In this document: piece after piece, positions 1 through 64,000 of the stretch
Position numbering within the stretch: the first letter of the stretch is position 1
Layout: the number at the start of each line of letters is the position of its first letter
Assembly (NCBI GenBank): GCA_946631895.1
Contig: CAMPAN010000003.1
Location: 2,556 to 66,555, forward strand
Reading direction: 5' to 3'
Source of the DNA: an uncultured Clostridia bacterium
Lineage (GTDB): Bacteria > Bacillota > Clostridia > Christensenellales > CAG-138
Length of the DNA stretch: 64,000 nucleotides
The notes under the pieces: generated by a model
Told to the model about the DNA's origin: nothing
Seen by the model: only the letters and a program-made list of their open reading frames with translations
The model's database searches: none
Program-made: the position numbers and the translations under genes

Positions 1-986
1 CCGGCGACCGCCTCCCGGAAGATACGCTGTTCCTCCGCACGGCGGCGGACGTTTTCGCTTTCCAGCTCCGCCGCAAGCGTCTGCCGTTCCTCCCCGTCTT
101 CGGAAAGGATCAGACGCACCGCGCGTGTGGCGTCTCCCATGCGGCCTGCGGCGTTGATGCGCGGCGCCAGCACAAACGAGAGTGTGCTTTCCCCCGCGAC
201 GCCTTCCACTCCTGCGGCGTCCAGAAGCGCTTTGAGCCCCGGATGCGACGGAATGAGCGGCATCCCCTTTTTCACGATCGCGCGGTTCGGCGCGTTCAGC
301 GGAACCACGTCCGCCATCGTCGCAAGCGCGGCGACCGGGAGATATCTGCCGATCGACAGCCCCAGACCGAGCGCGAGCATCATGGCGACGGCAGCGCCGC
401 AAAGGCAGCCGAGCGCGGGATCCTGATCGGTCCTGGTTGCGCAGACGACCGCTTCGGCATCCGGCAGCGTCTCATGACAGCGGTGATGATCGGTCACGAC
501 CGTATCCATGCCGAAAGAAGCCGCATACGCGATCTCCGCATGCGCGGAAATCCCGTTGTCCACCGTGACAATCAGCTTTACGCCGTCCCGGTGCATCGCG
601 TCGACGGCGTTTTTATTCAGCCCGTAGCCCTCTGCAAACCGGCTCGGCAGCAGATAATCCGCGCATGCGCCGAGACGTTTCAGCGCGTCGAAAAGGATCG
701 AAACGGCGCACACACCGTCGGTGTCGTAATCGCCGTAAACGCAGATACGTTCGCCGTTTCGGATCGCACTTTGAATGCGATCGACCGCGCGCCGCATGTC
801 AGAAAAGGCAAACGGATCGGGAAGGTCCTGCGCTTCGGGATGCAGATATGCTTCGATCGCCGCGTCGTCAATGAGCCCGCGCCGCGCAAGCATTGCGGCA
901 AACGCGCGCGTGAATCCGAAGCGGGTCCGGATATCCCCAATAACGGCGTCGGAAACGTCCGTGTTTTTCGGTATTACATATCGCAT
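1..986 (-). CDS. recJ: single-stranded-DNA-specific exonuclease RecJ, N-terminal part (gene continues beyond window start)
   Basis: My own minus-strand translation from ATG at 986 gives MRYVIPKNTDVSDAVIGDIRTRFGF..ICVYGDYDTDGVCAVSIL..LIVTVDNGISA..VVTDHH..APRINAAGRM. These are DHH-family motifs in RecJ order. It is absent from the ORF track because no stop lies inside the window. Confidence 0.85.
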   Translation of the reverse strand, partial: MRYVIPKNTDVSDAVIGDIRTRFGFTRAFAAMLARRGLIDDAAIEAYLHPEAQDLPDPFAFSDMRRAVDRIQSAIRNGERICVYGDYDTDGVCAVSILFDALKRLGACADYLLPSRFAEGYGLNKNAVDAMHRDGVKLIVTVDNGISAHAEIAYAASFGMDTVVTDHHRCHETLPDAEAVVCATRTDQDPALGCLCGAAVAMMLALGLGLSIGRYLPVAALATMADVVPLNAPNRAIVKKGMPLIPSHPGLKALLDAAGVEGVAGESTLSFVLAPRINAAGRMGDATRAVRLILSEDGEERQTLAAELESENVRRRAEEQRIFREAVA

Positions 987-1034
987 ACGGCATAAAAAGG
1001 GCTGCGGAAGCAAATCCGCAGCCCCGGGGTATTC

Positions 1035-2237
1035 TTACAGCGCGATCGCTGCGGTATCTCTTGCAATCGCAAGCTCTTCGTCGGTCGGCAGAACCATGAC
1101 GGTGACCTTGGAGCCGGGCTTCGAAAGAACGACCTCTTTGCCGCGCGGCGCGGTGCGGTTCAGTTCGAAATCGAAGTCGATGCCGAGGTAGTCCATGTTC
1201 TTCATGATCAGCTCGCGCGTTGCCGCGTCGTTCTCGCCGACGCCTGCCGTGAAGACGATGCAGTCCACGCCGTCCATCTCGGCGGAGTAGCCGCCGATCA
1301 GACGCTTGACGCCCTGCGCAAACATGTCGAGCGCGAGCGCGGCGCGTTCGTTGCCCTCGTTCTTTGCCGCCCACAGATCGCGGAAGTCGCTGGACACGCC
1401 GGAAATGCCGAGCATGCCGCTCTTCTTGTTCATCATCGTGTCGACATCCTTCGCGGTGGTGTCCATCGCCTTCATCAGGAACGGAACGATCGCCGGGTCG
1501 ATGCTGCCGCAGCGCGTGCCCATCGGGAGACCTTCGAGCGGCGTGAGACCCATGGAGGTGTTGACGCACTTGCCGCCCTTCGAGCAGCTGACGGACGAGC
1601 CGTTGCCGAGGTGGCAGGTGATCACGCGGACGTCGGGATCGCCCTCGCGGCCGAGGCGCTTGATCGCTTCGCCGGTGACGAACATGTGCGACGTGCCGTG
1701 GAAGCCGTAACGGCGGACCTGATACTTTTCATAGACCTCATACGGCAGCGCGTAGATGTAGTTCTTCGGCTCCATGCTCATGCCCCACGCGGTGTCGAAC
1801 ACGGCGACCATCGGCGTCTCCGGCATGACGGCGCGGCATGCGTTGATGCCCATGAGGTTTGCGGGATTGTGCAGCGGCGCAAGCGGCGTGCACGCTTCGA
1901 TCATCTTGATGACCTCGTCGTCGATCAGCACGGACTTGGTGAACTTCGTGCCGCCGTGGACGACGCGGTGGCCCACCGCCACGATGGACGCCATATCCTT
2001 GATGACGCCGATCTTCGGATCGACGAGCACGTCGAGCACCATCGCGATCGCTTCCTGGTGCGTCGGCATTGCGGCATCCTTTTCGAGCTTTTCGCCGTTC
2101 GTCGGCTTATAGGTCAGCTTGCCGTCGATGCCGATGCGCTCGCAAAGACCCTTTGCAAGGACGCTCTCGGTGTCGATGTCGATGAGCTGATATTTCAATG
2201 ACGAGCTGCCTGCGTTGATAACAAGAATGGATCTCAT
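1035..2237 (-). CDS. ackA: acetate kinase
   Basis: MRSILVINAGSSSLKYQL.. N-terminus, then ..VGHRVVHGG.. and ..GFHGTSH.. motifs. I placed the start at the internal ATG (2237); the ORF-track extension to 2288 overlaps pta. Confidence 0.95.
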   Translation of the reverse strand: MRSILVINAGSSSLKYQLIDIDTESVLAKGLCERIGIDGKLTYKPTNGEKLEKDAAMPTHQEAIAMVLDVLVDPKIGVIKDMASIVAVGHRVVHGGTKFTKSVLIDDEVIKMIEACTPLAPLHNPANLMGINACRAVMPETPMVAVFDTAWGMSMEPKNYIYALPYEVYEKYQVRRYGFHGTSHMFVTGEAIKRLGREGDPDVRVITCHLGNGSSVSCSKGGKCVNTSMGLTPLEGLPMGTRCGSIDPAIVPFLMKAMDTTAKDVDTMMNKKSGMLGISGVSSDFRDLWAAKNEGNERAALALDMFAQGVKRLIGGYSAEMDGVDCIVFTAGVGENDAATRELIMKNMDYLGIDFDFELNRTAPRGKEVVLSKPGSKVTVMVLPTDEELAIARDTAAIAL

Positions 2238-2250
2238 TGCTTTTCCTCCG

Positions 2251-3249
2251 TTACATGTTCTGTGCCTGTACCGCCGTGATCGCCACAACGGAAACGATAT
2301 CCTCGATGCTGCAGCCGCGGCTCAGGTCGTTGATCGGCGCTGCGAAGCCCTGGCAGATCGGACCGATCGCTTCCGCGCCGGCGAGACGCTGGACGAGCTT
2401 GTAGCCGATGTTGCCAGCCTGCAGGTCCGGGAAGACGAGAACGTTTGCCTTGCCGGCAACGGGGCTTCCGGGGCTCTTGAGCTGACCGACCTTTTCGACG
2501 AGCGCGGCGTCCGCCTGCAGTTCGCCGTCGACCATCAGCTCCGGTGCGCGCTCGTGGACCATCTCGGTCGCGATGCGGACCTTATCAACGTTGTCGTGCT
2601 TTGCGCTGCCCTTCGTGGAGAACGACAGCATCGCGATGCGCGCGTCCATGCCGCAAAGCGCCTTTGCGCTCGCCGCGGACGAGATCGCGATCTCGGCAAG
2701 CTGTTCGGACGTCGGGTCGATGTTGACCGCGCAGTCCGCAAAGATCATCAGACCGTCGTCGCCGTATGCCTTGTTCGGGATCTCCATGATGAAGAAGCTC
2801 GAAACCGTGTTGATGCCGGGCTTCATCTTGATGATCTGCAGACCCGGACGGAGCGTGTTGCCCGTGGTGTTGATCGCGCCGGAAACGAAGCCGTCGCCCT
2901 TGCCGTCCTTGATCATCATCGCCGCAAAGAACAGCGGGTTCTTGATCATGTCGGCAGCCTTTTCGGGCGTGACGCCCTTTGCCTTGCGCATCTCATAGAA
3001 ACGGTCGACATAGAGCTGATAATCCGGATGCGTTTCGGGATCGATCGTGTCGATGCCTTCGAGCGATACGTCGAACTTCTTCGCAACCGCTTCGATCTCT
3101 TCGCGCTTGCCGAACAGCGTGACCTTTGCAATGCCTTCCGCCGTGATGCGTGCTGCCGCCTGCACGGTGCGTTCTTCGGTTCCTTCGGGCAGCAGGATGC
3201 GCTTCACATCCGCCTTTGCCTTTGCCTTGATCTGTTCCATCAACGACAT
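2251..3249 (-). CDS. pta: phosphate acetyltransferase
   Basis: MSLMEQIKAKAKADVKRILLPEGTEERT.. is typical of short-form Pta. GGAGG sits upstream of the ATG at 3249. The gene is immediately upstream of ackA. Confidence 0.93.
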   Translation of the reverse strand: MSLMEQIKAKAKADVKRILLPEGTEERTVQAAARITAEGIAKVTLFGKREEIEAVAKKFDVSLEGIDTIDPETHPDYQLYVDRFYEMRKAKGVTPEKAADMIKNPLFFAAMMIKDGKGDGFVSGAINTTGNTLRPGLQIIKMKPGINTVSSFFIMEIPNKAYGDDGLMIFADCAVNIDPTSEQLAEIAISSAASAKALCGMDARIAMLSFSTKGSAKHDNVDKVRIATEMVHERAPELMVDGELQADAALVEKVGQLKSPGSPVAGKANVLVFPDLQAGNIGYKLVQRLAGAEAIGPICQGFAAPINDLSRGCSIEDIVSVVAITAVQAQNM

Positions 3250-3356
3250 AACAAAATCCTCCAAAATAGATTTACAATTTATTCTAACACATCTGCGCAA
3301 AAAATGATATACTTGTTTTAGATATATTTTTGCATTTTGGCAAGGAGGAGGCTTTC

Positions 3357-4559
3357 ATGCGCGTCGTGGGGATCATCGCGGAGTACAACCCGCTGCACAA
3401 CGGACACATCTATCACATGGAGGAATCCAAAAAGCAGGCAGATTCCGAATTCTGCATCGTCGCCATGTCCGGCAATTTCGTGCAGCGCGGCGAGCCCGCA
3501 TGCTCCGACAAGTTCACCCGTGCGGAATGGGCGGTCATGGGCGGCGCGGACGTCGTCGTCGAGATCCCGACGGTCTACGCAGTCGCGAGCGCGGAGCGCT
3601 TTGCCGAAGGCGCGGTGAAAACGCTTGCCGCAACCGGCGTGGTGACCGATCTTGCGTTCGGCGTGGAGACCGAGGACGTGAACGCGCTCTACCACCTGGC
3701 GGATCTTCTGGACCGCGAGCCCGCAAACCTCAGGGTCTATCTCCTCCACCACCTCAAGCAGGGCAAGTCCTTCCCCCGCGCGCAGTACGACGCGCTCGCG
3801 GATCTCGGCGTTCCCGAAGACGAGCTTGCGATCCTGCAGCAGCCGAACAATATCCTTGCCGTGGAGTACCTGAAATCCATCCGCCGCTTTGCGCCGGAGA
3901 TCCGTCCGCTGCCGATCCAACGGATCGGAAACAAATATAACAGCACTGTGCTGACCGGAAAGCTCAGTAGCGCCACGGCGATCCGCGAAGCGCTTCTGGG
4001 CGGCGACGAATCGGTTTACGATACCATGCCGATGAGCGTTGCGGCGGCGATGCGGTTCGACGAGCAGTTCCCGGTGACCTTCGACCGCTTCGGCACGATG
4101 CTTCTGTACCGTCTGCGCACGATGAGCCTTGAGGAGCTTAAAGCGCTTCCCGACGTTGCGGAAGGGTTTGAACAGGTTCTGTACCGCGCCGCGCGTCAGG
4201 CGACCGACCTTCCGTCGCTGCTCGATCTCATGAAGTCCAAGCGCTATACGCTTGCGCGGTGCAAGCGCATTCTGGTCTCGGCGCTGCTGCACATCCCCAC
4301 CGGCATGACCGACGCGCTCGGCGACAGCATCGGAGATCTGTATCTGCATGTGCTCGGGCTGAAGCGGATCGGCAGAGGTCTGCTTGCGGCGATGGCAAGC
4401 CATGCGGAAGCGCCGGTCATTCTGCGACATTCGGACCTCTCGAACTGCTCGGAGATCGCGCGGGCGTCGCTTGCGATCGACGCGCTGTCCACCGATCTCT
4501 ACGCCTATGCGCTGAACCGCGATCTGCACCGCGATTCGCAGAGCGCGATCACGGTCTGA
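3357..4559 (+). CDS. tmcAL: tRNA(Met) cytidine acetate ligase / UPF0348 nucleotidyltransferase (YlbM-like)
   Basis: MRVVGIIAEYNPLHNGHIYHMEESKK.. matches the YlbM/TmcAL N-terminal HxGH-type signature. AAGGAGGAG RBS precedes the ATG at 3357. Confidence 0.8.
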   Translation: MRVVGIIAEYNPLHNGHIYHMEESKKQADSEFCIVAMSGNFVQRGEPACSDKFTRAEWAVMGGADVVVEIPTVYAVASAERFAEGAVKTLAATGVVTDLAFGVETEDVNALYHLADLLDREPANLRVYLLHHLKQGKSFPRAQYDALADLGVPEDELAILQQPNNILAVEYLKSIRRFAPEIRPLPIQRIGNKYNSTVLTGKLSSATAIREALLGGDESVYDTMPMSVAAAMRFDEQFPVTFDRFGTMLLYRLRTMSLEELKALPDVAEGFEQVLYRAARQATDLPSLLDLMKSKRYTLARCKRILVSALLHIPTGMTDALGDSIGDLYLHVLGLKRIGRGLLAAMASHAEAPVILRHSDLSNCSEIARASLAIDALSTDLYAYALNRDLHRDSQSAITV

Positions 4560-4620
4560 CCTCTCTTATCCCCCATCCCCGCAACGTTATAAGCAAAGCG
4601 CAATTCACGGCTCCGCGAAC

Positions 4621-4646
4621 GGGACGTCGGGGTCGGCGTCCCCTAC
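4621..4646 (-). repeat. GTAG-headed GC-rich hairpin (REP-like unit)
   Basis: The reverse complement reads GTAGGGGACGCCGACCCCGACGTCCC: a GTAG head followed by an imperfect palindrome. Confidence 0.6.
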
Positions 4647-4679
4647 AACGCTATCCCCATCATCCGCGTGACGCCATCT

Positions 4680-4809
4680 CTTCCCCGCAAGGGGAAGGCA
4701 GGAATCACTCCGGCGGACCGTAGGGGCGGATATCATCCGCCCGCCGAGGCATCGCAACTGCGGAACGGGAAGATGCGATCTTCCCCTACGGGTTTCATGT
4801 TTTGCAGGG
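4680..4809. repeat. 130-bp structured direct repeat, copy 1 (contains REP-like hairpins at 4720-4742 plus and 4767-4789 minus)
   Basis: Near-identical to 4906-5035; differences are confined to loop and linker positions. Internal hairpins: CTTCCCC-GCAA-GGGGAAG, GTAGGGGCGGATATCATCCGCCC and GGGAAGATGCGATCTTCCCCTAC. Confidence 0.85.
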
Positions 4810-4905
4810 AGGTCGCCCCCGACCTCCCGCCGATTCATTGATCCGCGAAAAGCGTTCCGCTTTTCTGCGTGTCCACCTCATTCGGCTCTGCTCACGCTTC
4901 GCCAC

Positions 4906-5035
4906 CTTCCCCTCGGAGGGGAAGGCAGGAATCACTCCGGCGGACCGTAGGGGCGGATATGATCCGCCCGCCATGCTTCACAACTGCGGAACGGGAAGAT
5001 GCGATCTTCCCCTACGGGTTTCATATTTTGCAGGG
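4906..5035. repeat. 130-bp structured direct repeat, copy 2 (REP-like hairpins at 4947-4969 plus and 4993-5015 minus)
   Basis: Direct visual alignment with 4680-4809. Confidence 0.85.
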
Positions 5036-5058
5036 GACTCACCACTTCGTTACATAGG

Positions 5059-5091
5059 CAGATCGCGCGCGACCTGACGCGCGATCTGTTT
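5059..5091 (+). terminator. hairpin with perfect 11-bp stem followed by TTT
   Basis: CAGATCGCGCG-cgacctga-CGCGCGATCTG then TTTGCG. Confidence 0.45.
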
Positions 5092-5095
5092 GCGC

Positions 5096-5126
5096 GAAAA
5101 AGAGCGAAGCCAAACGGCTTCGCTCT
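5096..5126 (-). terminator. rho-independent terminator of the amylase gene
   Basis: The minus strand reads AGAGCGAAGCC-gttt-GGCTTCGCTCT followed by TTTTT, about 20 nt after the stop at 5145. Confidence 0.8.
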
Positions 5127-5144
5127 TTCGGTCTGTCGGGTTAA

Positions 5145-8100
5145 CTATTCGCCTATGTACGCCTGCGCCGCCTTCCAGTAGGTATAGATGGCCGCGCCGC
5201 AGTTCTTCTCATTCTCTGTGGCGCCTGTCCTCGTCAGCATCAGATACACGTACGACATCGGGGACGCATCGATCATCGTGGATTCGGTACTAACCTGCGC
5301 ATAGCAGTTGTCGTCGGTGAATACCCAGATGAGGTGCATTTCTCCGAGCTTATGCGCCGGGATGTTCGGCAGCTCCGCAACGAATCTGCCGCGAGCCTTC
5401 TGCATCTCGACTTCATTTGTATTGTCGATCCTGCAAGTCGCAATGCCCGTATAGCTCGGATCGGGCTTAAAGGTCACCGTCATCTTCGTTTCGCTGTCGA
5501 GCGCGAGCATGAACGAAATGCCTTTGATGTTCTCATCGTTCATATTGTTGATTTTGAACAACAGGCTGTCCTCTTCGATCATATCCGCGATGGTGGCATA
5601 ATCATAACTGGCGACCATCTCCGCGAGTTCCCCCGGCAGTACGATCGGCGCATACGATGCCTCGTCGTAGCCCAGCGGCAGGTTCTTCGCTTCCGTAAGA
5701 TACTCCTGCGTACAGTAGCCGTAGCATACAAGCGCGCGGACAAGGTCTTTCGTCTGCTCGGTATACTCGTCCGCATGCTCCTTGAAAGCCTCGTAATACT
5801 GCATGATCGAGTATTGCTTTTCGATCGTCTGACCGTTGCCGTAGTGGAACGTTGCGGTGATCGTGTCCGCCATCTGGATCGCGTTCACATAGCAGGAGAA
5901 GCCGTAATACGTGCCCTTGCTGTTCATCTGGGTTTCGCTGACCGGGACCGGATCACTTGACACCGTGCCCTTGCCGGAGATATCGAACGTCATATAGGTC
6001 TTATCGGCGTCCGCAAGATCCTCCGCGGAAAGCATCGAAAGATCCATATAGAAGTTCACGCCGATGCTGCCGTCGAGCGTCAGCGACTGCGTCTTGAACG
6101 CCGGCTCGGCGACCGCCGCTTCCTTGAACGTCGCGGTGACCTTGGCCTCCCAGATCGTCATCTCAAAGGTGTTGTCCGTTACTTCGACCGTTTCGTTGTA
6201 ATCGTTCACAACAGTCAGCGTATCCAGTTCGTAGCCCGGGTCCGGCGTGATCGTCAGCGTAACGGTTTCGCCTTCTTCGGCGGTCATCTTGTCCGCTGTG
6301 ACCGTGCCGTGCTCCGATTCATTGATCATGACCCTGTTCAGTACTTCATACATGAAGTAGCCGTGGAACCATTTTCCGTAATCGCCGTAGTAGTCGGTAC
6401 CTACGGGCGCACCCTGTCCGTCCGGACGGAACCAGACGCGCGTCAGTCTGTAGAATCCCGAATTGAACTGTTCAGCGCCCAGATTCTGCGCAACCTCAGT
6501 CGAATCCATGTAGCTGCCTGCCGGATAACGCGCAACGCAGCGACCGTTCTCGAGCCTGCATACGAAAATATCGGAGCCGTACAAGATACCCTCGAACAGA
6601 TACAGTCCTGCCGTTTCGGTCTCCTCAAAGGCATAATCCGCGGTGATGTCCGGAACCGGACTGTTGCCGATATTCAGATAATATCCGGAGAGAGCGGAAA
6701 CGCCGGTGCCGTAATCGTGGATCCATGTATACTGTCCCGCCGATTCCGTCGCCAGGTATACGGTTTCGGTCACACCGGTCGTCGTGACGGTGAGTGCTTC
6801 CTGACCCAGATCAAAGGGCACGATCGCATTGCCCTCGACCTTTACGATCCGGTATTTGTTCTCGCCGAAATTGCCGGTTACGGCATAGTTCGTAAAGTAG
6901 TTGAAGACATGTCCTTCCTGATCGAGGTCGGTAAACAGCGTCAGCCTGTGCGCCGGATTGATATTTTCGACCGTCGGATCGGAATCCGGAACGAGATAGT
7001 AGCCGTCTGCAAGCGAAACTGCGCCTTCTTCGATGAACGTCGCCTTGACCGCGGCGTTCTCGGCGGGCATCTCGAAGGTATTGCCTTCGATCTCTGTGAT
7101 ATCGAACTCGCCGGTGTTGAAGCCGGTCTCGCACATATAGACGAGCGTGTCGAGCTCGTAGCCCTCGTTCGGCGTGACCGTGACCGTGACGATCTCGCCC
7201 GCTGCCGCAACGTCCTTATCGACCGTGACGGTGCCGTTCTTGTCTGTATCGTTGACGGTCACGAAGAACTTCGTGCGCTCCGCGTAGATGCAGCCGTCGT
7301 GCCAGCCGTCGCCGCCGTCATAGTTCGGACGGAAGTAGACGGTATAGACGCCGCTTTGCGGAATCTCGCCCGTATAATCGCCGTAGTTGTTGTCGAAGCC
7401 GCTCGGGAACCAGGTCTGATCCGTGATGCCGTCCGGCGAATAGACGATCTTGAACTGGCTGTGATACGGCTTGCTCGTCCGCATCAGCGGAACTTCGATC
7501 ATGTACTCCTCGGTCGAAGCGCCGGTTCTCGTCATCTTGAACTCAGGCATCACCGACCAGCCGTTCATTGTGCCGGCAAGGTAGTAGCCCTCGTCCTCGG
7601 TGACAGTCGGATCGTCGCCGCCGCCGACGTCGCCGTACGCGCTCCATGTGGTCGTCGCGCTGTCCCAGACGCCCTCCTCGAGCGTGAACAGGTTCTTATC
7701 GGACGGGACCGTAAGGTCGCCCGTCTGGTTCCACTTGTTATTCCAGTTGTTGTCCGTAGTTGCCGGGTTCATGCGGCAGAAGATGACGCTCGGATAAGAC
7801 GAGGAGATTTCGGCGGACCAGAGTCCGTCCTCGCCGTCGACCGCGCTCATGCTGTACCAGTGGTCGCCGTTGCCGAACGCATAGACCGCAAAGCGCGCGC
7901 CGTCCTGCTTCCAGTTGCTGTTGGGCCGCAGGTAGAGCGTCCGTGTGATGGACGCCGGAGGCGTCGGCATCTCGCCGGAGGTGGTTTCATAGACGACCGC
8001 AACGCCCGTCGGACCGACGTTGCCGAAGATCCTGCCGTTCTGCACGCCGAAGGTATTGCCGGTGACCGAATCCTTATAGACGCCGTCGCTCATCAGATGC

Positions 8101-9428
8101 GCTTCAAGATCGACCCAGCCCGCGCCGTCGAGCTTCACAATCGAAACGCCCGCACCGGACTGCCCCTGCGTGCCGCGCTCGATCCAGGTGATCTTGGCGT
8201 CCTGATCATGGGACAGCCATTCGCCCTTGCCGTCGTAATGGTTCTTGAACGCGTTGACCGCCGCGACCGCCGGGGATTTCCAGGACGTATCGGAGCTTGC
8301 AACGCCCATGCGCTCGTTCGGTCTTGCAAGGAACAGAGCGGTGGAATCGGCTCTTGCGCCGACGATGCCCCACGTCTTGACGATCTTTGCGGAGGAAACG
8401 CCGGTCGAACCGCCGTCCTCATAGGTGTCGTGCGATTCCGCCCAGATGACGTAATCCTTCGGCGAATTGCCGCGGGTATAATCGGAAACCGCCAGAAGTC
8501 CGGCGTTCTGATCGACGACCGCGCCGCGCGCCGAGTTGCCCGCCTGGCTGTCGGTAAGGCCCATGTAGGTGATGAACTCGTTGACCCACGCATCGGAGCC
8601 GGAGCCGCTCAGCGATTCGCCGTAGATATACAGGTTGTTTGCGCCCGCATAGTCGCGTACGCCGTTCAGGATGTACGGCCAGAAGTCGCTGCCGCAGCCC
8701 TCGTCGCCGGGGAGCTCGATGTGCTTTGCCGCGTCAAAGCGGAAGCCGTCGACGCCGCAGTCCACGCACTCCTTGAGGAAATCCAGCACCATGTTCTGCA
8801 CGTCGCGGCTTCCGGTGTTCAGGTCCGGCATCGAAAGGTGGTACTGCGTCATGGTGTACCGGCTGTCGTCGTTCGTGCCGTTCTCACTCGTGTGATACAG
8901 GCCCTTGCTGCCGTCCGGATCCTGCAGACGCTCCGCAACCTGATCGCTGACGTTGTAGGTGCCGTTTACGGTATAACCGCCGCCGGTGACGTTTGCGGTG
9001 TGGTTTGCAACGACGTCAACGATGACGTAGATGCCCTCATCCGCCGCCGCGTTGCAGAGCGCGGTCAGGTCCGCCTTGGAGCCCAGCCACGAGCCGTTCT
9101 CGCCCACGACGCAGAAGTCCAGCGGCTGATAGAGCTTCCACCAGTTTCCGCCGGTGTCGTTCCACGAGGCGTTGTAGTCCTTCGGCGGCTGTACCGGCGA
9201 AGTCTGTACGGCTGCGTAGCCCGCCGCCTTGATGTCCGGCAGCGCAGCTCTGATCTCGTCAAACGACCAGTCGAAGCAGTGCAGGATCGCGCCGCCCTGT
9301 ACGATCGCCTGATCGATCGGCTGCGCATCCGCGACCGCTGCCTTCGGCGCAAAGATCGTCGGCACAAGGCTCAGCACCATCAGCAGCGCAAGCAGAACCG
9401 ACAGCAGTTTACGATTCATTTGCTTCAT
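5145..9428 (-). CDS. secreted multidomain alpha-amylase, GH13 (AmyE-like catalytic module) with starch-binding-like and repeated Ig-like modules
   Basis: Signal peptide MKQMNRKLLSVLLALLMVLSLVPTIFAPKAAVADA. ILHCFDWSFDEIRAALPDIKAAGYAAVQTSPVQ resembles the AmyE N-terminus. GH13 regions present: DVVANH, GFRFDAAKH, YGESL, WAESHD. A Trp-rich module follows (..NWKQDGARFAVYAFGNGDHWYSM..NNWNNKWNQTGDL..). Confidence 0.9.
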   Translation of the reverse strand: MKQMNRKLLSVLLALLMVLSLVPTIFAPKAAVADAQPIDQAIVQGGAILHCFDWSFDEIRAALPDIKAAGYAAVQTSPVQPPKDYNASWNDTGGNWWKLYQPLDFCVVGENGSWLGSKADLTALCNAAADEGIYVIVDVVANHTANVTGGGYTVNGTYNVSDQVAERLQDPDGSKGLYHTSENGTNDDSRYTMTQYHLSMPDLNTGSRDVQNMVLDFLKECVDCGVDGFRFDAAKHIELPGDEGCGSDFWPYILNGVRDYAGANNLYIYGESLSGSGSDAWVNEFITYMGLTDSQAGNSARGAVVDQNAGLLAVSDYTRGNSPKDYVIWAESHDTYEDGGSTGVSSAKIVKTWGIVGARADSTALFLARPNERMGVASSDTSWKSPAVAAVNAFKNHYDGKGEWLSHDQDAKITWIERGTQGQSGAGVSIVKLDGAGWVDLEAHLMSDGVYKDSVTGNTFGVQNGRIFGNVGPTGVAVVYETTSGEMPTPPASITRTLYLRPNSNWKQDGARFAVYAFGNGDHWYSMSAVDGEDGLWSAEISSSYPSVIFCRMNPATTDNNWNNKWNQTGDLTVPSDKNLFTLEEGVWDSATTTWSAYGDVGGGDDPTVTEDEGYYLAGTMNGWSVMPEFKMTRTGASTEEYMIEVPLMRTSKPYHSQFKIVYSPDGITDQTWFPSGFDNNYGDYTGEIPQSGVYTVYFRPNYDGGDGWHDGCIYAERTKFFVTVNDTDKNGTVTVDKDVAAAGEIVTVTVTPNEGYELDTLVYMCETGFNTGEFDITEIEGNTFEMPAENAAVKATFIEEGAVSLADGYYLVPDSDPTVENINPAHRLTLFTDLDQEGHVFNYFTNYAVTGNFGENKYRIVKVEGNAIVPFDLGQEALTVTTTGVTETVYLATESAGQYTWIHDYGTGVSALSGYYLNIGNSPVPDITADYAFEETETAGLYLFEGILYGSDIFVCRLENGRCVARYPAGSYMDSTEVAQNLGAEQFNSGFYRLTRVWFRPDGQGAPVGTDYYGDYGKWFHGYFMYEVLNRVMINESEHGTVTADKMTAEEGETVTLTITPDPGYELDTLTVVNDYNETVEVTDNTFEMTIWEAKVTATFKEAAVAEPAFKTQSLTLDGSIGVNFYMDLSMLSAEDLADADKTYMTFDISGKGTVSSDPVPVSETQMNSKGTYYGFSCYVNAIQMADTITATFHYGNGQTIEKQYSIMQYYEAFKEHADEYTEQTKDLVRALVCYGYCTQEYLTEAKNLPLGYDEASYAPIVLPGELAEMVASYDYATIADMIEEDSLLFKINNMNDENIKGISFMLALDSETKMTVTFKPDPSYTGIATCRIDNTNEVEMQKARGRFVAELPNIPAHKLGEMHLIWVFTDDNCYAQVSTESTMIDASPMSYVYLMLTRTGATENEKNCGAAIYTYWKAAQAYIGE

Positions 9429-9488
9429 TCCGAAACTACCCTCCCTTTTTCAGTCACGTGGATGATCTTCCACTTTCACACATAATAT

Positions 9489-9517
9489 ATTTTAGTACGT
9501 TTGTGTTGCGTTCGCAA
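9489..9517 (-). promoter_or_regulatory. candidate sigma-A promoter of the amylase gene
   Basis: The minus strand reads TTGCGA, 17 nt, TAAAAT, about 60 nt upstream of the ATG. GGGAGGG RBS precedes the start. Confidence 0.4.
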
Positions 9518-9549
9518 TAGTTTTTGTTCATTTTCTGTTTACTTTTTTA

Positions 9550-9584
9550 CAAAAAAACAGCGCCCGGGGTGTTTCCCCGAGCGC
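9550..9584 (-). terminator. rho-independent terminator of the C11 peptidase gene
   Basis: The minus strand reads GCGCTCGGGG-aaaca-CCCCGGGCGC followed by TGTTTTTTTG. Confidence 0.8.
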
Positions 9585-9596
9585 AGTCCTTCGTTC

Positions 9597-12446
9597 TTAT
9601 TCGAATGTAATTGCTTCCGTCCAGAATTCGTTGCCGTAGATGTCCGTGAGGCAGTAGGTGACCTCGCATTCAAGACCGCCGAGGTCCATATAGCCGACCT
9701 CAAGCGCATTCTTCACAACGATCTGCTTGCCGTAGATGTAGCTGTTCTGATAGGAACCGTCCGCGCCGTAGCAGTCGAAGATGAAGTCGATCTTGTCCCC
9801 CGCCTTCAGCTGGATGAAGCCCTTGGACAGCGTCGGCGTTTCGGATTCGTCATAGACCGGCTGCACGCCTGCGACATAGCCGTATTCGTGATCCTCGATC
9901 TCGTTGTCGAACACGATGAACATATAGTAACGCTCGCCGTTCAGAAGGATCGGAACGTAGCCGACCTCCGCCCAGTTCTTGCCGTCTTCGACGTGCTGCA
10001 TGAAGTAGTACGCGACCGGCTGCTTGTTCACGGTGAGCCATGCATTGTCGAACTTGATGCGGAGATCGCCGTCCGTGTTGCGCATGCCCTCGCCGTTCGC
10101 GTCGAGGATATCCGCGTTGTCCATGCCGAGGTCGACGTAATGATCGCCCTCCTTGGCGAAGACGTTGATGCGGATCGACTTCACGAGATCCCACTTCTCC
10201 TTGCTCAGCTCGAGGACGTATTCGTCGTTCTTTTCGGTGAGCTCCATGTCCGCGACGGTCAGGCTGTTCTGCTCATAGTAGTCCTTGTTCGCAAGTGCTC
10301 TGCCGGAATCGAACCAGCCCGAAGAACCGCCGCCGAGGATGCCGCCTAAAAAGTCCATTGCGCCGCCGGACGACGAGCCGCCGTACAGCGATTCGGACCC
10401 GCCGAACAGCGAGGACAGCGAATCGTTGCTGCCGGAACCGCCGAGGTAGCCGCCGAGCAGCGTGGAAAGCATATCGCCCGAGGAGGACGACGGCATGGAG
10501 TCATATCCGCCGAACAGCGAACCGAACGGAGAGCTCGTCGTGCCGCCCGTTGCGATCTGACCGCCCGCGGCAAGGCTTGCAAAGCTCTTGATGCACTTGG
10601 AATACTCGCCGGATACGCCGATGCTGTTGTACAGCGCGACCGCAGAATTCATGCTCTTGAAGCTCGAGTACGGGAAGTAGATCGAAAGTCCGTTCGAATT
10701 CTTCATGGAGACGGACGTGCGGTTGTACTTCACGCAGCCCTTGAGCGCCTTTGCGAGCGCGTTCGCCTTGCTGCTGCCGATGCGGGTCGCAAAGTCGATG
10801 ACGTCGATGTGATTGACCTTCGAGGAAACACCGAACTCACGCGCGTCGGCACGGGCGTCCGCAACGGTCTTATACTCCTTGTCGTCGAGCATCTTGCCGA
10901 TCTCGCCGGAAAACTCGTCGAACGCTTCCGGGACCGTGCCTGCAAACTCCGCGAGGTCGACGATCGACAGCGTCGTGTTGCAGCCGGGATAGTTCTTTCT
11001 GCTGACGTCGGTAAAGTCGTCGATCAGCGTCTTTGCGAGCTCCGTCGTCTTGATCGAGGTGTTATTGGAAAGTGCGGAAAGCCAGTTCGTATAGTACCAG
11101 CCTGTGCCGGGCTCCGCTTCCTCGGACGCGATCAGATAATCCGCATAGGGCTCCGTGACGATCGCGGTTTCGAGCGTCGCCATCAGGCACGCGTCAAAGC
11201 CCACGAAATCGAACTTGACGCCGCCCTTCTTCAGCGCGGAATTGATCTTGTCGAGCGTCATCGTGCCGGATGCCGTCTGGTCGTAGCCGTAGCCGGAGAT
11301 CGCGCCGCCGCCGTGGTCCCACAGGATCAGCATGTAGCGGTTCGCCGGGTAGTTCTTTGCACAGTACTGAATGAAATCGACGAGCGTGTTCGGGTCGACC
11401 ATGCTCTTCTTGCCGACGTTCTTGTCAAGGATCTGCAGCCCGCGGCTTGTGACGCGGTAGCGCTGATTCGTCTTGTTCGAAATGACCGAGTTGTTCCATT
11501 TCTTTGCGCCGCCGGTCTCAACGATGATGTTGACCTTGTCGTCGTTCAGATTCGCATGCAGCATCTCGTTGAGGTCCGCCGTTGCCATGCTGTGCTCGCT
11601 CTCGAGGTCGCTGCCGCAGAGATAGACCATCAGCGTAACGGTGTCCTTTCCTTTGCCCTTGATCGTGGTATAGCGATCGCGCGCTTTGTTCGATACGGCT
11701 TCGCTGACCGTATCGGAGGACGTACTCGCGGAAACCGCCGAAGGCGCATTGTTGTCCGTCGCGTCAAACGGGTCCTCGCTGCTGCTTCCGAACAGCTGCG
11801 CAAGGAGGTCGGACGCGTAGCCCTGCTGCACGGAGTCGTCCGGGATCGTTTCGCTGCCGCCGATGTCCTGCGTATAGTCGTTTCCGCCGCTCTGCGAATA
11901 CCAGGAGCTGCCTTCGTTCTGCGTAATGCCGCTCTGTGAATAGCCGGAATTGCCTTCGTTCTGCGTGATGCCGCTCTGCATATCGATCACGTCGGTCAGC
12001 GACGAGCACATGCTGCCGCATCCGCCGCAGCCGCCGCATCCGCCGAAGACGCAGGATGCGAGGGCGATGATCAGGACGACAGCAAGAATGATCAGCACGA
12101 TCTTGCCGAGTTTGCCGCCGCGGCTTGCGCCGCCGGTCGCGCCTGCACCGCCGAGGGTGCTGAACACGTTCTGCCCCTGCGGTTCCTGCTGCTCGGTGAA
12201 CTGGCTCTGCGTATTCTGCGTGTTCTGGCTCTGCGAGCTCTGGTTCTGCGCGCCGCCGAACATTGAGAAGATATTGCCGCTCGGCGCGCTGCTTCCTGTG
12301 GGCTTTGCGCCGCCCTGCGTCTTTCTTCCCTGATAGCCGTCCTTCCGACCCGCAGGACCGTTGGTCTGAACCGGCTTGTCGTCGCGGCGGTTCAGGCTCG
12401 CGGTGCCGGAAATGATCTTTTTCCTGCGTTTGTTGTTGTTTTCCAT
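9597..12446 (-). CDS. membrane-anchored clostripain-family (peptidase C11) cysteine protease with low-complexity linkers
   Basis: ..YMLILWDHGGG.. (His-Gly) and ..FVGFDACLMA.. (Ala-Cys) match the C11 catalytic dyad context. There is a basic N-terminal tail and one TM helix (IVLIILAVVLIIALASCVF). Gly/Ser-rich linkers are present. Confidence 0.8.
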   Translation of the reverse strand: MENNNKRRKKIISGTASLNRRDDKPVQTNGPAGRKDGYQGRKTQGGAKPTGSSAPSGNIFSMFGGAQNQSSQSQNTQNTQSQFTEQQEPQGQNVFSTLGGAGATGGASRGGKLGKIVLIILAVVLIIALASCVFGGCGGCGGCGSMCSSLTDVIDMQSGITQNEGNSGYSQSGITQNEGSSWYSQSGGNDYTQDIGGSETIPDDSVQQGYASDLLAQLFGSSSEDPFDATDNNAPSAVSASTSSDTVSEAVSNKARDRYTTIKGKGKDTVTLMVYLCGSDLESEHSMATADLNEMLHANLNDDKVNIIVETGGAKKWNNSVISNKTNQRYRVTSRGLQILDKNVGKKSMVDPNTLVDFIQYCAKNYPANRYMLILWDHGGGAISGYGYDQTASGTMTLDKINSALKKGGVKFDFVGFDACLMATLETAIVTEPYADYLIASEEAEPGTGWYYTNWLSALSNNTSIKTTELAKTLIDDFTDVSRKNYPGCNTTLSIVDLAEFAGTVPEAFDEFSGEIGKMLDDKEYKTVADARADAREFGVSSKVNHIDVIDFATRIGSSKANALAKALKGCVKYNRTSVSMKNSNGLSIYFPYSSFKSMNSAVALYNSIGVSGEYSKCIKSFASLAAGGQIATGGTTSSPFGSLFGGYDSMPSSSSGDMLSTLLGGYLGGSGSNDSLSSLFGGSESLYGGSSSGGAMDFLGGILGGGSSGWFDSGRALANKDYYEQNSLTVADMELTEKNDEYVLELSKEKWDLVKSIRINVFAKEGDHYVDLGMDNADILDANGEGMRNTDGDLRIKFDNAWLTVNKQPVAYYFMQHVEDGKNWAEVGYVPILLNGERYYMFIVFDNEIEDHEYGYVAGVQPVYDESETPTLSKGFIQLKAGDKIDFIFDCYGADGSYQNSYIYGKQIVVKNALEVGYMDLGGLECEVTYCLTDIYGNEFWTEAITFE

Positions 12447-12622
12447 CTTTGAATCCTCCCTTTGGGTACATTCATTTGCAGTTTATATAATATCATTTTT
12501 TCCGCGGAAAGAAAAGAGTTTTTTCACGAATTGCGGGAATTCATATACAAAAATGCCCGGGATGCGCTCCCGGGCGTCGGCTTGTCTGATGCTCACTTGC
12601 TGCCTTTTGTCTCTTTGTTTCG

Positions 12623-12718
12623 GTTGTCAGGAGAACAACCATGTTCCGGATAGCGCACGCATATACATCATGCGTTCGAAGTTCCGATTTCTTCCCGCGC
12701 TAACCGTCCCCCTGTTAC
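12623..12718. repeat. about 100-bp repeat module (degenerate TGTCAGGAGAAC half-site ... CGCTAACCGTCCCC half-site) immediately 3' of the DUF4259-like gene
   Basis: Aligns by eye with 14335-14437. Shared blocks: GTTGTCA[G/A]GAGAAC, ACA[T/C]ATATACA, ATGCG, CGCTAACCGTCCCC. Confidence 0.7.
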
Positions 12719-12723
12719 CAATA

Positions 12724-13563
12724 TTACACGTCATCCCGAAAAACGCATATGCCGTCTTTCATTACGGTATATCTGTCGATAAATATTTTTTCAAATAGTT
12801 TTGTCGCTTTACCTCCAAAGGTTGTATTGTACGTTTTATCAGATGGTTCAATCAATTGATTATCTTGAATATTGCCGATATACTGATAGTTTTGTGCCTT
12901 CAACTCTCGTTTTGAATGGATGTTCAAGTCAATCAAATACCTTGCCCATACAGGTGTATGCCAAGCATTGTTAAGCAAAAGAGCCGACATGTCTCTCAGT
13001 TCGTCCAAAGCAGGTACTTGATCTCCCGTCCAACGATAAATCTGCACTACCGGTACGATTCTGTTCGGCCAATTGTTGGTCTCTGTAATCTTGCGAAAAG
13101 CGATGTACTTATCTTTCATCCCGTACTCTTCGCTATACTTACTGCGAAACCGGTATGCGAATACATCCCCCATATTCCATGGACACCGATATTCGGGGTA
13201 CTTTGCTACTCTTTTTCTTTCCGGTTGCTCCGACAATAATTTCTCTTTTAGTTTGGACAACACCTGCTTCCTTCTTTCCCACGTTTTTTCAGAATCCCAC
13301 CGATCATCTTCCGTTACAGTTTCAAGAAAATAAAGCGCTTTTTCTTTTACCTCCGGCGTCAATCGTCCGTAGTTCCACATGGTATCTGCAAGTGCATACC
13401 AAAACACATTTTCATCTTCGCTCCCGGCGGGCGGCAGATCTTTATTGAATACTTCCTCTAACGCTTCCTCGTCGGTTTTCCCAAATTTCAGCGCATCGCG
13501 ATAATCCGCTCGCACATCCATTGCATAGTCGTCCGAATAAAGCGCAACTCCCCATGCTCCCAT
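12724..13563 (-). CDS. DUF4259-like domain protein (function unknown)
   Basis: The MGAWGVALYSDDYAMDV.. start is the characteristic DUF4259 N-terminus (from memory). GGGAGG RBS present. The coding sequence is AT-rich. Confidence 0.55.
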   Translation of the reverse strand: MGAWGVALYSDDYAMDVRADYRDALKFGKTDEEALEEVFNKDLPPAGSEDENVFWYALADTMWNYGRLTPEVKEKALYFLETVTEDDRWDSEKTWERRKQVLSKLKEKLLSEQPERKRVAKYPEYRCPWNMGDVFAYRFRSKYSEEYGMKDKYIAFRKITETNNWPNRIVPVVQIYRWTGDQVPALDELRDMSALLLNNAWHTPVWARYLIDLNIHSKRELKAQNYQYIGNIQDNQLIEPSDKTYNTTFGGKATKLFEKIFIDRYTVMKDGICVFRDDV

Positions 13564-13653
13564 GTTTTACCTCCCTAATGCACAAAGTATTTCGCTTTCA
13601 GTATAGCCTTCTATGAGGTCTATCGCAATACCAAGGTTATTCTTAAACTTGAT

Positions 13654-13680
13654 TGTCATGGGGACGGTTCTCCTGACAAC
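13654..13680. repeat. GGGGACGGTTCTCCTGACA repeat unit
   Basis: TGTCATGGGGACGGTTCTCCTGACAAC lies between two island genes. Confidence 0.75.
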
Positions 13681-13719
13681 CTTTTCAAACTCACCTATTT
13701 TGGTCTTGACTTTTAATAG

Positions 13720-14235
13720 TTAGTCTTGACACTCTAAATACACAACGTTGTTCTTATCATCAACATGAATTTGCAATTCGATCCCGATATCACGGAGTAT
13801 ATTAATCAGTGTTTGATCGTCTATGATGACTGTTTTTGTCCCCCAACTAATGTACTTCTCGTCGTTATCAAGGCAATTCTCTGAAGGCAGCAAGCTGTTT
13901 GTACTATTCCACTTTTTATACCGATTCGGATAATCCATTTGAAGATATTCTGAACGACCGGTTTCGTCTTCCAAGAATACCATATGATGCTCATAGTCGA
14001 AAATAAAGTATTGACCATTCAACCGCAAGTCATTTCCTATATAATCAGCGCCCAATAGCACAAGAACATTTGACATTGGAAAAACTACTCCGCCTTTTTC
14101 ACGGAATGTGACCGATTGTACATATGATTCCGTTGATGTTTCATCGTTCACATAGAACTTTGTCAGTCCGTAATGTCCGCATCCAACGCATCCGATTATC
14201 ATGATTAGAATGATAAACAAAATAATTTTTCTCAT
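13720..14235 (-). CDS. hypothetical lipoprotein
   Basis: MRKIILFIILIMIIGCVGCGHY.. is a signal peptide with a lipobox-like Cys. AAGAGGAA RBS present. AT-rich. Confidence 0.6.
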   Translation of the reverse strand: MRKIILFIILIMIIGCVGCGHYGLTKFYVNDETSTESYVQSVTFREKGGVVFPMSNVLVLLGADYIGNDLRLNGQYFIFDYEHHMVFLEDETGRSEYLQMDYPNRYKKWNSTNSLLPSENCLDNDEKYISWGTKTVIIDDQTLINILRDIGIELQIHVDDKNNVVYLECQD

Positions 14236-14290
14236 ACGTCAGTTCCTCTTTCTATATATTCCAGTCTACACAATATATGTGACTAAGGGA

Positions 14291-14437
14291 TGTCAGAGGG
14301 ATGGTTCTCCTGACACTTTTTGTTTTCTATCGGCTGTTGTCAAGAGAACCGTCCCCCTGACACCAGGCGAGCGAACACATATACACAATGCGGACGAAAT
14401 ATCGAATTCATCCCACGCTAACCGTCCCCTTGACAAC
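14291..14437. repeat. palindromic pair of GGGGACGGTTCTCC-type units plus the about 100-bp module
   Basis: GTCAGAGGGATGGTTCTCCTGACA (14292-14315) faces TGTCAAGAGAACCGTCCCCCTGAC (14338-14361). CGCTAACCGTCCCCTTGACAAC is at 14416-14437. Confidence 0.8.
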
Positions 14438-14440
14438 GTC

Positions 14441-15271
14441 TTAACCAGCCCTTGACGCCGAAGAGAACACCCAACCATTATTCTCTTTCAGTTTGTGCAA
14501 TGATTCTCCAAATTCAAGTGTCTCAACTTTAAGAATATTATCAGCAGTTATGTCATTCGAGTCTGCGTTTACGATAATAAAAAAGCTTTCAGTAGAAGCA
14601 TCTTTGTTCTCTTGAAAAGTTGCATAATAGAGCATATTGTTTGTGTCTGTATCCAACGGAAGAATGTTTACTGTTCCTTCTGCTTTGTCAGTCTTTTTGT
14701 TTACAAATTTTTCCAATCCATTTTGAATTACAACTCCGTTCGGAGAAGTTAATAAATCCTCCATTCCGAAATAGTCTTTTTTACCTTTGGAATAGGGTCG
14801 CGTCACACAGTTGCTTATTTGTAGTGGTTGATCCCAGTCATTTCGATCCTTTAAGGTTTTAATCGCTTCCTGATCAAATATATCGTCGTATTTTGGAAAC
14901 ACGCTAGCTCTGCTTGTTTTTCCGAAAGTGAAGCATGCATCTTCATAATAATATATATTTTCTTCATCACTTTTTTGGATAATAAATGCAGCGACAAGCC
15001 AACTGTTCGAATCAACGTCTGGTATTGAAGAATAGAATTCATCCTTTGGAAAACGAATATAAAACATCGATCGACCAAATGTATCTGTTTCTATGCTATC
15101 TTTATCTATGGTTATAGAGTGTATGCCTCTCGGAAGTGGTATGCTATAAAGAGCAACCCTATACAAATCTGTCCTTTCCCCGATATATTGGGTACTACCG
15201 TTGAATAATGAGCAACCACATAAAGAAAACAGTAAAGCAATGGTAATGATTATAATCGCTAAATGCTTCAT
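14441..15271 (-). CDS. hypothetical lipoprotein
   Basis: MKHLAIIIITIALLFSLCGCSLF.. is a lipoprotein signal. GGAGGA lies 8 nt upstream of the ATG at 15271. The track start at 15328 was rejected. An extended -10 (TGCTATAAT) is at about 15312-15320. Confidence 0.6.
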   Translation of the reverse strand: MKHLAIIIITIALLFSLCGCSLFNGSTQYIGERTDLYRVALYSIPLPRGIHSITIDKDSIETDTFGRSMFYIRFPKDEFYSSIPDVDSNSWLVAAFIIQKSDEENIYYYEDACFTFGKTSRASVFPKYDDIFDQEAIKTLKDRNDWDQPLQISNCVTRPYSKGKKDYFGMEDLLTSPNGVVIQNGLEKFVNKKTDKAEGTVNILPLDTDTNNMLYYATFQENKDASTESFFIIVNADSNDITADNILKVETLEFGESLHKLKENNGWVFSSASRAG

Positions 15272-15380
15272 TTCACAAATCCTCCAATTCGTTTGACACG
15301 ATGAAATATTTATTATAGCAAAAGCCATTGAAATATCTCATAGAATAGAGCTAATCCAGTTAATTCTTCAACATGTGTAG

Positions 15381-15405
15381 TGTCACGGGGACGGTTCTCC
15401 CGACA
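15381..15405. repeat. GGGGACGGTTCTCC repeat unit at the right edge of the AT-rich island
   Basis: TGTCACGGGGACGGTTCTCCCGACA. Confidence 0.75.
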
Positions 15406-15424
15406 CACCTTTTGGTATTTGTGC

Positions 15425-15457
15425 AAAAAACGCCCGAAGGGGATCTCCCTTCGGGCG
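15425..15457 (-). terminator. rho-independent terminator of gap
   Basis: The minus strand reads CGCCCGAAGGGA-gatc-CCCTTCGGGCG followed by TTTTTT. Confidence 0.85.
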
Positions 15458-15467
15458 GTGAATCTGC

Positions 15468-16535
15468 TTACTGAAGCTCTGCGAAATACTTGATGGTGCG
15501 GACCATCTGCGAGGTGTAGCTGTTCTCGTTGTCGTACCAGGACACGACCTGCACCTGATAGGTGTCGTCGTCGATCTTCTGGACCATGGTCTGGTTCGCA
15601 TCGAACAGCGAGCCGTAGGTCATGCCGATGATGTCGGAGGAAACGAGCTTCTCGGTGGTGTAGCCGAAGGATTCGCTCGACTGCGCCTTCATTGCCGCGT
15701 TGACCGCTTCCTTGGTGACGTCCTTGCCCTTGACGACCGCAACGAGGATCGTGGTGGAGCCGGTCGCGACCGGGACGCGCTGTGCGGAGCCGATCAGCTT
15801 GCCGTTGAGCTCCGGAATGACGAGACCGATCGCCTTCGCCGCACCGGTGCTGTTCGGAACGATGTTCGCTGCGCCCGCGCGCGCACGCTGCAGGTCGCCC
15901 TTCTTGTGCGGACCGTCGAGGATCATCTGGTCGCCGGTGTACGCATGGACCGTGGTCATGATGCCCGCCTGGATCGGGAAGTTGTCATTCAGGGCCTTGG
16001 TCATCGGCGCGAGGCAGTTGGTGGTGCAGCTTGCCGCGGAGATGATCTTGTCTTCCTTGGTCAGGATGTTGTTGTTGACGTTATAGACGATGGTGGGCAG
16101 ATCGTTGCCTGCCGGCGCGGAAATGACGACTTTCTTTGCGCCTGCGTCAATGTGCGCCTGCGCCTTTGCCTTGCTGGTGTAGAAGCCGGTGCACTCGAGC
16201 ACGACGTCGACATGCAGCTTCTTCCAGGGCAGGTTCTGCGCCTTCGGCTCGGCATAGATGGTGATCTCCTTGCCGTCCACAGTGATGGAGCCGGGGACCT
16301 TCACGGTCTTGCCGTCTTCTTCAAACTCCGGTTCCTTGGATGTAACGGTGTGCTTGTTCTCGCCGATCACGCCGCAGTAACCCTTCTGCGCGGTGTCGTA
16401 CTTCAGAAGATGTGCCAGCATCGCCGGGCTGGTCAGGTCGTTGATCGCGACGATCTTATATCCCTTTGCGCCGAACATCTGACGGAATGCGAGACGGCCG
16501 ATGCGGCCGAAACCGTTGATTGCAACTCTTACCAT
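15468..16535 (-). CDS. gap: glyceraldehyde-3-phosphate dehydrogenase
   Basis: [19 protein letters not shown].. and ..SCTTNCLAP.. (active-site Cys). Confidence 0.95.
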
Positions 16536-16643
16536 AAATATATACCTCCTGAGAATATATTTTTTCCTTTGCTATCGTACAACAAACGGGCAAAAAAAGC
16601 AAGTATTTCGAATAAGATTTGCTTAAAAATGTGATTTGACAGC

Positions 16644-16674
16644 AAAAAGGAGCTTTCCTCTGTCGGAAAGCTCC
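16644..16674 (-). terminator. rho-independent terminator downstream of 16690-18039
   Basis: The minus strand reads GGAGCTTTCC-gacaga-GGAAAGCTCC followed by TTTTT. Confidence 0.8.
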
Positions 16675-16689
16675 CGTTTTGATCACGGA

Positions 16690-18039
16690 TCATCCTCCCG
16701 TCGCAATAAACTTAATGACGGCGTCTCCGGTCACAACAAATGTCGTCGAGAACATAGCCCATATTTCTGCATCTCCGTATTTCGTGTATTTGATATACTC
16801 CGTCCCGTATATCGTACCGCTCGACACGGACTGTCCGGTCTCGTTCAGCGTCATGACAAACATGCCTCGGTACGCTCTTCTCCATGCCATGCATGTAACA
16901 ACCGTTCCTGCGGGAACCGCTGTGCCGCTATCCACGGTTTCTCCGCCGGCAACGATTGAGCAGCCGAGGGCGCTGATGGTGCACATTTTTACCTCTTCCG
17001 GCGACGGTGCAGGCGTAACAGGCGGCGGTCCGCCGGTTCCGTCGGACCAGCACGCATAGACCGGGCACGGAATCGGTCGATCCCATTCGCGATCCTCCAT
17101 GGTCTGTGCGTCCGGCTTTTCCGGGAAGAAATCAAAGTAGGTGACCGCATCGATTATGCGTCCGTCTTTGTCGCTCCAGCCAATAAAAGCCTTTCCCTCA
17201 CGCTCGGGTACGGGGAATGCGGCAAGATAACACAACCCCTCCGAATACACCGGGAAGCCTACGTCGTATTCGCCGAACAGATCTTCGTCGTAAAACTCCA
17301 GATGGAATTTGCTTCCGTCCTGCAGCCAGACGACATGGATCTCCGCTTCATAGATCTCGTCGGATCCCTGCGGAACGATCAACAGATCCGAAGTCGAAAG
17401 CGTATCGCCGAGCGGAATAGTGCCGATGACATCCGGATCCGCATTGTCAAAGTACAGGCTTTGCAGATAAGCAAGTCCGCTGTACCGCGTCAGCACGTAT
17501 CCGATTGCGCGGTAGCCTTCCTGCACGGGCAGCGGCGGCAGCCGGTACGCCGTGAACGTTTCCGCGTCCAGCATCTCATCCGCAATGATTTCACTCGGAT
17601 ACGGCGCATTCTCGGAGTTGAACACATCCGAATAGACCACAACATGGATCTTTCCGGAAAGCATCGTTGCAGCGGTCGGCTCTGCTGTCGGCTCCTCGGT
17701 TACTGCAGGCTGCGCGGACGGCGTCGGCGCAGGCGTAATCGACGGTTTCTCCGTCGCCTCAGGCGTCGCCTCCACGACGATCGAAGGCGCAGGCGTCTCC
17801 GACTGTGCGGATTTCTCCGGATTCACTCTGACAATCGGCGTAATGATGCCGAGCGTTACGACGCCCGCAGATGCAAGATACAGCACCGCTTTCGCTTTCC
17901 AGACCGAGGACCGTTTCTTCTCCTTCGGTTTCTTTACCGGCGTGCGGTTAAATTCGTCGGGCGGTGCAGCGATCTCCTGCCGTCTGTCGGTTGCATAATC
18001 CGGCGATATCTGATTCAGTTCATCAACGCTTTTTCTCAT
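16690..18039 (-). CDS. hypothetical type-II membrane protein with Pro/Thr/Glu-rich linker and possible InlB B-repeat-like module
   Basis: Basic N-terminal tail, one TM helix (AVLYLASAGVVTLGIITPIV), a PAPS/TEEP-rich linker, and a ..KAFIGWSDKDGRII.. motif. Confidence 0.5.
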   Translation of the reverse strand: MRKSVDELNQISPDYATDRRQEIAAPPDEFNRTPVKKPKEKKRSSVWKAKAVLYLASAGVVTLGIITPIVRVNPEKSAQSETPAPSIVVEATPEATEKPSITPAPTPSAQPAVTEEPTAEPTAATMLSGKIHVVVYSDVFNSENAPYPSEIIADEMLDAETFTAYRLPPLPVQEGYRAIGYVLTRYSGLAYLQSLYFDNADPDVIGTIPLGDTLSTSDLLIVPQGSDEIYEAEIHVVWLQDGSKFHLEFYDEDLFGEYDVGFPVYSEGLCYLAAFPVPEREGKAFIGWSDKDGRIIDAVTYFDFFPEKPDAQTMEDREWDRPIPCPVYACWSDGTGGPPPVTPAPSPEEVKMCTISALGCSIVAGGETVDSGTAVPAGTVVTCMAWRRAYRGMFVMTLNETGQSVSSGTIYGTEYIKYTKYGDAEIWAMFSTTFVVTGDAVIKFIATGG

Positions 18040-18144
18040 TCCGATCAGCCCCGTACCGCACGAACAGATCGTGCCGCCTGCCTCCTTTCCGGCAAAGTGT
18101 TTCCTCCGACAGATGATTGTCGTTTACTTTCCTCGTGTCTATTC

Positions 18145-19053
18145 TCATTTCTGACGGACGTCGAGCTGCGGGAACGGCACCTCAACGCCGAGCTTGCGCA
18201 TGCCGATAAACAGGTCGTGATTCAGCGTGCGGGAACCCATGTAGATGTCGCCCTCCGCCACGTCAACGATAAAGCGCAGCACGATCGCACTGTCATCCAG
18301 CTTGTCGACGCCGAGATATTCCGGAACGTCCAGCATCAGCGGCTGATTGTTTTCGTAGATCTCCTGCAGCAGCGCGGGCAACTGTTTTTCGAGCTCTTCG
18401 AGATCCGTTTCATACGGGATCGGAAACTCCGAAACCGATTTGGACGAATTGTCCGAACGGTTCAGAACGTTCTTCATATCGGAATTGTTGATGATCTTGA
18501 CGTTGCCGCCGACGTCGGTGATGACCGTCGAACGGACGTTGATCTCGGTCACCGTGCCGCGGAATCCGTCGACCTCGATGATGTCGCCGATGTTGTACTG
18601 ATTGTCGATCAGAATGAACATGCCGGTGACGATATCCGCGATCAGGCTCTCTGCGCCGAAGCCGATGATCAGCGCCAGGATTCCGAGACCGGCAAGAATC
18701 GTCACGATGTCGACGTTGAAGATCGTCAGCGCAACGCAGATCGCCGCAAGGATCACCGCGTACCGCAGCATATTTCTGATCAGCGAGATCAGCGTCCGGA
18801 CGCGGTTGTTCTTCGGCTTCGGCAGATCCAGCAGGAACAGGACGATGCTCTCCGCCGCGAACATGGCAAGCAGAATCAGAACGCCGCGCAGAACGGCTTT
18901 CCAGTTCCATTCAAATTTCGGGATTTCATGAAAAACGCCCGTCTTTTTGCCGATCAGGTAAACAAGAACGGCGATCGCCGCAAGAACAACGGCACGCGCT
19001 AGAGCGCGGTATTTTGAAGACCCGGATTTTTGACGTCTGTTCTTCGAACTCAT
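18145..19053 (-). CDS. mechanosensitive ion channel, MscS family
   Basis: ..IADIVTGMFILIDNQYNIGDIIEVDGFRGTVTEINVRSTVI.. is the MscS beta-domain signature. GGGAGGG lies 7 nt upstream of the ATG at 19053. An alternative start is at 19071. Confidence 0.85.
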   Translation of the reverse strand: MSSKNRRQKSGSSKYRALARAVVLAAIAVLVYLIGKKTGVFHEIPKFEWNWKAVLRGVLILLAMFAAESIVLFLLDLPKPKNNRVRTLISLIRNMLRYAVILAAICVALTIFNVDIVTILAGLGILALIIGFGAESLIADIVTGMFILIDNQYNIGDIIEVDGFRGTVTEINVRSTVITDVGGNVKIINNSDMKNVLNRSDNSSKSVSEFPIPYETDLEELEKQLPALLQEIYENNQPLMLDVPEYLGVDKLDDSAIVLRFIVDVAEGDIYMGSRTLNHDLFIGMRKLGVEVPFPQLDVRQK

Positions 19054-19159
19054 GGATAAGCCCTCCCTCATAAAATTATATACAGTATACTATTCAAACG
19101 GCTCAAAAGTCAAGATAAATAACCGCCCCCGCCGGTATTCGACGGGAGCATATTGCGGT

Positions 19160-20104
19160 TTACGTTTCGTCGTCGTTCAGCGACTCGGCGACAATGTACA
19201 GCGGACGGTCCTTGAGCTCATCGTACATGCGTCCGAGATACATGCCCTGGATGCCGACAAAGCAGAACAGAATCGCCATGAGCAGCGTTCCTCCCGCGAC
19301 CGCCCACAGCCATTGCGGACAGCCTGCGCCGAAGATCGCCGTGAGCACAATCATTGCGGCAAGTCCGAGCACGCCGAGCACCCCCAGCACGATTCCGAAC
19401 GCGAACGGCAGTTCGAGCGGCTTTGACGAGAAATTAAAGATCCCGTCGCAGGCAAGGCGGATCATCTTCTTCAGCGTGTACTTCGTTTTGCCTGCAGCGC
19501 GCTCTTCACGTACATATTCGATCGGCACCGCCTCGAAGCCCATCCACGCGGACATGCCACGCAAAAAGCGCGCCTGTTCGCGCATCTTCAGGAATACGTC
19601 GGCAACCTTGCGGTCGAGGAGCCGGAAATCGCCGGTATCGAGCGGAATCGGATACGCGCTCATCGAAGACAGCAGGCGGTAATAGATCTTTGCCGTGAGC
19701 TTTTTGAAAAGCGTTTCGCCCTTGCGCTTTAAGCGCTTGCCGTATACGATGTCCGCGCCGTCCTTCCACATCTCCACCATCTTCGGAATCAGTTCCGGCG
19801 GATCCTGCAGGTCGACGTCGATGATGATCAGCGCATCGCCCTTTGCATGGTCCATACCGCAGGTCACGGCAAGCTGATGCCCGAAGTTCCGGGAAAGCGA
19901 AAACACCTTCACGGTGTCCGGATGCTCCTTCGCGAGCGTTCGGAGCTGCTTCATCGTGCCGTCGCGGCTGCCGTCGTTGACATAGATGATCTCATACGGA
20001 TGTCCGGTGGACTTCATTGCCGCATCCATACGCCGGTAGGATTCCATCAGGACCTCTTCTTCGTAATAGACCGGAATGATCAAAGAAAGCATCTTTTCTG
20101 CCAT
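19160..20104 (-). CDS. family 2 glycosyltransferase, polyprenyl-phosphate sugar transferase type (GtrB/ArnC-like), two C-terminal TM helices
   Basis: LSLIIPVYYEEE.., ..YVNDGSRDGT.., ..IIIDVDLQDPPE.. GGAGG lies 8 nt upstream of the ATG at 20104. Confidence 0.8.
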   Translation of the reverse strand: MAEKMLSLIIPVYYEEEVLMESYRRMDAAMKSTGHPYEIIYVNDGSRDGTMKQLRTLAKEHPDTVKVFSLSRNFGHQLAVTCGMDHAKGDALIIIDVDLQDPPELIPKMVEMWKDGADIVYGKRLKRKGETLFKKLTAKIYYRLLSSMSAYPIPLDTGDFRLLDRKVADVFLKMREQARFLRGMSAWMGFEAVPIEYVREERAAGKTKYTLKKMIRLACDGIFNFSSKPLELPFAFGIVLGVLGVLGLAAMIVLTAIFGAGCPQWLWAVAGGTLLMAILFCFVGIQGMYLGRMYDELKDRPLYIVAESLNDDET

Positions 20105-20214
20105 AGAGGCCTCCATCGTCTTTTTTATCAGTATAGCCCAAAAAAGTTTCGGTTGCAATTCCTTTTTCACAGATATATAATACTGTTGTAAATTTGTGCA
20201 AAGGAGATTATGTC

Positions 20215-21198
20215 ATGGCAATCGTAACCAGCACCGAAATGTTCAAGAAGGCATACGCCGGCGGATACGCGATCGGCGCATTCAACGTCAACAACATGGA
20301 AATCATCCAGGGCATCACCGCGGCTGCAATCGCAGAACGCGCGCCGCTGATCCTGCAGGTATCGAAGGGCGCCCGTGCATACGCGAACCACATCTACCTG
20401 ATGAAGCTCATCGAAGCGGCGATCGAGGATGCCGAACAAAACGCAGGCTTTGATCTGCCGATCTGCGTCCATCTGGACCACGGCGACAGCTTTGAGCTGT
20501 GCAAGAGCTGCATCGACGGCGGCTTCACCTCCGTTATGATCGACAAGTCCGGTCTGCCGCTCGAGGAGAACATCGCGATCACCAGACAGGTCGTTGAATA
20601 CGCGCACGATCACGGCGTGGTCGTCGAGGCAGAGCTCGGCACGCTCGCCGGCGTTGAGGATGAAGTCAACGTTTCCGCGGAGGATTCCTCCTATACGCAT
20701 CCGGACGACGTGCAGGAATTTGTCGAGCGCACCGGCTGCGACTCGCTCGCGATCGCGATCGGCACGAGCCACGGCGCATACAAGTTCACCGCGGCGCAGT
20801 GCACGCGCAATGAAAAAGGCATTCTGGTTCCCCCGCCCCTTCGCTTCGACATCCTCCGCGAAGTCGAAAAGCGTCTGCCGGGCTTCCCGATCGTTCTGCA
20901 CGGTTCCTCCTCCGTCCCGCAGGAGTTCGTCAAGATCATCAACGAGAACGGCGGCAGAATGCCCGACGCAGTCGGTATCCCCGAGGAACAGCTTCGTGAA
21001 GCTGCGCGCATGGCGGTCTGCAAGATCAACATCGACAGCGATCTGCGTCTTGCAATGACGGCATGCATCCGTCAGTACTTCAACGAGCATCCGGATCATT
21101 TCGATCCGCGTCAGTATCTGAAGCCCGCGCGTGCCGCCATCCAGAAGATGGTGCAGCACAAGCTGGTCGACGTGCTCGGCTGCAACGGCAAAGCGTAA
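20215..21198 (+). CDS. fba: class II fructose-1,6-bisphosphate aldolase
   Basis: MAIVTSTEMFKKAYAGGYAIGAFNVNNME.., ..VHLDHG.., ..GTSHGAYKF.. Confidence 0.93.
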   Translation: MAIVTSTEMFKKAYAGGYAIGAFNVNNMEIIQGITAAAIAERAPLILQVSKGARAYANHIYLMKLIEAAIEDAEQNAGFDLPICVHLDHGDSFELCKSCIDGGFTSVMIDKSGLPLEENIAITRQVVEYAHDHGVVVEAELGTLAGVEDEVNVSAEDSSYTHPDDVQEFVERTGCDSLAIAIGTSHGAYKFTAAQCTRNEKGILVPPPLRFDILREVEKRLPGFPIVLHGSSSVPQEFVKIINENGGRMPDAVGIPEEQLREAARMAVCKINIDSDLRLAMTACIRQYFNEHPDHFDPRQYLKPARAAIQKMVQHKLVDVLGCNGKA

Positions 21199-21212
21199 AT
21201 CCCGGAATAACA

Positions 21213-21243
21213 AGCGCCCGATCCGGTTTCCGGACCGGGCGCT
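21213..21243 (+). terminator. hairpin after fba
   Basis: AGCGCCCG-atccggtttccggac-CGGGCGCT followed by TTCC. The T-tract is weak. Confidence 0.45.
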
Positions 21244-21264
21244 TTCCGATGAAAGGAGCTTTTC

Positions 21265-22398
21265 ATGCAGTTCAGACGAGTCTTTGCAGCGATCGCTGCG
21301 GTGCTGTTCCTTGCAGCCGTACCGATCGCGTGCGTCGGGAAACAGGCCGACGCACTTTCCGTCCGGGATCTGTCTGTCATACACGAACCGGAATTCGGCG
21401 GCGTCTATCTCACGATGACGATCGACGATTTCAACGCGCGTGGCTTCCGCTACGGCGATTCCGTGACGATCACATTCTCGAACGGCTTTACGATGGACGA
21501 TCTCCCCTATTTCAGCGGATATTATGTGAACGTCGGCGAACCGCTGCTTGTTGCGTATCCCGGTTACGACTATATCAAAGCAGCGATCAACTACGGAAAG
21601 GACGTATGGGAGTTCGCCGGACTGGACGACAGCATGACCGCAAGCGTTACGTTAAAGGAACGCGGCAAATATCTTGACGTGCAGGAAGCCAGCGACATCC
21701 ACTATTTTGACGAGCGAGAAAAGTACCCGAGCGACGCGGTATTTGCAAATTTCCGCGCAGTCAACGTCGGACGTCTCAGCGAAAACGTACTCTATCGTTC
21801 CGCTTCCCCGTGCGACAATCAGCACAACCGCGCAGCCTATGTCGACGCGCTGGTCAAGGAAGCCGGCATAAACTGCGTCGTGGACCTTGCCGACAACGAA
21901 GCGAAGGTGCAGAAATACATGGCGGCGGACGATTTCCATTCGCCGTACTGGCTCAGCCTTTATGAAAACGGTCGCGTGATCCTGCTTTCGATGAGCATGA
22001 ACTTCCAGGCGGAAGATTTCAAAGCGAAGATCTGCGACGGTCTCAGAGCCATCAGTGCGCAGGAAGGACCGTATCTTGTCCACTGCACCGAAGGCAAGGA
22101 CCGTACAGGCTTCATGTGCATGCTGTTGGAAGCGCTTGCGGGCGCAAGCTATCGGGAGCTTGTCAACGACTACATGATCACCTACGACAACTATTACAAA
22201 ATCACGGAACAAAGCGACAAGGCAAAATACGACACGATCCTGAACCGGAACCTCGTTGCCATGATCCGCTATATCGTGAATGACGATTCGGTTGATATCA
22301 CGACTGCCGATCTTTCGGCATACGCGCGCAGCTTTCTCCTCTCGATCGGCATGACAGACGCGGAGATCGACGCCGTGCTTAAGCGGATCGCGCGGTAG
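21265..22398 (+). CDS. secreted tyrosine-phosphatase-family protein (CX5R) with N-terminal beta-barrel-like domain
   Basis: Signal peptide MQFRRVFAAIAAVLFLAAVPIACVG. HCTEGKDRTG is the CX5R P-loop. The N-terminal part resembles the SAM-hydroxide-adenosyltransferase C-terminal domain (memory-based, weak). Confidence 0.6.
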   Translation: MQFRRVFAAIAAVLFLAAVPIACVGKQADALSVRDLSVIHEPEFGGVYLTMTIDDFNARGFRYGDSVTITFSNGFTMDDLPYFSGYYVNVGEPLLVAYPGYDYIKAAINYGKDVWEFAGLDDSMTASVTLKERGKYLDVQEASDIHYFDEREKYPSDAVFANFRAVNVGRLSENVLYRSASPCDNQHNRAAYVDALVKEAGINCVVDLADNEAKVQKYMAADDFHSPYWLSLYENGRVILLSMSMNFQAEDFKAKICDGLRAISAQEGPYLVHCTEGKDRTGFMCMLLEALAGASYRELVNDYMITYDNYYKITEQSDKAKYDTILNRNLVAMIRYIVNDDSVDITTADLSAYARSFLLSIGMTDAEIDAVLKRIAR

Positions 22399-22413
22399 AA
22401 TCCGTACAGGAAG

Positions 22414-22447
22414 CAAAAACCGTCCGAGCAATCGGACGGTTTTCGTT
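22414..22447. terminator. bidirectional terminator between convergent genes
   Basis: AAAAACCGTCCG-agcaat-CGGACGGTTTTCGTTTT. Confidence 0.8.
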
Positions 22448-22459
22448 TTGGATATTCCG

Positions 22460-23176
22460 TTATGCTTCCGGCGCCGGTTCTTGCGCTTCTACCGGATGCA
22501 TCTCGCGGTAGAACCCCGCTTCCGCAAGCGCCATGTACGGTCCGGTATAAAAGATCGCAAGCACGCCGCAGGTCAGGATCGTCAGCAGGATCCAGCCGAT
22601 GAAGGAAAGCTCGAGTACGAACAGTTCCCCCTTGTGTCCCTTCATGTTTTCCCACGACTTGCGGATCGCTTCCATGCCCGAAAGCTCCCGGTTCTCCGCA
22701 AGCATGTACGGAACTTCATACAGTCCGAGCGCAACAATGATGCCGGGCACAAAGAAGCACATGAAGCCGAGCAGAATAAACAGCGTCTGAAGCGCCATCG
22801 TGCCGATGTTCTTCTTATACGGTTTCAGTCCTGAGAACAAATCGACAACTCTGAACGGCTCTTTGCGATACGCCCTCAGACGGATCCCGGAGATGCCGAC
22901 CTTGATCGCGTTGCCGAACAGGAACGAATACAGCAGTCCGACGATAGACGCGATCAGTGTAACGCCTGCGATCACGGCGAGGATTCCCGCAAAGACCTTT
23001 GCGGTCTCCGGATCGTTTGCCGTCTCTTTGAAGTTTATACTGTTGCCGCCTGCTCCGCCGGAGAAGCCGCCGGCGCCTCCCATCAGCGCTCCTGCGATCA
23101 GTTCAATGCCGATAATCGGCCAGTACCGAAACCGGAGCGCTTCCTTTGCATTCTGTTTGATTTGCTTTCTGTTCAC
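22460..23176 (-). CDS. DUF975-family integral membrane protein
   Basis: (GTG)NRKQIKQNAKEALRFRYWPIIGIELIAGALMG.. is a typical DUF975 N-terminus. Several TM helices are present. Confidence 0.65.
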   Translation of the reverse strand: MNRKQIKQNAKEALRFRYWPIIGIELIAGALMGGAGGFSGGAGGNSINFKETANDPETAKVFAGILAVIAGVTLIASIVGLLYSFLFGNAIKVGISGIRLRAYRKEPFRVVDLFSGLKPYKKNIGTMALQTLFILLGFMCFFVPGIIVALGLYEVPYMLAENRELSGMEAIRKSWENMKGHKGELFVLELSFIGWILLTILTCGVLAIFYTGPYMALAEAGFYREMHPVEAQEPAPEA

Positions 23177-23296
23177 AAAAGCTCCCCCTTTCTCTTTATA
23201 AAGGGAATTATAGCAATCCCCGTCTGTTTTGTCCAGTACCGTATAATTATGTTTTTAATAAACATACTACGCATAAAACGGATCGAGAGGAAAACA

Positions 23297-24085
23297 ATGC
23301 AGCATAAAAGAAAGCTAATCGGCGTCGCGCTGGGCTCCGGCGGTATGCGCGGGCTTGCGCATATCGGCATTCTGCAGGTACTTGAGGAATCGGATATCCC
23401 GATCGACTTTGTCTCCGGCGCGTCCGTCGGCGCATTCATGGGCGCGGCATACGCAGCCGAAATGGACCTGTACGCCCTCGGCGCATTCGCCGCAAGGCTC
23501 AGCCGTCGCGACGTTCTCGACCCGCCGAATCCGTTCCGGTCCGGCGTGTTCTCCGGAAAGAAGTTCCTGAAGCTCTGCGCGATCGTCACGGAGAACCGCA
23601 CGTTTCAAGAAACCTGCGTTCCGTTCTGGTGCTCCGCCGTCGACCTCGAAACCAGCCTGACCTGTTATCTGCACGAGGGTTCGCTTGCCGAAGCGGTCCG
23701 CGCAAGCATCGCGATTCCGGGGCTCTTGCGACCTTATTCGATCGGCGGCAGGACCTACGTCGACGGCGGAACGGTCGAAGCGATCCCCGTTGACATTCTC
23801 CGTGAAAACGGCGCGAACATCGTGATCGGCGTCGACCTTTCGATCCCTGCGCCGTATGCGCCGCGAAAATCCACGCCATATTCGGTGGCGTTTCGTTCGG
23901 TGGATATCATGCGTGCGGCAATCGACCGGCTGAAGCCCCCCGGTGCCGACGTTCTGATCCGTCCCGACGTTTCGTTCATGGGCAGGCTCGTTCCGCATGA
24001 CGCCGCAAAGTGCATCGCGATCGGCAGAGCCGCCGCCGCAAAAGCGCTGCCGGCGATCCGGCGTCTGCTTGCACAGCACGCATAA
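23297..24085 (+). CDS. patatin-like phospholipase
   Basis: GVALGSGGMRGLAHIGILQVLEE.. (GGxR oxyanion motif), GASVG (GxSxG) and ..YVDGG.. (Asp dyad). The start is placed at ATG 23297. Confidence 0.85.
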   Translation: MQHKRKLIGVALGSGGMRGLAHIGILQVLEESDIPIDFVSGASVGAFMGAAYAAEMDLYALGAFAARLSRRDVLDPPNPFRSGVFSGKKFLKLCAIVTENRTFQETCVPFWCSAVDLETSLTCYLHEGSLAEAVRASIAIPGLLRPYSIGGRTYVDGGTVEAIPVDILRENGANIVIGVDLSIPAPYAPRKSTPYSVAFRSVDIMRAAIDRLKPPGADVLIRPDVSFMGRLVPHDAAKCIAIGRAAAAKALPAIRRLLAQHA

Positions 24086-24123
24086 ACGGTAAAAAACAGG
24101 CATAGCGTTTCTCGGAGGACGCT

Positions 24124-25137
24124 ATGCTTTTTGCTCTGTCGCTGTTGATTCTGTTCGGGCTGATTGCCGTGCCGGACGCCGCGTTTTCCGCCGCGTCGGA
24201 CGCTGCGCTTTTATGGTGGACGCGGGTTTTGCCTTCGCTGCTGCCGTACCTCGCCGCGTCGTCGCTGCTGCTGCGAAGCGGTGTTCTTTCCCGTCTGAAC
24301 GGCAAAGCATCAATGCTGCTCCTGCCGCTCGGGCTCCTGGGCGGCTATCCGGTCGGCGCAAAGCTCGCGGGAAAGCTGTATCGCGACGGCACGCTGTCGC
24401 TTTCAGACGCGCAGGCCGCCTTCGCATTCTGCAACCTCCCGAATCCGGTATTTCTGATCTCCGTCGTCGCCGCGGGCTTTTTTCACAACCCGAAAGCCGC
24501 GCTGCCGCTGCTTTGCGGCATTTACGGAACGGCGCTTTTCGGTTTGATTCCGCTGTCCCGTGTCTGCATGTCGGTCGTACGTACCGCCGAATCTCATGCG
24601 ATGTCCGATGCGCTGCCGGAAGCAATCTCCGACGGCATGCAGGCGATCCTGAACATCGGCGGGTGTCTTGTCTTTGCTTCCGTTCTCGGCGCGCTGCTGG
24701 AATCTTCCGGTGTCTTTCGGCTGTTCGGAGCGAATGCGCCGACCGTCCGCGCCTGTACGCTCGGGCTTTTTGAAATGACCTCCGGCATATCCAAGCTTTC
24801 CGCGCTGCCGCTTTCGCTTCCGCTGCGGCTTGCGCTGACCGCGTTTCTGCTGCAGTTCGGCGGGATCTCGGTGCTGCTGCAGAGCGCGTCGCTGCTTCCG
24901 CTGTCTCTGCCGCGCTATTGCCTGATCCGGCTGATTACCGCCCTCGCTGCCGCGCTTGCGGTCTTTTTCCTTACGCCGCTGTTCTGTCCGGACGCCGCCG
25001 TTCCCACGCTTGCGACCGGCGCGGAAATGCTCCGCAACACGTTCGATCTCTTTGCAGTCTCGCTCTCCTCCGCCTTCGGGCTTCTGCTCGTCTTCGTCTT
25101 TACCTTCGGGCTGTCCAAAAGAAAAAGGACGCCGTAA
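24124..25137 (+). CDS. ylbJ: sporulation integral membrane protein YlbJ-like (nucleoside-recognition-domain family)
   Basis: ..ASDAALLWWTRVLPSLLPYLAASSLLLRSG.. Polytopic membrane protein. GGAGGA RBS present. Confidence 0.65.
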   Translation: MLFALSLLILFGLIAVPDAAFSAASDAALLWWTRVLPSLLPYLAASSLLLRSGVLSRLNGKASMLLLPLGLLGGYPVGAKLAGKLYRDGTLSLSDAQAAFAFCNLPNPVFLISVVAAGFFHNPKAALPLLCGIYGTALFGLIPLSRVCMSVVRTAESHAMSDALPEAISDGMQAILNIGGCLVFASVLGALLESSGVFRLFGANAPTVRACTLGLFEMTSGISKLSALPLSLPLRLALTAFLLQFGGISVLLQSASLLPLSLPRYCLIRLITALAAALAVFFLTPLFCPDAAVPTLATGAEMLRNTFDLFAVSLSSAFGLLLVFVFTFGLSKRKRTP

Positions 25138-25160
25138 AGCGTCCTTTCGGGGATTGTTCC

Positions 25161-26186
25161 TTATGCTTCGACGACAGCAGTGATGAGCCGCAGGGTCGCG
25201 TCGAGCGCGTCCTCGTGCGTGCGCTCATAGCCGTGGGTTTCGCGCACGCCCGGTCCGATCAGCGCGTGGCGCACATCATAGCCCGCGCGTAAGCTGACGT
25301 CCGCGTCCGAGCCGTAGCTCGGGACCATCATGTCGAGCGCGTACGGGATGCCGTTCTTTTCGCAGAGCCTGACAAGCTCGTCGGTCAGCACCGTGTGATA
25401 CGGGAACGCCGCGTCCTTCGTGGCGATCGTGACCTTGTGCTCGCTGCTGTCGTGGTCGAGTCCGATGCAGCCGATGTCGACCGCAATGAGGTCCTTGGTG
25501 TCCGCGGGGATGCCGCAGGCGCCGCCGTGCCCGATCTCCTCGTATTCGGTGAACAGCAGGCTGACCTTGCGGTTCAATTTGACTCTGCCGTCCGCAACGC
25601 GCTGCGCCAAAGCTAAAAGCGTCGCCGCGCTTGCCTTGTCGTCGAGATAGCGGCTCTTGACGAAGCCCTTCTCGGTCTCCTGATAGCGCGTTTCGATCGC
25701 GACCTGATCGCCGCAGGTGATGCCGAGCTTCTCAACGTCCGCGCGGGAATACACGTCCTCGTCGAGAAGCAGCACAAGGTTCGTGTCGAGGTCCATCGGC
25801 GTGTCCTTTTCGGACTGGCTCATCAGATGCACGCTCGGGTTCTTGCGGCGGACCGTGCCGGTATAGACCTTGCCGTTCCGCGCATGCACGCGGCAGTTCC
25901 AGTCGAGCGCGTAATACGGATGCACACCGCCGACCTTGATGACGGACAGCGTTCCGTCCGCATTGATCTGCCGGACCATGAGCCCGATCGCATCGACGTG
26001 CACGGCGATCGTGACGGGGTTGCCCTCGCCGCCGAGATCGAACCGTACGCCGCCCTTATTGAGCTGCACGGCTTTGATTCCCATCCGCTTTGCCTCGGCA
26101 AGCAGGTACTCGTCCATGTCCACAAAGAAGCCGGTCGTGCTGTCGATCGCCATCAGATCGCGCAGCGTCTTCTTAAGCTGTTCCAT
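25161..26186 (-). CDS. M42-family metallopeptidase (glutamyl aminopeptidase/endoglucanase-like)
   Basis: MEQLKKTLRDLMAIDSTTGF.., ..AVHVDAIGLMV.., ..FTEYEEIGHGGA.. Confidence 0.8.
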   Translation of the reverse strand: MEQLKKTLRDLMAIDSTTGFFVDMDEYLLAEAKRMGIKAVQLNKGGVRFDLGGEGNPVTIAVHVDAIGLMVRQINADGTLSVIKVGGVHPYYALDWNCRVHARNGKVYTGTVRRKNPSVHLMSQSEKDTPMDLDTNLVLLLDEDVYSRADVEKLGITCGDQVAIETRYQETEKGFVKSRYLDDKASAATLLALAQRVADGRVKLNRKVSLLFTEYEEIGHGGACGIPADTKDLIAVDIGCIGLDHDSSEHKVTIATKDAAFPYHTVLTDELVRLCEKNGIPYALDMMVPSYGSDADVSLRAGYDVRHALIGPGVRETHGYERTHEDALDATLRLITAVVEA

Positions 26187-26195
26187 AGACCCTCC

Positions 26196-27251
26196 TCAGT
26201 TCGACGCCTTGATCTTGTCCCAGGCGGCGTTGAACACTTCGACGAATTCGCCGAGGTCATGGAAGACTTCGCAGCGATCCAGGACGTCCTGCGGCGGATT
26301 GTAGGTCTCATCCTCGGTATAGTCCGGTCCGAGACGATCCATCGCAGCCTTGTTCGGGGTCGTGTAGCCGATATATTCGGTATTGCGCGTCGCATTCTCG
26401 GCGTCGTTCAGGAAGTTGATAAACGCATGCGCCGCATCGACGTTCTTTGCATTCTTGGGAATGATGACATTGTCAAACCAGACATTGCTGCCCTCCTTCG
26501 GGACAACAAACGCAAGGTCCTCGTTCTCGCCGATGCAGGCGACTGCATCGCCGGAATAAACGACCGCAAGCGCCGCCTTGTTGTTGACCATGGAGGTGCG
26601 CATGTTATCGGTACCGAAGCCTTTGCGGAGCGGCGCCTGTGCAATCAGCAGATCGCGCGCGGCGTTGACTTCATCGGCGTTGCGCGTGTTCATATCATAA
26701 CCGAGATATTTCAGTGTAATGCCAATGGTGTCGCGGACGCTGTCGTACATCCAGATCTTGCCGGCGTACTTTTCATTCCAGAGGATCCCCCAGCTATCCA
26801 CCGGCTCGTCGACCATCTTGGTGTTATAGAGGATGCCGACGGTGCCCCACATATACGGAAGCGAATACTTGTTGCCCGGATCAAAGCTGTCGGTGATCTC
26901 CTTCATCTTCGGATCGATGTTCGCTGCATTCGGGATCTTGCTGTAATCCAGCGGAAGCAGCATGTCCTCGCGGATCATCTGCTCGATGATGTAGTCAGAC
27001 GGGAAGCAGAGGTCATAATTGCTGTCGGAGGAACGGAGCTTGATCAGCATTTCCTCATTGCTTGTCATCTCGATATAATTGACCTTGATGCCGGTCTGAT
27101 CTTCAAATTCATCGATCAGGTCGGGATCAATGTATTCGCCCCAATTCAAGACGTTCAGCTCGCGATTCGGTTCCGCGGTCTTCGAGCCGCACGCAGCAAA
27201 CGCAAGGATCATGCATGCCGCAAAAACGAGGCAAAGGATCTTCTTCATCAT
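26196..27251 (-). CDS. potD: spermidine/putrescine ABC transporter substrate-binding lipoprotein
   Basis: Lipobox ..ILAFAACGSK. PotD-like ..LNVLNWGEYIDPDLIDEFE.. Last gene of the pot operon. Confidence 0.85.
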   Translation of the reverse strand: MMKKILCLVFAACMILAFAACGSKTAEPNRELNVLNWGEYIDPDLIDEFEDQTGIKVNYIEMTSNEEMLIKLRSSDSNYDLCFPSDYIIEQMIREDMLLPLDYSKIPNAANIDPKMKEITDSFDPGNKYSLPYMWGTVGILYNTKMVDEPVDSWGILWNEKYAGKIWMYDSVRDTIGITLKYLGYDMNTRNADEVNAARDLLIAQAPLRKGFGTDNMRTSMVNNKAALAVVYSGDAVACIGENEDLAFVVPKEGSNVWFDNVIIPKNAKNVDAAHAFINFLNDAENATRNTEYIGYTTPNKAAMDRLGPDYTEDETYNPPQDVLDRCEVFHDLGEFVEVFNAAWDKIKASN

Positions 27252-27273
27252 TGTTCTTTTCTCCTTATGGTTT

Positions 27274-28176
27274 TTATTTCAGTTTGACTTTCTTGTTTTG
27301 GATCTCATACTCGCGCTCCTTTGCCAGTCTTCTCAAATTGACGGCAAGCAGCATCGCCACGAGCGGGATAAAGATGATCGTTGCCAGCGCCGGATTGACG
27401 CCGATCTTGCCCTTCTGGGTATTCGAGTAGATGAATACGGACAAAACCTGCGAATCTGCCGTGAAGTAGCTGACGACGAAATCGTCGAGCGACATGGTCA
27501 GCGCCATGATAAAGCCGGATGTGATACCGGGCATGATATCCGGAATGACCGCTTTGATGAGCGCCTTGAACGGCGAGCAGCCGAGATCGAGCGCCGCTTC
27601 ATACAGCATATCCGAGCTCTGTTTGAGACGCGGCAGGACCGAGAAGATCACATACGGGATGCTGAACGATATATGTGCGATCAGCAGCTTCAGAAAGTCG
27701 CTGATCTCCAATCCGAACAGCGTATTGACGAACGCGAACAGCATCATGAACGTGATGCCGGTCACGAGATCGGGATTCACCATCGGGAGCTGCGAGACCG
27801 AAAGCACGACGGTGCGCGTGCGTTTCTTCATGACGTTGATGCCGATCGCCGCCGCCGTTCCGATGATCGTCGCAACGACGCTCGAAACGAGCGCGACCTC
27901 TAAGGTCAGGATCAGCGCGTTTCCCGCCTTGTTGGAGAACAGACGTCCGGACGTCAGATTGTCCCACGTGAATCCTCTGAACCTGCCGAAGATGGAACCG
28001 TAGTTCTCGAACGTGAACCCGTTCCATTTCCCGAGGTTCTTGAAGATCGTATCCCCGTTGAAATCCACATGAAACTTGTTGAACGAGAACAGGATCAGGT
28101 AGATGATCGGCAGGTACAGGAACAGCAGCATGATGCCGAGATAGACATATTTAAAGGAGCGCCATAACCGTTTCAC
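27274..28176 (-). CDS. potC: spermidine/putrescine ABC transporter permease
   Basis: Polytopic permease with an EAA-loop-like motif ..YEAALDLGCSPFKA.. Confidence 0.85.
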   Translation of the reverse strand: MKRLWRSFKYVYLGIMLLFLYLPIIYLILFSFNKFHVDFNGDTIFKNLGKWNGFTFENYGSIFGRFRGFTWDNLTSGRLFSNKAGNALILTLEVALVSSVVATIIGTAAAIGINVMKKRTRTVVLSVSQLPMVNPDLVTGITFMMLFAFVNTLFGLEISDFLKLLIAHISFSIPYVIFSVLPRLKQSSDMLYEAALDLGCSPFKALIKAVIPDIMPGITSGFIMALTMSLDDFVVSYFTADSQVLSVFIYSNTQKGKIGVNPALATIIFIPLVAMLLAVNLRRLAKEREYEIQNKKVKLK

Positions 28177-28997
28177 AGAATGCTGCCTCCTTCCTTATCC
28201 TTGTCAAACCGGTTCATGATGACCGTGCTGACGACGATGCACAGCAGCAGGATAATAGACAGCGTCGACCCGACGGAAAAGTCGTTTTTGTGGTAGCCTG
28301 CCGCCGAAGTGATCGCCGTTTCTATCTTGTTGCCGTACAGCATATATGCGCCGTTGCCGATCAGCGCAGGAACGGTGAACGCCGTGATCGACGGAACAAA
28401 CACCATCGTGATGCCGGAAACGATGCCCGGCACCGACAGAGGAAGCACGACCCGAAAGAAGGTTTTCACGCCGTTTGCGCCGAGATCGCGCGACGCCTCA
28501 AGCAAGCTCTTGTCAAGTTTGCTGAGCGTATTGTAAAGCGGCATGACCATGAACGGCAGAAAGTCGTAGACAAGCACGAGCAGCACGGCAATCGTTCTGC
28601 CGGACGCCGTATCCGTCAACGATTCGGTCACGCCGAACAGCTCCGGGATCGCATACTCGATGATCGCGCTCCACGCGTACGTACGCAACACAAAATTCAT
28701 CCACATCGGAACGAAGAACAGGATCGAAATAAAGCCCGCGACCGATTTCTTCATGTTCGACAGGATATATGCGATCGGATAGCCCAAAAGCAGGCAGATC
28801 GCCGTCGTGCCGAACGCAAATTCGATACTGACCCAGAGAATGCGCCAGTTGTCCGCGTCCTTCAGCGTGGAAAAGAACTTCTCCGCCGTCCAAGTCCCGT
28901 CCACGTTGAACGCATAGTAGAAGATGAACAGCATCGGCACGGCGATGAACAGGATCATCCAGACGATATACGGATAAGCAAAGAATTTTCGCTTCAT
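28173..28997 (-). CDS. potB: spermidine/putrescine ABC transporter permease
   Basis: ..LLEASRDLGANGVKTFFRVVLP.. is an EAA loop. There is a 4-nt overlap with potC. Confidence 0.85.
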   Translation of the reverse strand: MKRKFFAYPYIVWMILFIAVPMLFIFYYAFNVDGTWTAEKFFSTLKDADNWRILWVSIEFAFGTTAICLLLGYPIAYILSNMKKSVAGFISILFFVPMWMNFVLRTYAWSAIIEYAIPELFGVTESLTDTASGRTIAVLLVLVYDFLPFMVMPLYNTLSKLDKSLLEASRDLGANGVKTFFRVVLPLSVPGIVSGITMVFVPSITAFTVPALIGNGAYMLYGNKIETAITSAAGYHKNDFSVGSTLSIILLLCIVVSTVIMNRFDKDKEGGSIL

Positions 28998-29010
28998 GTC
29001 CCCTGCCCTC

Positions 29011-30438
29011 TTATTCTTCGCGCGTAACGGACTCGGCCTTTTCGGTTTCTTCCTCGGAATCCTCGTTTTCCTTCTTGGTCAGCTCCATCTTGTCTGGATC
29101 GACCAGGATGCCGACCTCCTCGCCGTCCTCCATGAAATCGTCGGAGTGCGCGATCCAGTCGTTCTCCTCGCAGGAGATCGTGACCTCATAGTGCGTGCCG
29201 AGGAACATGCAGGCTTTGATCGTGCCGGTGAGCTTCGCGTCCTGCGGGGCGACGAGCCGCACGTTTTCGGGCGCAATGCGTACGATGGCGATCTCCTTGT
29301 TCTCGTAGCTCTCCAGCCCTTCGCACGGGAACGCCACGTCGTCGATGTAGATCGCGTTCTCGCTCGGCCAGGTCTCCGCGTCGAAGATGTTGTTGGAACG
29401 CGTCTTCTTCATGATATGGATCGCATCGGGCAGGATCTGAATGCCGACCCGCTGTCCCACCGGCGCAAAGTCGGTGGTATGCACGACCCATTCGTAGCCG
29501 CCGCAATCCACGCAGATCTCATAGTGCACGCCCATGAACACGACCGAGGCAACCGTGCCGGAGACCTTTGACTTCTCGGGCGGAACGATGTCGATGTCCT
29601 CCGGACGCACGACCGCGTCGACCTCGACGTTCCTGCCGAAGCCCGCGTCCACGCAGCGGTACACGACGCCGTTCATGCGGACCTTGTAGTCCTCGAGCAT
29701 AAGCCCCGGAACGATGTTGCTCTCGCCGATAAAGTCCGCAACGAACGGATTCTTCGGCTCGTTGTAGATGTCGGTCGGCTTGCCGATCTGCTGGATGACG
29801 CCGTCCTTCATGACGACGATCGTGTCAGACATCGTCAGCGCCTCTTCCTGGTCGTGCGTGACGTAGATGAACGTGATGCCGAGCTGCCGCTGCATGCGTT
29901 TCAGCTCCACCTGCATCTCCTGGCGGAGCTTTAGATCCAGCGCGCCGAGCGGTTCGTCGAGCAAAAGGACCTTCGGCTCGTTGACGAGCGCGCGGGCGAT
30001 CGCAACACGCTGCTGCTGTCCGCCGGACAGCTGATCAATCCAGCGCTTGCCGTAGCCTTCGAGGTTGACGAGCTTCAGCATCTTCTCGACCTTTTCCTCG
30101 ATGACGGGCTTCGGCGTCTTCTTGATCTTCAGACCGAACGCGATGTTGTCGTGCACATTGAGGTGCGGGAACAGCGCGTACTTCTGGAAGACCGTGTTAA
30201 TCTCGCGCTTGTGCGGCGGGACCTTCGCGATGTCGACGCCGTTCATCTTGATCATGCCGGAGGACGGCGTGATGAACCCCGCGATGCACCGAAGAAGCGT
30301 CGTCTTGCCGCAGCCGGACGGACCCAAGAGCGTCAGAAACTCGCCGTCGTTGATGTACAGATTGACGTGATCCAGCGCCACGTCCCCGTTGTAATCCTTG
30401 CTGATGTCGATCAGCTCGATCAGATGCTTATCGCTCAT
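29011..30438 (-). CDS. potA: spermidine/putrescine ABC transporter ATPase with duplicated C-terminal TOBE-like domain
   Basis: Walker [10 protein letters not shown], signature [14 protein letters not shown], Walker [12 protein letters not shown]. Two similar C-terminal segments are present (..[18 protein letters not shown].. and ..[18 protein letters not shown]..). Confidence 0.9.
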
Positions 30439-30447
30439 ACTTCCCCC

Positions 30448-31002
30448 TTAAAAAGACGGCGGCGTGCTGATCCACAGCACCTTCGCCGGTGTTTTACCGC
30501 TGTTGAAAAGACAGTGCACGCCCTGCGGATGCAGATAGAAGCTGTCGCCCTTTTTGACGCGGTATTTCGCGTCGCCGTCAAGGAGCGTGATCGTTCCGGA
30601 AAGAACGATTCCGAACTCCTCGCCCTCGTGCGGGTCGAGCTCCTCTGTCTGTCCGCCGGGACGGATCGTGACGAGGATGGGCTCCAAAGCGTTTTTCTGC
30701 GCGTTCGGCACGAGCCAACGGATCAGCGTCCCCGCCTCGCCGTCCTCATTCTCAAATGTGTCGTCCGGCGTGAACACCACGCGTTCGTCCGAACGGTCGT
30801 TGAAGAACGCGGAAATATCGGTCCCGAGCGCTTCGAGAATATCCATCAGCGTTGCGATCGAAGGAGATGTGATATCGTTTTCCAGCTGCGAGATGAAGCC
30901 CTTGGTGAGCTCGGTACGCGCCGCAAGCTCCTCCTGCGTCAGCCCGAGCTTCACGCGAAGCCTTCGAAGCTTTCTTCCGATCTCCGGTCTGCCCGTTTCC
31001 AT
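30448..31002 (-). CDS. XRE-family HTH regulator with C-terminal cupin domain (PuuR-like)
   Basis: ..IGRKLRRLRVKLGLTQEELAARTELTKGFISQLEND.. is an HTH_3 domain. Cupin-like ..HEGEEFGIVLSGTITL..GDSFYL.. The gene lies 9 nt upstream of potA. Confidence 0.8.
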   Translation of the reverse strand: METGRPEIGRKLRRLRVKLGLTQEELAARTELTKGFISQLENDITSPSIATLMDILEALGTDISAFFNDRSDERVVFTPDDTFENEDGEAGTLIRWLVPNAQKNALEPILVTIRPGGQTEELDPHEGEEFGIVLSGTITLLDGDAKYRVKKGDSFYLHPQGVHCLFNSGKTPAKVLWISTPPSF

Positions 31003-31017
31003 CGTGTCTATCCTTTC

Positions 31018-31046
31018 TAAACTTAAAGTTTACGATCACTAAACTT
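31018..31046. promoter_or_regulatory. overlapping inverted repeats (candidate operator) upstream of the XRE-cupin/pot operon
   Basis: TAAACTT-a-AAGTTTA-cgatcac-TAAACTT: three 7-bp half-sites, starting 16 nt upstream of the regulator start codon. Confidence 0.45.
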
Positions 31047-31135
31047 TTCGTGCATTTATAATGCCATATCCGCTCCCCTTTGTCAACACCTATTTTGCCG
31101 AATCGCGTCGGATTCCGCCGTTTGAAAGGAAATAT

Positions 31136-31187
31136 ACAAAAAGCCGGGACGATTCCCGGCAAAAAGAGGGACGGATCGCTCCGTCCC
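31136..31187 (-). terminator. tandem rho-independent terminators after udk
   Basis: The minus strand reads GGGACGGAGCGATCCGTCCC + TCTTTTT, then GCCGGGAATCGTCCCGGC + TTTTT. Confidence 0.85.
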
Positions 31188-31201
31188 CCGCTGTTGATCT
31201 G

Positions 31202-31876
31202 TCAGTCTTCGTCGTTTTCCGGATTCGCTTCCTCGATCCGCCGCATACCGGATTCCTTTTCAAACCGTTCGGCGAGCACTTTTGTCGTCAAATAGGCTGA
31301 AATGCAGTCGATCGCCATCTTGTTCTTGCCGCCGCGCATGATCGCAAAGTCCGCGTCGGTGATGTAGTTGACGATGTATTTTTCATACATCGGCTTGACC
31401 GTTTCGACGTACTGCTCGGCGATGTTGTCGATCGTTCTGCCGCGGCTCTTGATGTCGCGCTTGATGCGGCGCAAAAGGCAGATATCGGTGTCGACGTGCA
31501 TATAGACCTTCAGCACCATGCGATCCAGAAGCCGGTGATCGTAGAACATGTGGATGCCTTCCATGATCAGCACCTCGGGCGGGTAGATGAGCTCGTCCGA
31601 ATCGGCGCGAAGATGCGCGGCGTAGTCGTACCCCTTCTTGGTGATCGGCTTGCCGCTCTCGAGCGTGTCGAGATCGCGGATGATCTCGTCGTAGTCAAAG
31701 ATGTTCGGCTCGTCGTAATTGATGTGCACGCGCTCTTCAAACGGCAGCTCCGGAAAGCTCTTGTAGTAGCAGTCCTGTCCGATGATGACGCAGCTGCACG
31801 AAAGGCTGTCCTGAATCCTCTTTGCAAGCGTGCTCTTGCCGCTGCCCGATGCGCCGCAGATACCCACAATAATCAT
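31202..31876 (-). CDS. udk: uridine kinase
   Basis: MIIVGICGASGSGKSTLAKRI.. is a P-loop, with ..YDEPNIFDYD.. The start is at ATG 31876 rather than the track start at 32032. Confidence 0.9.
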   Translation of the reverse strand: MIIVGICGASGSGKSTLAKRIQDSLSCSCVIIGQDCYYKSFPELPFEERVHINYDEPNIFDYDEIIRDLDTLESGKPITKKGYDYAAHLRADSDELIYPPEVLIMEGIHMFYDHRLLDRMVLKVYMHVDTDICLLRRIKRDIKSRGRTIDNIAEQYVETVKPMYEKYIVNYITDADFAIMRGGKNKMAIDCISAYLTTKVLAERFEKESGMRRIEEANPENDED

Positions 31877-31976
31877 AACTGTTGCATCTCCCTCCGGATT
31901 TATCGGTATCATTGTACCGCATTCCGGAGCCGCTTGCAAGAGGATTTGTCGACCTCTGCCGTTTTTCGTCGTCCGA

Positions 31977-32005
31977 TTGACATTTTTGCGAAATTGTACT
32001 ATAGT
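31977..32005 (+). promoter_or_regulatory. sigma-A-type promoter upstream of 32056
   Basis: TTGACA, 17 nt, TATAGT. Confidence 0.55.
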
Positions 32006-32055
32006 AATTATATATGATCCATGCGGCGGCATCGCCGCGGAAAAGGAGAATCATC

Positions 32056-32676
32056 ATGCGTATCATTACGATCAGCCGTGAATTCGGTTCCGGCGGACGC
32101 GAGCTCGGAAAGCGCGTTGCCGATCTTTTGGGCTGCGATTATTACGACAGCGAGATCATCTCCGCCATCGCGCAGAACAGCGGTCTCGACGAAACCTATG
32201 TCGAAACGACGCTGGACAATCACGGATGGCAATACTTCCCCATCTCCTTCGGCGGGACAATGCACTCGGTCAACTATATCGACGCCAGCCGCATCGAAAT
32301 GCTCGTGCAGCAGAAAAAGGTCATTGAACAGATCGCCGCGCTCGGCAAGGATTGCGTCATCATCGGACGCAACGCGGACGCGATCTTAAAGGAATACAAA
32401 CCGTTCAGCATCTTTGTCTGCGCCGATCTCGAATCCAAGATCAAGCGCTGCCGCGCACGCGCCCGCGAGGATGAAAAGCTCACCGACCGCGAGCTCAAGC
32501 GCAAGATGCGGGAGATCGACAAGGGACGCGCGCGTACCCGCGATTTTTTGACCGGCAGCGAATGGGGCAAATGCGACAGCTATCATCTGACCGTCAACAC
32601 CGGTGACTGGGACATGAAAGCGCTTGCCGCCGCCGTCGCCGCTTTTGCGGAAAAGTGGTTTGAAAGCGAACAATGA
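32056..32676 (+). CDS. cytidylate-kinase-like family protein (AAA/NMP-kinase fold)
   Basis: MRIITISREFGSGGRELGKRVADLLGCDYYDSEII.. AAAGGAGAA RBS present. Confidence 0.7.
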   Translation: MRIITISREFGSGGRELGKRVADLLGCDYYDSEIISAIAQNSGLDETYVETTLDNHGWQYFPISFGGTMHSVNYIDASRIEMLVQQKKVIEQIAALGKDCVIIGRNADAILKEYKPFSIFVCADLESKIKRCRARAREDEKLTDRELKRKMREIDKGRARTRDFLTGSEWGKCDSYHLTVNTGDWDMKALAAAVAAFAEKWFESEQ

Positions 32677-34007
32677 AGATCCGCCTTTCCGATCACTTCA
32701 CATACCGAAAGCTTCTCCGATTTACCCTGCCGTCCATCGCCATGATGATCTTTACCTCGATCTACGGCGTGGTCGACGGGTATTTTGTATCCAATTTTGC
32801 GGGCAAGGAACCGTTTGCCGCGGTCAATCTCATCATGCCGTTCATTATGGTCGTATCGACCGTCGGCTTTATGTTCGGCACAGGCGGCACCGCGCTCGTG
32901 TCCAAGACCTTCGGCGAGGGCGATCCGGAACGCGCGAACCGGTATTTTTCGCTGTTTGTCTACGCGTCTTTTTTGCTCGGCATCGTGTTCTCGATCCTCG
33001 GCATCGTCTTCCTGCGTCCGATCGCGCGTCTTTTGGGTGCGGAAGGAACGCTGCTCGACAACTGCGTGATCTACGGCAGGATCGTCATTGCGGCAATGCC
33101 GTTTTTCATTCTGCAGCTGCTGTTCCAGAGCTTTTTCGTCGCGGCGGAAAAGCCGAATCTCGGCTTCTGGGTCATCGTTGCGGGCGGCGTCGCCAATATG
33201 ATCGGCGACGCGGTGCTCGTCACCCTGCTCCCGCAGGAGCATAAGCTTGCCGGCGCGGCGATCGCGACCGCGCTCGGACAGATCGTGGGCGGCGGCGTTC
33301 CGCTGGTCTATTTCTTCCGCAAAAACAGCAGCATCCTACGGCTCGGCAGGACGCGGTTCGACGGTAAAGCGCTCTGGAAGGCATCGACCAACGGCGTGTC
33401 GGAGCTTGTCAGCAGCGCGGCGATGAGCGTCGTCGGCATGGTCATGAACGTGCAGCTTTTGAAATACGCCGGCGAGGACGGCGTGGCGGCGTACGGCGTC
33501 ATGATGTACGTCAACATGATCTTTGCCGCGATCTTCATCGGCTACTCCATCGGCACCGCGCCGGTCATAGGCTTTCACTTCGGCGCAAAGAACGGCGGAG
33601 AGCTTCGCAACCTACTCCGAAAAAGCCTGCTCCTGCTGCTGATCGGCGGCGTTCTGATGGTCGCGGCGGCGGAGCTGCTTGCAAAACCGCTGGCGCTGCT
33701 GTTCGTCGGCTACGACGCAAAGCTGATGGAGCTCACCGAATCCGGCTTCCGTATCTTCGGCATATCCTTCTTCTTCATCGGGTTTGCGATCTTCGGCTCC
33801 GGATTCTTCACCGCGCTGAACGACGGCGTGACCTCGGCGATCATTTCGTTTCTGCGCACGCTCGTCTTTGAGCTCGGCGCGATCCTGCTCCTGCCGCTGC
33901 TGTTCGGCATCAACGGACTGTGGTTCTCCGTCGTCGTCGCGGAGCTGATGGCGACCCTGCTTTCGTTCATCTTCATGGCGGTCAAGCGGAAGCGTTTCGG
34001 ATATTGA
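32673..34007 (+). CDS. MATE-family efflux transporter
   Basis: About 12 TM helices. ..LLRFTLPSIAMMIFTSIYGVVDGYFVSNF.. is a typical MATE N-terminus. Confidence 0.85.
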   Translation: MKIRLSDHFTYRKLLRFTLPSIAMMIFTSIYGVVDGYFVSNFAGKEPFAAVNLIMPFIMVVSTVGFMFGTGGTALVSKTFGEGDPERANRYFSLFVYASFLLGIVFSILGIVFLRPIARLLGAEGTLLDNCVIYGRIVIAAMPFFILQLLFQSFFVAAEKPNLGFWVIVAGGVANMIGDAVLVTLLPQEHKLAGAAIATALGQIVGGGVPLVYFFRKNSSILRLGRTRFDGKALWKASTNGVSELVSSAAMSVVGMVMNVQLLKYAGEDGVAAYGVMMYVNMIFAAIFIGYSIGTAPVIGFHFGAKNGGELRNLLRKSLLLLLIGGVLMVAAAELLAKPLALLFVGYDAKLMELTESGFRIFGISFFFIGFAIFGSGFFTALNDGVTSAIISFLRTLVFELGAILLLPLLFGINGLWFSVVVAELMATLLSFIFMAVKRKRFGY

Positions 34008-34022
34008 AATAACGCACATAAA

Positions 34023-34050
34023 AAGGAGGGGTCCCGCCCCTCCTTTGTTT
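34023..34050. terminator. bidirectional terminator
   Basis: AGGAGGGG-tcccg-CCCCTCCT followed by TTGTTTT, preceded by AAAA. Confidence 0.8.
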
Positions 34051-34058
34051 TGCCCTGT

Positions 34059-36179
34059 TTATTTCAGCTTGATCGTCGCGATCTTTTCCATCGTTTCAAA
34101 CGAGAGCACGATGACCTCGCTGTCGCCGACCACGTAGAACACGTCGTCGATGAACAGTCCGCGCGCGTCGCCGAGCCAGTACTCGCTCTCGGTCCTGATC
34201 GTTCCGATCTGTTTGAAGGCGTCGCCCTCCACGCGGAACACCAGGTAAACGTCGTCCGCCGGGAACGCGACCGTGCCGGTTTCGACGTCAACGAACACGA
34301 TCTTGTGGTTGTACTGCACCGAGGTCCAGTTCGCGTCCTTCACGGAGAGCTTGAACGCTTCCTTCACGTCCGCGGGATCAGAGATATCGAACATGCTGAG
34401 CTTGACGTTTTCCGTCCAGCCGCGCTCCTCGTCCGCGTCATAGCCGATGCCGAGCAGCTTTCCTTCGCCGAACGGATGCAGATATGCCGAGAATCCAGGG
34501 ATCTTGAGCTTACTGAGGATCTTCGGATTCTCCGGATCGCTCAGGTCCGCCGAAAACAGCGGGTCGACCTGACGGAACGTCACGAAGTATGCCGTGTCGC
34601 CCATAAACCGCACAGACTGAACGCGTTCGTCCTTTGCAAGGTTTTCGAGTTTGCCGACCGTTTGAAGATTGCCGTCGAGCACGAGCAGCTCGCAATCGCT
34701 GCTGCTTGCCCATTCATACGTGTCGATGCCGTCCGTCCAGATGGTTTCTTCGCTTTCGGAACGCGTCACCACGAACCGGAAATACCCGTTATACGCGTCC
34801 ATGCTGAACTGATTCAGAAGCGTGCCGGGGATCTTCGCGCTTGCCGCCGCTTCGATTTTGCCGTCGTTCAGCGTGAAGCGGAACAGATTCGTATCCGAAC
34901 CGGACAGGATCTTGACAAAGTGCTTTCCGTTTTCATCGGTCTGCTCCGCGCTCTGATCATTGCGCCACTCCTGCGACGCGATCAGAAGGTCCGTTCCGCT
35001 GCAGTATACCGTGTTGCAGCCGCCGAGCACCGCCTTGTGCGAATCGAATACCTTACCGTCCGCTGCGTCAAGCAGCGTGACGACGGTGAAGCCGTTCTCC
35101 TTTGACTCCGGATTGACATAGATGTCGCCCGGCGCAAACGCAGTCGTTGCGTCGTCGGTGCTCACCTTCGGTACATACTCGTCAACCGGGATCGGATCGA
35201 CCATCGGATAGAAGTAGTACAGGCGGTAGTCCGAAACGATCATCAGCTTTCCTTCGATCAGCCTTGCGGTTCGATAATCGCCCTGCTGTTTATGCGAGGC
35301 AAGCAGCTTCGGCGCGGTGCGGTCGCCGAGATCGTATACCTCGGCAAACGTGTTTGTGCGGTCCTGCTCGTTGACCTTGTCGCTCCAGTTATAGTGCGAT
35401 CCCAGAATATACAGGCGATCGCCGTACAGCATCATTTCGGAATAATTGCGCCAATAACCGTCTTTTTCGGCGGCTTCCTTGAGCTGAATCGTCGAGACGA
35501 CGTCCGTGTCCTTTCCGTTTGCGGAGAGAATATAAACCCGGTTCTTCGAACGGCTCAGCGCATAGATCCATGTTCCGTCCGTTTTGACGATATCCGCTTC
35601 GTCGACGCCTTCGACCTGATTGTTCGTACCGGAATAGCGTCTGCCGGAATCGTCGGATTCGGCTTTTACGCCGTTCGTCGCAAGAACCATATCTCCGTCG
35701 ACCGGCTGCGGCATCGGCGCTGCCTCCGCTGTTTCCTCAGCAGTTGCAGGAGCTTCCGCTTCATCGACCGGAACGCCGTAGAATCCGTAGGCGGAGTCGT
35801 TCCGGGCGATTCGTTCTTTCATGATATCGCCGAGTTCTTCATACGATGCGACGGTCTCCGGTCTTTGACTCTCCGCCGTCTTGGCGGAACTGAGCAGAAA
35901 TCCCTTCTGTTCAACCGCCGCTTCGCTCTGCGCCGATGCTTCCATCGGGATGATCGCCGATTTGTTCTTCGTCGCCGCAGTGTTGATGCCGAGAACGACG
36001 GCAACGATCGCCGCTGCTGCCGCCGCGAACGACGGTACTGCGATCAACCAGCCTTTCCGCCGGTTTCTCTTCTCGCGTTCGGCACGAATTCTCCGAACGC
36101 GCTCCTCTTTCATATCGTCCAGCAATCCTTCGCGCACATGGACGCTGTCCATTTTCTTTCGATACGCATCCTTAAGCAT
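34059..36179 (-). CDS. anti-sigma-like N-terminus + TM + extracytoplasmic beta-propeller domain protein (PF09826-like)
   Basis: ..VQSVRFMGDTAYFVTFRQVDPLFSADLSDPENPKILSKLKIPGFSAYLHP.. is the Beta_propel signature (from memory). There is an N-terminal cytoplasmic segment and a TM helix (WLIAVPSFAAAAAAIVAVVL). GGAGGAG lies 6 nt upstream of the ATG at 36179. Confidence 0.75.
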   Translation of the reverse strand: MLKDAYRKKMDSVHVREGLLDDMKEERVRRIRAEREKRNRRKGWLIAVPSFAAAAAAIVAVVLGINTAATKNKSAIIPMEASAQSEAAVEQKGFLLSSAKTAESQRPETVASYEELGDIMKERIARNDSAYGFYGVPVDEAEAPATAEETAEAAPMPQPVDGDMVLATNGVKAESDDSGRRYSGTNNQVEGVDEADIVKTDGTWIYALSRSKNRVYILSANGKDTDVVSTIQLKEAAEKDGYWRNYSEMMLYGDRLYILGSHYNWSDKVNEQDRTNTFAEVYDLGDRTAPKLLASHKQQGDYRTARLIEGKLMIVSDYRLYYFYPMVDPIPVDEYVPKVSTDDATTAFAPGDIYVNPESKENGFTVVTLLDAADGKVFDSHKAVLGGCNTVYCSGTDLLIASQEWRNDQSAEQTDENGKHFVKILSGSDTNLFRFTLNDGKIEAAASAKIPGTLLNQFSMDAYNGYFRFVVTRSESEETIWTDGIDTYEWASSSDCELLVLDGNLQTVGKLENLAKDERVQSVRFMGDTAYFVTFRQVDPLFSADLSDPENPKILSKLKIPGFSAYLHPFGEGKLLGIGYDADEERGWTENVKLSMFDISDPADVKEAFKLSVKDANWTSVQYNHKIVFVDVETGTVAFPADDVYLVFRVEGDAFKQIGTIRTESEYWLGDARGLFIDDVFYVVGDSEVIVLSFETMEKIATIKLK

Positions 36180-36684
36180 CGAATTCTCCTCCAAGCTCTT
36201 CCTTCAGCAGTCCTCTTGCACGGTGCAGCCACGATTTCACCGTCGATTCCGTCGTCCGCATGACTGCGGCGATGTCCTTCACGGGATATTCTTCGTAGTA
36301 GTACAGATGGATTGCCGTACGGTATTTTTCCGGGAGCTTCATCACGGCGTCATACACCGTCGAGTCCGGCATTTCGTCCTCCGACGCGAGTTCACCCGTC
36401 GCGTCCTCCGGTACGCTGTGCCGGCGGAACGCGCTGCCCAAAAGCGTTTTCGAACAGTTGACCGTGACCTTGATCAGCCACGCCTTCTGGTGCTCCGCGC
36501 TCTCAAACGACGGCTTGTTTTTCAGGCATCGCAAAAAGACCTCCTGAACGACGTCTTCCGCGTCCGCCGCACTGCGTGTACGCACCAAAGCAAGGCGGTA
36601 CACCATGTCGCCGTACGTTTGAAACAGAGAATCGAGGTCGTTGTTGACGGGCTCATTCAGCTCGTATCGCATGCAGTGTTCCAA
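36172..36684 (-). CDS. ECF-type RNA polymerase sigma-70 factor
   Basis: ..FQTYGDMVYRLALVRTRSAADAEDVVQEVFLR.. is region 2 and ..YYEEYPVKDIAAVMRTTESTVKSWLHRAR.. is region 4. The gene overlaps the downstream anti-sigma-like gene. Confidence 0.88.
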   Translation of the reverse strand: MEHCMRYELNEPVNNDLDSLFQTYGDMVYRLALVRTRSAADAEDVVQEVFLRCLKNKPSFESAEHQKAWLIKVTVNCSKTLLGSAFRRHSVPEDATGELASEDEMPDSTVYDAVMKLPEKYRTAIHLYYYEEYPVKDIAAVMRTTESTVKSWLHRARGLLKEELGGEFDA

Positions 36685-36770
36685 CGTTTTTTGCTCCTCA
36701 CAAATAATACCGGGATCAGCCGGATTCGGTTGCGCAGTATTGCCTGTTTTTTGTTTCTTTTGCGAATCAA

Positions 36771-36807
36771 AACGGCGCGCGTTCCTTTCATGCGTTCGCG
36801 CGCCGTT
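36771..36807 (-). terminator. GC-rich hairpin after the amidase gene
   Basis: AACGGCGCGCG..loop..CGCGCGCCGTT followed on the minus strand by TTGATT. Confidence 0.5.
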
Positions 36808-36819
36808 CGTTTCGACGGT

Positions 36820-37728
36820 TTATCTCTTGAGCTGTGCCAGCAGCGCTTCCGCGATCGACTCCACGATCTTCTGACGGAAGGCTTCGTCCTCGAGGTCTGC
36901 GCGGTCTTCGCTGTTCTTCCAGTTGCCCATGACCAGCCTGACGCACGGGCATCCGCACTTGGACGCCACTTCGTCGCTCACCTTGTCAAAGCCTCTGCCC
37001 TTGCTGCTTTGGATCTCCATCCCGGTTCCGTTCGCATACGCGTCGATCAGGATTCTTGCAAAGCTCTCGTTCTTCTTCGTTCCCTGCACGAAGAATCCGT
37101 GCACCGAGGAACCGACTTCGTTGCACATCAGGCGGATCGCCGCGTCGCATTTTGCTTCCTTGATGATCCTTGCGCGCTTCGAGTTTCCGACCTCTTTCTT
37201 GTTGTCCTCACGCGTGATGACGACCTTCGCGCCTTTGGACTCCAGATATTCCGCAAGCTCCTTTGCAAGCGACAGGTTATACTCGCCTTCGTTCTTGTAC
37301 TTCGAACCGCCGTCGCGCGTGGGATCGATGCCGATCGTGAGCCCTTCGAACGCCGTGCCGGAGATCGTATTCGATCCGCTTGTTGTACTCGGGGCAGGCG
37401 TCTCAACTTCGAGCGCAGGCGGCGTCGGCGTTTCCGGTTCGGGCGTTCCGATGTCCGGCGTTTCCTCCGGAGAATCCGTCGGCGCCTGCGTCGGCTCTTC
37501 CGATATCTCCGGCTCTTCCGTCGCTTCCGATACCTGTGTCGGCACTGCGCGGTTTCCGGTCACTTCGGATTTGACGCAGTTGAACATCTGCGCAAAGTAA
37601 CCGCCTTTGGCGAGGAATACCACGCCGACAATCAATCCGATAGCCAGAATGATCATCGCACAGAACAGGGAAAACCCCAACGGGTTATGGATCCGGAAAT
37701 GTTTTCTTCTGTTTTTAATTCGTTTCAC
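36820..37728 (-). CDS. membrane-anchored N-acetylmuramoyl-L-alanine amidase (Amidase_3)
   Basis: ..LTIGIDPTRDGG..NLSLAKELAEYLESKGAKVVITRED.. GTG start with AAGGAGGAG RBS. N-terminal TM helix. Confidence 0.75.
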   Translation of the reverse strand: MKRIKNRRKHFRIHNPLGFSLFCAMIILAIGLIVGVVFLAKGGYFAQMFNCVKSEVTGNRAVPTQVSEATEEPEISEEPTQAPTDSPEETPDIGTPEPETPTPPALEVETPAPSTTSGSNTISGTAFEGLTIGIDPTRDGGSKYKNEGEYNLSLAKELAEYLESKGAKVVITREDNKKEVGNSKRARIIKEAKCDAAIRLMCNEVGSSVHGFFVQGTKKNESFARILIDAYANGTGMEIQSSKGRGFDKVSDEVASKCGCPCVRLVMGNWKNSEDRADLEDEAFRQKIVESIAEALLAQLKR

Positions 37729-37879
37729 TGGATTGCTCCTCCTTAGCGGTCGTTTCCTATGATGTCATTTTAGCACGCATTTTGCAAATCGGAAGCGATT
37801 TTGCATTTCGTTTACAAAAAGATAAAAAAAGAACGCCGAAAACGGATACAAATACCGGAAAATATGGTATCATATTCCT

Positions 37880-38722
37880 ATGCCCAATATCTGTACACAC
37901 ATTGCATTCGGTGTTCGCGTCGCCGAAGCGGTTCAGAAGCCGCTCGCATCACTCGGGGAACCGTTTTATCTCGGCTGTCTCGGTCCGGACTGGTATTTTT
38001 ACGACCGTCTGCCGCCGACGCCGTTCATTCCCCATCGGAAAAAGCACGGCAACGTTCTGCACGGGCTTGATTGCAGTGTGCTCTTTTTCGCGCTTGCCGA
38101 CGCAGCGGACGAATCAATGCGTCCGTTCTTATACGGGTTTCTGACGCACATTGCGCTTGACAGCACGCTGCATCCGTATGTGGACGCAAACCACCGCGGC
38201 AGCGCGCATTCCCGTTTTGAGGGCGTGATCGACTCGATCGTATTCAAGAGGACAGGCGACGAGATCCCGTACCGTGAGATTTTTCGGAAACGCACCGACA
38301 CAAAAGCGATCGACGCGCTGCTTGCGCGCGTGTCCGAAACGCTCTGCGGCGCACACGTTTCGGGCGCGTACGTACGCGGGCTTCGGAAATTCCGAAGGCT
38401 CGTTCCGTTCCTGTACGATCCGAGCCGCAGACGGTACCGCTTCTTCCGCGCCCTTGAGCGTCCGTTCGGGAAACCCGGTCTGATTTCCGATTTCCTGATC
38501 GGACCCGATCACGACGATCCGGACGGCTGCATGAACCTTTCTCGCAAAAGCTGGGTCTCCCCGTGGGAGCCGGACCGTATACGCGACGAAAGCGTTCCGA
38601 TGCTGTTTGACGATGCGAAAGCGCTTGCCGTTACGCTGATCCGCGCATTCGACGCGAATGACCGCGACACGCTTCGCACGCTTCTCAAAAACCGCACGAT
38701 GCAGAAGGGAGCGCTTGCATGA
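37880..38722 (+). CDS. zinc-dependent phospholipase C-family protein (putative)
   Basis: MPNICTHIAFGVRVAEA..FYLGCLGPDWYFY..FLTHIALDSTLHPYV.. is a His-rich pattern. The family call is from memory. Confidence 0.5.
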   Translation: MPNICTHIAFGVRVAEAVQKPLASLGEPFYLGCLGPDWYFYDRLPPTPFIPHRKKHGNVLHGLDCSVLFFALADAADESMRPFLYGFLTHIALDSTLHPYVDANHRGSAHSRFEGVIDSIVFKRTGDEIPYREIFRKRTDTKAIDALLARVSETLCGAHVSGAYVRGLRKFRRLVPFLYDPSRRRYRFFRALERPFGKPGLISDFLIGPDHDDPDGCMNLSRKSWVSPWEPDRIRDESVPMLFDDAKALAVTLIRAFDANDRDTLRTLLKNRTMQKGALA

Positions 38723-39183
38723 CCTGTTGTTTTACCGGACATCGCAATCTGCCCCCCGCCGGTTCGCCGGAATACGCGGATCTGCTGCTTGCCTTAGAAC
38801 ACGCGGTTTCGGACGTACGCAAAGAGGGCTGCTCCCGTTTCATCGTCGGAGGTGCAAAGGGCTTTGATCTTCTGGCGGGCGAATGGATCCTTGCCCTGAA
38901 AAAGGTCGATCCGGACGTGTCCCTCGCTGTCTACATACCGCACCGCGGACAGGAGCACAGCTACAGTTCCGAAGATATGCTTCGATATCGAAAGCTGCAA
39001 AACGGCGCGGACGAAACGCTGGTGCTTTCCGATTCCTATCACCCGGGCTGCATGCGGGAGCGCAACGCGCGTATGGTCGCGGACGCGCAGTTCTGTATTG
39101 CATATGTTCGCAGAAGCAACAGCGGCTCCGGGCAGACTCTGAAAATGGCGGAGGCGAAGGGCTTAACGGTCCTTCGGATCTGA
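38719..39183 (+). CDS. SLOG/DUF1273 (YpsA-like) family protein
   Basis: MTCCFTGHRNLP..FIVGGAKGFDLLAGEWILALKK.. There is a 4-nt overlap with the upstream gene. Confidence 0.7.
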   Translation: MTCCFTGHRNLPPAGSPEYADLLLALEHAVSDVRKEGCSRFIVGGAKGFDLLAGEWILALKKVDPDVSLAVYIPHRGQEHSYSSEDMLRYRKLQNGADETLVLSDSYHPGCMRERNARMVADAQFCIAYVRRSNSGSGQTLKMAEAKGLTVLRI

Positions 39184-39185
39184 AT

Positions 39186-39716
39186 ATGGCTTACGAACGA
39201 ACACCATCCCCGAAGCGGCTTGTGCCGATGTGCGCCGCGCTTTCGCTTCTGCTGCTCTGCGCAGGGGAAGCGAGCGGGCTGTTTGCGCTGCTCCTTCTGT
39301 TTCCGACAGCGCTCTGCATGCTGCCGCTTTGCGAGGAACGGCTTTGGATCCATCTTGTGCTCAGCGATCTGCTGATCGCCGCGTTTGTGCTTGCGCTGCC
39401 GTTTCCGCATTATTTCTGGCTTGCCTATGTCTGCGTGCTTGCGCCGTATGTACCGGTCCGCCATGCGCTGCGCGATCTCAAAAAGCAAACGCATGCGACG
39501 CTGTTTGCGGTCGGTATCATCCTGCTGTGGTCAACCGCCGTGCTGATCCTGCTTTCGCTGCTCGGCGTGAACGCGCTGACGCTGTTTTCACCGTGGATCA
39601 CCGTGCTCTGCGGTCTCGGAACACTGCTGTTTCTGTTTTTGCTCGATGCGCTCTATCAGCTTGCCGTCCGCCGGTATCGGAACCGTCTAAGGCGTTTTCT
39701 GCTCCCGCGCGCATAA
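39186..39716 (+). CDS. hypothetical polytopic membrane protein
   Basis: MAYERTPSPKRLVPMCAALSLLLLCAG.. with about 5 hydrophobic helices. The start is chosen just after the DUF1273 stop. RBS is weak. Confidence 0.45.
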   Translation: MAYERTPSPKRLVPMCAALSLLLLCAGEASGLFALLLLFPTALCMLPLCEERLWIHLVLSDLLIAAFVLALPFPHYFWLAYVCVLAPYVPVRHALRDLKKQTHATLFAVGIILLWSTAVLILLSLLGVNALTLFSPWITVLCGLGTLLFLFLLDALYQLAVRRYRNRLRRFLLPRA

Positions 39717-39745
39717 GCGCGGCGACGCCGCGGCATACTGAGGGT

Positions 39746-42091
39746 ATGTGCGAGCAAAAAGCCATCCGAACCTATCAAAGTCTTTACCGCCGACGCCGCC
39801 GTCGGCGTTTTTTCTGTGTTCTGTTTCTTCTGGTCTTTACGCCGGTTCTCGCCGGCGCCGTCTGGCTGTTTTCACAGGACGCCTGGCATGCGCTGGACCT
39901 CGAGAAGATCTATTCGTCCGAAGAAACGCTCCTCGTCACGGACCGGAACGGCGACGTCGCATCGCGGCTTTACCTGCACGAAAACCGTGTTTCCGTCAAT
40001 GCGGACACGCTTCCCGAGCATGTGAAAAACGCGTTCCTCGCCGCCGAGGACGCGCGGTTCTATTCGCATCCCGGCTTTGACCTGATCCGCATCGCGGGCG
40101 CGGCGCTCAACGACCTCAAAGCGGGATCGTACGTCGAAGGCGCAAGCACGGTTACGCAGCAGCTCATCAAACTCACGCACCTGACCGCCGAAAAAACGCT
40201 CGACCGCAAAGTCGACGAAGCGATCCTCTCCTACCGGCTCGAACAGATTCTTACGAAGGACGAAATCCTGACCTGTTACCTGAACCGCGTCTATTTCGGC
40301 GGCGGATATTACGGCATCGAAGCTGCGGCGGAAGGTTATTTCGGCGTACACGCAAACGAGCTGTCGCTTGCCCAGAGCGCGCTTCTGGCGGGTGTTCTGA
40401 AGTCTCCCGCGACCTATGCGCCGCATCTGCGCCCCGAAGCCTCCGTCGGCCGCCGCGGCGTGATCCTCGATCTGATGACGGAATACGGCATGATTTCCGC
40501 AGAAGACGCAGCGCAGGCGAAAGCCGAACCGCTCGTTCTGATCGCCGATATGCAAAAGCAGAAGCACAGCTCCTATATCGATCTTGCGATAACCGAAGCC
40601 GCAAGGCTCCTCGACTGCGATCTGGACACGCTTTTGACCCGCGGGCTTACGGTTGAAACCGCAATGGATCCCGAAGCGCAGCGAATTGCGGAAACGGCGT
40701 TTCAAAACGACGCATATTTCCCGACGTACGGAGATGAATCCTGCGAGGGCGCGTTTGTTCTGATCGATGCAAAGACCGGCGGCGTCTGTGCGATCATGGG
40801 CGGTCGTGACGATTCGGTGGCGCTGGGCTTCAACCGTGCGACGCGCATCCGCAGGCAGCCGGGCAGCGCGATCAAGCCGATCCTCGTTTATGCGCCGGCG
40901 CTCGAATCCGGTTATACGGCGGCGTCCATGCTGCTGGACGACGCGACCGATTTCGGCGACTATACGCCGAAAAACGCAAACGGACGCTATGCCGGATGGA
41001 TCACGATGCGCGAAGCCGTGACGCGGTCTTTGAATCTTCCCGCCGTCTATCTGTTTCGCGAGCTCGGCGTTTCCCGCTGCAAGGCGTTTGCCTCGCGGTT
41101 CGGCATCCCCTTTGACATTCGCGACGATTCCCTGACGCTTGCGCTCGGCGGATTCACCTACGGCGTGTCGCCGTACCGCCTCTGCGGTGCGTATGCCGCG
41201 CTTGCCTCCGGCGGGATCTACCGCACGCCCTATGTCGTGACGCGCATCACCGATCGCGCGGGGACCGAACTCTATCGCCGCGATCCGGATGAAATGCGCG
41301 TCATGTCCGAGGGAAACGCCTTTATTCTCACTTCGCTGCTGAAAAGCGTCGTGCAAAACGGCACGGCAAGTCTTCTTTCCTCCCTCCCCGTTTCGCTTGC
41401 GGCAAAGACCGGAACCGTCGGCGACGAAACCGGAAACCGCGATATCTGGCTTGCCTGCTACAATCCGGATTATGCCGCCGTCGTCTGGATGGGCTTTGAC
41501 GATGCGGAAAACGGACGCTGTCTGCCGAAGGATTGCGGCGGCGGGACCTATCCCGCCATGCTGCTTTCCGAGGTCTTTTCCGTCCTGTACCGGGATCGGC
41601 CTAAACCGGACTTTTCCGTTCCGGACTGCATCGTTCGCGTCCCGCTCGACCGCGTGACGCTGAAGAGCGAGCATATTCCCGTCCTCGCAACCGGACTGAC
41701 GCCGGTCGACGAGACGGTTTCGGAATACTTCGTGCGCGGTACGGAACCGAAGGCTGTATCCGATTACTGGCAGCTGCCGGATCCGCCGGTCGATCTTACC
41801 GCCGTTGTGAACGGGGACGCCGTCGAAATCACGTTCACGCCGCCTTCCCGCTATATGAACTACCGGCTTTACCGTGAAGACGCCGACGGATTTTCCGTTC
41901 TGATCGCGACCTTCGAAAGCCCTGTCTATCCGATCCGGTATACGGACCCCGTCGAACAGCTGAACGGCGTTTATGCCTACTATGTCGTGCCGGTTCATCC
42001 CGCGCTTCTTTCAGACGGCGCGCCGCTTTGCGGTCGTGCAAGTGCAAAACGGACCGTCTCCTTCTGGCACCCGATCGTTCTCTCGCCGTAA
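39746..42091 (+). CDS. class A (PBP1A-type) bifunctional penicillin-binding protein
   Basis: GT51 motifs ..AFLAAEDARFYSHPG.., ..GASTVTQQLIK.., ..RKVDEA.. Transpeptidase motifs ..PGSAIKP.. (SxxK) and ..KTGT.. The start is at ATG 39746 (MCEQKAIRTYQ..) before the TM helix. Confidence 0.9.
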   Translation: MCEQKAIRTYQSLYRRRRRRRFFCVLFLLVFTPVLAGAVWLFSQDAWHALDLEKIYSSEETLLVTDRNGDVASRLYLHENRVSVNADTLPEHVKNAFLAAEDARFYSHPGFDLIRIAGAALNDLKAGSYVEGASTVTQQLIKLTHLTAEKTLDRKVDEAILSYRLEQILTKDEILTCYLNRVYFGGGYYGIEAAAEGYFGVHANELSLAQSALLAGVLKSPATYAPHLRPEASVGRRGVILDLMTEYGMISAEDAAQAKAEPLVLIADMQKQKHSSYIDLAITEAARLLDCDLDTLLTRGLTVETAMDPEAQRIAETAFQNDAYFPTYGDESCEGAFVLIDAKTGGVCAIMGGRDDSVALGFNRATRIRRQPGSAIKPILVYAPALESGYTAASMLLDDATDFGDYTPKNANGRYAGWITMREAVTRSLNLPAVYLFRELGVSRCKAFASRFGIPFDIRDDSLTLALGGFTYGVSPYRLCGAYAALASGGIYRTPYVVTRITDRAGTELYRRDPDEMRVMSEGNAFILTSLLKSVVQNGTASLLSSLPVSLAAKTGTVGDETGNRDIWLACYNPDYAAVVWMGFDDAENGRCLPKDCGGGTYPAMLLSEVFSVLYRDRPKPDFSVPDCIVRVPLDRVTLKSEHIPVLATGLTPVDETVSEYFVRGTEPKAVSDYWQLPDPPVDLTAVVNGDAVEITFTPPSRYMNYRLYREDADGFSVLIATFESPVYPIRYTDPVEQLNGVYAYYVVPVHPALLSDGAPLCGRASAKRTVSFWHPIVLSP

Positions 42092-42205
42092 AAAACGCAC
42101 AGTTTGAAAATCGAAGGTTGACGAATGAGCGAATTTATATTATATTATAGATGGGTAATAATAAATTGTTGCCGCAATTAATTATTAAATGGAGAGTGAG
42201 AAAAT

Positions 42206-42874
42206 ATGGATTACAAGGCACTTGCAGCCAATGTCGAAAATCGTGAAGGGTTCGGAACGCAGGAATGGGTCTATCGCGTTCTCCGTGCAGGCATCGTGAA
42301 CGGTGCGCTGCCCGGCGGTATGCAGCTGAAGCAGGATGAGATCTCAGCGGCATTGAACGTCAGTCATATTCCGGTACGCGAAGCGCTTCGTCAGCTGGAG
42401 GCGCAGCAGCTTGTAACGATCCACGCAAACCGCGGTGCGACCGTTACCGAGCTTTCCCGCGAGATGCTCATCAACACCATGCAGGTCCGCGCGGCAATCT
42501 CCGTCGCGATGCTTGCGATTGCCGTTCCGCATATGACGGAAGAAGACTTTGCCGAGCTTGACCGCATTCTCGAAGAGGAGCGGCATACGAGCGAGCTGAT
42601 CGCTTCGGAGAACATCAACATTCATTTCCACGAAGTACTGATCCAGAAGGCAAACAATCCCGTTGCGGACATGCTGATGGAGATCATCCATGCAAACATC
42701 GACCGTTACCTCCGCACCGGCTTCTACAGCGACGCGGCGGAACGCGAATTGTCCGTCGCCGAACATGAAAAGATCCTTGCCGCATGCAAAGCGCGCAATG
42801 TCGACGAAGCGGTCAGGCTTCTGCAGGCGCACATCATGGACGCCGCAGCGCTGATTCCGGAAAACGTCCGCTGA
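42206..42874 (+). CDS. GntR-family transcriptional regulator (FadR/FCD subfamily)
   Basis: ..VYRVLRAGIVNGALPGGMQLKQDEISAALNVSHIPVREALRQLEAQQLV.. plus a helical FCD-like C-terminal domain. Confidence 0.85.
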   Translation: MDYKALAANVENREGFGTQEWVYRVLRAGIVNGALPGGMQLKQDEISAALNVSHIPVREALRQLEAQQLVTIHANRGATVTELSREMLINTMQVRAAISVAMLAIAVPHMTEEDFAELDRILEEERHTSELIASENINIHFHEVLIQKANNPVADMLMEIIHANIDRYLRTGFYSDAAERELSVAEHEKILAACKARNVDEAVRLLQAHIMDAAALIPENVR

Positions 42875-42889
42875 GTCCGAAACCCGCAG

Positions 42890-42918
42890 CAGCCATCCTC
42901 CCGGATGGCTGTTTTTTT
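42890..42918 (+). terminator. rho-independent terminator of the GntR gene
   Basis: CAGCCATCC-tccc-GGATGGCTG followed by TTTTTTT. Confidence 0.85.
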
Positions 42919-43087
42919 ACGGCAGTTTCAGAAATTCCCACAGCAGAATACCCGCGGCGGAAAGCACCGGAAGCATCAGAAGCAGGATCGCGATCGCCTG
43001 TCCGGTGCGCTTCTTCCGGATGCTGTGCCGAAAATACAGCGTTCCGTAAACGATCGGGATCAGCTGCAATGCAAGATAGAGAATCAT
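42917..43087 (-). CDS. 56-aa two-helix membrane micro-protein directly downstream of the germinant-receptor operon (below ORF-track cut-off)
   Basis: My own translation gives MILYLALQLIPIVYGTLYFRHSIRKKRTGQAIAILLLMLPVLSAAGILLWEFLKLP*. The ATG at 43087 lies within a few nt of the gerC-type stop. Confidence 0.4.
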   Translation of the reverse strand: MILYLALQLIPIVYGTLYFRHSIRKKRTGQAIAILLLMLPVLSAAGILLWEFLKLP

Positions 43088-43091
43088 ATCG

Positions 43092-44245
43092 TCACTCCGT
43101 TCCCGGATCGTGCGGCCGCTGCGAGATCATCACGTTCACCCGGAACGCGACCGTCATCGCGCGATAATCCGCGTCCCAATCGTAGGCTTCCCATTCCTCC
43201 GCCGATCGGAACCGTTTCGCCTGCACGCTTCCGAACCCCATCGCGTCGCTGCCGACGCGCTGCAGGGCTCTGAACACCGTCGAAAGCTCCGCTTCCAGCT
43301 GTTTCTCCAGAAACGACTTCAGCGCATCGCTTTCCATCGAAAGCGTCTCAGGCGCAAGAAGATCGGCTTCCAGAAAGAGTTCCGCAGACGCCTGCGTCCC
43401 CCTTCCCCTCCGTTTCGGCGCGCGCACGCGGTAAAACGCCGCCGTGACCGGCTGTCCGTCCGGAAGTACAAACCGCATTTCCCCCCTTTTGAACGCGCCG
43501 GTCGCCATCAGCACCTCCATCGTATGCCGCCCGTCCAGGATCCCGACCATACGATCGCCCCGGAACACCGCGCTGCCTGCGATCGAGGTTTTCAGAATGC
43601 TTTCCGTCAGCAGCGAGCCGCCGGTTTCCGGATATGCTTCGTTCCCGACAAGATCCTCCGTAAGCCCGTATTCGGTTGCGCCCGCATAGGCAAGCATCGC
43701 GTCGAAGCGCTTGTCCGATACCGCCTCCCGGTAGGTTCCGTATCCGGTGTCCGCCGCGGTTCCGGACGCCCGCATCAGTTCGCCCGCCGCCGTCTTGATC
43801 TTCCTGAGCGACGGATCGCCGTCCGAGATCCATCCTTCGAATACCTCGCGGATCGGATCTTTCGAAACGACGATGCGCAGATTCTGCCAGAGATCCGCTT
43901 TTCCGAACGCAAAGTCCAGAAACGCCGTCTGTTCGCCGTTTTTCGCAAGGTCTTCGCCGATCGCAAGAAGCGACGTGCGTGAAAAGCTCAGCCTGCTCGG
44001 ATAAACGGCGTTCAGCGTTTCATATGCTTCGGAAAACGAACGCGCTTCCGCAGAGATGACCCGGTTTTCCACCTTGGTCTCCTCCGAGCCGTTCGGAACG
44101 GAAACAAGCATGGTTACAAGATACGGCATGGTCGAGCCGCGTTCCACGCCGACATTCAGCACATAGGCGTATTCGTCGATATTTTTTGACTGCATGCACC
44201 CGCCGAAAAGCAGCAGGCACAAAAGAATCAGGCAGCGGCGGCGCA
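43092..44245 (-). CDS. spore germination lipoprotein, Ger(x)C family
   Basis: (GTG)RRRCLILLCLLLFGGCMQSKNIDEYAYVLNVGVE.. has a lipobox and the GerAC N-terminal motif. GGAGGAG RBS precedes the GTG at 44245. The longer ORF-track form was rejected. Confidence 0.85.
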
Positions 44246-45322
44246 CGTTGTTTTTCTCCTCCGTTTCTTCAAAAGGATCAGCGGAACCGGAACGCCGATC
44301 AGCGCCCACGCGTCCCGATAGAGATGTCCGCGTACGGCAGACGTCGCGGCGGTATCGTACTGCAGCACCAGAATCAGCGTCACGGCAAGCCCCGAGACGC
44401 ACAGCGCAACGGGGCGCGCGTCCCGCACGCCGAACGTCCGGCAGAACAGCAGACACGCCGCATACAGATAGAACGCCGCACAGAGAATCGCTCCGGCAAG
44501 CCACAGAAACAGCACCGCGCGGTCGAGCCGAAGCGTCGGGTTTTCGGCGCGCACCTCGATGAGCATCCGGTAAAACGGCGCGGACATTTCCCGCAGTTCG
44601 GAATACGGAAACATCATTGCAAGCGCAAACAGCGCTGCCGCGGCAAGCGCTCCGCCCGCGATCGTGCCGATCCTCCCCGCCGAACGCATCGCCATCCGGT
44701 CCTGCGTTCCCTCTCCGACACACAGAAGCGCCAGCAGCGGCGACGCTGCGCGAAGCTGCGCGCTGCCGGCTTCGGACATCAGCCGGAAAGGATTGCCGAT
44801 CGGAATCGGAAAAATGCGGTCGAACCGGTATTCCCCGATCCCCGAAACCAGCGCAGCGAGGATTGAAAGGATCAGGATCGGCAGAAAGATACGTGCCGTC
44901 CGCACGATCGTCTCCGCTCCGAGCACAGTCAGAAGGAACAGGCACGGCAAAAGATACAGACATGCGGCGACCGATCTGGACCCCGCGAAGACGAACTCCG
45001 TCATGGTCAGAAGAAAGCTCTTAAGCGGCAGCATTGCCGCAAGTACAAGCGCAAGCATCAACGGGACGGCAAGCGCCTTTTTGAGCTTCGAATCGCCGAT
45101 CAGCGCGGAAAGATCGCTGCCGCCGCGTACGCGGAGCGCCCACACCGCCGCTTCAAACAGCAGCAATGCCTGAATGACGGCAATGATCTCCGTAAGCCAC
45201 GACGCGTTGCCCTGTCCGAACAGCGTGCGGCAGTCAACGGAGAAGCAACCGCCGAAAAAGGTGCAGAGCAGCACGGTCGCTGCGGTCTCCTGTTTCCCGA
45301 ATGCGCCGAGCCGAAGATTCAT
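44228..45322 (-). CDS. spore germination protein, Ger(x)B (spore permease) family
   Basis: About 10 TM helices. MNLRLGAFGKQETAATVLLCTFFGG.. There is an ATGA overlap with the upstream gerA-type gene. Confidence 0.8.
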   Translation of the reverse strand: MNLRLGAFGKQETAATVLLCTFFGGCFSVDCRTLFGQGNASWLTEIIAVIQALLLFEAAVWALRVRGGSDLSALIGDSKLKKALAVPLMLALVLAAMLPLKSFLLTMTEFVFAGSRSVAACLYLLPCLFLLTVLGAETIVRTARIFLPILILSILAALVSGIGEYRFDRIFPIPIGNPFRLMSEAGSAQLRAASPLLALLCVGEGTQDRMAMRSAGRIGTIAGGALAAAALFALAMMFPYSELREMSAPFYRMLIEVRAENPTLRLDRAVLFLWLAGAILCAAFYLYAACLLFCRTFGVRDARPVALCVSGLAVTLILVLQYDTAATSAVRGHLYRDAWALIGVPVPLILLKKRRRKTTCAAAA

Positions 45323-46926
45323 ACGCGCCTCCTTTTCGGGTTCGTCCAGTCCGTCGTGCCCGCAGCATTCTCGAGACGCGTCCGGAACAGCAGATGTTCC
45401 CGGTGCTTTGCAACCGGCGCGAACGGCGTAAAGAACGGCACGCCGAACGATTTTGCCGAGCACATCACCGCCGTTGCGCAAAGCCCCGCTGCCGTCACGC
45501 CCAGCAAGCCCGCAAGTGTCGCCGCAATGCACAGAACGATGCGATAATATGCCGTTGCGATCTGCGCGCTGTAATCCGGAATGGCAAAATTGCCGAGTCC
45601 CGTCAGCGCAACGATGATGAGTACGACTGTCGATACGATGTTGGCGGAAACCGCCGCCTGTCCCAAAAGGAGTCCGCCGATGATTCCGATCGCATGACCG
45701 ATCGCGCCGGGAACGCGCAGTCCCGCTTCGCGCACCAGTTGAAACACCAGCAGCAAAAAGATCATTTCCATCCAGAGCGGCAGAAACACCATCGCACGTG
45801 AGGCGATCACGGTCTCAAGAATCTCGCTCGAAAGCTGTCCCGGATGGTGCAGCGCAAGCGCAAGGAAGTATGCCGGAAGATAGGTCGAAAGGATTGCCCC
45901 GAGCATGCGGATCATCTGCACGATCGTTCCGACCGGCTGCCGCATGTCGAGATCCTCTCCGCTCATCAGCAGCGTACCGACCGTGATCGGCAGCACGCCC
46001 GCGATCGGACAGCCCTCCACCAACAGCGCGATCCGTCCGTCCAGCACGGCGGAAGCCGCGCGGTCCGGACGCTCGGTTTTCAGCATTTGCGGCAGCGGCA
46101 GATAGGTATAGTCCTCGACCAGCTGTTCGATCCGTCCGACGGTGAGCCGCATGCTCGTCGAAATCGCGTCAAGTCGCCGTTTGACTTCCCGCAGAAGCGC
46201 GGGATTCACCGTGCCCTCGAGATACGCAAGCACAAGCTTCGTTCCGTTCGTGCCGCCTGCATCGCGAAACTCGCAGACGAAATCGGGGCGTTTCAGAATG
46301 CGCCGCAAAAGCGTCACGTTCGTGCGGATGTTTTCGGTGAACGCTTCCTTGGGACCTAGGATCGTCATCTCGTTCTGCGGTTCGCCGACCGGTCTCGAAA
46401 CAAACCCGCGGGTATCGCAGAGGATCGCCTCCCTTGCGCCTTCAAACAGGATCGCCGTGCGTCCTTCGAGAATCGCCGATACAACCGCTTCGCGTTCGTC
46501 ACAGCGTTCGGTCTCGTACATGGAAAGCGCATGTCCGCAGAAATACGACGGGAGCTGTTCCTCCGGTATTCCGGAAACGTCGAGATGAAACGCGGGACGC
46601 AGGATGAAATCCGCGATCTTCGCATCGTCCGCCATGCCGTTCATGCTGACGACAAGTGCGTCCGTGCGTCCGCCGACGCGGATCGCGCGCAGTATGAGAT
46701 CGGTGTTGATCGCCGCGCAGAATACTTCCGTAAGCCAGGCGCGGTTGTCCTTCAGCTTGCGGTCGATCTTGCCGGACTTCTTGGGATGCTTTGCCTTTTC
46801 CGCTTTTCTGCGCGCGAAAAAAGACGGGGTCCCCTCGGACTCCGTCTCCAAAAGCTCAAATCGCCGGTACGGCGTATCGAATTGAAACAGGTTCCGGATC
46901 GCTTTTTTCATGCATTCAGTTTGCAC
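45319..46926 (-). CDS. spore germination protein, Ger(x)A family
   Basis: ..LVVSMNGMADDAKIADFILRP.., ..TNVTLLRRIL.., plus a C-terminal TM bundle. The start is ambiguous (GTG 46926 or ATG 46911). Confidence 0.85.
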   Translation of the reverse strand: MQTECMKKAIRNLFQFDTPYRRFELLETESEGTPSFFARRKAEKAKHPKKSGKIDRKLKDNRAWLTEVFCAAINTDLILRAIRVGGRTDALVVSMNGMADDAKIADFILRPAFHLDVSGIPEEQLPSYFCGHALSMYETERCDEREAVVSAILEGRTAILFEGAREAILCDTRGFVSRPVGEPQNEMTILGPKEAFTENIRTNVTLLRRILKRPDFVCEFRDAGGTNGTKLVLAYLEGTVNPALLREVKRRLDAISTSMRLTVGRIEQLVEDYTYLPLPQMLKTERPDRAASAVLDGRIALLVEGCPIAGVLPITVGTLLMSGEDLDMRQPVGTIVQMIRMLGAILSTYLPAYFLALALHHPGQLSSEILETVIASRAMVFLPLWMEMIFLLLVFQLVREAGLRVPGAIGHAIGIIGGLLLGQAAVSANIVSTVVLIIVALTGLGNFAIPDYSAQIATAYYRIVLCIAATLAGLLGVTAAGLCATAVMCSAKSFGVPFFTPFAPVAKHREHLLFRTRLENAAGTTDWTNPKRRRV

Positions 46927-46947
46927 AAAAAGCGACGCCGTTATACC

Positions 46948-47895
46948 TCAGCGCATACGGCGGTATGCCGCCGCGTCGATCGTGTCTCCGAAAAGCGCGC
47001 ATGCGTTCTCCGCAATCAGCGCATCTTTCTGACGGCGCGTCAGTTTCTTGATCCGCGCTTCAAGCACAAGCGCATGCGAACGCGAATCCGTTTCCCACAA
47101 GGCGACGATCGCCTCCGGACGGAAAGCGCGGGTGAACTTCGCGCCGCGTTTCGATCCGCTGTGTTCCGAACAGCGCCGGTCCGGATCGGTCGTGATTCCG
47201 GTATAGAGCCGGTCGCCCGCACAGCGCAGGATGTAAACCGAATACGGCTGCGACGCGCAAATCAGCTCGTAATCATCCCGTGCGGCAATCTCCTCCCCCC
47301 GCACCTCGAACACGCAAAGCTTCGTACTCTTCGCCGCCGTGGAAACCGCATATTCCCGATCGCCGATCGAGACCCGGATCGTTTGAATCTCCTTCGACGC
47401 CGCGTTCGCCTCGATCGGCGTGGACAGATTGCTGCCGTCGCGTTTGAACGCCGCCTCCTTGCGCGTCCAAAGCACGGCGATCCGCTGCTTAGCGGAGAGC
47501 TCCCCGAAAAGCCGTTGTTCCTCTTCCGTCGCGATTTTCCGGAGCAGCGCTTCCCGGTATCGCGCGTCTTCAAACGGCTCGATATCCACACCGGCGCTGC
47601 CGTCCGAAACAACCGCTGCGACGGCGGTTTTGCAGTGCGAGATCGAGATCCCGCAGACCGCCGAGCTCCATTTTCCGTTTTCGGTTTTCGAGAGTTTCGC
47701 GTGTTCCGCGTCCAGTCCGAAGCTGTGTTTCAGTCCTGCAAGAAGCGTCGTCCATGCAATATAGCGCTGTGCCTTGACCCGCCCGTCCTGCGTTGCGTCC
47801 AGATATGTCTGCCGTTCCTTCGGAAAAACTTCGCGGTATTCCGGCGCTTCCGGAATCTGCGCGATATAAAGATGTACCGTCCCGGTCGTTTGCAT
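46948..47895 (-). CDS. fusion ORF: Sfp-type 4'-phosphopantetheinyl transferase (N) + GIY-YIG/UPF0213-type domain (C)
   Basis: PPTase motifs ..GISISHCKTAVAAVVSDGSAGVDIEPF.. and ..VLWTRKEAAFK.. C-terminal ..YSVYILRCAGDRLYTGITTDPDRRCSEHSGSKRGAKFTR.. is a GIY-YIG domain. The start is at ATG 47895, just after the upstream gene stop. Confidence 0.7.
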   Translation of the reverse strand: MQTTGTVHLYIAQIPEAPEYREVFPKERQTYLDATQDGRVKAQRYIAWTTLLAGLKHSFGLDAEHAKLSKTENGKWSSAVCGISISHCKTAVAAVVSDGSAGVDIEPFEDARYREALLRKIATEEEQRLFGELSAKQRIAVLWTRKEAAFKRDGSNLSTPIEANAASKEIQTIRVSIGDREYAVSTAAKSTKLCVFEVRGEEIAARDDYELICASQPYSVYILRCAGDRLYTGITTDPDRRCSEHSGSKRGAKFTRAFRPEAIVALWETDSRSHALVLEARIKKLTRRQKDALIAENACALFGDTIDAAAYRRMR

Positions 47896-47905
47896 ACGCG
47901 CGTTC

Positions 47906-48700
47906 CTATGCATTCTGTGTGCCGTCGGAGGATTCCTGCGGCGCTTCTCCGATCTTGCGATAGAGCTCCGGAAGATCGTAATGCACGTGATAGCGCAGCG
48001 GATGCAGAAGCCGGAAGAACGAGCGTTTATACTCCGTGCCGACATTGACGCGGCGGATCATCGTGAACCCGCGGAACGGCGGCATGTAGGAGATCAGATC
48101 GTTGACGTCCGCAAAGTTCTCGCAGTCCGTGCAGAGCGTCGCAAGATAACGGTGCATCCGCTTCTTGTTCAGCGGCGTGCATTTGAACGGGCGAACGCTG
48201 CCGTACGTGTAGAGATACGGCTTCACGCCGAAATTGTAGTTCAGATCCTGACAGCACAGACATGCGATGCCGGAGCCCAAAGACCAGCCGAGGATCTCCG
48301 TCGCCGCGTCGGGATGCGCTTCGTGCAGCGCCTGCCATTTTTCACGCACCTCGTTTTTGATCGCAAGATACATATTGCCCCAGCCGTGATGGACGCGCAG
48401 CTGCAGCGGTTCGCCCTCGAACTCGATCGCGCGGTAATACCGGCTTGCGAATTCAAAGATGTTCGCGACCCAGTCGATCGCGCCGAGTGTGCGCTGAAAA
48501 TGCATCTGGATCACGTCGCGGTCCGGCTCGTAATGGATCTCGTAATTGACCTCGTGCGCAAGCCCGAACAGCTTGAAGAACTTTGTCGTGTTGTATTTCA
48601 CGGCAATGTATTTCACCGGATAGGTTACCCGTCCGGTATGCGTGAAATCCTCGCTTGTGTTGATGAAATACTCCTCAAAGGGAAGCCGCTGATATGCCAT
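47906..48700 (-). CDS. class-3-lipase-like alpha/beta hydrolase
   Basis: ..LRVHHGWGNMY.. and the nucleophile elbow ..ILGWSLGSGIA.. (GxSxG). Confidence 0.55.
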   Translation of the reverse strand: MAYQRLPFEEYFINTSEDFTHTGRVTYPVKYIAVKYNTTKFFKLFGLAHEVNYEIHYEPDRDVIQMHFQRTLGAIDWVANIFEFASRYYRAIEFEGEPLQLRVHHGWGNMYLAIKNEVREKWQALHEAHPDAATEILGWSLGSGIACLCCQDLNYNFGVKPYLYTYGSVRPFKCTPLNKKRMHRYLATLCTDCENFADVNDLISYMPPFRGFTMIRRVNVGTEYKRSFFRLLHPLRYHVHYDLPELYRKIGEAPQESSDGTQNA

Positions 48701-48754
48701 GCCCGTGCCCCCACGCTGAATTGAACTGTATTATACCATGCCGTAGACTTGTTT

Positions 48755-49450
48755 TCAACGGCAAACCGGCTTTGTTTTCCTTTCGGTCAGGCGGAAGCTC
48801 GTTTCGATCATCGTCATGACCGCATCATCGGACAGCATATCGTCGAGCGTCACCGTGATCCAGCTCTTGTGGTTCATGTGAAACGCCGGATAGACGCCTT
48901 CCCTCTCCGGTCTTCCCTCGATAGGGTCGATCTTCAGATTCATCACGTCGACCGGGGTTTTATCTCCGTCCTTTGTCAGCTGTTCGCGCCGGATGCGCAT
49001 GATCAGCGCAAACCACTTGCCGTTCTCCGTATGACGGAATACCCCGGAATGCTCATGCGGACTCTGTCCCCACGGAAAATCTGGATGCACGCCGTACCGC
49101 GCAAAGATCGCATCCGCAATCCGGTTCGCCTGATCGGACGCAAACGGTACGTCCCTGCAGCAGGCATTCGCGATCTCCGAAAGGATCTCCTCATACGCCG
49201 ACCGCACCTGATTCACATACGCGCCGTTGAACCGCTCCGCGCGAAGCGGCGCATATTCCTCGCCGTTCATGCAATCGATCACCGTACCGGAAACCGCGCC
49301 GCCGTCCGTCACGAAAACGCGCGCCGAAAAATCGCCGTTCAGAAACGCCGTTTCATACAGATATCCCGCGTCCGTTTTCCGGAAGCCGAACGCTACCATC
49401 GCCTCCGGCATGAACCGTTTTCTCGAAAACACCTTTTCTTCGATCGTCAT
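48755..49450 (-). CDS. MmcQ/YjbR-family protein with N-terminal extension
   Basis: ..FPWGQSPHEHSGVFRHTENGKWFALIM..NLKIDP..YPAFHMNHKSWITVTLDD.. is a YjbR-like domain. The start is at ATG 49450. Confidence 0.65.
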   Translation of the reverse strand: MTIEEKVFSRKRFMPEAMVAFGFRKTDAGYLYETAFLNGDFSARVFVTDGGAVSGTVIDCMNGEEYAPLRAERFNGAYVNQVRSAYEEILSEIANACCRDVPFASDQANRIADAIFARYGVHPDFPWGQSPHEHSGVFRHTENGKWFALIMRIRREQLTKDGDKTPVDVMNLKIDPIEGRPEREGVYPAFHMNHKSWITVTLDDMLSDDAVMTMIETSFRLTERKTKPVCR

Positions 49451-49562
49451 CTTCCCGTGTTCCGTTCGTCTTGCTGATGTCATTATAGCGAAAAACCGCG
49501 CACGATTCAATACCGCCCACCGATCAATTCGCGCCGCGGCGTTCGCGTTCTCTGTCATCATG

Positions 49563-50093
49563 TCAAGCGATAAATGATGATGTTTGCACTAACGGTACAA
49601 ATGCTGTTATACCTATGGAACACATCGTTGAAAAAAGCACGCTTTCGCGTGCTCTTTTCTGCCTGTGACCGACAATACGTACGAAATTGGCAAAGGAGCA
49701 GGTTCCTTGACTTGTGTCAATTGCGCTTGGCGTGCTTTGATGAAGTAACAGACATCTCAACTGATACGCTAATTCACCACTCATATATGGCATATCCGCG
49801 CTGAACTCGCTTGTAGGGTTGTACTTGTCCCCTATATGGGAATCATACCAACTGATAAACCTATCCTTATTGCCCTTTTCGGGGTATTCTGCTTTTCCGC
49901 AGGTGTCCACCAACGTTAACGATAGAGATAAAGCGGCAATGAAGCATTCGTTAGCTTCCCACTCATGACCATGTTTACAAAGCCACCATACAGATTTATT
50001 GCTTCCAAAAGAAACGTTCTCGGGCTTAAGCGGTTTATTCTTTGTAGGATGCCATTCGCTCGCAATACTAGGAAAGCGTGCATACTAACAGCC
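49563..50093 (-). pseudogene. decayed AT-rich gene remnant with a DUF4379-type zinc-ribbon motif; no credible start, and the tail reads through a terminator hairpin
   Basis: The open frame (my own translation) is ..FPSIASEWHPTKNKPLKPENVSFGSNKSVWWLCKHGHEWEANE.. and continues into track ORF 49563-49913. There is no ATG upstream. The hairpin AGCACGC-tttc-GCGTGCT (49636-49653), flanked by A- and T-tracts, lies inside the 3' end. Confidence 0.45.
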
Positions 50094-50304
50094 CTTTGTA
50101 GTACGAAAATATGTATTGACGAACGAATACTCTTCGACGTACGGCCCCCTTAGCGCACGAACACCACATCTTATGCACGAACTCCGGAAAAACAGGACAA
50201 AAACACGGTCGAAAATGCAGAAAGTATTGCCTTTACAGCGTTGATATGCTTGATTATGCGGCTCGTAAAATAAGAAAAAAGCCTTTGTATGATTGGTTTT
50301 TTGT

Positions 50305-50345
50305 GTAAAAAACAGGACGATGATATTGTATCAATATCATCGTCC
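50305..50345 (-). terminator. rho-independent terminator of tRNA-Trp
   Basis: The minus strand has GGACGATGATATTG-ata-CAATATCATCGTCC (14-bp perfect stem) followed by TGTTTTTT. Confidence 0.85.
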
Positions 50346-50350
50346 CAAAG

Positions 50351-50424
50351 TGGCAGGGGCAGAAGGACTCGAACCCTCAAGAACGGTTTTGGAGACCGCT
50401 ATGTTACCATTACATCATGCCCCT
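50351..50424 (-). tRNA. trnW: tRNA-Trp (anticodon CCA)
   Basis: The minus strand reads AGGGGCA-TG-ATGT-AATGGTA-ACAT-A-GCGGT-CTCCAAA-ACCGT-TCTT-GAGGG-TTCGAGT-CCTTC-TGCCCCT-G-CCA. I folded the cloverleaf by hand: 7-bp acceptor, T-loop TTCGAGT, encoded CCA. Confidence 0.9.
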
Positions 50425-50442
50425 ATTTCGTTTGCAAGCGGT

Positions 50443-50471
50443 ATCATACCACAGCCGCAAACAAATTGCAA
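50443..50471 (-). promoter_or_regulatory. sigma-A-type promoter of tRNA-Trp
   Basis: The minus strand reads TTGCAA, 17 nt, TATGAT, about 18 nt upstream of the mature 5' end. Confidence 0.6.
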
Positions 50472-50485
50472 GTGTTTTTTCGGGT

Positions 50486-51412
50486 TTACACAAACTGCAC
50501 GATATAGTCATGCAGATTGCGGTACGCAATGCGCTCGACCTCGGCGGGTGTGAAGCCTTCCGCAAGGAGCGCGTCGAACAGCGCGGGCAGGTCGGACGGG
50601 TTTTTGAGATCCTTCGGATAGCGCTGCATGCCGTCGAAGTCCGAACCGATGCAAACATGATTTACGCCGCCGACCGAAGCTGCATGACTGATGTGCCGCA
50701 CGATGTCCTTGATCACGGCATGCCCGGAATCCACAAGCTGCGGACCGTAGAAATTGATCCCGACGACGCCGCCCTTTTCGGCAATCGCACGGATGTATTC
50801 GTCCTTGAGGCAGCGCGGCGCGTTTTGGAGAGCGCGGCAGTTCGAGTGCGAGGCAAAGATCGGCTGCGCGGAAAGCGCCAATGCGTCCTCGATCCCGTCG
50901 TCGGAAAGATGCGACACATCGAACGCGATCCCGATCCGGTTCATTTCTTTGAGGATCTCGCGTCCTGCGGCGGACAATCCGCGGCGTTTCTTCCCCTGCC
51001 CCGCGCCTGCAAGCTCGTTGTCCGAGTTCCAGGTAAAGGTCATGGCGCGCACGCCGAGCCGATAGAGATCGCGCAGGATCGAAGGCGACGCCCCTAAGGC
51101 TTCTGCGCCCTCAACCGCAAGCACCGTCGCGATCTTGCCGGAACGCGGATCGAAGTCCTTACTGAGTGGCACAAATTCCGGACACGTTTCGTGCACGGCA
51201 TAGTACCGGTCGATCATGATCATCACCTGCTCGAGCGGCGGCACCTTCAGCGTCGTGTCCGCCCATGCCGCCAGAAACTGGATCGCTACCCCGCCCTTTC
51301 TGAGGTTTTCCAGCGTGATCGTCTGATTCCGCTTCTGTGTGTCGATCGTCCAGCCGTAATCCATCGCGCCGAACAGATAATCGCAATGCGCGTCAGCCGC
51401 GTAAAACTGCAT
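50486..51412 (-). CDS. membrane-dipeptidase-family (peptidase M19) dipeptidase
   Basis: MQFYAADAHCDYLF.., ..FTWNSDNEL.., ..DVSHLSD.., ..ASHSNCRAL.., ..IGSDFDG.. Confidence 0.85.
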   Translation of the reverse strand: MQFYAADAHCDYLFGAMDYGWTIDTQKRNQTITLENLRKGGVAIQFLAAWADTTLKVPPLEQVMIMIDRYYAVHETCPEFVPLSKDFDPRSGKIATVLAVEGAEALGASPSILRDLYRLGVRAMTFTWNSDNELAGAGQGKKRRGLSAAGREILKEMNRIGIAFDVSHLSDDGIEDALALSAQPIFASHSNCRALQNAPRCLKDEYIRAIAEKGGVVGINFYGPQLVDSGHAVIKDIVRHISHAASVGGVNHVCIGSDFDGMQRYPKDLKNPSDLPALFDALLAEGFTPAEVERIAYRNLHDYIVQFV

Positions 51413-51423
51413 TTAATCCTCCT

Positions 51424-51452
51424 AAAATGAAAGGGGTTGTCTTTGCAACCCC
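51424..51452 (-). terminator. rho-independent terminator downstream of rny
   Basis: The minus strand reads GGGGTTG-caaaga-CAACCCC followed by TTTCATTTT. A second hairpin, CCCTCCC-tgtgtaa-GGGAGGG, lies just upstream. Confidence 0.7.
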
Positions 51453-51544
51453 TTGATGCTTTACAACCCTCCCGTCTCGCTTCGCGATCCACCCTCCCTT
51501 ACACAGGGAGGGCAAAAACGGCGACTGAGGGGTTGTCTTGTCCC

Positions 51545-53092
51545 TTATTTCGCGTAGTCGACCGTGCGGGTCTCGCGGATGACGTTGACCTTGATCTGAC
51601 CCGGATACTCGAGCTCGCTCTCGATGCGCTTTGCGATATCCTTCGCCATGATGACGGTCTCGGTGTCGCTGACGCGCTCGGGCTTGACGATGATGCGAAC
51701 CTCACGGCCCGCCTGGATCGCGTAGGAGTAATCGACGCCCTCGAACGAGTTTGCGATCTCCTCGAGCTTCTCAAGGCGCTTGATGTACGCTTCGAGCGTT
51801 TCACGCCGCGCGCCGGGTCTTGCCGCCGAGATCGCGTCCGCCGCCTGCACGAGCACCGCTTCGATCGAGTTGGGGTCGACGTCGCCGTGGTGCGCCATGA
51901 TGCAGTGGATGACCGCGTTGTTCTCGCGATACTTCTTCGCAAGGTCCGCGCCGATCTGCGCGTGACTGCCCTCGACCTCGTGGTCGATGGACTTGCCGAT
52001 GTCGTGCAGCAAACCTGCGCGCTTTGCGAGCGCGACGTTTGCGCCGATCTCCGCCGCCATGATGCCGGCGAGATGCGCGACCTCAATCGAGTGACGCAGG
52101 ACGTTCTGACCGTAGCTCGTGCGGTACTTCATTCTGCCGAGGTAACGGATCAGCTCATGATGCAGACCGTGTACGCCGACTTCGAGCACTGCGGCTTCGC
52201 CCGCCTCGCGGATGGTCTGATCGACCTCCTTGCGCGCCTTCTCGACCATTTCCTCGATGCGCGCGGGATGGATGCGTCCGTCCATGATCAGCTTTTCAAG
52301 GCTGATGCGCGCGATCTCTCTGCGCACCGGGTCGAATGCGGACAGGATGACCGCCTCCGGCGTGTCGTCGATGATCAGATCGACGCCGGTCGCCGTTTCG
52401 AGCGCGCGGATGTTGCGTCCCTCGCGGCCGATGATGCGGCCCTTCATTTCGTCATTGGGCAGCGGCACAACGGACACGGTCGCCTCTGCGACGTGGTCCG
52501 CGGCGCAGCGTTGGATCGCAAGAGAAACGATGTTGCGCGCACGCTTGTCGGCTTCTTCCTTGGTGCGCTGCTCGATCTCCCGGAGCATAACTGCCGCTTC
52601 GTGCTTCGCTTCCTGTTCGGCGCGGTCGAGCACCATGGTCTTTGCCTCGTCCAGGGTGATGCCGGAAATGCGCTCCAGCTCCTCCTCCTGCTTCTTATAC
52701 AGGGCGTTGATCTCGTCTTCCAATTTGTCGAGCTTCTTGGTGCGGTCGTTCAGCTGCTGTTCGCGGCTCTCGACGCCTTCCAGCTTCTTGTCCAGCGATT
52801 CCTCACGCTGGAACAGCCTGCGCTCGTTCTGCTTGATCTCGTTTCTGCGTTCCTTGATTTCCTTTTCCGCTTCGCTGCGGATCTTGTAAGCTTCGTCCTT
52901 TGCTTCCAGGACCTTTTCTTTCCGGATCTCTTCGGCCTTCTTCTGGGCTTCATCGTACAGACGCTTCACGGCATCCTCGGCCTTCTCGACCTTTGCCTCC
53001 GCGACGTTCTTCCGATAGAAGTAGCCGATCACAAACCCGATGACGCCGACGGCAACCGCCGCGCCGATCAATACGTAGTGCAACCAGTCCAC
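51545..53092 (-). CDS. rny: ribonuclease Y
   Basis: N-terminal TM helix ([19 protein letters not shown]), Lys/Glu-rich coiled coil, KH (..[15 protein letters not shown]..), HD (..[20 protein letters not shown]..). GTG start with GGAG RBS. Confidence 0.95.
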
Positions 53093-53269
53093 GATATTCT
53101 ACTCCGATCTATATCAATATAACCGAGCATACTGCCCGGCTATTCCACATAAATTGATTCCAGTTTTTCGAAAAAGTTCAGCGCGCAGAATATGCGCGGC
53201 AAAGCGTTCCGCAAATCTATGATCGATACTATGATGAACGCACTTGGCAGTGCAGGATTACTCGATAAT

Positions 53270-53298
53270 ATTGTAAACGCTTTTTCCTGCAAAGTCAA
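53270..53298 (-). promoter_or_regulatory. sigma-A-type promoter of rny (about 175-nt leader)
   Basis: The minus strand reads TTGACT, 17 nt, TACAAT. Confidence 0.6.
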
Positions 53299-53351
53299 GG
53301 ACCGATCTGCATAAAAAATGCATTTCTGCATCATATATCTTCCCGGAACCG

Positions 53352-53813
53352 TTATTCCCGCCGCAGCAGCTTTTTCAGCATCGGCAACAGTCCGAGCTTC
53401 TTTGCCGCTTTGACAAGCACCGTTCTGAGCTTCCTCCACAGCGCGCGCAGCGGATAGATCGCGTTCCAGAACCGCGCATAGAACCGATAGCCGCGCTCTG
53501 TAACGACATGCTGCTTTCCCTTGCGGTTGAATGTGGTCAGTACGCCGATCACATTTTCAAACGGAACACGCTCAACGGCATACGTGTTGTCCCCGCGGAT
53601 GCGGTAATACCCGTCCTCCACGCCGATCACGCGGTGCAGAACGTAGCTTTCGCCGCGTTTATACAGCGCAACGTCGTATTTTTGCAGGCATGAAAACGGG
53701 GCCTCGATGATCACCAGGTCCCTGTTCTGCCGCAGCATGGGTTCCATGCTCGTGCCCCTTGTCTTATAGACCAGCCTGCCGTCCTGTTCGAGCAGATCCT
53801 CGAAGCGCGTCAT
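53352..53813 (-). CDS. S24/S26-family serine peptidase, SipW/Sec11-like (S26B-like) catalytic core without N-terminal membrane anchor
   Basis: ..TRGTSMEPML.. (nucleophile Ser box), ..YVLHRVIG.. (His where bacterial SPase I has KRxIG), ..RIRGDNT.. (GDN box). No N-terminal hydrophobic segment; the C-terminal tail is basic and amphipathic. The start overlaps the PqqD-like stop (ATGA). Confidence 0.7.
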   Translation of the reverse strand: MTRFEDLLEQDGRLVYKTRGTSMEPMLRQNRDLVIIEAPFSCLQKYDVALYKRGESYVLHRVIGVEDGYYRIRGDNTYAVERVPFENVIGVLTTFNRKGKQHVVTERGYRFYARFWNAIYPLRALWRKLRTVLVKAAKKLGLLPMLKKLLRRE

Positions 53814-54070
53814 TCCTCGATCGCGCCGATGCCGCGAAGCGTTGCAAGGATCTCCTCCACGTCGGCGTCGATCGTTTCCCGCGGCGCGTCATACTGCAGG
53901 CACATCGCATCCACGATCTGGTCCTTCGTCGTGTCGTTCTTCAGGCAGTTTACGATGAACGCCGCCGTCTTGTTGCTGCGTACGATCCCGTTGAACGCTT
54001 CATGACCGAGCGGTACCAAAAACTGGGTGTCGTCGATGTCCTGTACGATAAAATCGGATTTCAGTTTCAT
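53810..54070 (-). CDS. stand-alone PqqD-family protein (RiPP recognition element-type peptide chaperone)
   Basis: MKLKSDFIVQDIDDTQFLVPLGHEAFNGIVRSNKTAAFIVNCLKNDTTKDQIVDAMCLQYDAPRETIDADVEEILATLRGIGAIEE shows the PqqD-like pattern at a size of 86 aa. GAGGAGAG RBS present. The start is at ATG 54070. Confidence 0.75.
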   Translation of the reverse strand: MKLKSDFIVQDIDDTQFLVPLGHEAFNGIVRSNKTAAFIVNCLKNDTTKDQIVDAMCLQYDAPRETIDADVEEILATLRGIGAIEE

Positions 54071-54080
54071 ATTTCTCTCC

Positions 54081-55406
54081 TCAGCAGATGAGGTCGTCCT
54101 CATCCGGATTTTCTGTTAAGTCCTGCTGGTTGCGAATGATCCGTCTCAATGCTTCCGCGGCGAGCATTTCATGGGATTCTCTGCAATGATAATCCACCCA
54201 GGGGCAGTTGGCGAAGCTCGTGCATTCGGGGAGCATCGGGCATTCCCGGCACATCGCCCGCGTCCGGTCGGTCCGGCAGTATTCCTCTCTCGCAGCCATG
54301 TCGATCGTCCCGCTGACGATGTTTCCGTAGCAGCTTTCCGCGGCGCAGTGCTCGCACGGATACAGACCGCCGTCCGGTGCGATCACCACGCTGCCGCTGT
54401 CCGCCATACAGCGATGGATCCGGAATTTCATGACCGGTTCCGTATATGGAACCGGTTTGAAACCGGCTTCGGCGATCAGCGGATTTGCGGCAAGAACCTT
54501 TTTCCAGAACGCGATATCGCCTTCGCCTGCGCGGACCGCCATCAGCGGACTGAAGTATACATGCACGCGATCCTTGTGATCGACCCATTGCTTCAGATCA
54601 TTCAAAAACTGCGGAATGCCGGACCAGTTGCCTTCGTCCACGTTGACGCGCAGCGCAACTGTGATACCCGCCTCCGAGAGCCTGCTGATATTCTGCATGA
54701 CAGCGTGATACGCATCGAGATCGCCGTAATACCGCTTTCTGGCGATATAGTCCGGCTCCGCGCCGTCCATGGAAACTTGTATATTCCTTGTATGCCATGG
54801 TCCCTGCATCTTTTCGAGGATCTCCGGCGTGATCAGACTGCCGTTTGTGACGACATTGGAGCGGTACGGAATGCCCGCTTCCCGGATCCCGTCGCTGATG
54901 CGGTCGATGATCTCCGGACACAGCAGCGGTTCGCCGCCGAACCAGTTCAGCTTTATGCCGTTCTTGTCACAGTTGTCCAGAATATACCGAAGGGTCGCTT
55001 CGACCGTTTCCGGCGTCATCTTCGACTGGGCGCGTCCTTCCTCATAGCAGTAGATGCAGCGCGCATTGCAATGGAGAGTAGGCAGAATGATAAACCCGCC
55101 AATCCTCTTTTTTTTGGAAAACAGCCGCATCATGGACGAGATCGACTCATAAAAGGCAACCTCATCCTTTCCCTCGGGAACGAGCATATAGGTTTCGATC
55201 AGGGAATCGAAGCCTTCTCCTGCTTTCACCGTTTCCGGCAATACTCCTTCGATGCACTGCTTTGTCAGCGTGCTGGTTACATACTGCTTGCCGTCGCATT
55301 CAAAAGAAAAAGCGAAACGGGATGGCACATATGTAACGCCGGTGCACGGTTTTGCTTTCGGGAGCACCTTGAATAAAAACGTATCAGGTGAAAAAATCTC
55401 TTTCAT
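54081..55406 (-). CDS. radical SAM enzyme with C-terminal SPASM domain and about 95-aa N-terminal extension (peptide-modifying maturase candidate)
   Basis: The CNARCIYC (CX3CX2C) cluster follows ..FIILPTLH. GGEPLL is present. SPASM-type Cys pattern: C-MADSGSVVIAPDG-GLYP-C-EHC..C..CRECPMLPECTSFANC..C. Confidence 0.85.
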   Translation of the reverse strand: MKEIFSPDTFLFKVLPKAKPCTGVTYVPSRFAFSFECDGKQYVTSTLTKQCIEGVLPETVKAGEGFDSLIETYMLVPEGKDEVAFYESISSMMRLFSKKKRIGGFIILPTLHCNARCIYCYEEGRAQSKMTPETVEATLRYILDNCDKNGIKLNWFGGEPLLCPEIIDRISDGIREAGIPYRSNVVTNGSLITPEILEKMQGPWHTRNIQVSMDGAEPDYIARKRYYGDLDAYHAVMQNISRLSEAGITVALRVNVDEGNWSGIPQFLNDLKQWVDHKDRVHVYFSPLMAVRAGEGDIAFWKKVLAANPLIAEAGFKPVPYTEPVMKFRIHRCMADSGSVVIAPDGGLYPCEHCAAESCYGNIVSGTIDMAAREEYCRTDRTRAMCRECPMLPECTSFANCPWVDYHCRESHEMLAAEALRRIIRNQQDLTENPDEDDLIC

Positions 55407-55420
55407 AATTCAAGATAAGC

Positions 55421-55451
55421 AAAAAGCGGTATACGAAATTACGCATACCGC
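55421..55451 (-). terminator. intrinsic terminator/attenuator between the precursor micro-ORFs and the radical SAM gene
   Basis: The minus strand reads GCGGTATGCG-taattt-CGTATACCGC (10 bp, one G-U) followed by TTTTTGCTT. It ends 14 nt before the rSAM ATG. Confidence 0.7.
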
Positions 55452-55550
55452 AAACGGTAATCAAGCGTATGTGTTCAATCAACCAAGCGACAGGCTTCTG
55501 TTATCGGCGAAAAGAACAAACCCATGCGTTTGACACAGGTTTTTCGGTTC

Positions 55551-55700
55551 TTATTCTTCGACGATCGTGCCGGGCTCGTAGCCCACGACGCAGAATCCGG
55601 GACCTTCGCTGTCGCAGGGATACGTCCCCTCACAGGAATATGTGAGCACGTGATCGTTGATTCTGATAACTTCCATTTTGGGCTTTTCGTAATTCTTCAT
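55551..55700 (-). CDS. precursor-peptide candidate A (49 aa; below ORF-track cut-off)
   Basis: My own translation gives MKNYEKPKMEVIRINDHVLTYSCEGTYPCDSEGPGFCVVGYEPGTIVEE*. GGAGGT lies 7 nt upstream of the ATG at 55700. An alternative ATG is at 55706. Confidence 0.7.
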   Translation of the reverse strand: MKNYEKPKMEVIRINDHVLTYSCEGTYPCDSEGPGFCVVGYEPGTIVEE

Positions 55701-55724
55701 AATCATTACCTCCGTTATAGAAAC

Positions 55725-55859
55725 TCAAAAATCGGGGAGTTCGATCGAGTAATCCCATGCAGTGCAGCAACCATCATGTCGTTCGGTCGGACAACTCGCC
55801 GTGATTACATCTTCCGGCAAAACAATAATCTCCATGTTCGGCTTTTCATATTGTTCCAC
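55725..55859 (-). CDS. precursor-peptide candidate B (44 aa)
   Basis: Translation from GTG gives (M)EQYEKPNMEIIVLPEDVITASCPTERHDGCCTAWDYSIELPDF*. GGAG lies 8 nt upstream of the GTG at 55859. The N-terminus aligns with candidate A. The longer track ORF (to 55919) would start inside the promoter. Confidence 0.65.
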   Translation of the reverse strand: MEQYEKPNMEIIVLPEDVITASCPTERHDGCCTAWDYSIELPDF

Positions 55860-55922
55860 GATCTTCACTCCATCATTTCCCACATATTGACCGCAAAAGG
55901 GGAAAATACTGCTTCTCAATAC

Positions 55923-55951
55923 AATATAGCAAATTTGTGCAATCTTGTCAA
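55923..55951 (-). promoter_or_regulatory. sigma-A-type promoter (extended -10) driving candidates B and A
   Basis: The minus strand reads TTGACA, 17 nt ending in TGC, TATATT. Confidence 0.65.
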
Positions 55952-56093
55952 TCCGTTTTCAGAATATTCACAAATAATTCCGGCAAAACATCTTCGTTCG
56001 GACAATCCGCACAATCTGCAGCGTTTCGATCAAAATCAATCGAAACAATATTGTATGATGCTTCAGTCTCTGTCCGTTCCTGTCGATCTGCTA

Positions 56094-56192
56094 TTAAAGA
56101 GTGGGATCGGTAAACTCTCCGCCGCTCGTAGCAATAATATCGTCCTGCGAAAGAACAAGAATCTTAATCGTCGGTTTGATATATGTTTCCAT
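56094..56192 (-). CDS. precursor-like micro-ORF C (32 aa, Cys-free, double stop)
   Basis: My own translation gives METYIKPTIKILVLSQDDIIATSGGEFTDPTL**. AGGGGG lies 9 nt upstream. The leader aligns with A and B. Confidence 0.5.
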   Translation of the reverse strand: METYIKPTIKILVLSQDDIIATSGGEFTDPTL

Positions 56193-56247
56193 GAACCTAA
56201 CCCCCTATATTGTGATGCTGTGATTGATTCATACCATTCCTTATTTT

Positions 56248-56276
56248 ACTTTAGCAAAGGATTATTCTTTTGTCAA
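56248..56276 (-). promoter_or_regulatory. sigma-A-type promoter (extended -10) upstream of micro-ORF C
   Basis: The minus strand reads TTGACA, 17 nt ending in TGC, TAAAGT. It shares the TTGACAA...TTTGCTA layout with the promoter at 55923-55951. Confidence 0.55.
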
Positions 56277-56361
56277 TTCCGAATCGCGTCTATTCATAAA
56301 AAAGTCATAATTGCAGTCGTTCTGACGTCCCCTGTTTACAGTTTCGACGTTTTTCCGCGCA

Positions 56362-59300
56362 TCAGAAATCAAACAGAGAAATCTGCTTGTTCTTCGGCAT
56401 ATTGCCGAACGCACCGCAGCTTTCCAGCATGGCGACGATCCCGGTGTTTGCGCCGGTCTCGTTCGCGAAATCTTCGATCGTCGGATAGACTGCGCCGGGT
56501 TTTCTGCGCTCGCAGATCGCGATCGCCTGACCGGCGCCGACGCCGGGGATCGCGTCGAACGGCGGACGCAGCGCGTTCCCCTCGATCAAAAACTTCGTCG
56601 CATCGGACTTGTAGATGTCGACGGGCAGCAGTTCGATGCCGCGTACGTTCATTTCATAAACGAGCTCAAGGATCGTCACAAGCTCCTTGTCCTTCTTTTT
56701 CTCGCTGTCGGTCTTCTGCGTGGAGGACGATTCCTTTTCGATCTCGTCGATCTGCCGTTTCACCGCCTCCGGACCGCCCGCCGCGCGCGTGATGTCGAAC
56801 GTGTCCGCGCGCACCGTAAAGTAGACCGCGTAAAACGCCAGCGGATAATGCACCTTATAGTACGCGATGCGGAACGAAGACATCGAGTATGCGACCGCGT
56901 GTCCGCGCGGGAACATGTACTTGATCTTCTTGCACGAATCGATGAACCATGCCGGGATCTTGCCGTCGATCATCGCCTGCTCCATCTCGTCGGTCAGTCC
57001 CTTGCCCTTTCGGACGCGCTCCATGATCTTGAACGACAGCGACGCCTCCATGCCGTGCGCGATCAGATAATTCATGATATCGTCACGCGTGCACAGAACC
57101 TCAGAGAGCTTTGCGATGCCGCCCATGACGAGCGGTTCGGCGTTATTGAGCCACACGTCCGTGCCGTGCGTCAGCCCCGCGATTCGGATCAGCTCCTCGA
57201 ACGTGGTCGGGCGCGTGTTCTCGAGCACCTGCCGCACAAACCCCGTGCCGAATTCCGGCACGCCGAGCGTGCCCAGGGAGCAGCCGATCTCGGTGAGGTC
57301 GATGTGCAGCGGCTCCACGGTCGAGAACAGCATGCGCGTGTCCGGATCGTCCAGGGGGATCTCGCGCGGGTTCAGCCCGGTCAGCGCTTCCAGCATGTGC
57401 AGCGCCGTCGGATCGTCGTGCCCGAGGATGTCGAGCTTGACGAGGCGGTCGTCCATCGCGTGGAAGTCGAAGTGCGTCGTGATCGTGTTCTTGTCGACCT
57501 TGTCCGCCGGATACTGGATCGGCGTGTAATCGTATACCTCGGTATATTCGTCGTGATCGCGCGGCACGATGACGATGCCGCCCGGGTGCTGTCCGGTCGT
57601 GACCTTGACGCCCTCGCAGCCTTTTTCGAGCCGCTGGACCTCCGCGGACGAGAACGTGCGTCCCGTCGCCTCTGCGAACGAATAGACGCATTCAAACGCC
57701 TTCCGTTCCGCAAGCCCGGAGATCGTGCCCGCGCGGAACGCGTGTCCCTTGCCGAACATCTCCTCCACGTACTTATGCGCGACCGGCTGATATTCGCCGG
57801 AGAAGTTCAGGTCGATATCCGGGACCTTGTCGCCCTTGAATCCGAGGAAGACCTCGAACGGGATCTCAAAGCCCTCCTTACGGAGCATGGTCCCGCAGAC
57901 GGGGCACGCGCGGTTCGGCATGTCCGCGCCAACGCTGTACTTTTCATGATCGATGTCGAAGTCGGAGAACCTGCAGTTCGGACAGACATAGTGCGGCGAC
58001 AGCGCGTTGACCTCCGTGATGCCCGCGAGCATCGCCACAAACGACGAGCCGACGGAGCCTCGGCTTCCGACAAGATACCCGTCGGAAAGCGACTTTTTCA
58101 CCAGCCGCTGCGCCATCAGATACAGGGACGCGTAGTGGTTGCCGATGATGGATTTCAGTTCCTTATCAAGCCTTGCCTGCACGATCGGCGGCAGCGGATC
58201 GCCGTAGATCTCGTGCGCGCGGTCGATCGCGGTGTTCTTGAGCTCGTCCTCCGCATTCTCGATCGTCGGAGAATGCGTCCCCTCCGGGAACGGTACAAGC
58301 TCGTCGCACAGGTCCGCGATCCGGTTCGGCACGTCGATGACGATCTCCTTCGCCTTCTTTTCGCCGAGATACGCAAACTCGTCGAGCATGTCCTGCGTCG
58401 TCTTGAAATACAGCGGCGCCTGCTGCTCCGCGTCCGCGAACCCGAGCTTGCTCATCAGGATCGCGCGGTAGATCGCGTCGGTCGGCTCCAGAAAATGTAC
58501 GTCGCCGGTCGCGGCAACGGGTTTGTGCATCCGTTCGCCGAGCGCAACGATCTTCCGGTTCAGATCCCGAAGTCCCTCATCGTTCTCCACCCTGCCCTCG
58601 CGCTTCAGAAACGCGTTGTTGCCGATCGGCTGGATCTCGAAATAGTCGTAGAACGAGGCGATCTTTTCGATCTGCTCCTGCGATTCCCCGTTCAGAACGG
58701 CGCGGAACAGCTCGCCCGCCTCGCACGCGGAGCCGACGATGAGATCGCTGCGGTAAAGCATCAGCAGCGATTTCGGGATCTGCGGACGCACGTGCAGATA
58801 GTCGAGGTGCGACCAGCTGATCAGCTTATAGAGGTCCTTCATGCCCTTCTGCGTGCGGGCAAGCAGGATGATGTGGTTCGTCTGCCGCTTCTCCTTCGCC
58901 GCGCGCTTACGGTACGCCTCGTGCGTGTCCGGCACGATCGGAATGCGGTCGATCCCGCGTTCCTTCAGCATGTCGATAAACCGCAGCAGGATCATCGCGC
59001 AGGTGTTTGCGTCGTCGTCCGCGCGGTGATGGCTGCCCATGTCGATGTCGAAATAGGCGGAAATGGTATCGAGCTTATGGTTTTCGAGCGCGTCGCGCAG
59101 CAGATAGCGCGACAGCATCAGCGTATCGGCGTACGGCATCGGGAACGTGATCCCGAACCGGTCGCCGTGATAGGTGATAAAGCCCGTGTCGAACTGCGCG
59201 TTGTGCGCGACGAGCGTGCTGCCCTCCGCAAACGCGCGGAAGCGTTCAAGCACCTCGCGCGTGCCCGGCGCGCCTTCGAGCATGGATTGCGTGATGCCGG

Positions 59301-60378
59301 TGAGTTCCGTGATATTCTTCGGAATGACGACGCCGTCGTCGATGAAGGACTGGAACCGTTCCGTGACCTTTCCGTCGTGCAGACGCACCGCGCCGATCTC
59401 GATGATCTCGCAGCTTTCCGCCTTGAGTCCGGTCGTTTCGATGTCGAAAACCGTGAAATCGCCGTCCGCGGGCTGCGATTCGCAGTCGGGAATCAGATAC
59501 CCCTCCACGCCGAAGATCGCCTTGACGCCGGTCGCCTTCGCCGCCTTTGCCGCCTCCGGGAACGCCTGGACCACGCCGTGATCGGTGATCGCAAGCGCCT
59601 TATGTCCCCAGCGCTTCGCCGTGCGGAACGCCTCGGTCAGGTTCGTGATGCCGTCCATCGTGGACATTCTGGAGTGCAGATGCAGCTCGACGCGCTTTTC
59701 CTCCGCGTCGTCCATGCGCAGCGCGCGCGGCAGAATGCCGACGGAATCGACGTAGACGCTGCGCTCTCCGGTCTTTTTGACGATCTTGCAGACGCCCTTG
59801 ATCCGAAGGTCCTTGCCGCCCTTTGCCGCGTCGTTGAGCCAGTGATCGAAGCGCGCCGCCTGCCATTCCTCGGGGAAGCTTGCGGTGCAGTAGACCGAAT
59901 CGGAAAGATCGGTCACGTTGAACTGCACGCGGCAGTTCGGCTTTTTGACGCGCATCGACCAGTCGTCGCGGATCTCCGAGGACACCAGCCTTCCCGTGAA
60001 CACGGCGGCGGTCTCCTCCTCCCCGCGCAGCTCATAGATCGGAAGTTCCTCCGCGCCTTCGGGAATCGGTTTGCCGAGGAGCACCCCGTTTTCGGGGATC
60101 GGCACATCGACCTCGTTCTTTTTCTGCGGCGCGGCAGGCTTGACGGCGACGCGTTCCGGCTCGACGTCGCGGTATTCGAACTGTACGGCATACATGGGCA
60201 GGATCGTCCGGATCGCGCCTTCCCAAGTGTCGCACGCATCCTTTGCAACCAGCTTTGCCGTGCGCTCGACCGTTATCGTCAGCGTCTGCGTATCGCGCGA
60301 AAGGCACACGTTTTTGATCGTGAGCCACTCGGTTCTGATATGCGCCGCGTCATATGCCGCCCTGAGTTCTTCCTTCAT
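56362..60378 (-). CDS. polC: DNA polymerase III alpha subunit, PolC type
   Basis: PHP (..HLHSRMSTMDGI..AITDHGVVQAF..) is interrupted by a DEDD exonuclease (..FTVFDIETTGL.., ..LVAHNAQFDTGFI..). Polymerase core follows. The start is at ATG 60378 (MKEELRAAYDA..). The R-rich upstream extension of the track ORF overlaps ispG and was rejected. Confidence 0.93.
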   Translation of the reverse strand: MKEELRAAYDAAHIRTEWLTIKNVCLSRDTQTLTITVERTAKLVAKDACDTWEGAIRTILPMYAVQFEYRDVEPERVAVKPAAPQKKNEVDVPIPENGVLLGKPIPEGAEELPIYELRGEEETAAVFTGRLVSSEIRDDWSMRVKKPNCRVQFNVTDLSDSVYCTASFPEEWQAARFDHWLNDAAKGGKDLRIKGVCKIVKKTGERSVYVDSVGILPRALRMDDAEEKRVELHLHSRMSTMDGITNLTEAFRTAKRWGHKALAITDHGVVQAFPEAAKAAKATGVKAIFGVEGYLIPDCESQPADGDFTVFDIETTGLKAESCEIIEIGAVRLHDGKVTERFQSFIDDGVVIPKNITELTGITQSMLEGAPGTREVLERFRAFAEGSTLVAHNAQFDTGFITYHGDRFGITFPMPYADTLMLSRYLLRDALENHKLDTISAYFDIDMGSHHRADDDANTCAMILLRFIDMLKERGIDRIPIVPDTHEAYRKRAAKEKRQTNHIILLARTQKGMKDLYKLISWSHLDYLHVRPQIPKSLLMLYRSDLIVGSACEAGELFRAVLNGESQEQIEKIASFYDYFEIQPIGNNAFLKREGRVENDEGLRDLNRKIVALGERMHKPVAATGDVHFLEPTDAIYRAILMSKLGFADAEQQAPLYFKTTQDMLDEFAYLGEKKAKEIVIDVPNRIADLCDELVPFPEGTHSPTIENAEDELKNTAIDRAHEIYGDPLPPIVQARLDKELKSIIGNHYASLYLMAQRLVKKSLSDGYLVGSRGSVGSSFVAMLAGITEVNALSPHYVCPNCRFSDFDIDHEKYSVGADMPNRACPVCGTMLRKEGFEIPFEVFLGFKGDKVPDIDLNFSGEYQPVAHKYVEEMFGKGHAFRAGTISGLAERKAFECVYSFAEATGRTFSSAEVQRLEKGCEGVKVTTGQHPGGIVIVPRDHDEYTEVYDYTPIQYPADKVDKNTITTHFDFHAMDDRLVKLDILGHDDPTALHMLEALTGLNPREIPLDDPDTRMLFSTVEPLHIDLTEIGCSLGTLGVPEFGTGFVRQVLENTRPTTFEELIRIAGLTHGTDVWLNNAEPLVMGGIAKLSEVLCTRDDIMNYLIAHGMEASLSFKIMERVRKGKGLTDEMEQAMIDGKIPAWFIDSCKKIKYMFPRGHAVAYSMSSFRIAYYKVHYPLAFYAVYFTVRADTFDITRAAGGPEAVKRQIDEIEKESSSTQKTDSEKKKDKELVTILELVYEMNVRGIELLPVDIYKSDATKFLIEGNALRPPFDAIPGVGAGQAIAICERRKPGAVYPTIEDFANETGANTGIVAMLESCGAFGNMPKNKQISLFDF

Positions 60379-60395
60379 GCTGCCCCTGTGTTTTC

Positions 60396-61442
60396 TTATG
60401 CGCCCAGGATCGCGTTTGCCTCGTCGACCAGACGCCGTAAAATCTCTTCGTAACCGCCGTGTCCGACGATCTCTCCCTTTTTGATCAGCACGCCGTTGCC
60501 GTCGCCGAACGCCACGCCGATATCCGCTTCCCGCGCTTCGCCTGGGCCGTTGACCGCGCATCCCATGACCGCGATCTTCAGATAGCCCTTGTTGTGCGCA
60601 ACGTGCTCGTTCACGTACGCCGCCGCCTTCTCGACGTCGCAGCGCGTCCGCCCGCAGGTCGGACAGGAAACGATCTCCACGTCGTCCTTCCTTAGCCCCA
60701 CGGCTCTCAGGATCGCAAGCGCGGTCTCCACCTCGCGGACCGGATCGCCGGTCAAAGAGACGCGCATCGTGTCGCCGATGCCCTGCAAAAGAAGCGCGCC
60801 GAGCCCCGCCGCGCTCTTGATGATCCCGGTTTCGATCGGGCCGGTCTCGGTGATGCCGATGTGCAGCGGATAGTCCATCCGCGCCTGCGCCATGCGGTAG
60901 CTGTGCACCGTTTCGGATACGGTCGTGCACTTTAAGGAGATCACGATGTCCGAAAACCCGCAGTCCTCCAGAAGCTTTGCGTGTCCCATCGCGCTGCGGC
61001 ACATCGCCTCCGCGGGGTTTTCGCGGTACAGCGGCAGAAACTGCTTTTCGATCGAGCCGCCGTTGATGCCGATGCGGATCGGCACGTGATGCGCTTTACA
61101 GCAGTCCGCAACCAGACGCACGCGCTCCGCGCTCCCGATATTGCCCGGGTTGATGCGCAGCTTGTCCACGCCGTTTTCGACGGCTTTGATCGCAAGCCGG
61201 TAATTGAAATGCACGTCGGCGACGAGCGGAATATGGATCCGCTCTCTGATCGTCCTGATCGCGTCCGCCGCGGCTTCGTCAAACACCGCGACGCGGATGA
61301 TCTCGCAGCCGGCTTTCTCAAGCCGCAGGATCTGCCCGACCGTTGCGTCCACGTCACGCGTGTCCGTATTGCACATGGACTGCACGGAGACAGGCGCACC
61401 GCCGCCGATCTGTATGTTTCCGGCCTTCACATAATCCGCCAT
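60396..61442 (-). CDS. ispG: 4-hydroxy-3-methylbut-2-en-1-yl diphosphate synthase (flavodoxin)
   Basis: ..IQIGGGAPVSVQSMCNTDTRDV.., ..SCPTCGR.., ..VMGCAVNGPGEA.. Confidence 0.93.
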   Translation of the reverse strand: MADYVKAGNIQIGGGAPVSVQSMCNTDTRDVDATVGQILRLEKAGCEIIRVAVFDEAAADAIRTIRERIHIPLVADVHFNYRLAIKAVENGVDKLRINPGNIGSAERVRLVADCCKAHHVPIRIGINGGSIEKQFLPLYRENPAEAMCRSAMGHAKLLEDCGFSDIVISLKCTTVSETVHSYRMAQARMDYPLHIGITETGPIETGIIKSAAGLGALLLQGIGDTMRVSLTGDPVREVETALAILRAVGLRKDDVEIVSCPTCGRTRCDVEKAAAYVNEHVAHNKGYLKIAVMGCAVNGPGEAREADIGVAFGDGNGVLIKKGEIVGHGGYEEILRRLVDEANAILGA

Positions 61443-61443
61443 A

Positions 61444-62655
61444 TCAGCCTCCGAAACAGCGCATGATGTCGCTGACGGTCAGCGCGACCATCAGAAGCAG
61501 CAGCGCGATCATACCGATCATATGCACCAGCCCTTCCTTTTCGGGCGGTACGGGTTTTCGGCGGATCATCTCGATGACAAGGAAGATCAGCCGTCCGCCG
61601 TCCAGCGCGGGCAGCGGCAAAAGGTTGATGATGCCGAGGTTTACCGCGATCAGCGCCATAAACCACAGGAATATGTTCCACATATTCGAGGACGAACCGC
61701 TTTCTGCCAGCACATCGGAAACAAAGTCGACCGTACCGACCGGTCCGGTTACGTCGCGGCAGCTTGCCTGTCCCGAAACGATCATGCCGAGGGATTGATA
61801 AACCGTCTTGCCGAGGTTCCACGTCTCCGGGAACGCACGCAGCGCAGCCTTGCCGACGGTATAGTGTTCCGTTACCGAGTGATACGGCATATGCATAAAC
61901 TTGATCTGCATCCGCTTATTGCCGGTCGTTTGATCCAGCAGATTGCCGAACACAAGCGTCTCCTCCGTACCGCCCGTGACCTTGATCTCGTCCGTCGTCA
62001 GCACGCCGTCCTTTGTGCTTTCCGTTTCCACCGTTGCGCCGCGCAGCACCGACACGGTCATGCCGTCCATGCTCGCCGCCTTCAATGCTGCGTCCAGCGA
62101 TTCGGGATCGGTCAGCGGGATCCCGTCCATCGAGAGGAGGATGTCGCCTTTCTGCATACCGGCTTTCTCCGCCGGACCGTTCTCCTCGACCAGATCGACG
62201 ACAAGAAGCTCCTCCGTGCTCTGCTCCACGATTGCGCCGGCGCCGAGCAGCATAAAGAAGCACAGCACCACGCAGGTCAGAATGTTTGTCAAAGGACCGC
62301 CGAGCACAACCAGGAACCGCTTCCATGCGGGTTTGGAATTGAAGAGCCGCGGATCCTTTTCCTTGGATTCTTCCGATTCTCCTTCATCCGCTTCGGCTGT
62401 TTCGGGACGCTTTTTGTTCTTCTCGTCGGTATTGCCGTCCTCGCCGAAGAAGCGGCAGGAGCCGCCGATCGGCAGCGCGCGGAGCGTGAACTCCGTCTCC
62501 TTGCCCTTGATGCCGAAGATCTTCGGCCCGAGCCCCACGGAAAACTCCGTGATCGTGAAACCGAGCCACTTGCCCATCAGGTAGTGACCGAGCTCGTGCG
62601 TGATGACAAGCAGCGAAAGTCCTAAAACTGCCAGTAAAATGTACCAGATTGTCAT
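61444..62655 (-). CDS. rseP: RIP metalloprotease RseP/RasP (M50 site-2 protease) with PDZ domain
   Basis: ..ITHELGHYLMGK.. (HExxH), PDZ ..GPAEKAGMQKGDILLSMDG.., ..NLLPLPALDGG.. Confidence 0.9.
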   Translation of the reverse strand: MTIWYILLAVLGLSLLVITHELGHYLMGKWLGFTITEFSVGLGPKIFGIKGKETEFTLRALPIGGSCRFFGEDGNTDEKNKKRPETAEADEGESEESKEKDPRLFNSKPAWKRFLVVLGGPLTNILTCVVLCFFMLLGAGAIVEQSTEELLVVDLVEENGPAEKAGMQKGDILLSMDGIPLTDPESLDAALKAASMDGMTVSVLRGATVETESTKDGVLTTDEIKVTGGTEETLVFGNLLDQTTGNKRMQIKFMHMPYHSVTEHYTVGKAALRAFPETWNLGKTVYQSLGMIVSGQASCRDVTGPVGTVDFVSDVLAESGSSSNMWNIFLWFMALIAVNLGIINLLPLPALDGGRLIFLVIEMIRRKPVPPEKEGLVHMIGMIALLLLMVALTVSDIMRCFGG

Positions 62656-62665
62656 ATCGTTGTCC

Positions 62666-63811
62666 TTACTGTTTCGTTTTCAAAAAGCGGTCGACCGCAT
62701 AGCGTGCCGCCCGGTCCGCCGCGGCGATCGCCTCGAGCGAATCCGCAGGACGGTTTTCGATCGCGTTCAGCGCCGCGTCCACGCAGTCCTCGATCCCGAC
62801 AAACCCGATGCGCCCGGCAAAATACGCCTCCGCCGCGCGCTCGTTGGCGCCGTTGTAGACCGTCGGCATGATGCCGTCCGCCCGCAAAACATCGTACGCC
62901 ATGCGGATCGCGTGAAAGCGCTCCGGGTCCGCCGGATAGAATTCCAACGGATGCGTAAGATCGAGCTTCAAAGGCTCGCACAGGCTTTCCATTCGTTCCG
63001 GATACGTCAGCGCGTACTGGATCGGCAGCCGCATATCGGGCTTACTGAGGTTTGCCATGATCGTGCCGTCGCGGTATTCGACCATGCTGTGCACGATCGA
63101 CTGCGGATGGATCAGCACTGAAATGTGTTCCGCGTCGAAGTGAAACAGCCGGCTCGCCTCGATGATCTCCAGTCCCTTGTTAAAAAGCGTCGCGGAATCG
63201 AGCGTGATCTTCTTCCCCATCTTCCACGTCGGATGATTGAGCGCGTCGTCGAGTGAAACATACTGCAGTTCCCCGCGCGTTTTGCGGAAGAACGGACCGC
63301 CGGAAGCGGTCAGAATGAGCCGTTCGACCTCGTCCCTGCTGCCGTTTTGCAGCGCTTGAAAGATCGCGCTCTGCTCGCTGTCGATCGGCATAAGCTCCGC
63401 TCCGTAAAAAGCGAGCGCCGCGTCGACCAGGCTCCCGCCGCACACAAGGCTTTCCTTGTTTGCGATCGCGATGCGTTTGCCATGTCTGATCGCCGCAAGC
63501 AGCGGTTTCAGCGCCGCGTAGCCCGAGATCGCAAGCACCGTGACATCCGCGTCGGCGGCTTCGGCAAGCCGTTCCGCTGCGTCGGGACCGCAAAAGATCT
63601 CCGTCCCCGCGGGAAGCCGGTCGGCGTCGAGCGGGACCTCCGCCGCAGCGTATTTCGGGTTCAGCGCCTGCGCCTGCGCATACAGCGTTTCGACGTCGCT
63701 TTTGCAGGAAAGCCCGATCACGGAAAACCGGTCGGCATGCAGCTTCAGCACTTCGACCGTCTGCGTGCCGATCGAGCCGGTCGAGCCCAGCAGCAATACC
63801 TCTTTTTTCAT
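62666..63811 (-). CDS. dxr: 1-deoxy-D-xylulose 5-phosphate reductoisomerase
   Basis: MKKEVLLLGSTGSIGTQT.., ..PIDSEQSAIFQ.., ..HPTWKMG.. Confidence 0.93.
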   Translation of the reverse strand: MKKEVLLLGSTGSIGTQTVEVLKLHADRFSVIGLSCKSDVETLYAQAQALNPKYAAAEVPLDADRLPAGTEIFCGPDAAERLAEAADADVTVLAISGYAALKPLLAAIRHGKRIAIANKESLVCGGSLVDAALAFYGAELMPIDSEQSAIFQALQNGSRDEVERLILTASGGPFFRKTRGELQYVSLDDALNHPTWKMGKKITLDSATLFNKGLEIIEASRLFHFDAEHISVLIHPQSIVHSMVEYRDGTIMANLSKPDMRLPIQYALTYPERMESLCEPLKLDLTHPLEFYPADPERFHAIRMAYDVLRADGIMPTVYNGANERAAEAYFAGRIGFVGIEDCVDAALNAIENRPADSLEAIAAADRAARYAVDRFLKTKQ

Positions 63812-63812
63812 C

Positions 63813-64000
63813 TTATTTCGCTCCGCTCTGTTTCAGTCCGCCGAATCTGCGTTCGCGCCCGGCAAACGCCTGCAGCGCCCCGATGAGCTCGTCGCGCGTA
63901 AAGTCCGGCCATTTGACGTCGGTGAAATACAGCTCCGCGTACGCGATCTGCCACAGCAGGAAGTTCGATACGCGCTCGTCGCCGCCGGTGCGGATCAATA
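63813..64000 (-). CDS. uppS: undecaprenyl-diphosphate synthase, C-terminal part (gene continues beyond window end)
   Basis: ..[32 protein letters not shown].. is the UppS C-terminal signature. Confidence 0.85.

Follow-up and report, generated by a model that had tools for sequence, protein, structure and literature searches.

A probable radical SAM RiPP cassette between polC and rny in an uncultured Clostridia bacterium

Within the 64-kb stretch of DNA analysed here (the window), the genes lying between polC and rny probably represent a self-contained radical SAM (rSAM) RiPP cassette of a large family of rumen and gut Clostridia, working by the six-step mechanism proposed below; we put the probability of this reading at roughly 0.75. 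The logic of a RiPP cassette, suggested in an earlier note, is supported by the presence of leader-related precursors, an rSAM enzyme of the peptide maturase type, a PqqD-type RRE and a peptidase with the LexA/signal peptidase fold. All of the components listed in that note were found on the minus strand where it had placed them, with three micro-ORFs (32, 44 and 49 aa) followed by the rSAM/SPASM (441 aa), PqqD (86 aa) and peptidase (153 aa) genes:

56295..56315, no strand assigned: left copy of an imperfect 21-nt direct repeat (16/21; repeat family D4), approximately 47 nt downstream of the polC stop
56248..56276, minus: promoter-like site P1, TTGACA-17-TAAAGT, TG-extended, upstream of micro-ORF C
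56094..56192, minus: micro-ORF C, 32 aa, leader/core METYIKPTIKILVLSQDDIIATS/GGEFTDPTL, family-type leader and Cys-less core
56023..56046, no strand assigned: perfect 10-bp palindrome GTTTCGATCA...TGATCGAAAC between micro-ORF C and P2, no T-run, -10.1 kcal/mol, z = -3.3
55923..55951, minus: promoter-like site P2, TTGACA-17-TATATT, TG-extended, 11/12 matches, upstream of micro-ORFs B and A
55725..55859, minus: micro-ORF B, 44 aa, GTG start, leader/core (V/M)EQYEKPNMEIIVLPEDVITAS/CPTERHDGCCTAWDYSIELPDF
55551..55700, minus: micro-ORF A, 49 aa, leader/core MKNYEKPKMEVIRINDHVLTYS/CEGTYPCDSEGPGFCVVGYEPGTIVEE
55518..55542, minus: hairpin just 3' of the micro-ORF A stop, -11.3 kcal/mol, z = -2.5
55416..55451, minus: intrinsic-terminator-like hairpin and T-run, 10-bp stem with 6 G-C pairs
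54081..55406, minus: rSAM/SPASM peptide maturase, 441 aa (HMM, invariant Cys and structure matches)
53810..54070, minus: stand-alone PqqD-type RRE, 86 aa (PF05402, E = 2e-14, 54 bits against a cutoff of 23.4)
53352..53813, minus: clan SF peptidase (S24/S26 fold), 153 aa, putative leader peptidase
53310..53330, no strand assigned: right copy of the imperfect 21-nt direct repeat (family D4), between the peptidase stop and the rny promoter

Genomic site and layout

The rSAM stop is separated from the PqqD gene by the 10-nt gap GGAGAGAAAT, and the PqqD stop and peptidase start are joined by an ATGA overlap, both as previously claimed. The segment carrying the micro-ORFs is indeed richer in AT than its neighbours, with a GC content of 0.39–0.41 compared to 0.58–0.64 in polC and rny. 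The idea of an insertion also found support, because polC lies immediately beside rny at an empty site in a related species (L119, Rny 82% identical). A different gene, for an alpha-amylase, lies at the polC–rny site in place of the cassette in L117 (Rny 93% identical). The conserved rny promoter block starts just downstream of the right copy of the 21-nt direct repeat flanking the cassette, a repeat which could be a chance match. It should also be noted that the empty site of L119 holds a CAGAAA..CAT..ATG stretch loosely similar to this repeat.

No exporter, immunity gene or receptor was detected within the 64-kb window. The claim that the locus is without an exporter holds for this window but not as a trait of the family, since an ABC transporter, a PF14907 nucleotidyltransferase and a ScmC-like protein accompany the cassette in some relatives; what the window shows is thus a minimal variant, and not the rule for the family.

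Precursor peptides and regulatory sequences

The precursors share a leader of approximately 22 residues, M-x-x-Y-x-K-P-x-[MI]-x-[IV]-[IL]...D-[DVH]-[IV]-[ILT]-x-x-S. The pattern [YF]x[KE][PA]x[LIVM][EDKN][IVL][IVL] was matched three times in the six frames of the 64-kb window, each time at the start of a micro-ORF, and not once in 100 block-shuffled windows. Approximately 58 distinct leader-related precursors adjoin homologous rSAM genes in the fetched loci (L001–L116), and a leader profile recovered 78 clusters (E <= 1e-3) from a library of 1.84 billion proteins, 77 of them being peptides of 30–64 aa. As they are conserved beside homologous rSAM genes in many genomes, the micro-ORFs can be regarded as the real, leader-related precursors that they had been proposed to be. 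The cores are acidic and hypervariable, and most contain Cys (56 of the 58 catalogued), usually as the first core residue; C-x-x-[DE] and C-D-T-E-x-P are recurrent motifs. Precursors with no Cys also exist (micro-ORF C, L059, P0385, P0389, P0395, P0415 and P0421), so thioether formation cannot account for every substrate.

Micro-ORF C is preceded by a GGGGG Shine-Dalgarno sequence; a copy 94% identical (METYVKPTIKILVLSQDDIIATSGGEYTDPTL) occupies the equivalent place in another strain (L120), with none present in the L031/L035 strains or in L001. Micro-ORF B has GGAG 8 nt upstream of its start codon, which is ATG at the same position in the L001 orthologue, and its core is of a class ending in IELP(D/E) (B-type) with relatives in other loci. 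Micro-ORF A has GGAGG 8 nt upstream of its ATG and a core of a second class (A-type), C-x4-6-C-[DQ]-[TS]-[EQ]-x-P-x1-2-C-[IV]-x-G-[DY], also with relatives in other loci. The precursor ORFs are intact, with synonymous changes accumulating between the window and L001: micro-ORF B shows 8 synonymous and 6 non-synonymous codon differences and micro-ORF A 9 and 7 (7 and 3 in the core alone).

The promoter scan gave 8 sites against 3.6 +/- 1.7 expected, and P1 and P2 are accordingly to be read as consensus matches only. The -35/-10 pair of P2 is preserved in the divergent L031 allele, and the P2 block is 77–79% identical between strains in which the flanking precursor DNA is unalignable. For the palindrome, a role as operator or weak terminator is conceivable. 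The terminator-like hairpin at 55451-55416 noted earlier was confirmed by its folding energy (-17 kcal/mol, z = -5.9), with 0/200 shuffles folding as well. It ends approximately 10 nt upstream of the rSAM start codon, for which a Shine-Dalgarno sequence was not obvious, and it is also found in L001; most of the other related loci checked have gaps of 28–70 nt and no such hairpin. It is likely an attenuator setting the ratio of precursor to enzyme.

Maturase, RRE and peptidase compared with known systems

The rSAM protein consists of an N-terminal domain of approximately 100 aa, a CxxxCxxC motif (C113/C117/C120) and a seven-Cys SPASM motif (C333, C351, C386, C389, C395, C401 and C408), with all of these Cys invariant. 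An hhalign profile comparison of the N-terminal domain with PqqD found no similarity (probability 1.4%). The top HMM matches are all to maturases of Cys-rich peptides (TIGR04463, Clo7bot, CefB and PapB), each below its cutoff. The closest solved structures by sequence profile are CteB (5WGG, E = 8e-18) and TigE (8VPO, E = 5e-15), the products of which are a thioether and cyclopropylglycine, respectively; a Foldseek search with the AF2 model (pLDDT 87) gave CteB (E = 2.7e-17), TigE, anSME, ChlB and SuiB as top matches. Identity as an anaerobic sulfatase maturase was rejected (46 bits against a cutoff of 349, with no sulfatase nearby), leaving the earlier assignment to a peptide-type maturase standing. 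The rSAM protein could be placed in no curated NCBIfam or Pfam family, the best maturase match reaching 116 bits against a cutoff of 525, no such family matches the micro-ORFs, and no description of either was found in the searchable literature. The family, being found in neither, appears to be new and could not be named, which justifies the earlier note in having left it without a name.

The 86-aa protein is PqqD/RRE-like as described previously, its PF05402 match being above threshold. Its best NCBIfam match is the lasso PqqD chaperone (sub-threshold), the PqqD equivalog model gives 22.5 bits against a cutoff of 46, and 57 ORF hits show its conservation 3' of the rSAM gene. The peptidase had been called a SipW-like S24/S26 peptidase. 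The LexA/signal peptidase fold and the invariant Ser and His support the S24/S26 assignment, and SipW-like has the fold and sub-threshold HMM scores behind it; the S24/S26 HMM matches are likewise sub-threshold, in 19/21 members. Ser22 in GxSMxP, His60 in LHRV and Asp75 in GDN are invariant among proteins 31–92% identical, and His60 aligns by profile with the catalytic Lys of SpsB. The AF2 model (pLDDT 83) matched LexA, SipA, SpsB and UmuD. Of 50 related loci with enough downstream DNA, 33 have the gene after PqqD, its start overlapping the PqqD stop (by ATGA in the near branch, by approximately 8 nt in the distant branch), and the other 17 lack it.

Of the known systems, the SCIFF/CteB ranthipeptides (TIGR03973 precursor, TIGR03974 maturase) resemble this cassette in having an rSAM/SPASM maturase that carries an additional N-terminal domain (CteB being the closest solved structure by both profile and fold), short Cys-containing precursors, clostridial hosts and a minimal cassette lacking exporter and immunity genes. 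However, the maturase here scores 56 bits against the TIGR03974 cutoff of 425, the precursors have a different leader with no SCIFF model match, the cores are hypervariable where those of SCIFF are conserved, and a stand-alone PqqD RRE and clan-SF peptidase are added. The best-scoring curated families, TIGR04463, Clo7bot (TIGR04334) and CefB (NF038107), align over nearly the full rSAM length, but their scores (116, 104 and 96 bits) are far below the respective cutoffs (525, 600 and 600), and their cognate precursor models do not match the micro-ORFs. The PapB/freyrasin ranthipeptides, with Cys-Asp/Glu beta-/gamma-thioethers, share acidic cores in which Asp/Glu often lies 2-4 residues after Cys (CPTE, CPSD, CPGD, CPED), and the PapB model is among the top matches; it reaches only 95 bits against a cutoff of 340, though, the cores here lack the repeated CxxxD array, and leader and accessory genes differ.

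Split lasso B systems (B1, a PqqD-like RRE; B2, a leader protease) also have a discrete PqqD-like RRE, which is the type best matched by the RRE here, with its gene translationally coupled to that of a protease, and the PF14907 nucleotidyltransferase and HPr-kinase/ScmC-like neighbours are seen in some relatives of this cassette. The Y-x-x-P-x-[LM] spacing of the leader equals that of the lasso recognition motif. The protease here, however, has a Ser/His clan-SF fold in place of the Cys transglutaminase-like B2, and the tailoring enzyme is an rSAM, with no Asn-synthetase-like lasso cyclase. With Ser/His type I signal peptidases (SipW/archaeal/SEC11) and LexA/UmuD (clan SF), the peptidase shares the GxSMxP Ser box, the GDN box, the position of His60 and the fold. 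It differs in lacking an N-terminal membrane anchor, in having a long basic amphipathic C-terminal helix, in a substrate with no signal peptide, and in scores below the TIGR02228, PF00717 and PF10502 cutoffs. The leader/core junction, with a conserved Ser at -1 and a small or aliphatic residue at -3, would suit signal peptidase specificity.

Proposed mechanism, alternatives and modularity

It is proposed that the three precursors are transcribed from the two promoter-like sites, and that partial read-through of the hairpin and T-run that separate precursor A from the enzyme genes would give more precursor than enzyme. By analogy with PqqD/PqqA and lasso B1, the stand-alone RRE may bind the leader as a beta-strand through Y-x-x-P-x-[ML]. 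The rSAM/SPASM enzyme, which is predicted to carry one SAM cluster and two auxiliary clusters in a fold closest to CteB, would then abstract a hydrogen atom within the core and form a cross-link, most likely a thioether from Cys to a carbon of a neighbouring Asp, Glu or Thr. The Ser22/His60 peptidase, translationally coupled to the RRE, is expected to cut after the invariant Ser preceding the first core Cys (Ser at -1, small or aliphatic residue at -3). Export of the product may depend on a transporter encoded elsewhere in the genome; in some relatives an ABC exporter gene lies beside the cassette.

The chemistry is the part of this scheme for which another outcome is most readily imagined. 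With the same cassette logic, the rSAM product could possibly be a C-C/C-O cross-link with Tyr or Trp, a cyclopropanation, an epimerisation or a modification centred on D-T-[EQK]-x-P. TigE, a cyclopropylglycine synthase, is the second-best match in sequence and fold, several Cys-less precursors including micro-ORF C keep T-D/E-P or Trp-Gly motifs, and the rSAM passes no curated thioether-maturase model. The prevalence of Cys in the cores and the thioether-forming or Cys-rich-peptide maturases among the top HMM and structure matches make this less likely, and a thioether remains the preferred product. It is somewhat less likely again that the leader is removed by a host protease and that the 153-aa protein acts on another substrate, serves as a scaffold like SipA, which is not known to have catalytic activity, or is an autoproteolytic regulator. 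The sub-threshold HMM support, the absence of the gene from 17/50 loci and the fold match to SipA, according to its PDB title a signal peptidase homologue essential for pilus polymerisation, would fit with this. Against it are the invariance of Ser22, His60 and Asp75, the small size of the protein with no DNA-binding domain, the overlap with the RRE stop in near and distant branches, and co-variation of the peptidase with the conserved leader and not with the variable core.

A peptide-derived redox cofactor of the PQQ/mycofactocin type, in place of a secreted or signalling peptide, is very improbable. The pairing of a PqqD-family protein with an rSAM/SPASM enzyme would suit it, as would the [YW]-x-K-P-x-hydrophobic leader, which is similar to the start of PqqA. 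Cofactor precursors are invariant, however, whereas the cores here vary even within a species and two or three different precursors occur per locus; PqqB/C/E, MftD/E/F and a partner dehydrogenase are all absent, no co-occurring dependent oxidoreductase was seen, and the PqqD equivalog score is less than half its cutoff. Scarcely credible is the view of the micro-ORFs as chance ORFs in an AT-rich spacer beside a protein maturase such as anSME. Their lack of a Pfam or NCBIfam match would allow it, but the leader recurs in dozens of loci and in 77 clusters of small proteins, its motif is absent from shuffled windows, and both the anSME score and the lack of a nearby sulfatase speak against such a maturase.

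Between strains with 100% identical Rny and the cassette at the same site, the flanks are 95–99% identical at the nucleotide level, PqqD 92% and the peptidase 91–92%, with the rSAM only 59% identical and the precursors different and unalignable. The rSAM of the window is 93% identical to that of L001, which has a different genomic context. For two strains that are 97–100% identical as a whole, identity falls to 80% precisely over the B core and the start of A. Judged from these alignments, the cassette is shown to be modular, with the precursor and rSAM half exchanged and the RRE and peptidase half staying with the host lineage. The former would set the product and be swapped by recombination between strains and species; the latter would recognise the invariant leader.

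The cassette thus probably belongs to a widespread, undescribed family with a thioether-crosslinked product, in which genome comparison shows one half, the precursors and the rSAM, to have been exchanged between conspecific strains and the leader-handling half to have been left unchanged.

Organisation of the cassette and its candidate precursors

All of the elements that the earlier note had listed between polC and rny were found on the minus strand, where it had placed them.

56276-56248, minus strand: promoter-like site P1, TTGACA-17-TAAAGT, TG-extended; consensus match only
56192-56094, minus strand: micro-ORF C, 32 aa; GGGGG Shine-Dalgarno
56023-56046: palindrome between micro-ORF C and P2, with a perfect 10-bp stem and no T-run
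55951-55923, minus strand: promoter-like site P2, TTGACA-17-TATATT, 11/12; consensus match only
55859-55725, minus strand: micro-ORF B, 44 aa; GTG start, GGAG 8 nt upstream
55700-55551, minus strand: micro-ORF A, 49 aa; ATG start, GGAGG 8 nt upstream
55542-55518, minus strand: weak hairpin
55451-55416, minus strand: strong hairpin with T-run, -17 kcal/mol, z = -5.9
55406-54081, minus strand: radical-SAM (rSAM)/SPASM gene, 441 aa
54070-53810, minus strand: PqqD gene, 86 aa; preceded by a 10-nt gap with GGAGAG
53813-53352, minus strand: peptidase gene, 153 aa; its start overlaps the PqqD stop (ATGA)

The micro-ORF segment is also AT-richer than its surroundings, as had been claimed, with a GC content of 0.39-0.41 versus 0.58-0.64 in polC and rny. 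The scan that yielded the promoter-like sites returned eight against 3.6 expected. The palindrome may serve an unlinked regulator as its operator, or else weakly terminate the micro-ORF C transcript. The rSAM start codon (window 55400-55420), approximately 10 nt past the terminator T-run, has no recognisable Shine-Dalgarno, whereas strong ones are present for the precursors, including micro-ORF C, and for PqqD; this suggests that translation of the enzyme is kept deliberately low. The terminator hairpin is common to the window and the allele on contig L001. It was rejected as an attenuator typical of the family, most other loci having spacers of 28-70 nt at this point and a few having unrelated hairpins. 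No riboswitch or leader RNA was detected with Rfam, searched in evalue mode on the locus and in gathering mode on the whole window, the sole matches being to a miRNA, by chance, and to a single tRNA gene (50354-50424, minus strand; RF00005, 60 bits). The tRNA gene lies in an AT-richer, ORF-poor stretch (about 49.5-50.4 kb) downstream of an M19 dipeptidase gene, past which conspecific strains differ, with YjbR/lipase/GerA in the window versus a 1214-aa Flg_new protein or MatE elsewhere.

Relatives of the rSAM protein were collected from 22 loci in a scan of one genome per species and 80 loci in a metagenome scan, with further loci added by exact-protein look-up. Small ORFs adjoin the related rSAM genes, nearly always immediately upstream, and share the leader M-x-x-Y-x-[KE]-[PA]-x-[ML]-[ED]-[IV]-[IV]...D-[VA]-I-x-[TA]-S, followed by hypervariable, acidic, Gly- and Pro-rich cores. 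In the six frames of the 64-kb window, the leader pattern [YF]x[KE][PA]x[LIVM][EDKN][IVL][IVL] has exactly three matches, each three residues past the start of a micro-ORF. The proposal of the earlier note that the micro-ORFs are leader-related precursors is thus borne out, the leader being kept beside homologous rSAM genes and absent from 100 block-shuffled windows. A profile of the three window peptides retrieved 78 clusters (E <= 1e-3) from 1.84 billion representative proteins, all except one being 30-64 aa long with the same leader. No match to the three micro-ORFs was found in Pfam or in NCBIfam, the latter including the SCIFF precursor model (TIGR03973, six-Cys-in-45). Relative to L001, precursor A of the window has nine synonymous and seven non-synonymous codon differences (seven and three in the core only), and precursor B has eight and six; the reading frames are therefore maintained. 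On this comparative evidence, the micro-ORFs are considered to be real precursors.

At least one core Cys is present in 56 of a catalogue of approximately 58 distinct peptides, and several core classes recur over deep divergence. The A-type has the form C-x4-6-C-[DQ]-[TS]-[EQ]-x-P-x1-2-C-[IV]-x-G-[DY], the B-type ends in IELP(D/E)(L/F)(P/S), a third contains TSC-D-T-K-x-P-E, and a Cys-less class carries T-D/E...W-G. Cys-less precursors with the same leader comprise the library members P0385, P0389, P0395 (genomic context limited to a 531-bp contig), P0415 and P0421, a peptide of locus L059, and window micro-ORF C. Gly, Thr, Asp and Glu abound in their cores, which frequently end in W-G or W-G-E-L. 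The core of micro-ORF C is GGEFTDPTL; strain L120 has this micro-ORF at the equivalent position, differing by two conservative substitutions. In a distant branch (rSAM approximately 30% identical), of which the cultured Ruminococcus sp. YRD2003 (L007) is a member, the leader takes the form Y-[VI]-E-A-E-L-E-I-x-x-F-D-A-E-D-V-I-T-T-S and the cores are very short (CPSDDEV, for example).

Radical-SAM/SPASM enzyme, recognition element and putative peptidase

The 441-aa protein scored 53.5 bits against Radical_SAM PF04055 (cutoff 29.5) and 21.1 bits against SPASM PF13186, marginally under the cutoff of 21.5. The CxxxCxxC residues C113, C117 and C120 are invariant in alignments of 13 and 22 sequences, as are C333, C351, C386, C389, C395, C401 and C408, which make up the seven-Cys SPASM motif for two auxiliary [4Fe-4S] clusters. 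By these motifs the protein can be assigned to the radical-SAM/SPASM peptide maturases at superfamily level. No curated NCBIfam model accepted it.

Scores of the 441-aa protein against curated NCBIfam models, all failing the cutoff
TIGR04463: 116 bits, cutoff 525
Clo7bot: 104 bits, cutoff 600
CefB: 96 bits, cutoff 600
PapB (NF047865): 95 bits, cutoff 340
SCIFF maturase ScfB/CteB (TIGR03974): 56.4 bits, cutoff 425
Anaerobic sulfatase maturase, anSME (TIGR03942): 46 bits, cutoff 349

An anaerobic sulfatase maturase was rejected on this last score and on finding no sulfatase among the neighbours. The nearest solved structures by family profile are CteB, the SCIFF thioether maturase (5WGG, E = 8e-18), and TigE (8VPO, E = 5e-15), the latter from a paper on cyclopropylglycine synthases. 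The AF2 models were built on alignments of database proteins; that of the rSAM protein (pLDDT 87) is predicted to match CteB over its full length, followed by TigE, anSME, ChlB and SuiB. The N-terminal domain of the window enzyme (approximately 100 residues), which may correspond to the fused RiPP recognition element (RRE) of CteB, showed no similarity to the PqqD family in profile-profile comparison (probability 1.4%). It should be added that the final rSAM residue (window 54081-54086) is a Cys near-invariant across the family, outside the seven-Cys motif and preceded by an acidic tail (...DEDDLIC, ...DDSVC, ...ESPIC). More than 500 library clusters of the rSAM protein were found, none with a specific name.

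The 86-aa protein matched PF05402 with 54 bits against a gathering score of 23.4 (E = 2.2e-14), which identifies it, at the level of sequence, as a PqqD-family RRE. Its best NCBIfam match was a lasso-peptide PqqD chaperone, below threshold (lasso B1 models, 36.6 bits against 70). A lasso cluster was rejected, with no Asn-synthetase-like cyclase and no transglutaminase-like B2 protease in the window or the related loci. Biosynthesis of PQQ was likewise discarded (TIGR03859, 22.5 bits against 46; no pqqB/C genes in the window or related loci).

The 153-aa protein fell below the curated cutoffs (TIGR02228, 29.8 bits against 51.85; PF00717, 15.7 against 23.3), and 19 of 21 members of its family matched PF00717 at E <= 0.1. 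Ser22 (GxSMxP), His60 (LHRV), Asp75 (GDN), Asp32 and Glu81 are invariant among family proteins 31-92% identical. A PDB search with the single sequence gave noise only, so that a family profile was required; in a profile alignment to the S. aureus signal peptidase SpsB, the position of the catalytic Lys is occupied by His60. Such a Ser/His arrangement is typical of the signal peptidases SipW, the archaeal enzymes and SEC11. The AF2 model (pLDDT 83) gave Foldseek probabilities of 1.0 to LexA, SipA, SpsB and UmuD, with predicted-structure TM scores of 0.54-0.65 normalised to target length. The conserved residues and the model together indicate a clan SF fold with a nucleophilic Ser and a general base, and hence a putative peptidase. 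No N-terminal membrane segment was found in it, and its C-terminal end is a long basic amphipathic helix (residues 107-140). NCBI and JGI name its relatives 'S24/S26 family peptidase' or 'signal peptidase I', and none of its more than 700 library clusters bears a specific name. The peptidase gene directly follows the PqqD gene in 33 of the 50 loci with enough downstream DNA, the two overlapping by 4 nt in the near branch and approximately 8 nt in the distant branch.

Strain variation and the polC/rny site

An ENA metagenome scaffold (L030/L033) has the same sequence as the window. Rny is 100% identical in five other contigs (L031, L032 and L034-L036), which carry a cassette at the same polC/rny site with different precursors, an rSAM protein of 443-445 aa that is 59% identical to that of the window, a PqqD protein 92% identical and a peptidase 91-92% identical. 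Nucleotide identity between conspecific strains was also taken in sliding windows.

Nucleotide identity between conspecific strains along the locus
polC: mostly 93-99%
Precursor region: about 0-57%, largely unalignable
rSAM: 56-76%
PqqD and peptidase: 85-96%
rny: 93-99%

These comparisons show a modular divergence of the cassette at the sequence level. The window rSAM protein is 93% identical to that of L001, where the cassette adjoins a symporter and an aminotransferase and the contig ends ahead of the downstream neighbour; the same flank leads to rnf genes in L002 and L023-L027. The half comprising precursors and rSAM was therefore exchanged between lineages, and the half comprising RRE and peptidase stayed. 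Strains L033 and L120 share an allele type. Their identity of 97-100% along the locus falls to 80% exactly over the B core and the beginning of A (L033/L120 5351-5500, corresponding to about window 55570-55720 by offset from L033). The changes there are mostly non-synonymous, which suggests diversifying selection on this stretch.

The cassette had been proposed to be an insertion, and this is supported by two related species. In L119 (Rny 82% identical) the site is empty, with dxr-rseP-ispG-polC followed directly by rny at a distance of approximately 240 nt (L119:7762-8001). In L117 (Rny 93% identical) a gene for a 1232-aa alpha-amylase occupies it, and no rSAM, PqqD or peptidase gene was found there. 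The rny promoter block (CTTGACTTT...TAnAAT...GAGTAATCCTGCAC) is kept in L119, L117 and the window. Comparison of these contigs marks polC/rny as a variable site. Between the alpha-amylase gene and rny, L117 also has an orphan leader-like micro-ORF (L117:7599-7691; MKHYEAPEMEIILLNNEDVITDSSITTEEV) with a GAGGAGG Shine-Dalgarno, which could either be left over from a cassette since lost or encode a precursor that is served by enzymes in trans. The sole pair of direct repeats found on both sides of the cassette, an imperfect 21-nt repeat (16/21), is too weak to be called as att sites and may be due to chance. With regard to polC itself (window 56362-61002, minus strand), the mechanical ORF is 1546 aa versus 1338 aa for the gene called in all related contigs, and the additional 208 codons at its N-terminal end probably go untranslated.

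Proposed pathway and its place among RiPP systems

In the proposed pathway, PqqD would bind the leader via Y-x-x-P-x-[ML], which has the same spacing as the recognition motifs of lasso leaders and PqqA. The rSAM enzyme would then cross-link the core, most likely through thioethers from Cys to nearby Asp, Glu or Thr. Both C-x-x-[DE] and C-D-T-E-x-P turn up repeatedly, and the enzyme is closest to maturases that form thioethers or act on Cys-rich peptides. An rSAM chemistry other than thioether formation is set against this by the relationship to TigE and by the Cys-less precursors, which, judging from their cores, cannot be thioether substrates; we regard it as less likely than thioethers, though with a fair probability. 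The Ser/His peptidase, co-translated with PqqD, would cut after the invariant Ser preceding the first core Cys; the predicted cut has Ser at -1 and T/L/C/A at -3 and would be compatible with signal-peptidase specificity. Export would go through an unlinked transporter. The window, L002 and L023-L027 have the minimal form of the cassette, which in some relatives is extended by an ABC transporter that lacks a C39 domain, a PF14907 nucleotidyltransferase and a ScmC-like protein.

The window cassette would function in the manner of a sactipeptide or ranthipeptide cluster whose RRE is a discrete protein, and its pairing of RRE and protease resembles lasso B1/B2. Curated family-level tests placed it in no family. 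No description of the cassette family was found in the searchable literature, including the Hungate1000 bacteriocin paper, in which 'ranthipeptide' denotes SCIFF (TIGR03973), and the rSAM-RRE compendium; the family may lie anonymous inside large compendia of this kind. The cassette is a solid genome-mining lead and no categorically new system. Two of its features are unusual: the coupling of an RRE to a Ser/His clan-SF peptidase, and a specificity module that strains can swap.

One reading, to which we give a probability of roughly 0.35, unites these two features. PqqD and the Ser/His clan-SF peptidase would form an RRE-guided leader protease for any precursor with a Y-x-K-P leader, a functional analogue of lasso B1/B2 but on a signal-peptidase/LexA fold. 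Precursor and rSAM would be a specificity module swapped by recombination, so that every strain would have a small, acidic, cross-linked peptide of its own, pherotype-like or interference-like. The Cys-less subclass, with micro-ORF C among its members, would mean that this enzyme family also performs a second chemistry that yields no thioethers. The peptides could act in antagonism or strain-specific signalling, or could bind metal. Speculatively, a peptide for signalling or interference would suit the hypervariable acidic cores and the missing immunity gene better than would a classical cationic bacteriocin.

If the interpretation is true, the cassette would represent a large unnamed RiPP family of rumen and gut Clostridia (>500 rSAM and >700 peptidase clusters), with a simple leader signature that genome miners could search for directly. 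The small, soluble, leader-specific Ser/His peptidase and its RRE would be attractive as a general tool for leader removal. The family would also offer a natural case of modular RiPP pathway evolution, in which product identity (precursor and rSAM) is traded among strains and leader handling (RRE and peptidase) is fixed, and the hypervariability of the cores at strain level would point to a strain-specific interaction in a dense anaerobic community.

Follow-up and report, generated by a model that had tools for sequence, protein, structure and literature searches.

Analysis of a 64,000-nucleotide stretch of Clostridia DNA, referred to throughout as the window, revealed a compact minus-strand cassette in which three enzyme genes and three substrate genes are packed within 2.9 kb. 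The cassette runs from three short open reading frames (A, B and C) through genes for a radical SAM enzyme (rSAM) and a stand-alone PqqD-type RRE to a gene for a SipW-like signal peptidase I homologue (SpI). Taking the explanation as a whole, we consider it probable that A, B and C are paralogous RiPP precursors that share a leader read by the RRE, are modified by the rSAM enzyme and are cleaved by SpI. The shared leader is most likely recognized by the neighboring PqqD-type protein and removed by the SipW-like peptidase, and the cassette most likely represents a relative of the LPP/lasso leader-recognition system described in 2026 that is found in gut and rumen Clostridia and equipped with rSAM.

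Three paralogous precursor genes

The precursor genes are as follows.

55700..55551, minus strand: precursor peptide A, 49 aa, ATG at 55700, stop ending at 55551
55859..55725, minus strand: precursor peptide B, 44 aa, GTG at 55859, stop ending at 55725
56192..56094, minus strand: precursor peptide C, 32 aa, ATG at 56192, stop ending at 56094

Precursor A consists of the leader MKNYEKPKMEVIRINDHVLTYS and the core CEGTYPCDSEGPGFCVVGYEPGTIVEE, precursor B of the leader (M)EQYEKPNMEIIVLPEDVITAS and the core CPTERHDGCCTAWDYSIELPDF, and precursor C of the leader METYIKPTIKILVLSQDDIIATS and the core GGEFTDPTL. Three Cys residues are present in each of the A and B cores, while the core of C is short, acidic and devoid of Cys. 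The N-terminal 22-23 residues are common to all three peptides and the C-termini are unrelated. The alignment given in the preliminary description, with Tyr4, Lys6, Pro7, a hydrophobic residue at position 9, [VI][IL] at positions 11-12 and a junction Ser, holds, as does its leader/core architecture of conserved leaders and hypervariable cores, which is observed both for the window ORFs and across the wider family.

A leader profile was constructed from 141 database representatives, with a training set that held no window sequence, and was compared with the 1,687 six-frame segments of the window. Only B (E = 3e-8), C (E = 3.6e-6) and A (E = 2e-5) match, the next best segment in the window having an E-value of 2.4, so the three minus-strand micro-ORFs with a common leader that were first noticed from the sequence alone are real. 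Each is preceded by a Shine-Dalgarno-like GGAGG, GGAG or GGGGG located 7-8 nt 5' of the start, for example GGAGGT for A, 8 nt from the ATG at 55700, and GGGGGT for C, 7 nt from its start. A second in-frame ATG at 55706 would add the residues MI to A, and the GTG codon of B is ATG in the orthologues P0001 and L001 (89-93% identical). Relative to locus L001, the rSAM enzyme of which is 93% identical, A differs by 9 synonymous-only and 7 non-synonymous codon changes and B by 8 and 6, respectively, an amount of synonymous change far above expectation for unconstrained sequence. Precursor C is absent from this 93% identical relative. An Rfam scan of positions 53000-56600 yielded no covering family, its sole match being a chance-level miRNA, and Pfam and NCBIfam searches with peptides A, B and C returned nothing at E <= 1.

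A large leader family with an invariant Tyr

The leader family is extensive, comprising 4,489 representatives at 50% identity (E <= 1e-3), none of which carries a Pfam or NCBIfam annotation. A profile is required for finding these homologues, since a word-indexed homology search with precursor B alone gave only 2 matches. The leader motif had initially been proposed as Y-x-K-P, to be sought with a leader-only profile; the profile did bring out a large homologous family, but of the motif itself only the Tyr is conserved. In a sample of 132 metagenome peptides drawn by a DNA pattern without the Tyr codon, the Tyr is invariant (132/132), while the Pro position is occupied by Ala in 95 (72%), Pro in 23 (17%) and Leu in 14 (10%), and the Lys position by Lys in 82. 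The K-P pair is a sub-family state, as was first signalled by the failure of a strict "Y.[KR]P" regular expression to catch most relatives among the related loci. The family leader motif is Y-x-x-[A/P/L]-x-M-E-[VI]-I-x-[FL]-x-x-[ED]-D-V-I-T-x-S, with M-E-[VI]-I ... E-D-V-I-T-x-S as the best-conserved stretch. Cores lacking Cys are common, as they account for 50 of 150 representatives and 64 of 133 surveyed peptides. Full-text literature searches for leader strings found no relevant paper, and those for a cluster type with rSAM, signal peptidase and RRE found no description.

The RRE, the peptidase and the maturase

The precursor genes are followed by three further genes.

54081..55406, minus strand: radical SAM/SPASM peptide maturase, CteB-like, 441 aa (Pfam Radical_SAM, Fer4_12 and SPASM)
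53810..54070, minus strand: stand-alone PqqD-family RRE, 86 aa from MKLK, start set by orthologue comparison
53352..53813, minus strand: SipW/archaeal-type signal peptidase I homologue (SpI), 153 aa, start overlapping the PqqD stop by 4 nt

The PqqD-like protein matches Pfam PqqD with 54 bits and has lasso_PqqD as its best NCBIfam match and TbiB1 as its sole match among PDB sequences. Its AF2 model retrieves leader-bound lasso B1 proteins (TbiB1, 6jx3; TM 0.68-0.75) at the top of a Foldseek search, ahead of true PqqD. The protein retains equivalents of LppB N33, Y60 and D70 (alignment A4), those of N33 and D70 being present in every family RRE and that of Y60 in all but one, which has Phe. These results agree with the earlier assignment of the neighboring PqqD-like protein as an RRE of the lasso/LPP type. 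In the LppB-leader crystal structure the same three residues hold the leader backbone in a kink at its Pro and form hydrogen bonds with its Tyr, and the N33A and D70A substitutions weaken leader binding (PMC13381572). For LPP and most lasso systems, the leader Tyr is described as hydrogen-bonded to an Asp of the RRE. The P-13A substitution in LppA also weakens RRE binding (PMC13381572), and since this position is Ala in about 70% of the present family, the details of recognition must differ from those of LPP.

The SpI protein matches NCBIfam sigpep_I_arch (E = 4.8e-7) and, weakly, Pfam Peptidase_S24. In its alignment with LppS (28% identity, E = 1e-7), S22 and H60 fall on S29 and H68 of LppS, and by our reading Glu81, not an Asp, stands at the spacing of LppS D93. 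The protein is also 35% identical to the uncharacterised Ruminococcus SpI SCH01704.1, and an N-terminal membrane anchor is not evident in its sequence. Its gene, which overlaps the PqqD stop, had been overlooked in the preliminary description. On the strength of these similarities SpI is a probable leader peptidase, and LppS cuts off the LPP leader only when its RRE is present (PMC13381572). We have not adopted the invariant leader Ser as the cleavage junction, as the analogy with LPP offers an alternative site; cleavage could instead follow the T/A located two residues before this Ser.

The rSAM enzyme scores 53.5 bits with Pfam Radical_SAM and 21.1 bits with SPASM, the latter slightly below the cut-off of 21.5, and has invariant Cys columns in alignment A6. 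Its best NCBIfam matches are Cys-rich-peptide and ranthipeptide maturases, and all of them score well below the curated cut-offs (TIGR04463, the best, 116 against 525; PapB, 95 against 340), placing the enzyme outside PapB, SCIFF, Clo7bot, CefB, TIGR04463 and similar families as curated. CteB (5wgg) is the PDB sequence match, and the AF2 model (pLDDT 89.3) has CteB, TigE, anSME, ChlB and SuiB as top Foldseek matches. In this model the beta-rich N-terminal domain is reduced, having four strands and two helices versus a three-helix wHTH, and the domain is ~14 residues shorter than in the L007-L012 homologues. A comparison of the domain with an RRE profile by hhalign found no similarity (probability 0.3%). 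With its ~14 missing residues and its lack of resemblance to an RRE profile, the domain looks like a degenerate RRE that would need help.

Conservation of the gene association

The window cassette is located between polC and rny and contains no kinase, nucleotidyltransferase, transporter or immunity gene. L002 has the same minimal set, flanked there by an aminotransferase gene and rnf genes, and loci L001-L007 and L010 all combine precursor, rSAM, PqqD and SpI, with SpI kept beside PqqD. The core set is additionally embedded in larger clusters (L023-L027, L034/35), and the larger relatives L023-27, L034/35 and L062 add an HprK/ScmC-like protein, an NTP_transf_5 nucleotidyltransferase and an MsbA-like ABC transporter. 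Of the 59 surveyed loci with a PqqD or SpI gene in the metagenome sample, which was an unbiased one, 58 have both. Restricting the count to loci flanked by at least 3.5 kb on each side leaves 14, of which 13 contain PqqD and SpI and 9 (~60%) contain rSAM. The RRE and SpI are therefore the constant partners of the leader family, with rSAM as an add-on. Some family members are orphans, with RRE and SpI absent within several kb (L032/33, L056, L068, L151), and L009 has a precursor and rSAM with no PqqD or SpI nearby. Several members are located directly 3' of giant surface-protein genes (L032/33, L028-31, L009, L062).

Non-coding elements around the cassette

Four candidate non-coding elements were located upstream of and between the genes.

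56248..56276, minus strand: sigma-70-like promoter upstream of C, TTGACA-17-TAAAGT with TG extension, a consensus match only (10/12)
56023..56046, no strand assigned: inverted repeat with perfect 8-bp arms, GTTTCGAT-N8-ATCGAAAC, located between C and the promoter of B, from a sequence scan
55923..55951, minus strand: sigma-70-like promoter upstream of B and A, TTGACA-17-TATATT with TG extension (11/12 consensus)
55416..55451, minus strand: intrinsic-terminator-like hairpin with T-run between A and the rSAM gene, 10-bp stem with 6 GC pairs

The TTGACA ... TATA block of the promoter upstream of B and A is kept in L001 with divergent flanks. The stem of the terminator-like hairpin, which is followed by TTTTTGCTTA, is also identical in L001, the differences being confined to the loop, and the hairpin is part of the minimum-free-energy fold (z = -3.2). 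This hairpin probably attenuates read-through into the enzyme genes, which would probably keep the level of precursor mRNA above that of enzyme mRNA. The 8-bp inverted repeat may be either a terminator-like hairpin of C that lacks a T-run or an operator.

Proposed pathway and alternative readings

In the pathway that we favor, roughly the first 20 residues would constitute the leader. If the homologous crystal structures of LppB-LppA and of lasso B1 proteins with their leaders are taken as guides, Tyr4 would occupy the first hydrophobic RRE pocket with a hydrogen bond to Asp70, residue 7, which is Pro in the window but Ala in most relatives, would lie at a backbone kink held by Asn33, Met/Ile9 would occupy the second pocket, and the x-M-E-[VI]-I stretch would add a beta-strand to the RRE sheet. 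The bound precursor would be handed to the rSAM enzyme for modification of the core, for which Cys-to-carbon thioether cross-links of the sacti/ranthipeptide type would be the most likely chemistry in A and B. It would also be handed to the Ser/His peptidase, which would cut the leader within [VI]-[IL]-[TA]-x-S. The order of these steps, like the exact site of the cut, we infer by analogy. As ORF C has no Cys, thioether chemistry is likely for A and B only, and with Cys-free cores in a third to half of the family, thioether formation is not its universal chemistry. The lack of transporter and immunity genes in the cassette, the Glu at the position of LppS D93 and the existence of orphan family members also count against the pathway.

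One possibility, which we hold only tentatively, is that the RRE serves SpI alone, as LppB serves LppS, and that the rSAM enzyme recognizes the precursors itself through its own N-terminal domain or through the C-terminal leader half E-D-V-I-T-x-S. The RRE and SpI are invariant, translationally coupled and also found without any rSAM, while L009 combines precursor and rSAM with no PqqD or SpI in the vicinity. Moreover, the N-terminal domain of rSAM is confidently modelled where CteB has its RRE, suggesting that this domain might do the recognizing instead, and the C-terminal half of the LPP leader touches no RRE and is proposed to serve the enzymes (PMC13381572). However, the domain has four strands and two helices rather than a three-helix wHTH, it is short and degenerate-looking with an hhalign probability against the RRE of 0.3%, and the three genes form one packed operon with rSAM directly before PqqD.

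A second alternative concerns ORF C, which would be a decaying or decoy copy and not a substrate, namely a leader-only peptide that either has lost its Cys-rich core or titrates or activates the RRE. We consider this unlikely. In its favor, the peptide has only 32 residues and no Cys, it is missing from the 93% identical relative L001, it has a promoter-like site of its own, and a similar 31-aa Cys-free paralogue is situated next to a Cys-rich one in L026/27. On the other hand, its Shine-Dalgarno site, start codon and complete leader are all intact, and one third to one half of the family has Cys-free cores, among them strongly conserved ones such as GGEIGGGDEGFGD that are present in many loci. 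Like the core of ORF C, those of the widespread GGEIGGGDEGFGD type are short and acidic.

It is also conceivable, although we doubt it at present, that the window cassette represents a RiPP class of gut and rumen Clostridia not described before, in which a lasso/LPP leader module is combined with a CteB-like rSAM enzyme and which may have a new chemistry or function. For example, the rSAM enzyme may perform non-thioether chemistry, as up to half of the cores are Cys-free, often within rSAM clusters, and the recurrence of members directly after giant surface-protein genes hints at a cell-surface role rather than antibiosis.

More improbable is the notion that the N-terminus is a processing or sorting tag for the SipW-like peptidase on small secreted or surface peptides, with rSAM being secondary. 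SipW proper processes secreted matrix proteins, many C-termini in the family are short, acidic and Cys-free, and several members lie right behind very large surface-protein genes with enzyme genes absent within 5-6 kb. However, no N-terminal membrane anchor is evident in this peptidase, the leader is acidic and lacks the hydrophobic core of a signal peptide, a cytoplasmic RRE with Tyr-binding residues is nearly always encoded next to it, and the Cys-rich cores beside an rSAM/SPASM enzyme in the window form a classic RiPP arrangement. Finally, that A, B and C are chance open frames of an intergenic region with a coincidental motif, as might be thought from their very short length, the GTG start of B and the lack of any database annotation, is effectively refuted by profile E-values of 2e-5 to 3e-8 with nothing else in 64 kb, homologues in the thousands, Shine-Dalgarno sites together with the excess of synonymous changes, and conserved synteny.

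Significance

A module consisting of a lasso-type Tyr-x-x-Pro leader with its RRE and a SipW-like peptidase, a 2026 finding in Bacilli, is here extended to a family in Clostridia that is very large, with thousands of clusters at 50% identity, and wholly unannotated. The same leader/RRE/peptidase module is associated either with a kinase and nucleotidyltransferase or with rSAM/SPASM, as in plug-and-play RiPP evolution. The leader-only profile is a mining handle for precursors that gene callers and family databases miss, and the small size of the cassette makes it suitable for heterologous expression. Additionally, the presence of Ala or Leu in place of Pro in most relatives, with the RRE Asn kept, provides a natural test of the real "YxxP" requirement.

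Comparison with known systems

Sactipeptide and ranthipeptide systems (CteB/thermocellin, PapB/freyrasin, SCIFF, Clo7bot, CefB) resemble the window in the SPASM rSAM fold of the maturase, for which CteB is the best match, in Cys-rich cores with Asp, Glu and Thr neighbors (A and B), and in having several paralogous precursors. In those systems the RRE is fused to the enzyme, whereas here it is a discrete protein of the lasso type; the leader is also unrelated, and Cys is missing from one third to one half of the precursors of the window family.

PqqD/PqqE is the archetype of RRE-leader recognition outside lasso peptides, and the PQQ system shares with the window a stand-alone PqqD-family chaperone and a radical SAM/SPASM enzyme whose substrate is a small precursor. 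The resemblance does not extend far, as the RRE scores 22.5 bits against the PqqD equivalog TIGR03859 (cut-off 46), the rSAM enzyme matches PqqE only distantly, a PqqA-type core or peptide, pqqB and pqqC are not adjacent, and the leader peptidase is of another kind. Leaders of PQQ precursors are reported to bear a lasso-like motif (PMC13381572).

The lasso B1 proteins (TbiB1, 5V1U/5V1V; FusB1, 6JX3) have the fold of the window RRE and are its closest solved structures, and the Tyr, Pro and hydrophobic residue of the lasso leader [Y/W]xxPx[L/V/I/F/A] have identical spacing in A, B and C. Unlike in lasso systems, the cores contain no Gly/Ala1 ... Asp/Glu7-9 of the macrolactam type and the leaders no G-x5-T end, and the peptidase is a Ser/His enzyme in place of the B2 cysteine protease. 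As stated in the preliminary description, neither a B2 protease nor a lasso cyclase (Asn-synthetase-like) is found among the cassette genes or their immediate neighbors. Reuse of RRE-leader recognition outside lasso peptides, which that description had suggested, is an idea already known from PqqD/PqqE and from the 2026 work on LPP.

The LPP clusters of Bacilli (LppA/LppB/LppS/LppK/LppN/LppD; Popov et al., Nat Commun 2026, PMC13381572) share with the window a discrete RRE with the Asn33/Asp70 pair, a SipW-like, archaeal-type signal peptidase I as leader peptidase (putative in the window) encoded beside the RRE, and 1-3 precursors per cluster with a conserved N-terminus and a variable C-terminus. 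The leaders in both open with Y-x-x-P-x-hydrophobic and have a Ser 18 residues past the Tyr (A and B in the window). Compared with the LPP consensus YxxPxVLxHQxIxFETxxS (PMC13381572), the Tyr, the Pro of the window leaders, the hydrophobic residue at Pro+2 and the Ser match, but E-[VI]-I and D-V-I-T stand where LPP has H-Q and F-E-T; the middle and end of the leader read V-L-x-H-Q-x-I-x-F-E-T-x-x-S in LPP and M-E-V-I-E-F-x-x-E-D-V-I-T-T-S here. In contrast to LPP, the window has a radical SAM/SPASM maturase and Cys-rich cores, and radical SAM is mentioned neither in the main text of the LPP paper (PMC13381572) nor in that part of its supplementary material that was covered. Conversely, the HprK-like kinase, NTP transferase and MsbA-like exporter of the LPP core cluster, for which Ser polyphosphorylation is the primary modification, have no counterparts in the window cassette. 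The leader Pro is mostly Ala in the window family, the hosts are gut and rumen Clostridia as opposed to Bacilli, and identity is low (25% for the RRE and 28% for the peptidase). The nearest entries in the data set of the LPP paper are Ruminococcus proteins of the uncharacterised SSN cluster 9, which are 33-35% identical.

Coding potential and organization of the cassette

Three minus-strand micro-ORFs designated A, B and C were initially described from sequence inspection as putative RiPP precursors with a common leader, and our analysis confirms both the ORFs and their alignment. The peptides have no match in Pfam or NCBIfam, and no Rfam family covers the A-C region. A leader profile was trained on 141 database representatives, none of them from the window, and run on every six-frame segment of the window (1,687 in all); it was significant only for B (E = 3e-8), C (E = 3.6e-6) and A (E = 2e-5), with the next-best segment at E = 2.4. 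The common N-terminus of these peptides is above chance. Comparison with related locus L001, which has a radical SAM enzyme (rSAM) 93% identical to that of the window, further revealed a clear excess of silent changes: of the codons that differ, 9 in A and 8 in B are changed only synonymously, against 7 and 6 changed non-synonymously.

Features of the cassette
56276..56248, minus strand, sigma-70-like promoter (consensus match) upstream of C
56192..56094, minus strand, precursor C, 32-aa ORF
55951..55923, minus strand, sigma-70-like promoter (consensus match) upstream of B
55859..55725, minus strand, precursor B, 44-aa ORF with a GTG start (orthologues start with ATG)
55700..55551, minus strand, precursor A, 49-aa ORF
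55451..55416, minus strand, strong terminator-like hairpin and T-run after A (same stem in L001)
55406..54081, minus strand, radical SAM/SPASM protein
54070..53810, minus strand, PqqD-family protein
53813..53352, minus strand, 153-aa protein (peptidase), overlapping the PqqD stop codon

A GGAGG-like site is located 7-8 nt 5' of all three ORFs, and an in-frame ATG six bases further upstream of A is likely too near the ribosome-binding site to serve as its start. The promoter upstream of B is kept in L001 while the DNA around it is not. A perfect inverted repeat, GTTTCGAT-N8-ATCGAAAC, occurs at 56023-56046 between ORF C and the B promoter; lacking a T-run, it may serve as an operator instead of a terminator. 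The window cassette has no regulator gene; its larger relatives carry TetR. The closely packed rSAM, PqqD and peptidase genes follow the hairpin downstream of A, no exporter is encoded in the cassette, and the whole is flanked by polC and rny.

A large peptide family anchored by an invariant tyrosine

A profile search of a word-indexed collection returned 1,730 proteins at E <= 10, the best 120 of which all had E < 4e-9, and an exhaustive HMMER run over 1.84 billion representatives yielded 4,489 peptides at E <= 1e-3. These are unnamed peptides of 30-90 residues, all from gut or rumen metagenomes, in which a conserved leader (most commonly M-E-K-Y-x-K-A-Q-M-E-V-I-E-F-E-A-E-D-V-I-T-T-S) precedes a hypervariable core. 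The leader/core architecture proposed for A, B and C is supported. Conservation was assessed by scanning metagenomes with a DNA pattern that fixed only M-E-[VI]-I ... E-D-V-I-T, the Tyr/Pro region being omitted to avoid bias. All 132 distinct peptides drawn in this way have the Tyr, while position Tyr+3 is Ala in 95, Pro in 23 and Leu in 14, and the preceding residue is Lys in 82. Similarly, the top 150 representatives at 50% identity have Tyr (145) or Phe (5), followed at Tyr+3 by Ala (105), Pro (40), Leu (3) or Val (2). From these counts the Tyr is the family invariant and "K-P" is a state of the window's sub-family, so the preliminary description, which emphasized a Y-x-K-P leader motif, was right about the Tyr but gave too much weight to K-P. 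Precursors of L001-L004 and L069 read YEKP, YVKP, YVAP or YLKP, and that of L005 reads YVKA. The Ser at the proposed leader/core junction is invariant in the alignments made; it lies 18 residues from the Tyr in A and B, and 19 in C and the main branch of the family. Some database entries, such as P0003 (65 aa, metagenome) and P0191 (130 aa), have two leader copies per ORF (MEKYEALEMEVIRFEAEDVICTS ... MEKYEALEMEVIRFEAEDVICES) and are either tandem precursors fused by loss of a stop codon or genuine two-leader peptides.

Partner genes across related loci

The rSAM-PqqD-peptidase trio lies downstream of the precursors in L001-L007 and L010. The main branch includes larger clusters, often on probable mobile elements, with the gene order TetR, ScmC/HprK-like, rSAM, precursors, PqqD, peptidase, ABC transporter, a 314-aa protein and NTP_transf_5 nucleotidyltransferase. 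Of the metagenome loci drawn by the DNA pattern, 59 have a PqqD or a peptidase gene, and 58 of these have both. In the 14 loci whose flanks reach 3.5 kb or more on each side of the peptide, both genes are present in 13 and an rSAM gene as well in 9; for flanks of 2.5 kb or more on each side the counts are 21 and 14 of 25. There is also an rSAM-free form, L062, composed of a precursor, an LRR protein, an HprK/ScmC-like protein, PqqD, peptidase, ABC transporter and NTP_transf_5. Given these counts and L062, the RiPP recognition element (RRE, the stand-alone PqqD protein) and the peptidase are constant companions of the leader, and rSAM is one of two tailoring modules, which occur as alternatives or in combination. 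The radical SAM partner suggested earlier is present beside the precursors but does not define the system, and the original gene inventory, which correctly listed the stand-alone RRE, had overlooked the adjacent peptidase.

The minimal rSAM form without a transporter is found in the window and in L002, where it lies between an aminotransferase gene and rnf genes. An additional precursor gene located between the rSAM/PqqD and peptidase genes (L003 6284-6654, L004 6623-6754, L005 6742-6909, L006 1489-1791), rather than upstream, indicates that precursor position is fluid. Large main-branch clusters are probably carried on mobile elements, as they adjoin Tn916-type Xis/integrase, RepA_N/IstB or serine recombinase genes (L023 1-2689, L026 117-3669); the window cassette, unlike these, sits between housekeeping genes. 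The rSAM homologues of L008, L009 (4805-6380) and L011 (30-32% identical) are preceded by a family precursor, but neither PqqD nor a peptidase is detectable in the 5 kb that follow; the next gene in L009, on the other strand, encodes a P-type ATPase. Family peptides, mostly Cys-free, also often occur a few to about 80 bases downstream of very large surface-protein genes (MBG_2, InlB B-repeat/List_Bact_rpt/GLUG; 900 to >3,900 aa; L032/L033 6001-6111, L009 155-4924, L062 30-2930, L028-L031), which hints at a link with cell-surface proteins. No RRE, peptidase or rSAM lies within 6 kb of the L032/L033 peptide.

Cores and the radical SAM enzyme

A and B have three Cys each in cores rich in Asp, Glu, Gly, Pro and Thr, a pattern shared by the majority of cores in their sub-family, and the most likely chemistry is thioether cross-linking. 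The core of C has no Cys, which is probably not decay: Cys-free cores are common in the family (50 of 150 representatives; 64 of 133 surveyed peptides). Highly conserved Cys-free types such as GGEIGGGDEGFGD occur inside rSAM clusters beside Cys-rich paralogues. The GGEIGGGDEGFGD core and its close variants are near-unchanged over dozens of loci (L034 4679-4789, L087 11502, L089 7677, L096 3214, L113 5723 and many others), in both rSAM clusters and rSAM-free LPP-like clusters, while Cys-rich cores are hypervariable by contrast; it looks like a distinct, conserved product.

The window rSAM has a CxxxCxxC motif and SPASM cysteines. Its best curated families (TIGR04463, Clo7bot, CefB and PapB) are Cys-rich-peptide and ranthipeptide maturases, all matched far under their cut-offs, and its closest solved relative by both sequence and fold is thioether-forming CteB, which with TigE, anSME, ChlB and SuiB tops the Foldseek results for the AF2 model (pLDDT 89.3). 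The N-terminal 100 residues, which are confidently modeled, have four strands and only two helices and no profile similarity to RREs. In the window sub-family (L001-L005) the helical part of this domain (residues 1-105; gene at 54081-55406) lacks about 14 residues present in the 30-34% identical rSAM homologues of L007-L012. We infer that it may be a reduced recognition domain, which would accord with a requirement for a discrete RRE.

Relationship to lasso and LPP systems

In the PDB, the window RRE has a single sequence match, the lasso protein TbiB1. Its AF2 model, made from the single sequence (pLDDT 72.7, topology beta-beta-alpha-alpha-alpha-beta), best matches TbiB1 with bound leader (TM 0.73-0.75) and B1 protein 6JX3 (TM 0.68), with genuine PqqD ranking lower. 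Linear polyphosphorylated peptide (LPP) clusters of Bacilli have been described by Popov et al. (Nat Commun 2026, PMC13381572), with an N-terminal precursor consensus of YxxPxVLxHQxIxFETxxS. In their crystal structures leader Tyr-16 occupies a hydrophobic pocket and hydrogen bonds to Asp70 of the RRE LppB, Asn33 holds a kink at Pro-13, Val-11 enters a second pocket and the residues that follow extend the RRE sheet; Y-16A, P-13A, N33A and D70A each weaken the complex. The peptidase LppS (Ser29, His68, Asp93) cuts the leader after F-E-T only when LppB is present, and core Ser3 is polyphosphorylated (PMC13381572). The introduction to that paper notes that this lasso-like motif is also present in the leaders of PQQ precursors, and its supplementary table includes, in SSN cluster 9, a peptidase and RRE of an uncultured Ruminococcus, both uncharacterised. 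Its main text has no mention of radical SAM, and Radical_SAM, PF04055, SPASM or "radical SAM" were not found in the available part of its supplementary files.

The window peptidase shares 28% identity with LppS (E = 1e-7) and 35% with its cluster 9 counterpart (E = 3e-21); its Ser22 and His60 align with Ser29 and His68 of LppS, and it has a Glu at the spacing of Asp93. The window RRE is 25% identical to LppB (E = 9e-6) and 33% to the cluster 9 RRE (E = 1e-16). In a 16-sequence alignment the LppB N33 and D70 positions are Asn and Asp in every RRE of the family, including clusters with Ala-for-Pro leaders, and Y60 is Tyr in all but one (Phe); Trp-preferring PbaB1 has Gly and Gln at the N33 and D70 positions. 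The TbiB1 match, the retained Asn/Asp pair and the invariant leader Tyr support the earlier proposal of a lasso-type RRE that reads a Tyr-anchored motif.

By this reading the RRE would hold Tyr4 through Asp70 and the kink at residue 7 through Asn33, would take up the M-E-V-I stretch as a beta-strand, and would present the precursor both to the rSAM enzyme and to the Ser/His peptidase; the peptidase would cut within [VI]-[IL]-[TA]-x-S. By analogy with the LPP pattern (hydrophobic at -3, Thr at -1) cleavage would occur after the T/A that precedes the invariant Ser by two residues, although under the classical -3/-1 rule it could equally occur after the Ser. No description of such a cassette was found in the searchable literature, which lacks most subscription-journal papers and their supplementary data. 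The Tyr-to-Ser spacing of 18 in A and B is that of the LPP consensus. Conceptually, the cassette would be a minimal version, equipped with an rSAM and found in Clostridia, of the LPP/lasso system of leader handling.

Follow-up and report, generated by a model that had tools for sequence, protein, structure and literature searches.

Two Cys-Bearing RiPP Precursors With YxxP-Type Leaders Beside One Radical SAM/SPASM Maturase: Candidates for Thioether Macrocycles in an Uncultured Clostridia Bacterium

Introduction

In the window, a stretch of 64,000 nt from an uncultured Clostridia bacterium, two short ORFs named A and B adjoin the genes for one radical SAM (rSAM)/SPASM protein and one PqqD-like protein (Table 1). 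This arrangement raises the question of which chemistry a single maturase would install on two different Cys-bearing core peptides. The first-pass annotation had held that the sequence cannot discriminate among the known chemistries. The comparison with related loci goes further than this, as it disfavors aromatic cyclophane and cyclopropylglycine chemistry and narrows the candidate sites to Cys7/Glu10 in core A and, in core B, to Cys1/Glu4 and to Cys10 with the tail.

Table 1. Features of the precursor locus in the window.
Feature	Position	Strand	Size or sequence	Evidence or detail
Soluble S24/S26 protein (archaeal-type signal peptidase I-like), presumed leader peptidase	53352..53813	(-)		
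Discrete PqqD-family RiPP recognition element (RRE)	53810..54103	(-)		PF05402, 54 bits
Radical SAM/SPASM maturase	54081..55406	(-)	441 aa	Pfam PF04055, 53.5 bits
Two terminator-like hairpins between precursor A and the rSAM gene	55426..55542	(-)		55518-55542 and 55426-55451
Precursor A gene	55551..55700	(-)	49 aa, stop included	Translation
Precursor A core	55554-55634	(-)	CEGTYPCDSEGPGFCVVGYEPGTIVEE	
Precursor A leader	55635-55700	(-)	MKNYEKPKMEVIRINDHVLTYS	
Precursor B gene	55725..55859	(-)	44 aa, GTG start, stop included	Translation
Precursor B core	55728-55793	(-)	CPTERHDGCCTAWDYSIELPDF	
Precursor B leader	55794-55859	(-)	VEQYEKPNMEIIVLPEDVITAS	
Promoter-like site upstream of B	55923..55951	(-)	TTGACA-17-TATATT	TG extension, 11/12 matches
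Micro-ORF C, third with leader	56094..56192	(-)	METYIKPTIKILVLSQDDIIATS / GGEFTDPTL	Leader HMM, 34.9 bits

Precursor Genes and Their Family

The translation of the minus strand yields cores A and B as they had been quoted, with three Cys each. Precursor A starts with the second ATG, located 8 nt after the RBS GGAGGT, and precursor B with a GTG 8 nt after GGAG, the same codon being ATG or GTG in relatives. Both are RiPP precursors, and the two genes would be co-transcribed. Terminator-like sites were observed four times, while 0.8 were expected from shuffles.

Scans of the three micro-ORFs against NCBIfam and Pfam returned nothing at E ≤ 1. The leader HMM matched the leaders of A and B with 42.8 and 46.0 bits, respectively, and detected about 116 distinct precursors; these come from about 85 related loci and have homologues of rSAM and PqqD as neighbors in every case. 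Because the leader is kept in more than 100 precursors and the synteny with rSAM and PqqD is fixed, spurious ORFs were ruled out. A and B are real genes of this RiPP precursor family, and the earlier reading of their C-terminal parts as RiPP cores behind a common leader was borne out by the family comparison. Near-identical orthologues of precursor A occur in loci L001, L023, and L024/25. The core of micro-ORF C contains no Cys, and the stretch 56041-56340 of the window, which spans this ORF, is missing in the syntenic loci L033 and L038.

The leader of the family is of the YxxP type with the consensus Y-E-K-P-x-M-E-h-I...D-V-I-T-x-S, in its variant form YxxPx[M/L/V/I], and hypervariable cores follow behind it. 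Of 24 genomes sampled from the genus, 13 carry the family, some with as many as four copies, and most of its records name ruminant-gut samples. With at least 703 rSAM homologues it is large, and it is invisible to curated models. It is described in none of the searched papers on rumen rSAM RiPPs and ranthipeptides, on related maturases, or on the combination of signal peptidase, RRE, and rSAM. The 'ranthipeptides' of the Hungate1000 collection were rejected as the same family, as those are SCIFF (TIGR03973) clusters.

The composition was counted in the first 102 distinct related cores. The number of exactly three Cys, which had been noted for A and B, is no property of the family, since the related cores carry 0-9 Cys (none in 2 cores, one in 27, two in 28, three in 21, and four or more in 24). 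At least one Cys is kept in 100 of the 102 cores, and Cys makes up 11.0% of the core residues vs. 0.39% of the leader residues, which supports Cys as the residue that probably matters in the family cores. The aromatic residues, described before as frequent, are in fact scarce and amount to 3/27 (F+W+Y) in core A, 3/22 in core B, and 6.3% of the residues in the family cores, and 20 of the 102 cores have none.

Two classes of cores were distinguished by their motifs. A-type cores follow C-[D/P]-[T/S]-[E/K/Q]...C-h-h-G-D, and B-type cores follow C-x6-I-E-L-P-x-L-P with the variants C-x6-[I/V/A]-[E/V/M]-[L/T]-P-x-[L/I/F]-(P). Core A is assigned to the A-type by its motif. Among the 31 A-type cores, 30 keep its central Cys7, about 20 its Cys15, and about 12 its Cys1. 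Core B is assigned to the B-type, the conserved Cys being Cys10, seven residues before Ile17. According to the first-pass annotation, the two cores were not evidently similar. They do belong to separate conserved classes, but the family motif C-[P/D]-[T/S]-E is found once in each of them, as C7-D-S-E in core A and as C1-P-T-E in core B. Judged by these motifs, A and B are members of two conserved classes which co-occur and not unrelated oddities. The idea of one maturase for two different cores is supported as well, as an A-type/B-type pair with a single rSAM was found in at least 14 distinct loci.

An Acidic Residue at Cys+3

It had been proposed that every Cys of A and B is followed by Asp or Glu within one to six residues. 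This holds for every Cys of the two cores, but composition-preserving shuffles of either core reproduce the pattern in 44% of the cases, and the rule was dropped as evidence (p = 0.44). The spacing C-x3-E given for core B had been misquoted, since C1-P-T-E corresponds to C-x2-E. Instead of this chance-level rule at the level of the window, a family-wide signal was found exactly at Cys+3, with Asp/Glu observed 81 times vs. 46.6 expected (z = 5.7). In a de-duplicated set of 83 cores with less than 50% identity, which lowers but does not abolish the phylogenetic non-independence of these related sequences, the numbers are 66 vs. 35.2 (z = 6.0), and 0 of 3000 shuffles were as high. Thr/Ser is preferred at +2 and Pro/Asp at +1. 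There is no enrichment of Asp/Glu at Cys+4 (z = 0.5-0.7), which would correspond to the C-X3-D/E repeat of the freyrasin type; the only C-X3-D of the window cores is Cys10...Asp14 in B.

The signal differs between the classes. The A-type cores reach z = 3.6 and the other classes z = 4.4, and the B-type cores z = 1.7 only. In A-type cores, the residue at Cys+3 is sometimes Gln, Lys, or Arg. C-X2-D/E is absent from most B-type cores, and therefore no single rule applies to both classes.

Leader Recognition and Removal

The PqqD-like protein matches NF033530, a lasso PqqD chaperone, with an E-value of 3.8e-9, and its only match among PDB sequences is the lasso RRE TbiB1 (5V1U, E 6.5e-4). Among the loci which extend far enough, 36 have the gene of the peptidase-like protein immediately behind PqqD, and the window protein matches TIGR02228 (E 4.8e-7) and PF00717 (E 0.013) without reaching either cut-off. 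The precedent for such a peptidase is LppS of the LPP clusters, in which a leader of the YxxP type is handed by an RRE to a signal peptidase I (SpI)-like peptidase (PMC13381572). All elements of this leader module, the YxxP leader, the discrete RRE, and the SpI-like leader peptidase, were found here, the S26-like match being below its cut-off. By analogy, the YxxPx[M/L/V/I] motif would be bound by the discrete lasso/LPP-type PqqD, and the leader would be removed by the adjacent SpI-like protein. The leader ends with [I/V/L/T]-x-S directly before the first core Cys, which fits the -3/-1 preference of a SpI-like protein. The bond predicted to be cleaved is uncertain by about two residues.

The Radical SAM/SPASM Maturase

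The maturase shows the features of a general rSAM/SPASM RiPP maturase, with a CxxxCxxC motif (C113/C117/C120) and an eight-Cys SPASM domain (C333, C351, C354, C386, C389, C395, C401, and C408), in line with the 7-8 Cys expected for two auxiliary clusters. In 22 homologues, C333-x12-G346-x4-C351 and C386-x2-C389-x5-C395-x5-C401-x6-C408 are invariant. The SPASM model PF13186 reaches 21.1 bits vs. a cut-off of 21.5. The N-terminal domain is about 100 aa long, and the acidic tail closes with a nearly invariant C-terminal Cys (DEDDLIC).

No cut-off of an NCBIfam family is reached. The best matches are TIGR04463 (116 bits vs. 525), Clo7bot (104 bits), CefB (96 bits; cut-offs 525-600), PapB, and geopeptide, which are all maturases of Cys-rich peptides. 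The PapB model NF047865 (cut-off 340 bits) gives 95 bits for the window rSAM and 92-102 bits for its relatives.

The AF2 model of the maturase (pLDDT 83) has CteB (5WHY/5WGG) as top Foldseek match, followed by TigE and anSME (TM about 0.6), with SuiB and SkfB as further neighbors. The nearest solved protein in both sequence and fold is the thioether-forming CteB. The N-terminal domain was weighed as a candidate for the sole RRE. In the model, it is mostly beta and aligns with that of CteB, but the discrete PqqD is always present too.

Proposed Chemistry and Its Alternatives

Taking sequence comparison, modelled fold, and analogy together, we give somewhat better than even chances to the reading that cores A and B become Cys thioether macrocycles, probably ranthipeptide-like, and that a lasso/LPP-type RRE and an SpI-like peptidase process their leader. 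The single rSAM/SPASM enzyme would remove a hydrogen from one residue of the core and bond the carbon concerned to the sulfur of a Cys, each macrocycle accounting for -2 Da. The family-wide residue preferences at Cys+1 (Pro/Asp), +2 (Thr/Ser), and +3 (Asp/Glu) point to small in-line Cys(i)-to-acid(i+3) rings as in ranthipeptides, similar to the C-X3-D rings of PapB though with one residue less. In core A, Cys7-Glu10 would form the conserved ring, with Cys1 and Cys15 as accessory residues. In core B, a Cys1-Glu4 ring may be accompanied by a link from the conserved Cys10 (or Cys9), which stands at a fixed distance from the I-E-L-P-D-F tail and may be joined either to Asp14 (C-X3-D) or to this tail.

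The same enzyme could link the Cys sulfurs to alpha-carbons as in sactipeptides, so that the acceptors need not be acidic and the Asp/Glu preference at Cys+3 would reflect conformation or solubility. An rSAM/SPASM protein with an RRE is the classic architecture of a sactisynthase, the structural neighbors include SkfB and CteB-like folds, and an alpha-carbon acceptor would tolerate Gln, Lys, or Arg at Cys+3 as well as the lack of a nearby acid in most B-type cores. However, we consider this unlikely, as Asp/Glu is sharply enriched at +3 only, which is expected of a side-chain acceptor, and as the 25 best NCBIfam matches of the maturase include no known sactisynthase model. In the hairpin layout of sactipeptides, the Cys residues of the N-terminal half face C-terminal acceptors, but in the present family they are spread along the cores.

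Less probable still is an rSAM chemistry which does not involve Cys, such as a C-C or C-N cross-link, epimerization, or cyclopropanation, the Cys residues then forming disulfides or binding metal. Some enzymes of the structural neighborhood form no thioether: TigE makes cyclopropylglycine, anSME formylglycine, and SuiB a Lys-Trp link, and both TigE and SuiB rank as close neighbors. In their high content of Cys, Asp, Glu, and Gly, the cores are similar to metal-binding peptides, and three leader-bearing ORFs have no Cys (ORF C of the window, one in L097, and one on contig C71 of G000). On the other hand, Cys is the sole near-universal residue of the cores, and the 27 cores with a single Cys allow no internal disulfide. 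Aromatic cyclophanes were rejected as a family-wide explanation, because the aromatic residues are not conserved and the AmcB model gives only 45 bits vs. 425; for DynA, the maturase reaches 67 bits vs. 450. In the cyclopropylglycine synthases TvgB and TigE, a GYW motif is strictly conserved, the Tyr of which ligates auxiliary cluster I (PMC10878394). This motif is missing in all 22 family rSAMs compared, and this chemistry was therefore rejected as a family-wide explanation as well; the family cores show no repeated Val/Ile motif. Finally, it is very improbable that Cys is modified without any cross-link, e.g., oxidized to formylglycine in the manner of anSME or changed in some other way as a single residue. 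Although anSME matches the model well in structure and its target is a Cys within a short peptide motif, the sulfatase-type motif C-x-P-x-R does not occur in the cores, the maturase reaches 46 bits vs. a cut-off of 349 for the sulfatase maturase family, and the logic of leader, RRE, and peptidase is that of RiPP macrocyclases.

Modular Divergence of the Locus

Between polC and rny, which delimit the cassette, lie only the precursors, rSAM, PqqD, and the peptidase, and the same compact gene set is seen in loci L115-L118. No exporter or immunity gene was found in the cassette. At the same polC-rny site in sister species, the flanks are 95-100% identical and the rSAM only about 58%. The median identities are 78% for PqqD, 73% for the peptidase, and 58% for rSAM, and PqqD and the peptidase are more conserved than rSAM in 36 of 36 loci. 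Furthermore, the core classes cluster on the rSAM tree with 26 changes vs. 47.8 in shuffles, none of the 200 shuffles being as low. The cores and their rSAM thus diverge as a module apart from leader, RRE, and peptidase. In the mechanism favored here, A-type and B-type cores would be a conserved duo served by one maturase, and cores and maturase would co-diversify fast while leader, RRE, and peptidase stay conserved.

As the A/B pairing is kept, the maturase evolves faster than its accessories, and the replacement at the polC-rny site is cassette-like, the system seems to be under diversifying selection, and related enzymes may provide a natural library of macrocycle scaffolds. A more far-reaching reading, which we regard as possible but doubtful, is that A and B are the halves of a hypervariable two-peptide system, acting either as a signal specific to a strain or species ('pherotype') or as an antagonistic peptide of two components. 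One rSAM would then close C-X2-Asp/Glu rings on A-type cores and, as a second ring type, link Cys to the tail on the C-x6-IELPxLP cores of the B-type. The block of precursors plus rSAM would be swapped as an allelic cassette at one fixed site of the chromosome, with the leader/RRE/SpI-like peptidase set retained. If true, this would define a new RiPP class, in which radical SAM cross-linking is combined with an LPP-type leader-processing module.

Comparison With Known Systems

The freyrasin system PapA/PapB of Paenibacillus polymyxa likewise combines an rSAM/SPASM enzyme with a leader-bearing peptide in which several Cys each have Asp/Glu a short, constant distance downstream, so that small in-line rings result. 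PapB forms thioethers between Cys and Asp/Glu and tolerates n = 0-6 in C-Xn-D/E (PMC9413430). However, the score of the window rSAM places it outside the PapB family, and the preferred C-X2-D/E is one residue shorter than the C-X3-D of freyrasin. Here, the cores are hypervariable and non-repetitive, with B-type cores off the motif, and the cluster contains a discrete PqqD and a signal-peptidase-like protease.

CteB, the maturase of CteA (thermocellin, a SCIFF-type ranthipeptide), is the closest solved structure with a profile E-value of 4.5e-19 and a Foldseek E-value of 4e-14 over about 450 aligned columns including the N-terminal domain. Its sequence identity to the window maturase is only about 15%, though, and the SCIFF maturase model TIGR03974 gives 56 bits vs. 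425. The precursors differ from CteA by another leader and give no match to the SCIFF model (NCBIfam, E ≤ 1). The uncharacterized NCBIfam families TIGR04463, Clo7bot, and CefB are also paired with short Cys-rich peptides, but their scores lie far under the cut-offs and no curated model matches the precursors.

In the two-peptide sactibiotic thuricin CD, two different Cys-bearing precursors lie side by side with two rSAM enzymes and an exporter. The adjacent precursors matured by radical SAM resemble A and B, whereas here one rSAM would serve both peptides and no exporter is linked.

The LPP system (LppA/LppB/LppS; Popov et al., 2026; PMC13381572) differs in its modifying enzyme, which is an rSAM/SPASM protein here, and none of its HprK-like kinase, NTP transferase, and MsbA-like exporter is found in the cassette. 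The set of YxxP leader, RRE, and SpI-like peptidase was first described in 2026 for phosphorylated peptides, in a paper which names no radical SAM partners (PMC13381572), so that the present locus joins two modules not reported together, this processing set and a thioether-type rSAM/SPASM enzyme. In addition, a conserved Ser stands 19 residues after the Tyr in both leaders.

Gene organization of the cassette

A compact minus-strand cassette is placed between polC (56362-61002) and rny (51545-53092). It carries the two small RiPP precursor genes A and B, each encoding a leader and a Cys-bearing core, a third leader-bearing micro-ORF (ORF C) and the genes of three associated proteins, among them the radical SAM/SPASM maturase (rSAM).

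Coordinates of the cassette genes in the window
Feature	Position	Strand
Micro-ORF C	56094-56192	-
Precursor B	55725-55859	-
Precursor A	55551-55700	-
Radical SAM/SPASM protein	54081-55406	-
PqqD-family protein	53810-54103	-
S24/S26-like peptidase	53352-53813	-

Genes A and B are real. Their translated cores, CEGTYPCDSEGPGFCVVGYEPGTIVEE (core A, 55554-55634) and CPTERHDGCCTAWDYSIELPDF (core B, 55728-55793), match exactly the cores with three Cys each quoted in the first-pass annotation. The start of A is most likely the second ATG, which has GGAGGT 8 nt upstream. B starts with GTG, preceded by GGAG at 8 nt, and the same codon is ATG or GTG in relatives. A strong promoter-like site (TTGACA-17-TG-TATATT) lies upstream of B, and between A and the rSAM gene there are two terminator-like hairpins. 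None of the precursors matched a curated NCBIfam or Pfam model.

The syntenic loci L033 and L038 lack the region 56041-56340, which comprises the Cys-free ORF C (core GGEFTDPTL) and its promoter-like site, and the difference is either an insertion in the window or a deletion in these loci. A fourth leader-like ORF, MNRRKPAMMKEQYEKALMEVIRFERGADVIITS|PNDDTPLPETGE, was found elsewhere in the genome of the window (contig C71:5586-5723 of G000, locus L119). Its core is without Cys, and it is located directly 3' of a 1142-aa surface-protein-like ORF. Any partner enzymes are out of view, since the contig ends about 280 bases beyond it.

Distribution and leader conservation

At least 703 rSAM homologues (E <= 1e-3), metagenomic almost throughout, were found in a large protein collection. 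Loci were taken in from species genomes (22), metagenomes (80) and same-genus genomes (12), and many of the fetched records are titled as Clostridia MAGs from rumen, goat or roe-deer gut. The enzyme is encoded in 13 of the 24 genomes of the genus, where it reaches four copies per genome, and is absent from all 16 genomes representing other families of the order.

Using an HMM built from the leaders, about 116 distinct precursors were identified in the fetched loci, nearly always immediately upstream of the rSAM gene and in some clades downstream. The leader consensus is x-Y-E-K-P-x-M-E-h-I-x-L-x-x-D-V-I-T-x-S. Leaders of relatives have a median best identity of 50% to those of the window, and cores are essentially unalignable between classes.

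A more distant subfamily (L007, L009, L010, L012), partly in the cultured Ruminococcus sp. YRD2003, has rSAMs 30-34% identical to that of the window. Its leader is related but lacks the Pro (Y-x-E-A-E-L-E-I-I-x-F-D-A-E-D-V-I-T-T-S), and its cores are very short two-Cys peptides, e.g., CTGTDDCLGE. The PqqD protein and the S26-like peptidase are also kept in L007 and L010.

Core classes and pairing of A and B

Core classes were assigned by hand-made patterns, with A-type cores anchored by hand. These share a central C-[D/P]-[T/S]-[E/K/Q]-x-P-x-x-C and a C-terminal h-h-G-D(D), whose G-D is replaced by G-Y-E-P-G-T-I-V-E-E in the window core and its closest relatives. Of the 31 A-type cores, 30 contain the central Cys (window Cys7), about 20 the Cys eight residues after it (Cys15), and about 12 an upstream Cys (Cys1), mostly as its own C-x-x-D unit. 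B-type cores contain one to three Cys and end in [I/V/A]-[E/V/M]-[L/T]-P-x-[L/I/F]-(P), which is I-E-L-P-D-F in the window. A Cys, often a Cys-Cys pair, stands seven (+/-1) residues ahead of the Ile (window Cys10 with Cys9). Other clades have cores with a C-terminal ...G-H-G-x-x-G-N-x-x-A-C, cores that close with DDW[L/F]G or WGGEGG, or long Cys-rich cores. Core class follows rSAM phylogeny (26 label changes vs 47.8 in shuffles; none of 200 shuffles as low).

The first-pass annotation proposed that one maturase serves two unlike cores, and this is borne out by at least 14 distinct loci with A-type and B-type precursors beside one rSAM. The gene order is B-A-rSAM in the clade of the window, and another well-supported rSAM clade has A-B-rSAM; the pairing is thus a conserved design and not an accident of the window. 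One locus (L024/L025) has a single rSAM, 70% identical to that of the window, preceded by a tandem array of five or six precursors, namely four A-type variants, a B-type precursor and an extra one.

Residue patterns around the core cysteines

Among the first 102 distinct cores, 100 contain at least one Cys, which makes up 11.0% of core residues vs 0.39% of leader residues. The number of Cys is free (none in 2 cores, one in 27, two in 28, three in 21 and four to nine in 24). Phe, Trp and Tyr together account for 6.3% of core residues, and 20 of these cores have no aromatic residue. The aromatics described earlier as frequent number three per window core, which is not unusual.

Asp or Glu within six residues downstream of every Cys, as reported in the first-pass annotation, does occur in both window cores but not beyond chance, as 44% of shuffles reproduce the pattern per core; Asp and Glu make up 22-23% of each. 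The C-x3-E described for B is C-P-T-E and thus C-x2-E. Within-core shuffles, applied to related sequences, place the acidic signal at Cys+3 (81 observed vs 46.6 expected, z = +5.7), with no enrichment at Cys+1, +2, +4, +5 or +6. In 83 cores of <50% mutual identity the signal is retained (66 vs 35.2, z = 6.0; 0 of 3000 shuffles as high); by class, it is z = 3.6 for A-type, 4.4 for other classes and a weak 1.7 for B-type cores. Furthermore, Pro is enriched at Cys+1 (z = +3.8) and Thr/Ser at Cys+2 (z = +5.2) and Cys+4 (z = +4.2), and Cys+3 is poor in both. The motif C-[P/D]-[T/S]-E occurs once per window core, as Cys7-Asp-Ser-Glu10 in A and Cys1-Pro-Thr-Glu4 in B.

Maturase and leader-handling proteins

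The CxxxCxxC motif (C113/117/120) and the eight-Cys SPASM region of the rSAM are invariant in 22 homologues. Neither it nor its relatives reached an NCBIfam cut-off. Its five best matches are all maturases of Cys-rich peptides: TIGR04463 (116 bits, cut-off 525), Clo7bot (104, 600), CefB (96, 600), PapB (95, 340) and the geopeptide maturase (93, 400). The cyclophane-forming AmcB scored 45 bits (cut-off 425). In sequence-profile comparison, CteB (5WGG, E 4.5e-19) is the nearest protein of solved structure, with TigE (8VPO) and anSME next. CteB is also the best Foldseek match (E 4e-14, about 450 aligned columns, TM about 0.6) of an AlphaFold2 model (pLDDT 83.2), ahead of TigE, anSME, SuiB and SkfB, and the modeled fold belongs to the CteB type. 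Cyclopropylglycine synthases are defined by a GYW motif (PMC10878394), which was found in none of 22 family rSAMs.

The C-terminus of the rSAM (54081-54110) is an acidic tail whose last residue is a nearly invariant Cys (NPDEDDLIC, family consensus DEDDxVC); this tail resembles a core peptide. As TigE's C-terminal tail sits in the RRE (RiPP recognition element) groove (PMC10878394), this tail might by analogy be a self-mimic or a cluster ligand.

The PqqD protein matches PF05402 (54 bits) and a lasso-type chaperone model, its sole PDB sequence match is the lasso RRE TbiB1, and it is an RRE of the type known from lasso peptides and linear polyphosphorylated peptides (LPP). The match of the peptidase to archaeal-type signal peptidase I is weak (E 4.8e-7). 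In L117 (7089-7733) and L118 (1515-2264), a gene with a weak Pfam match to ScmC of the SynChlorMet cassette lies just upstream of the precursor/rSAM/PqqD/peptidase set.

Modular divergence of the cassette

Median identity to the window is 78% for PqqD, 73% for the peptidase and 58% for the rSAM, and the former two exceed the rSAM in all 36 three-gene loci. In sister species, L033/L108 and L038/L110 occupy the same polC-rny site and were compared with window positions 52400-56950. Nucleotide identity of L033 to the window is 95-96% for polC, 97-100% for rny, 88-91% for PqqD and peptidase, 63-78% for the rSAM (58% amino-acid) and about 60%, with indels, for the precursors. On the tree, the window rSAM groups with L025 and not with the syntenic L033/L108 and L038/L110. 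The polC-rny site thus holds a cassette-like hypervariable island. These sequence comparisons fit either replacement of the cassette or very strong diversifying selection of cores and maturase, with the leader-handling module kept. The same four-to-six-gene cassette was found elsewhere in unrelated contexts, and a dedicated exporter was never part of it in those examined.

Proposed maturation and comparison with known systems

In the proposed pathway, PqqD would bind the YxxP leader and the rSAM would form Cys thioethers, probably to the Cys+3 side chain as in ranthipeptides. Cys thioether chemistry as a whole is slightly favored, about two-thirds of this expectation falling on side-chain (ranthi-type) and one-third on alpha-carbon (sacti-type) linkages. 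The predicted rings are a conserved Cys7-Glu10 in A, and in B Cys1-Glu4 and Cys10 with Asp14 or the tail. Signal peptidases follow the -3/-1 rule, and the peptidase would cut off the leader at a site adjacent to the conserved [I/V/L/T]-x-S, which fits this rule. By analogy to LPP, cleavage could instead occur two residues earlier.

rSAM/SPASM thioether-type RiPP systems are already known as a kind. The rSAM/precursor family here is uncurated, and no paper describing it was found in the literature searched, which also held no report of an rSAM/SPASM enzyme combined with an SpI-like leader peptidase and a lasso-type RRE, of the conserved A/B duo, of the C-X2-D/E signature or, for this family, of cassette-like diversification.

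For LPP clusters, Popov et al. (2026; PMC13381572) showed that a YxxPxVL...FET leader is bound by a discrete RRE, through which it is presented to a SipW-like peptidase; radical SAM partners are unmentioned in that paper. The leader described here also starts with YxxPx-hydrophobic and has a conserved Ser 19 residues past the Tyr. The C-X2-D/E spacing proposed here differs from the C-X3-D of PapB, which tolerates n = 0-6 (PMC9413430).
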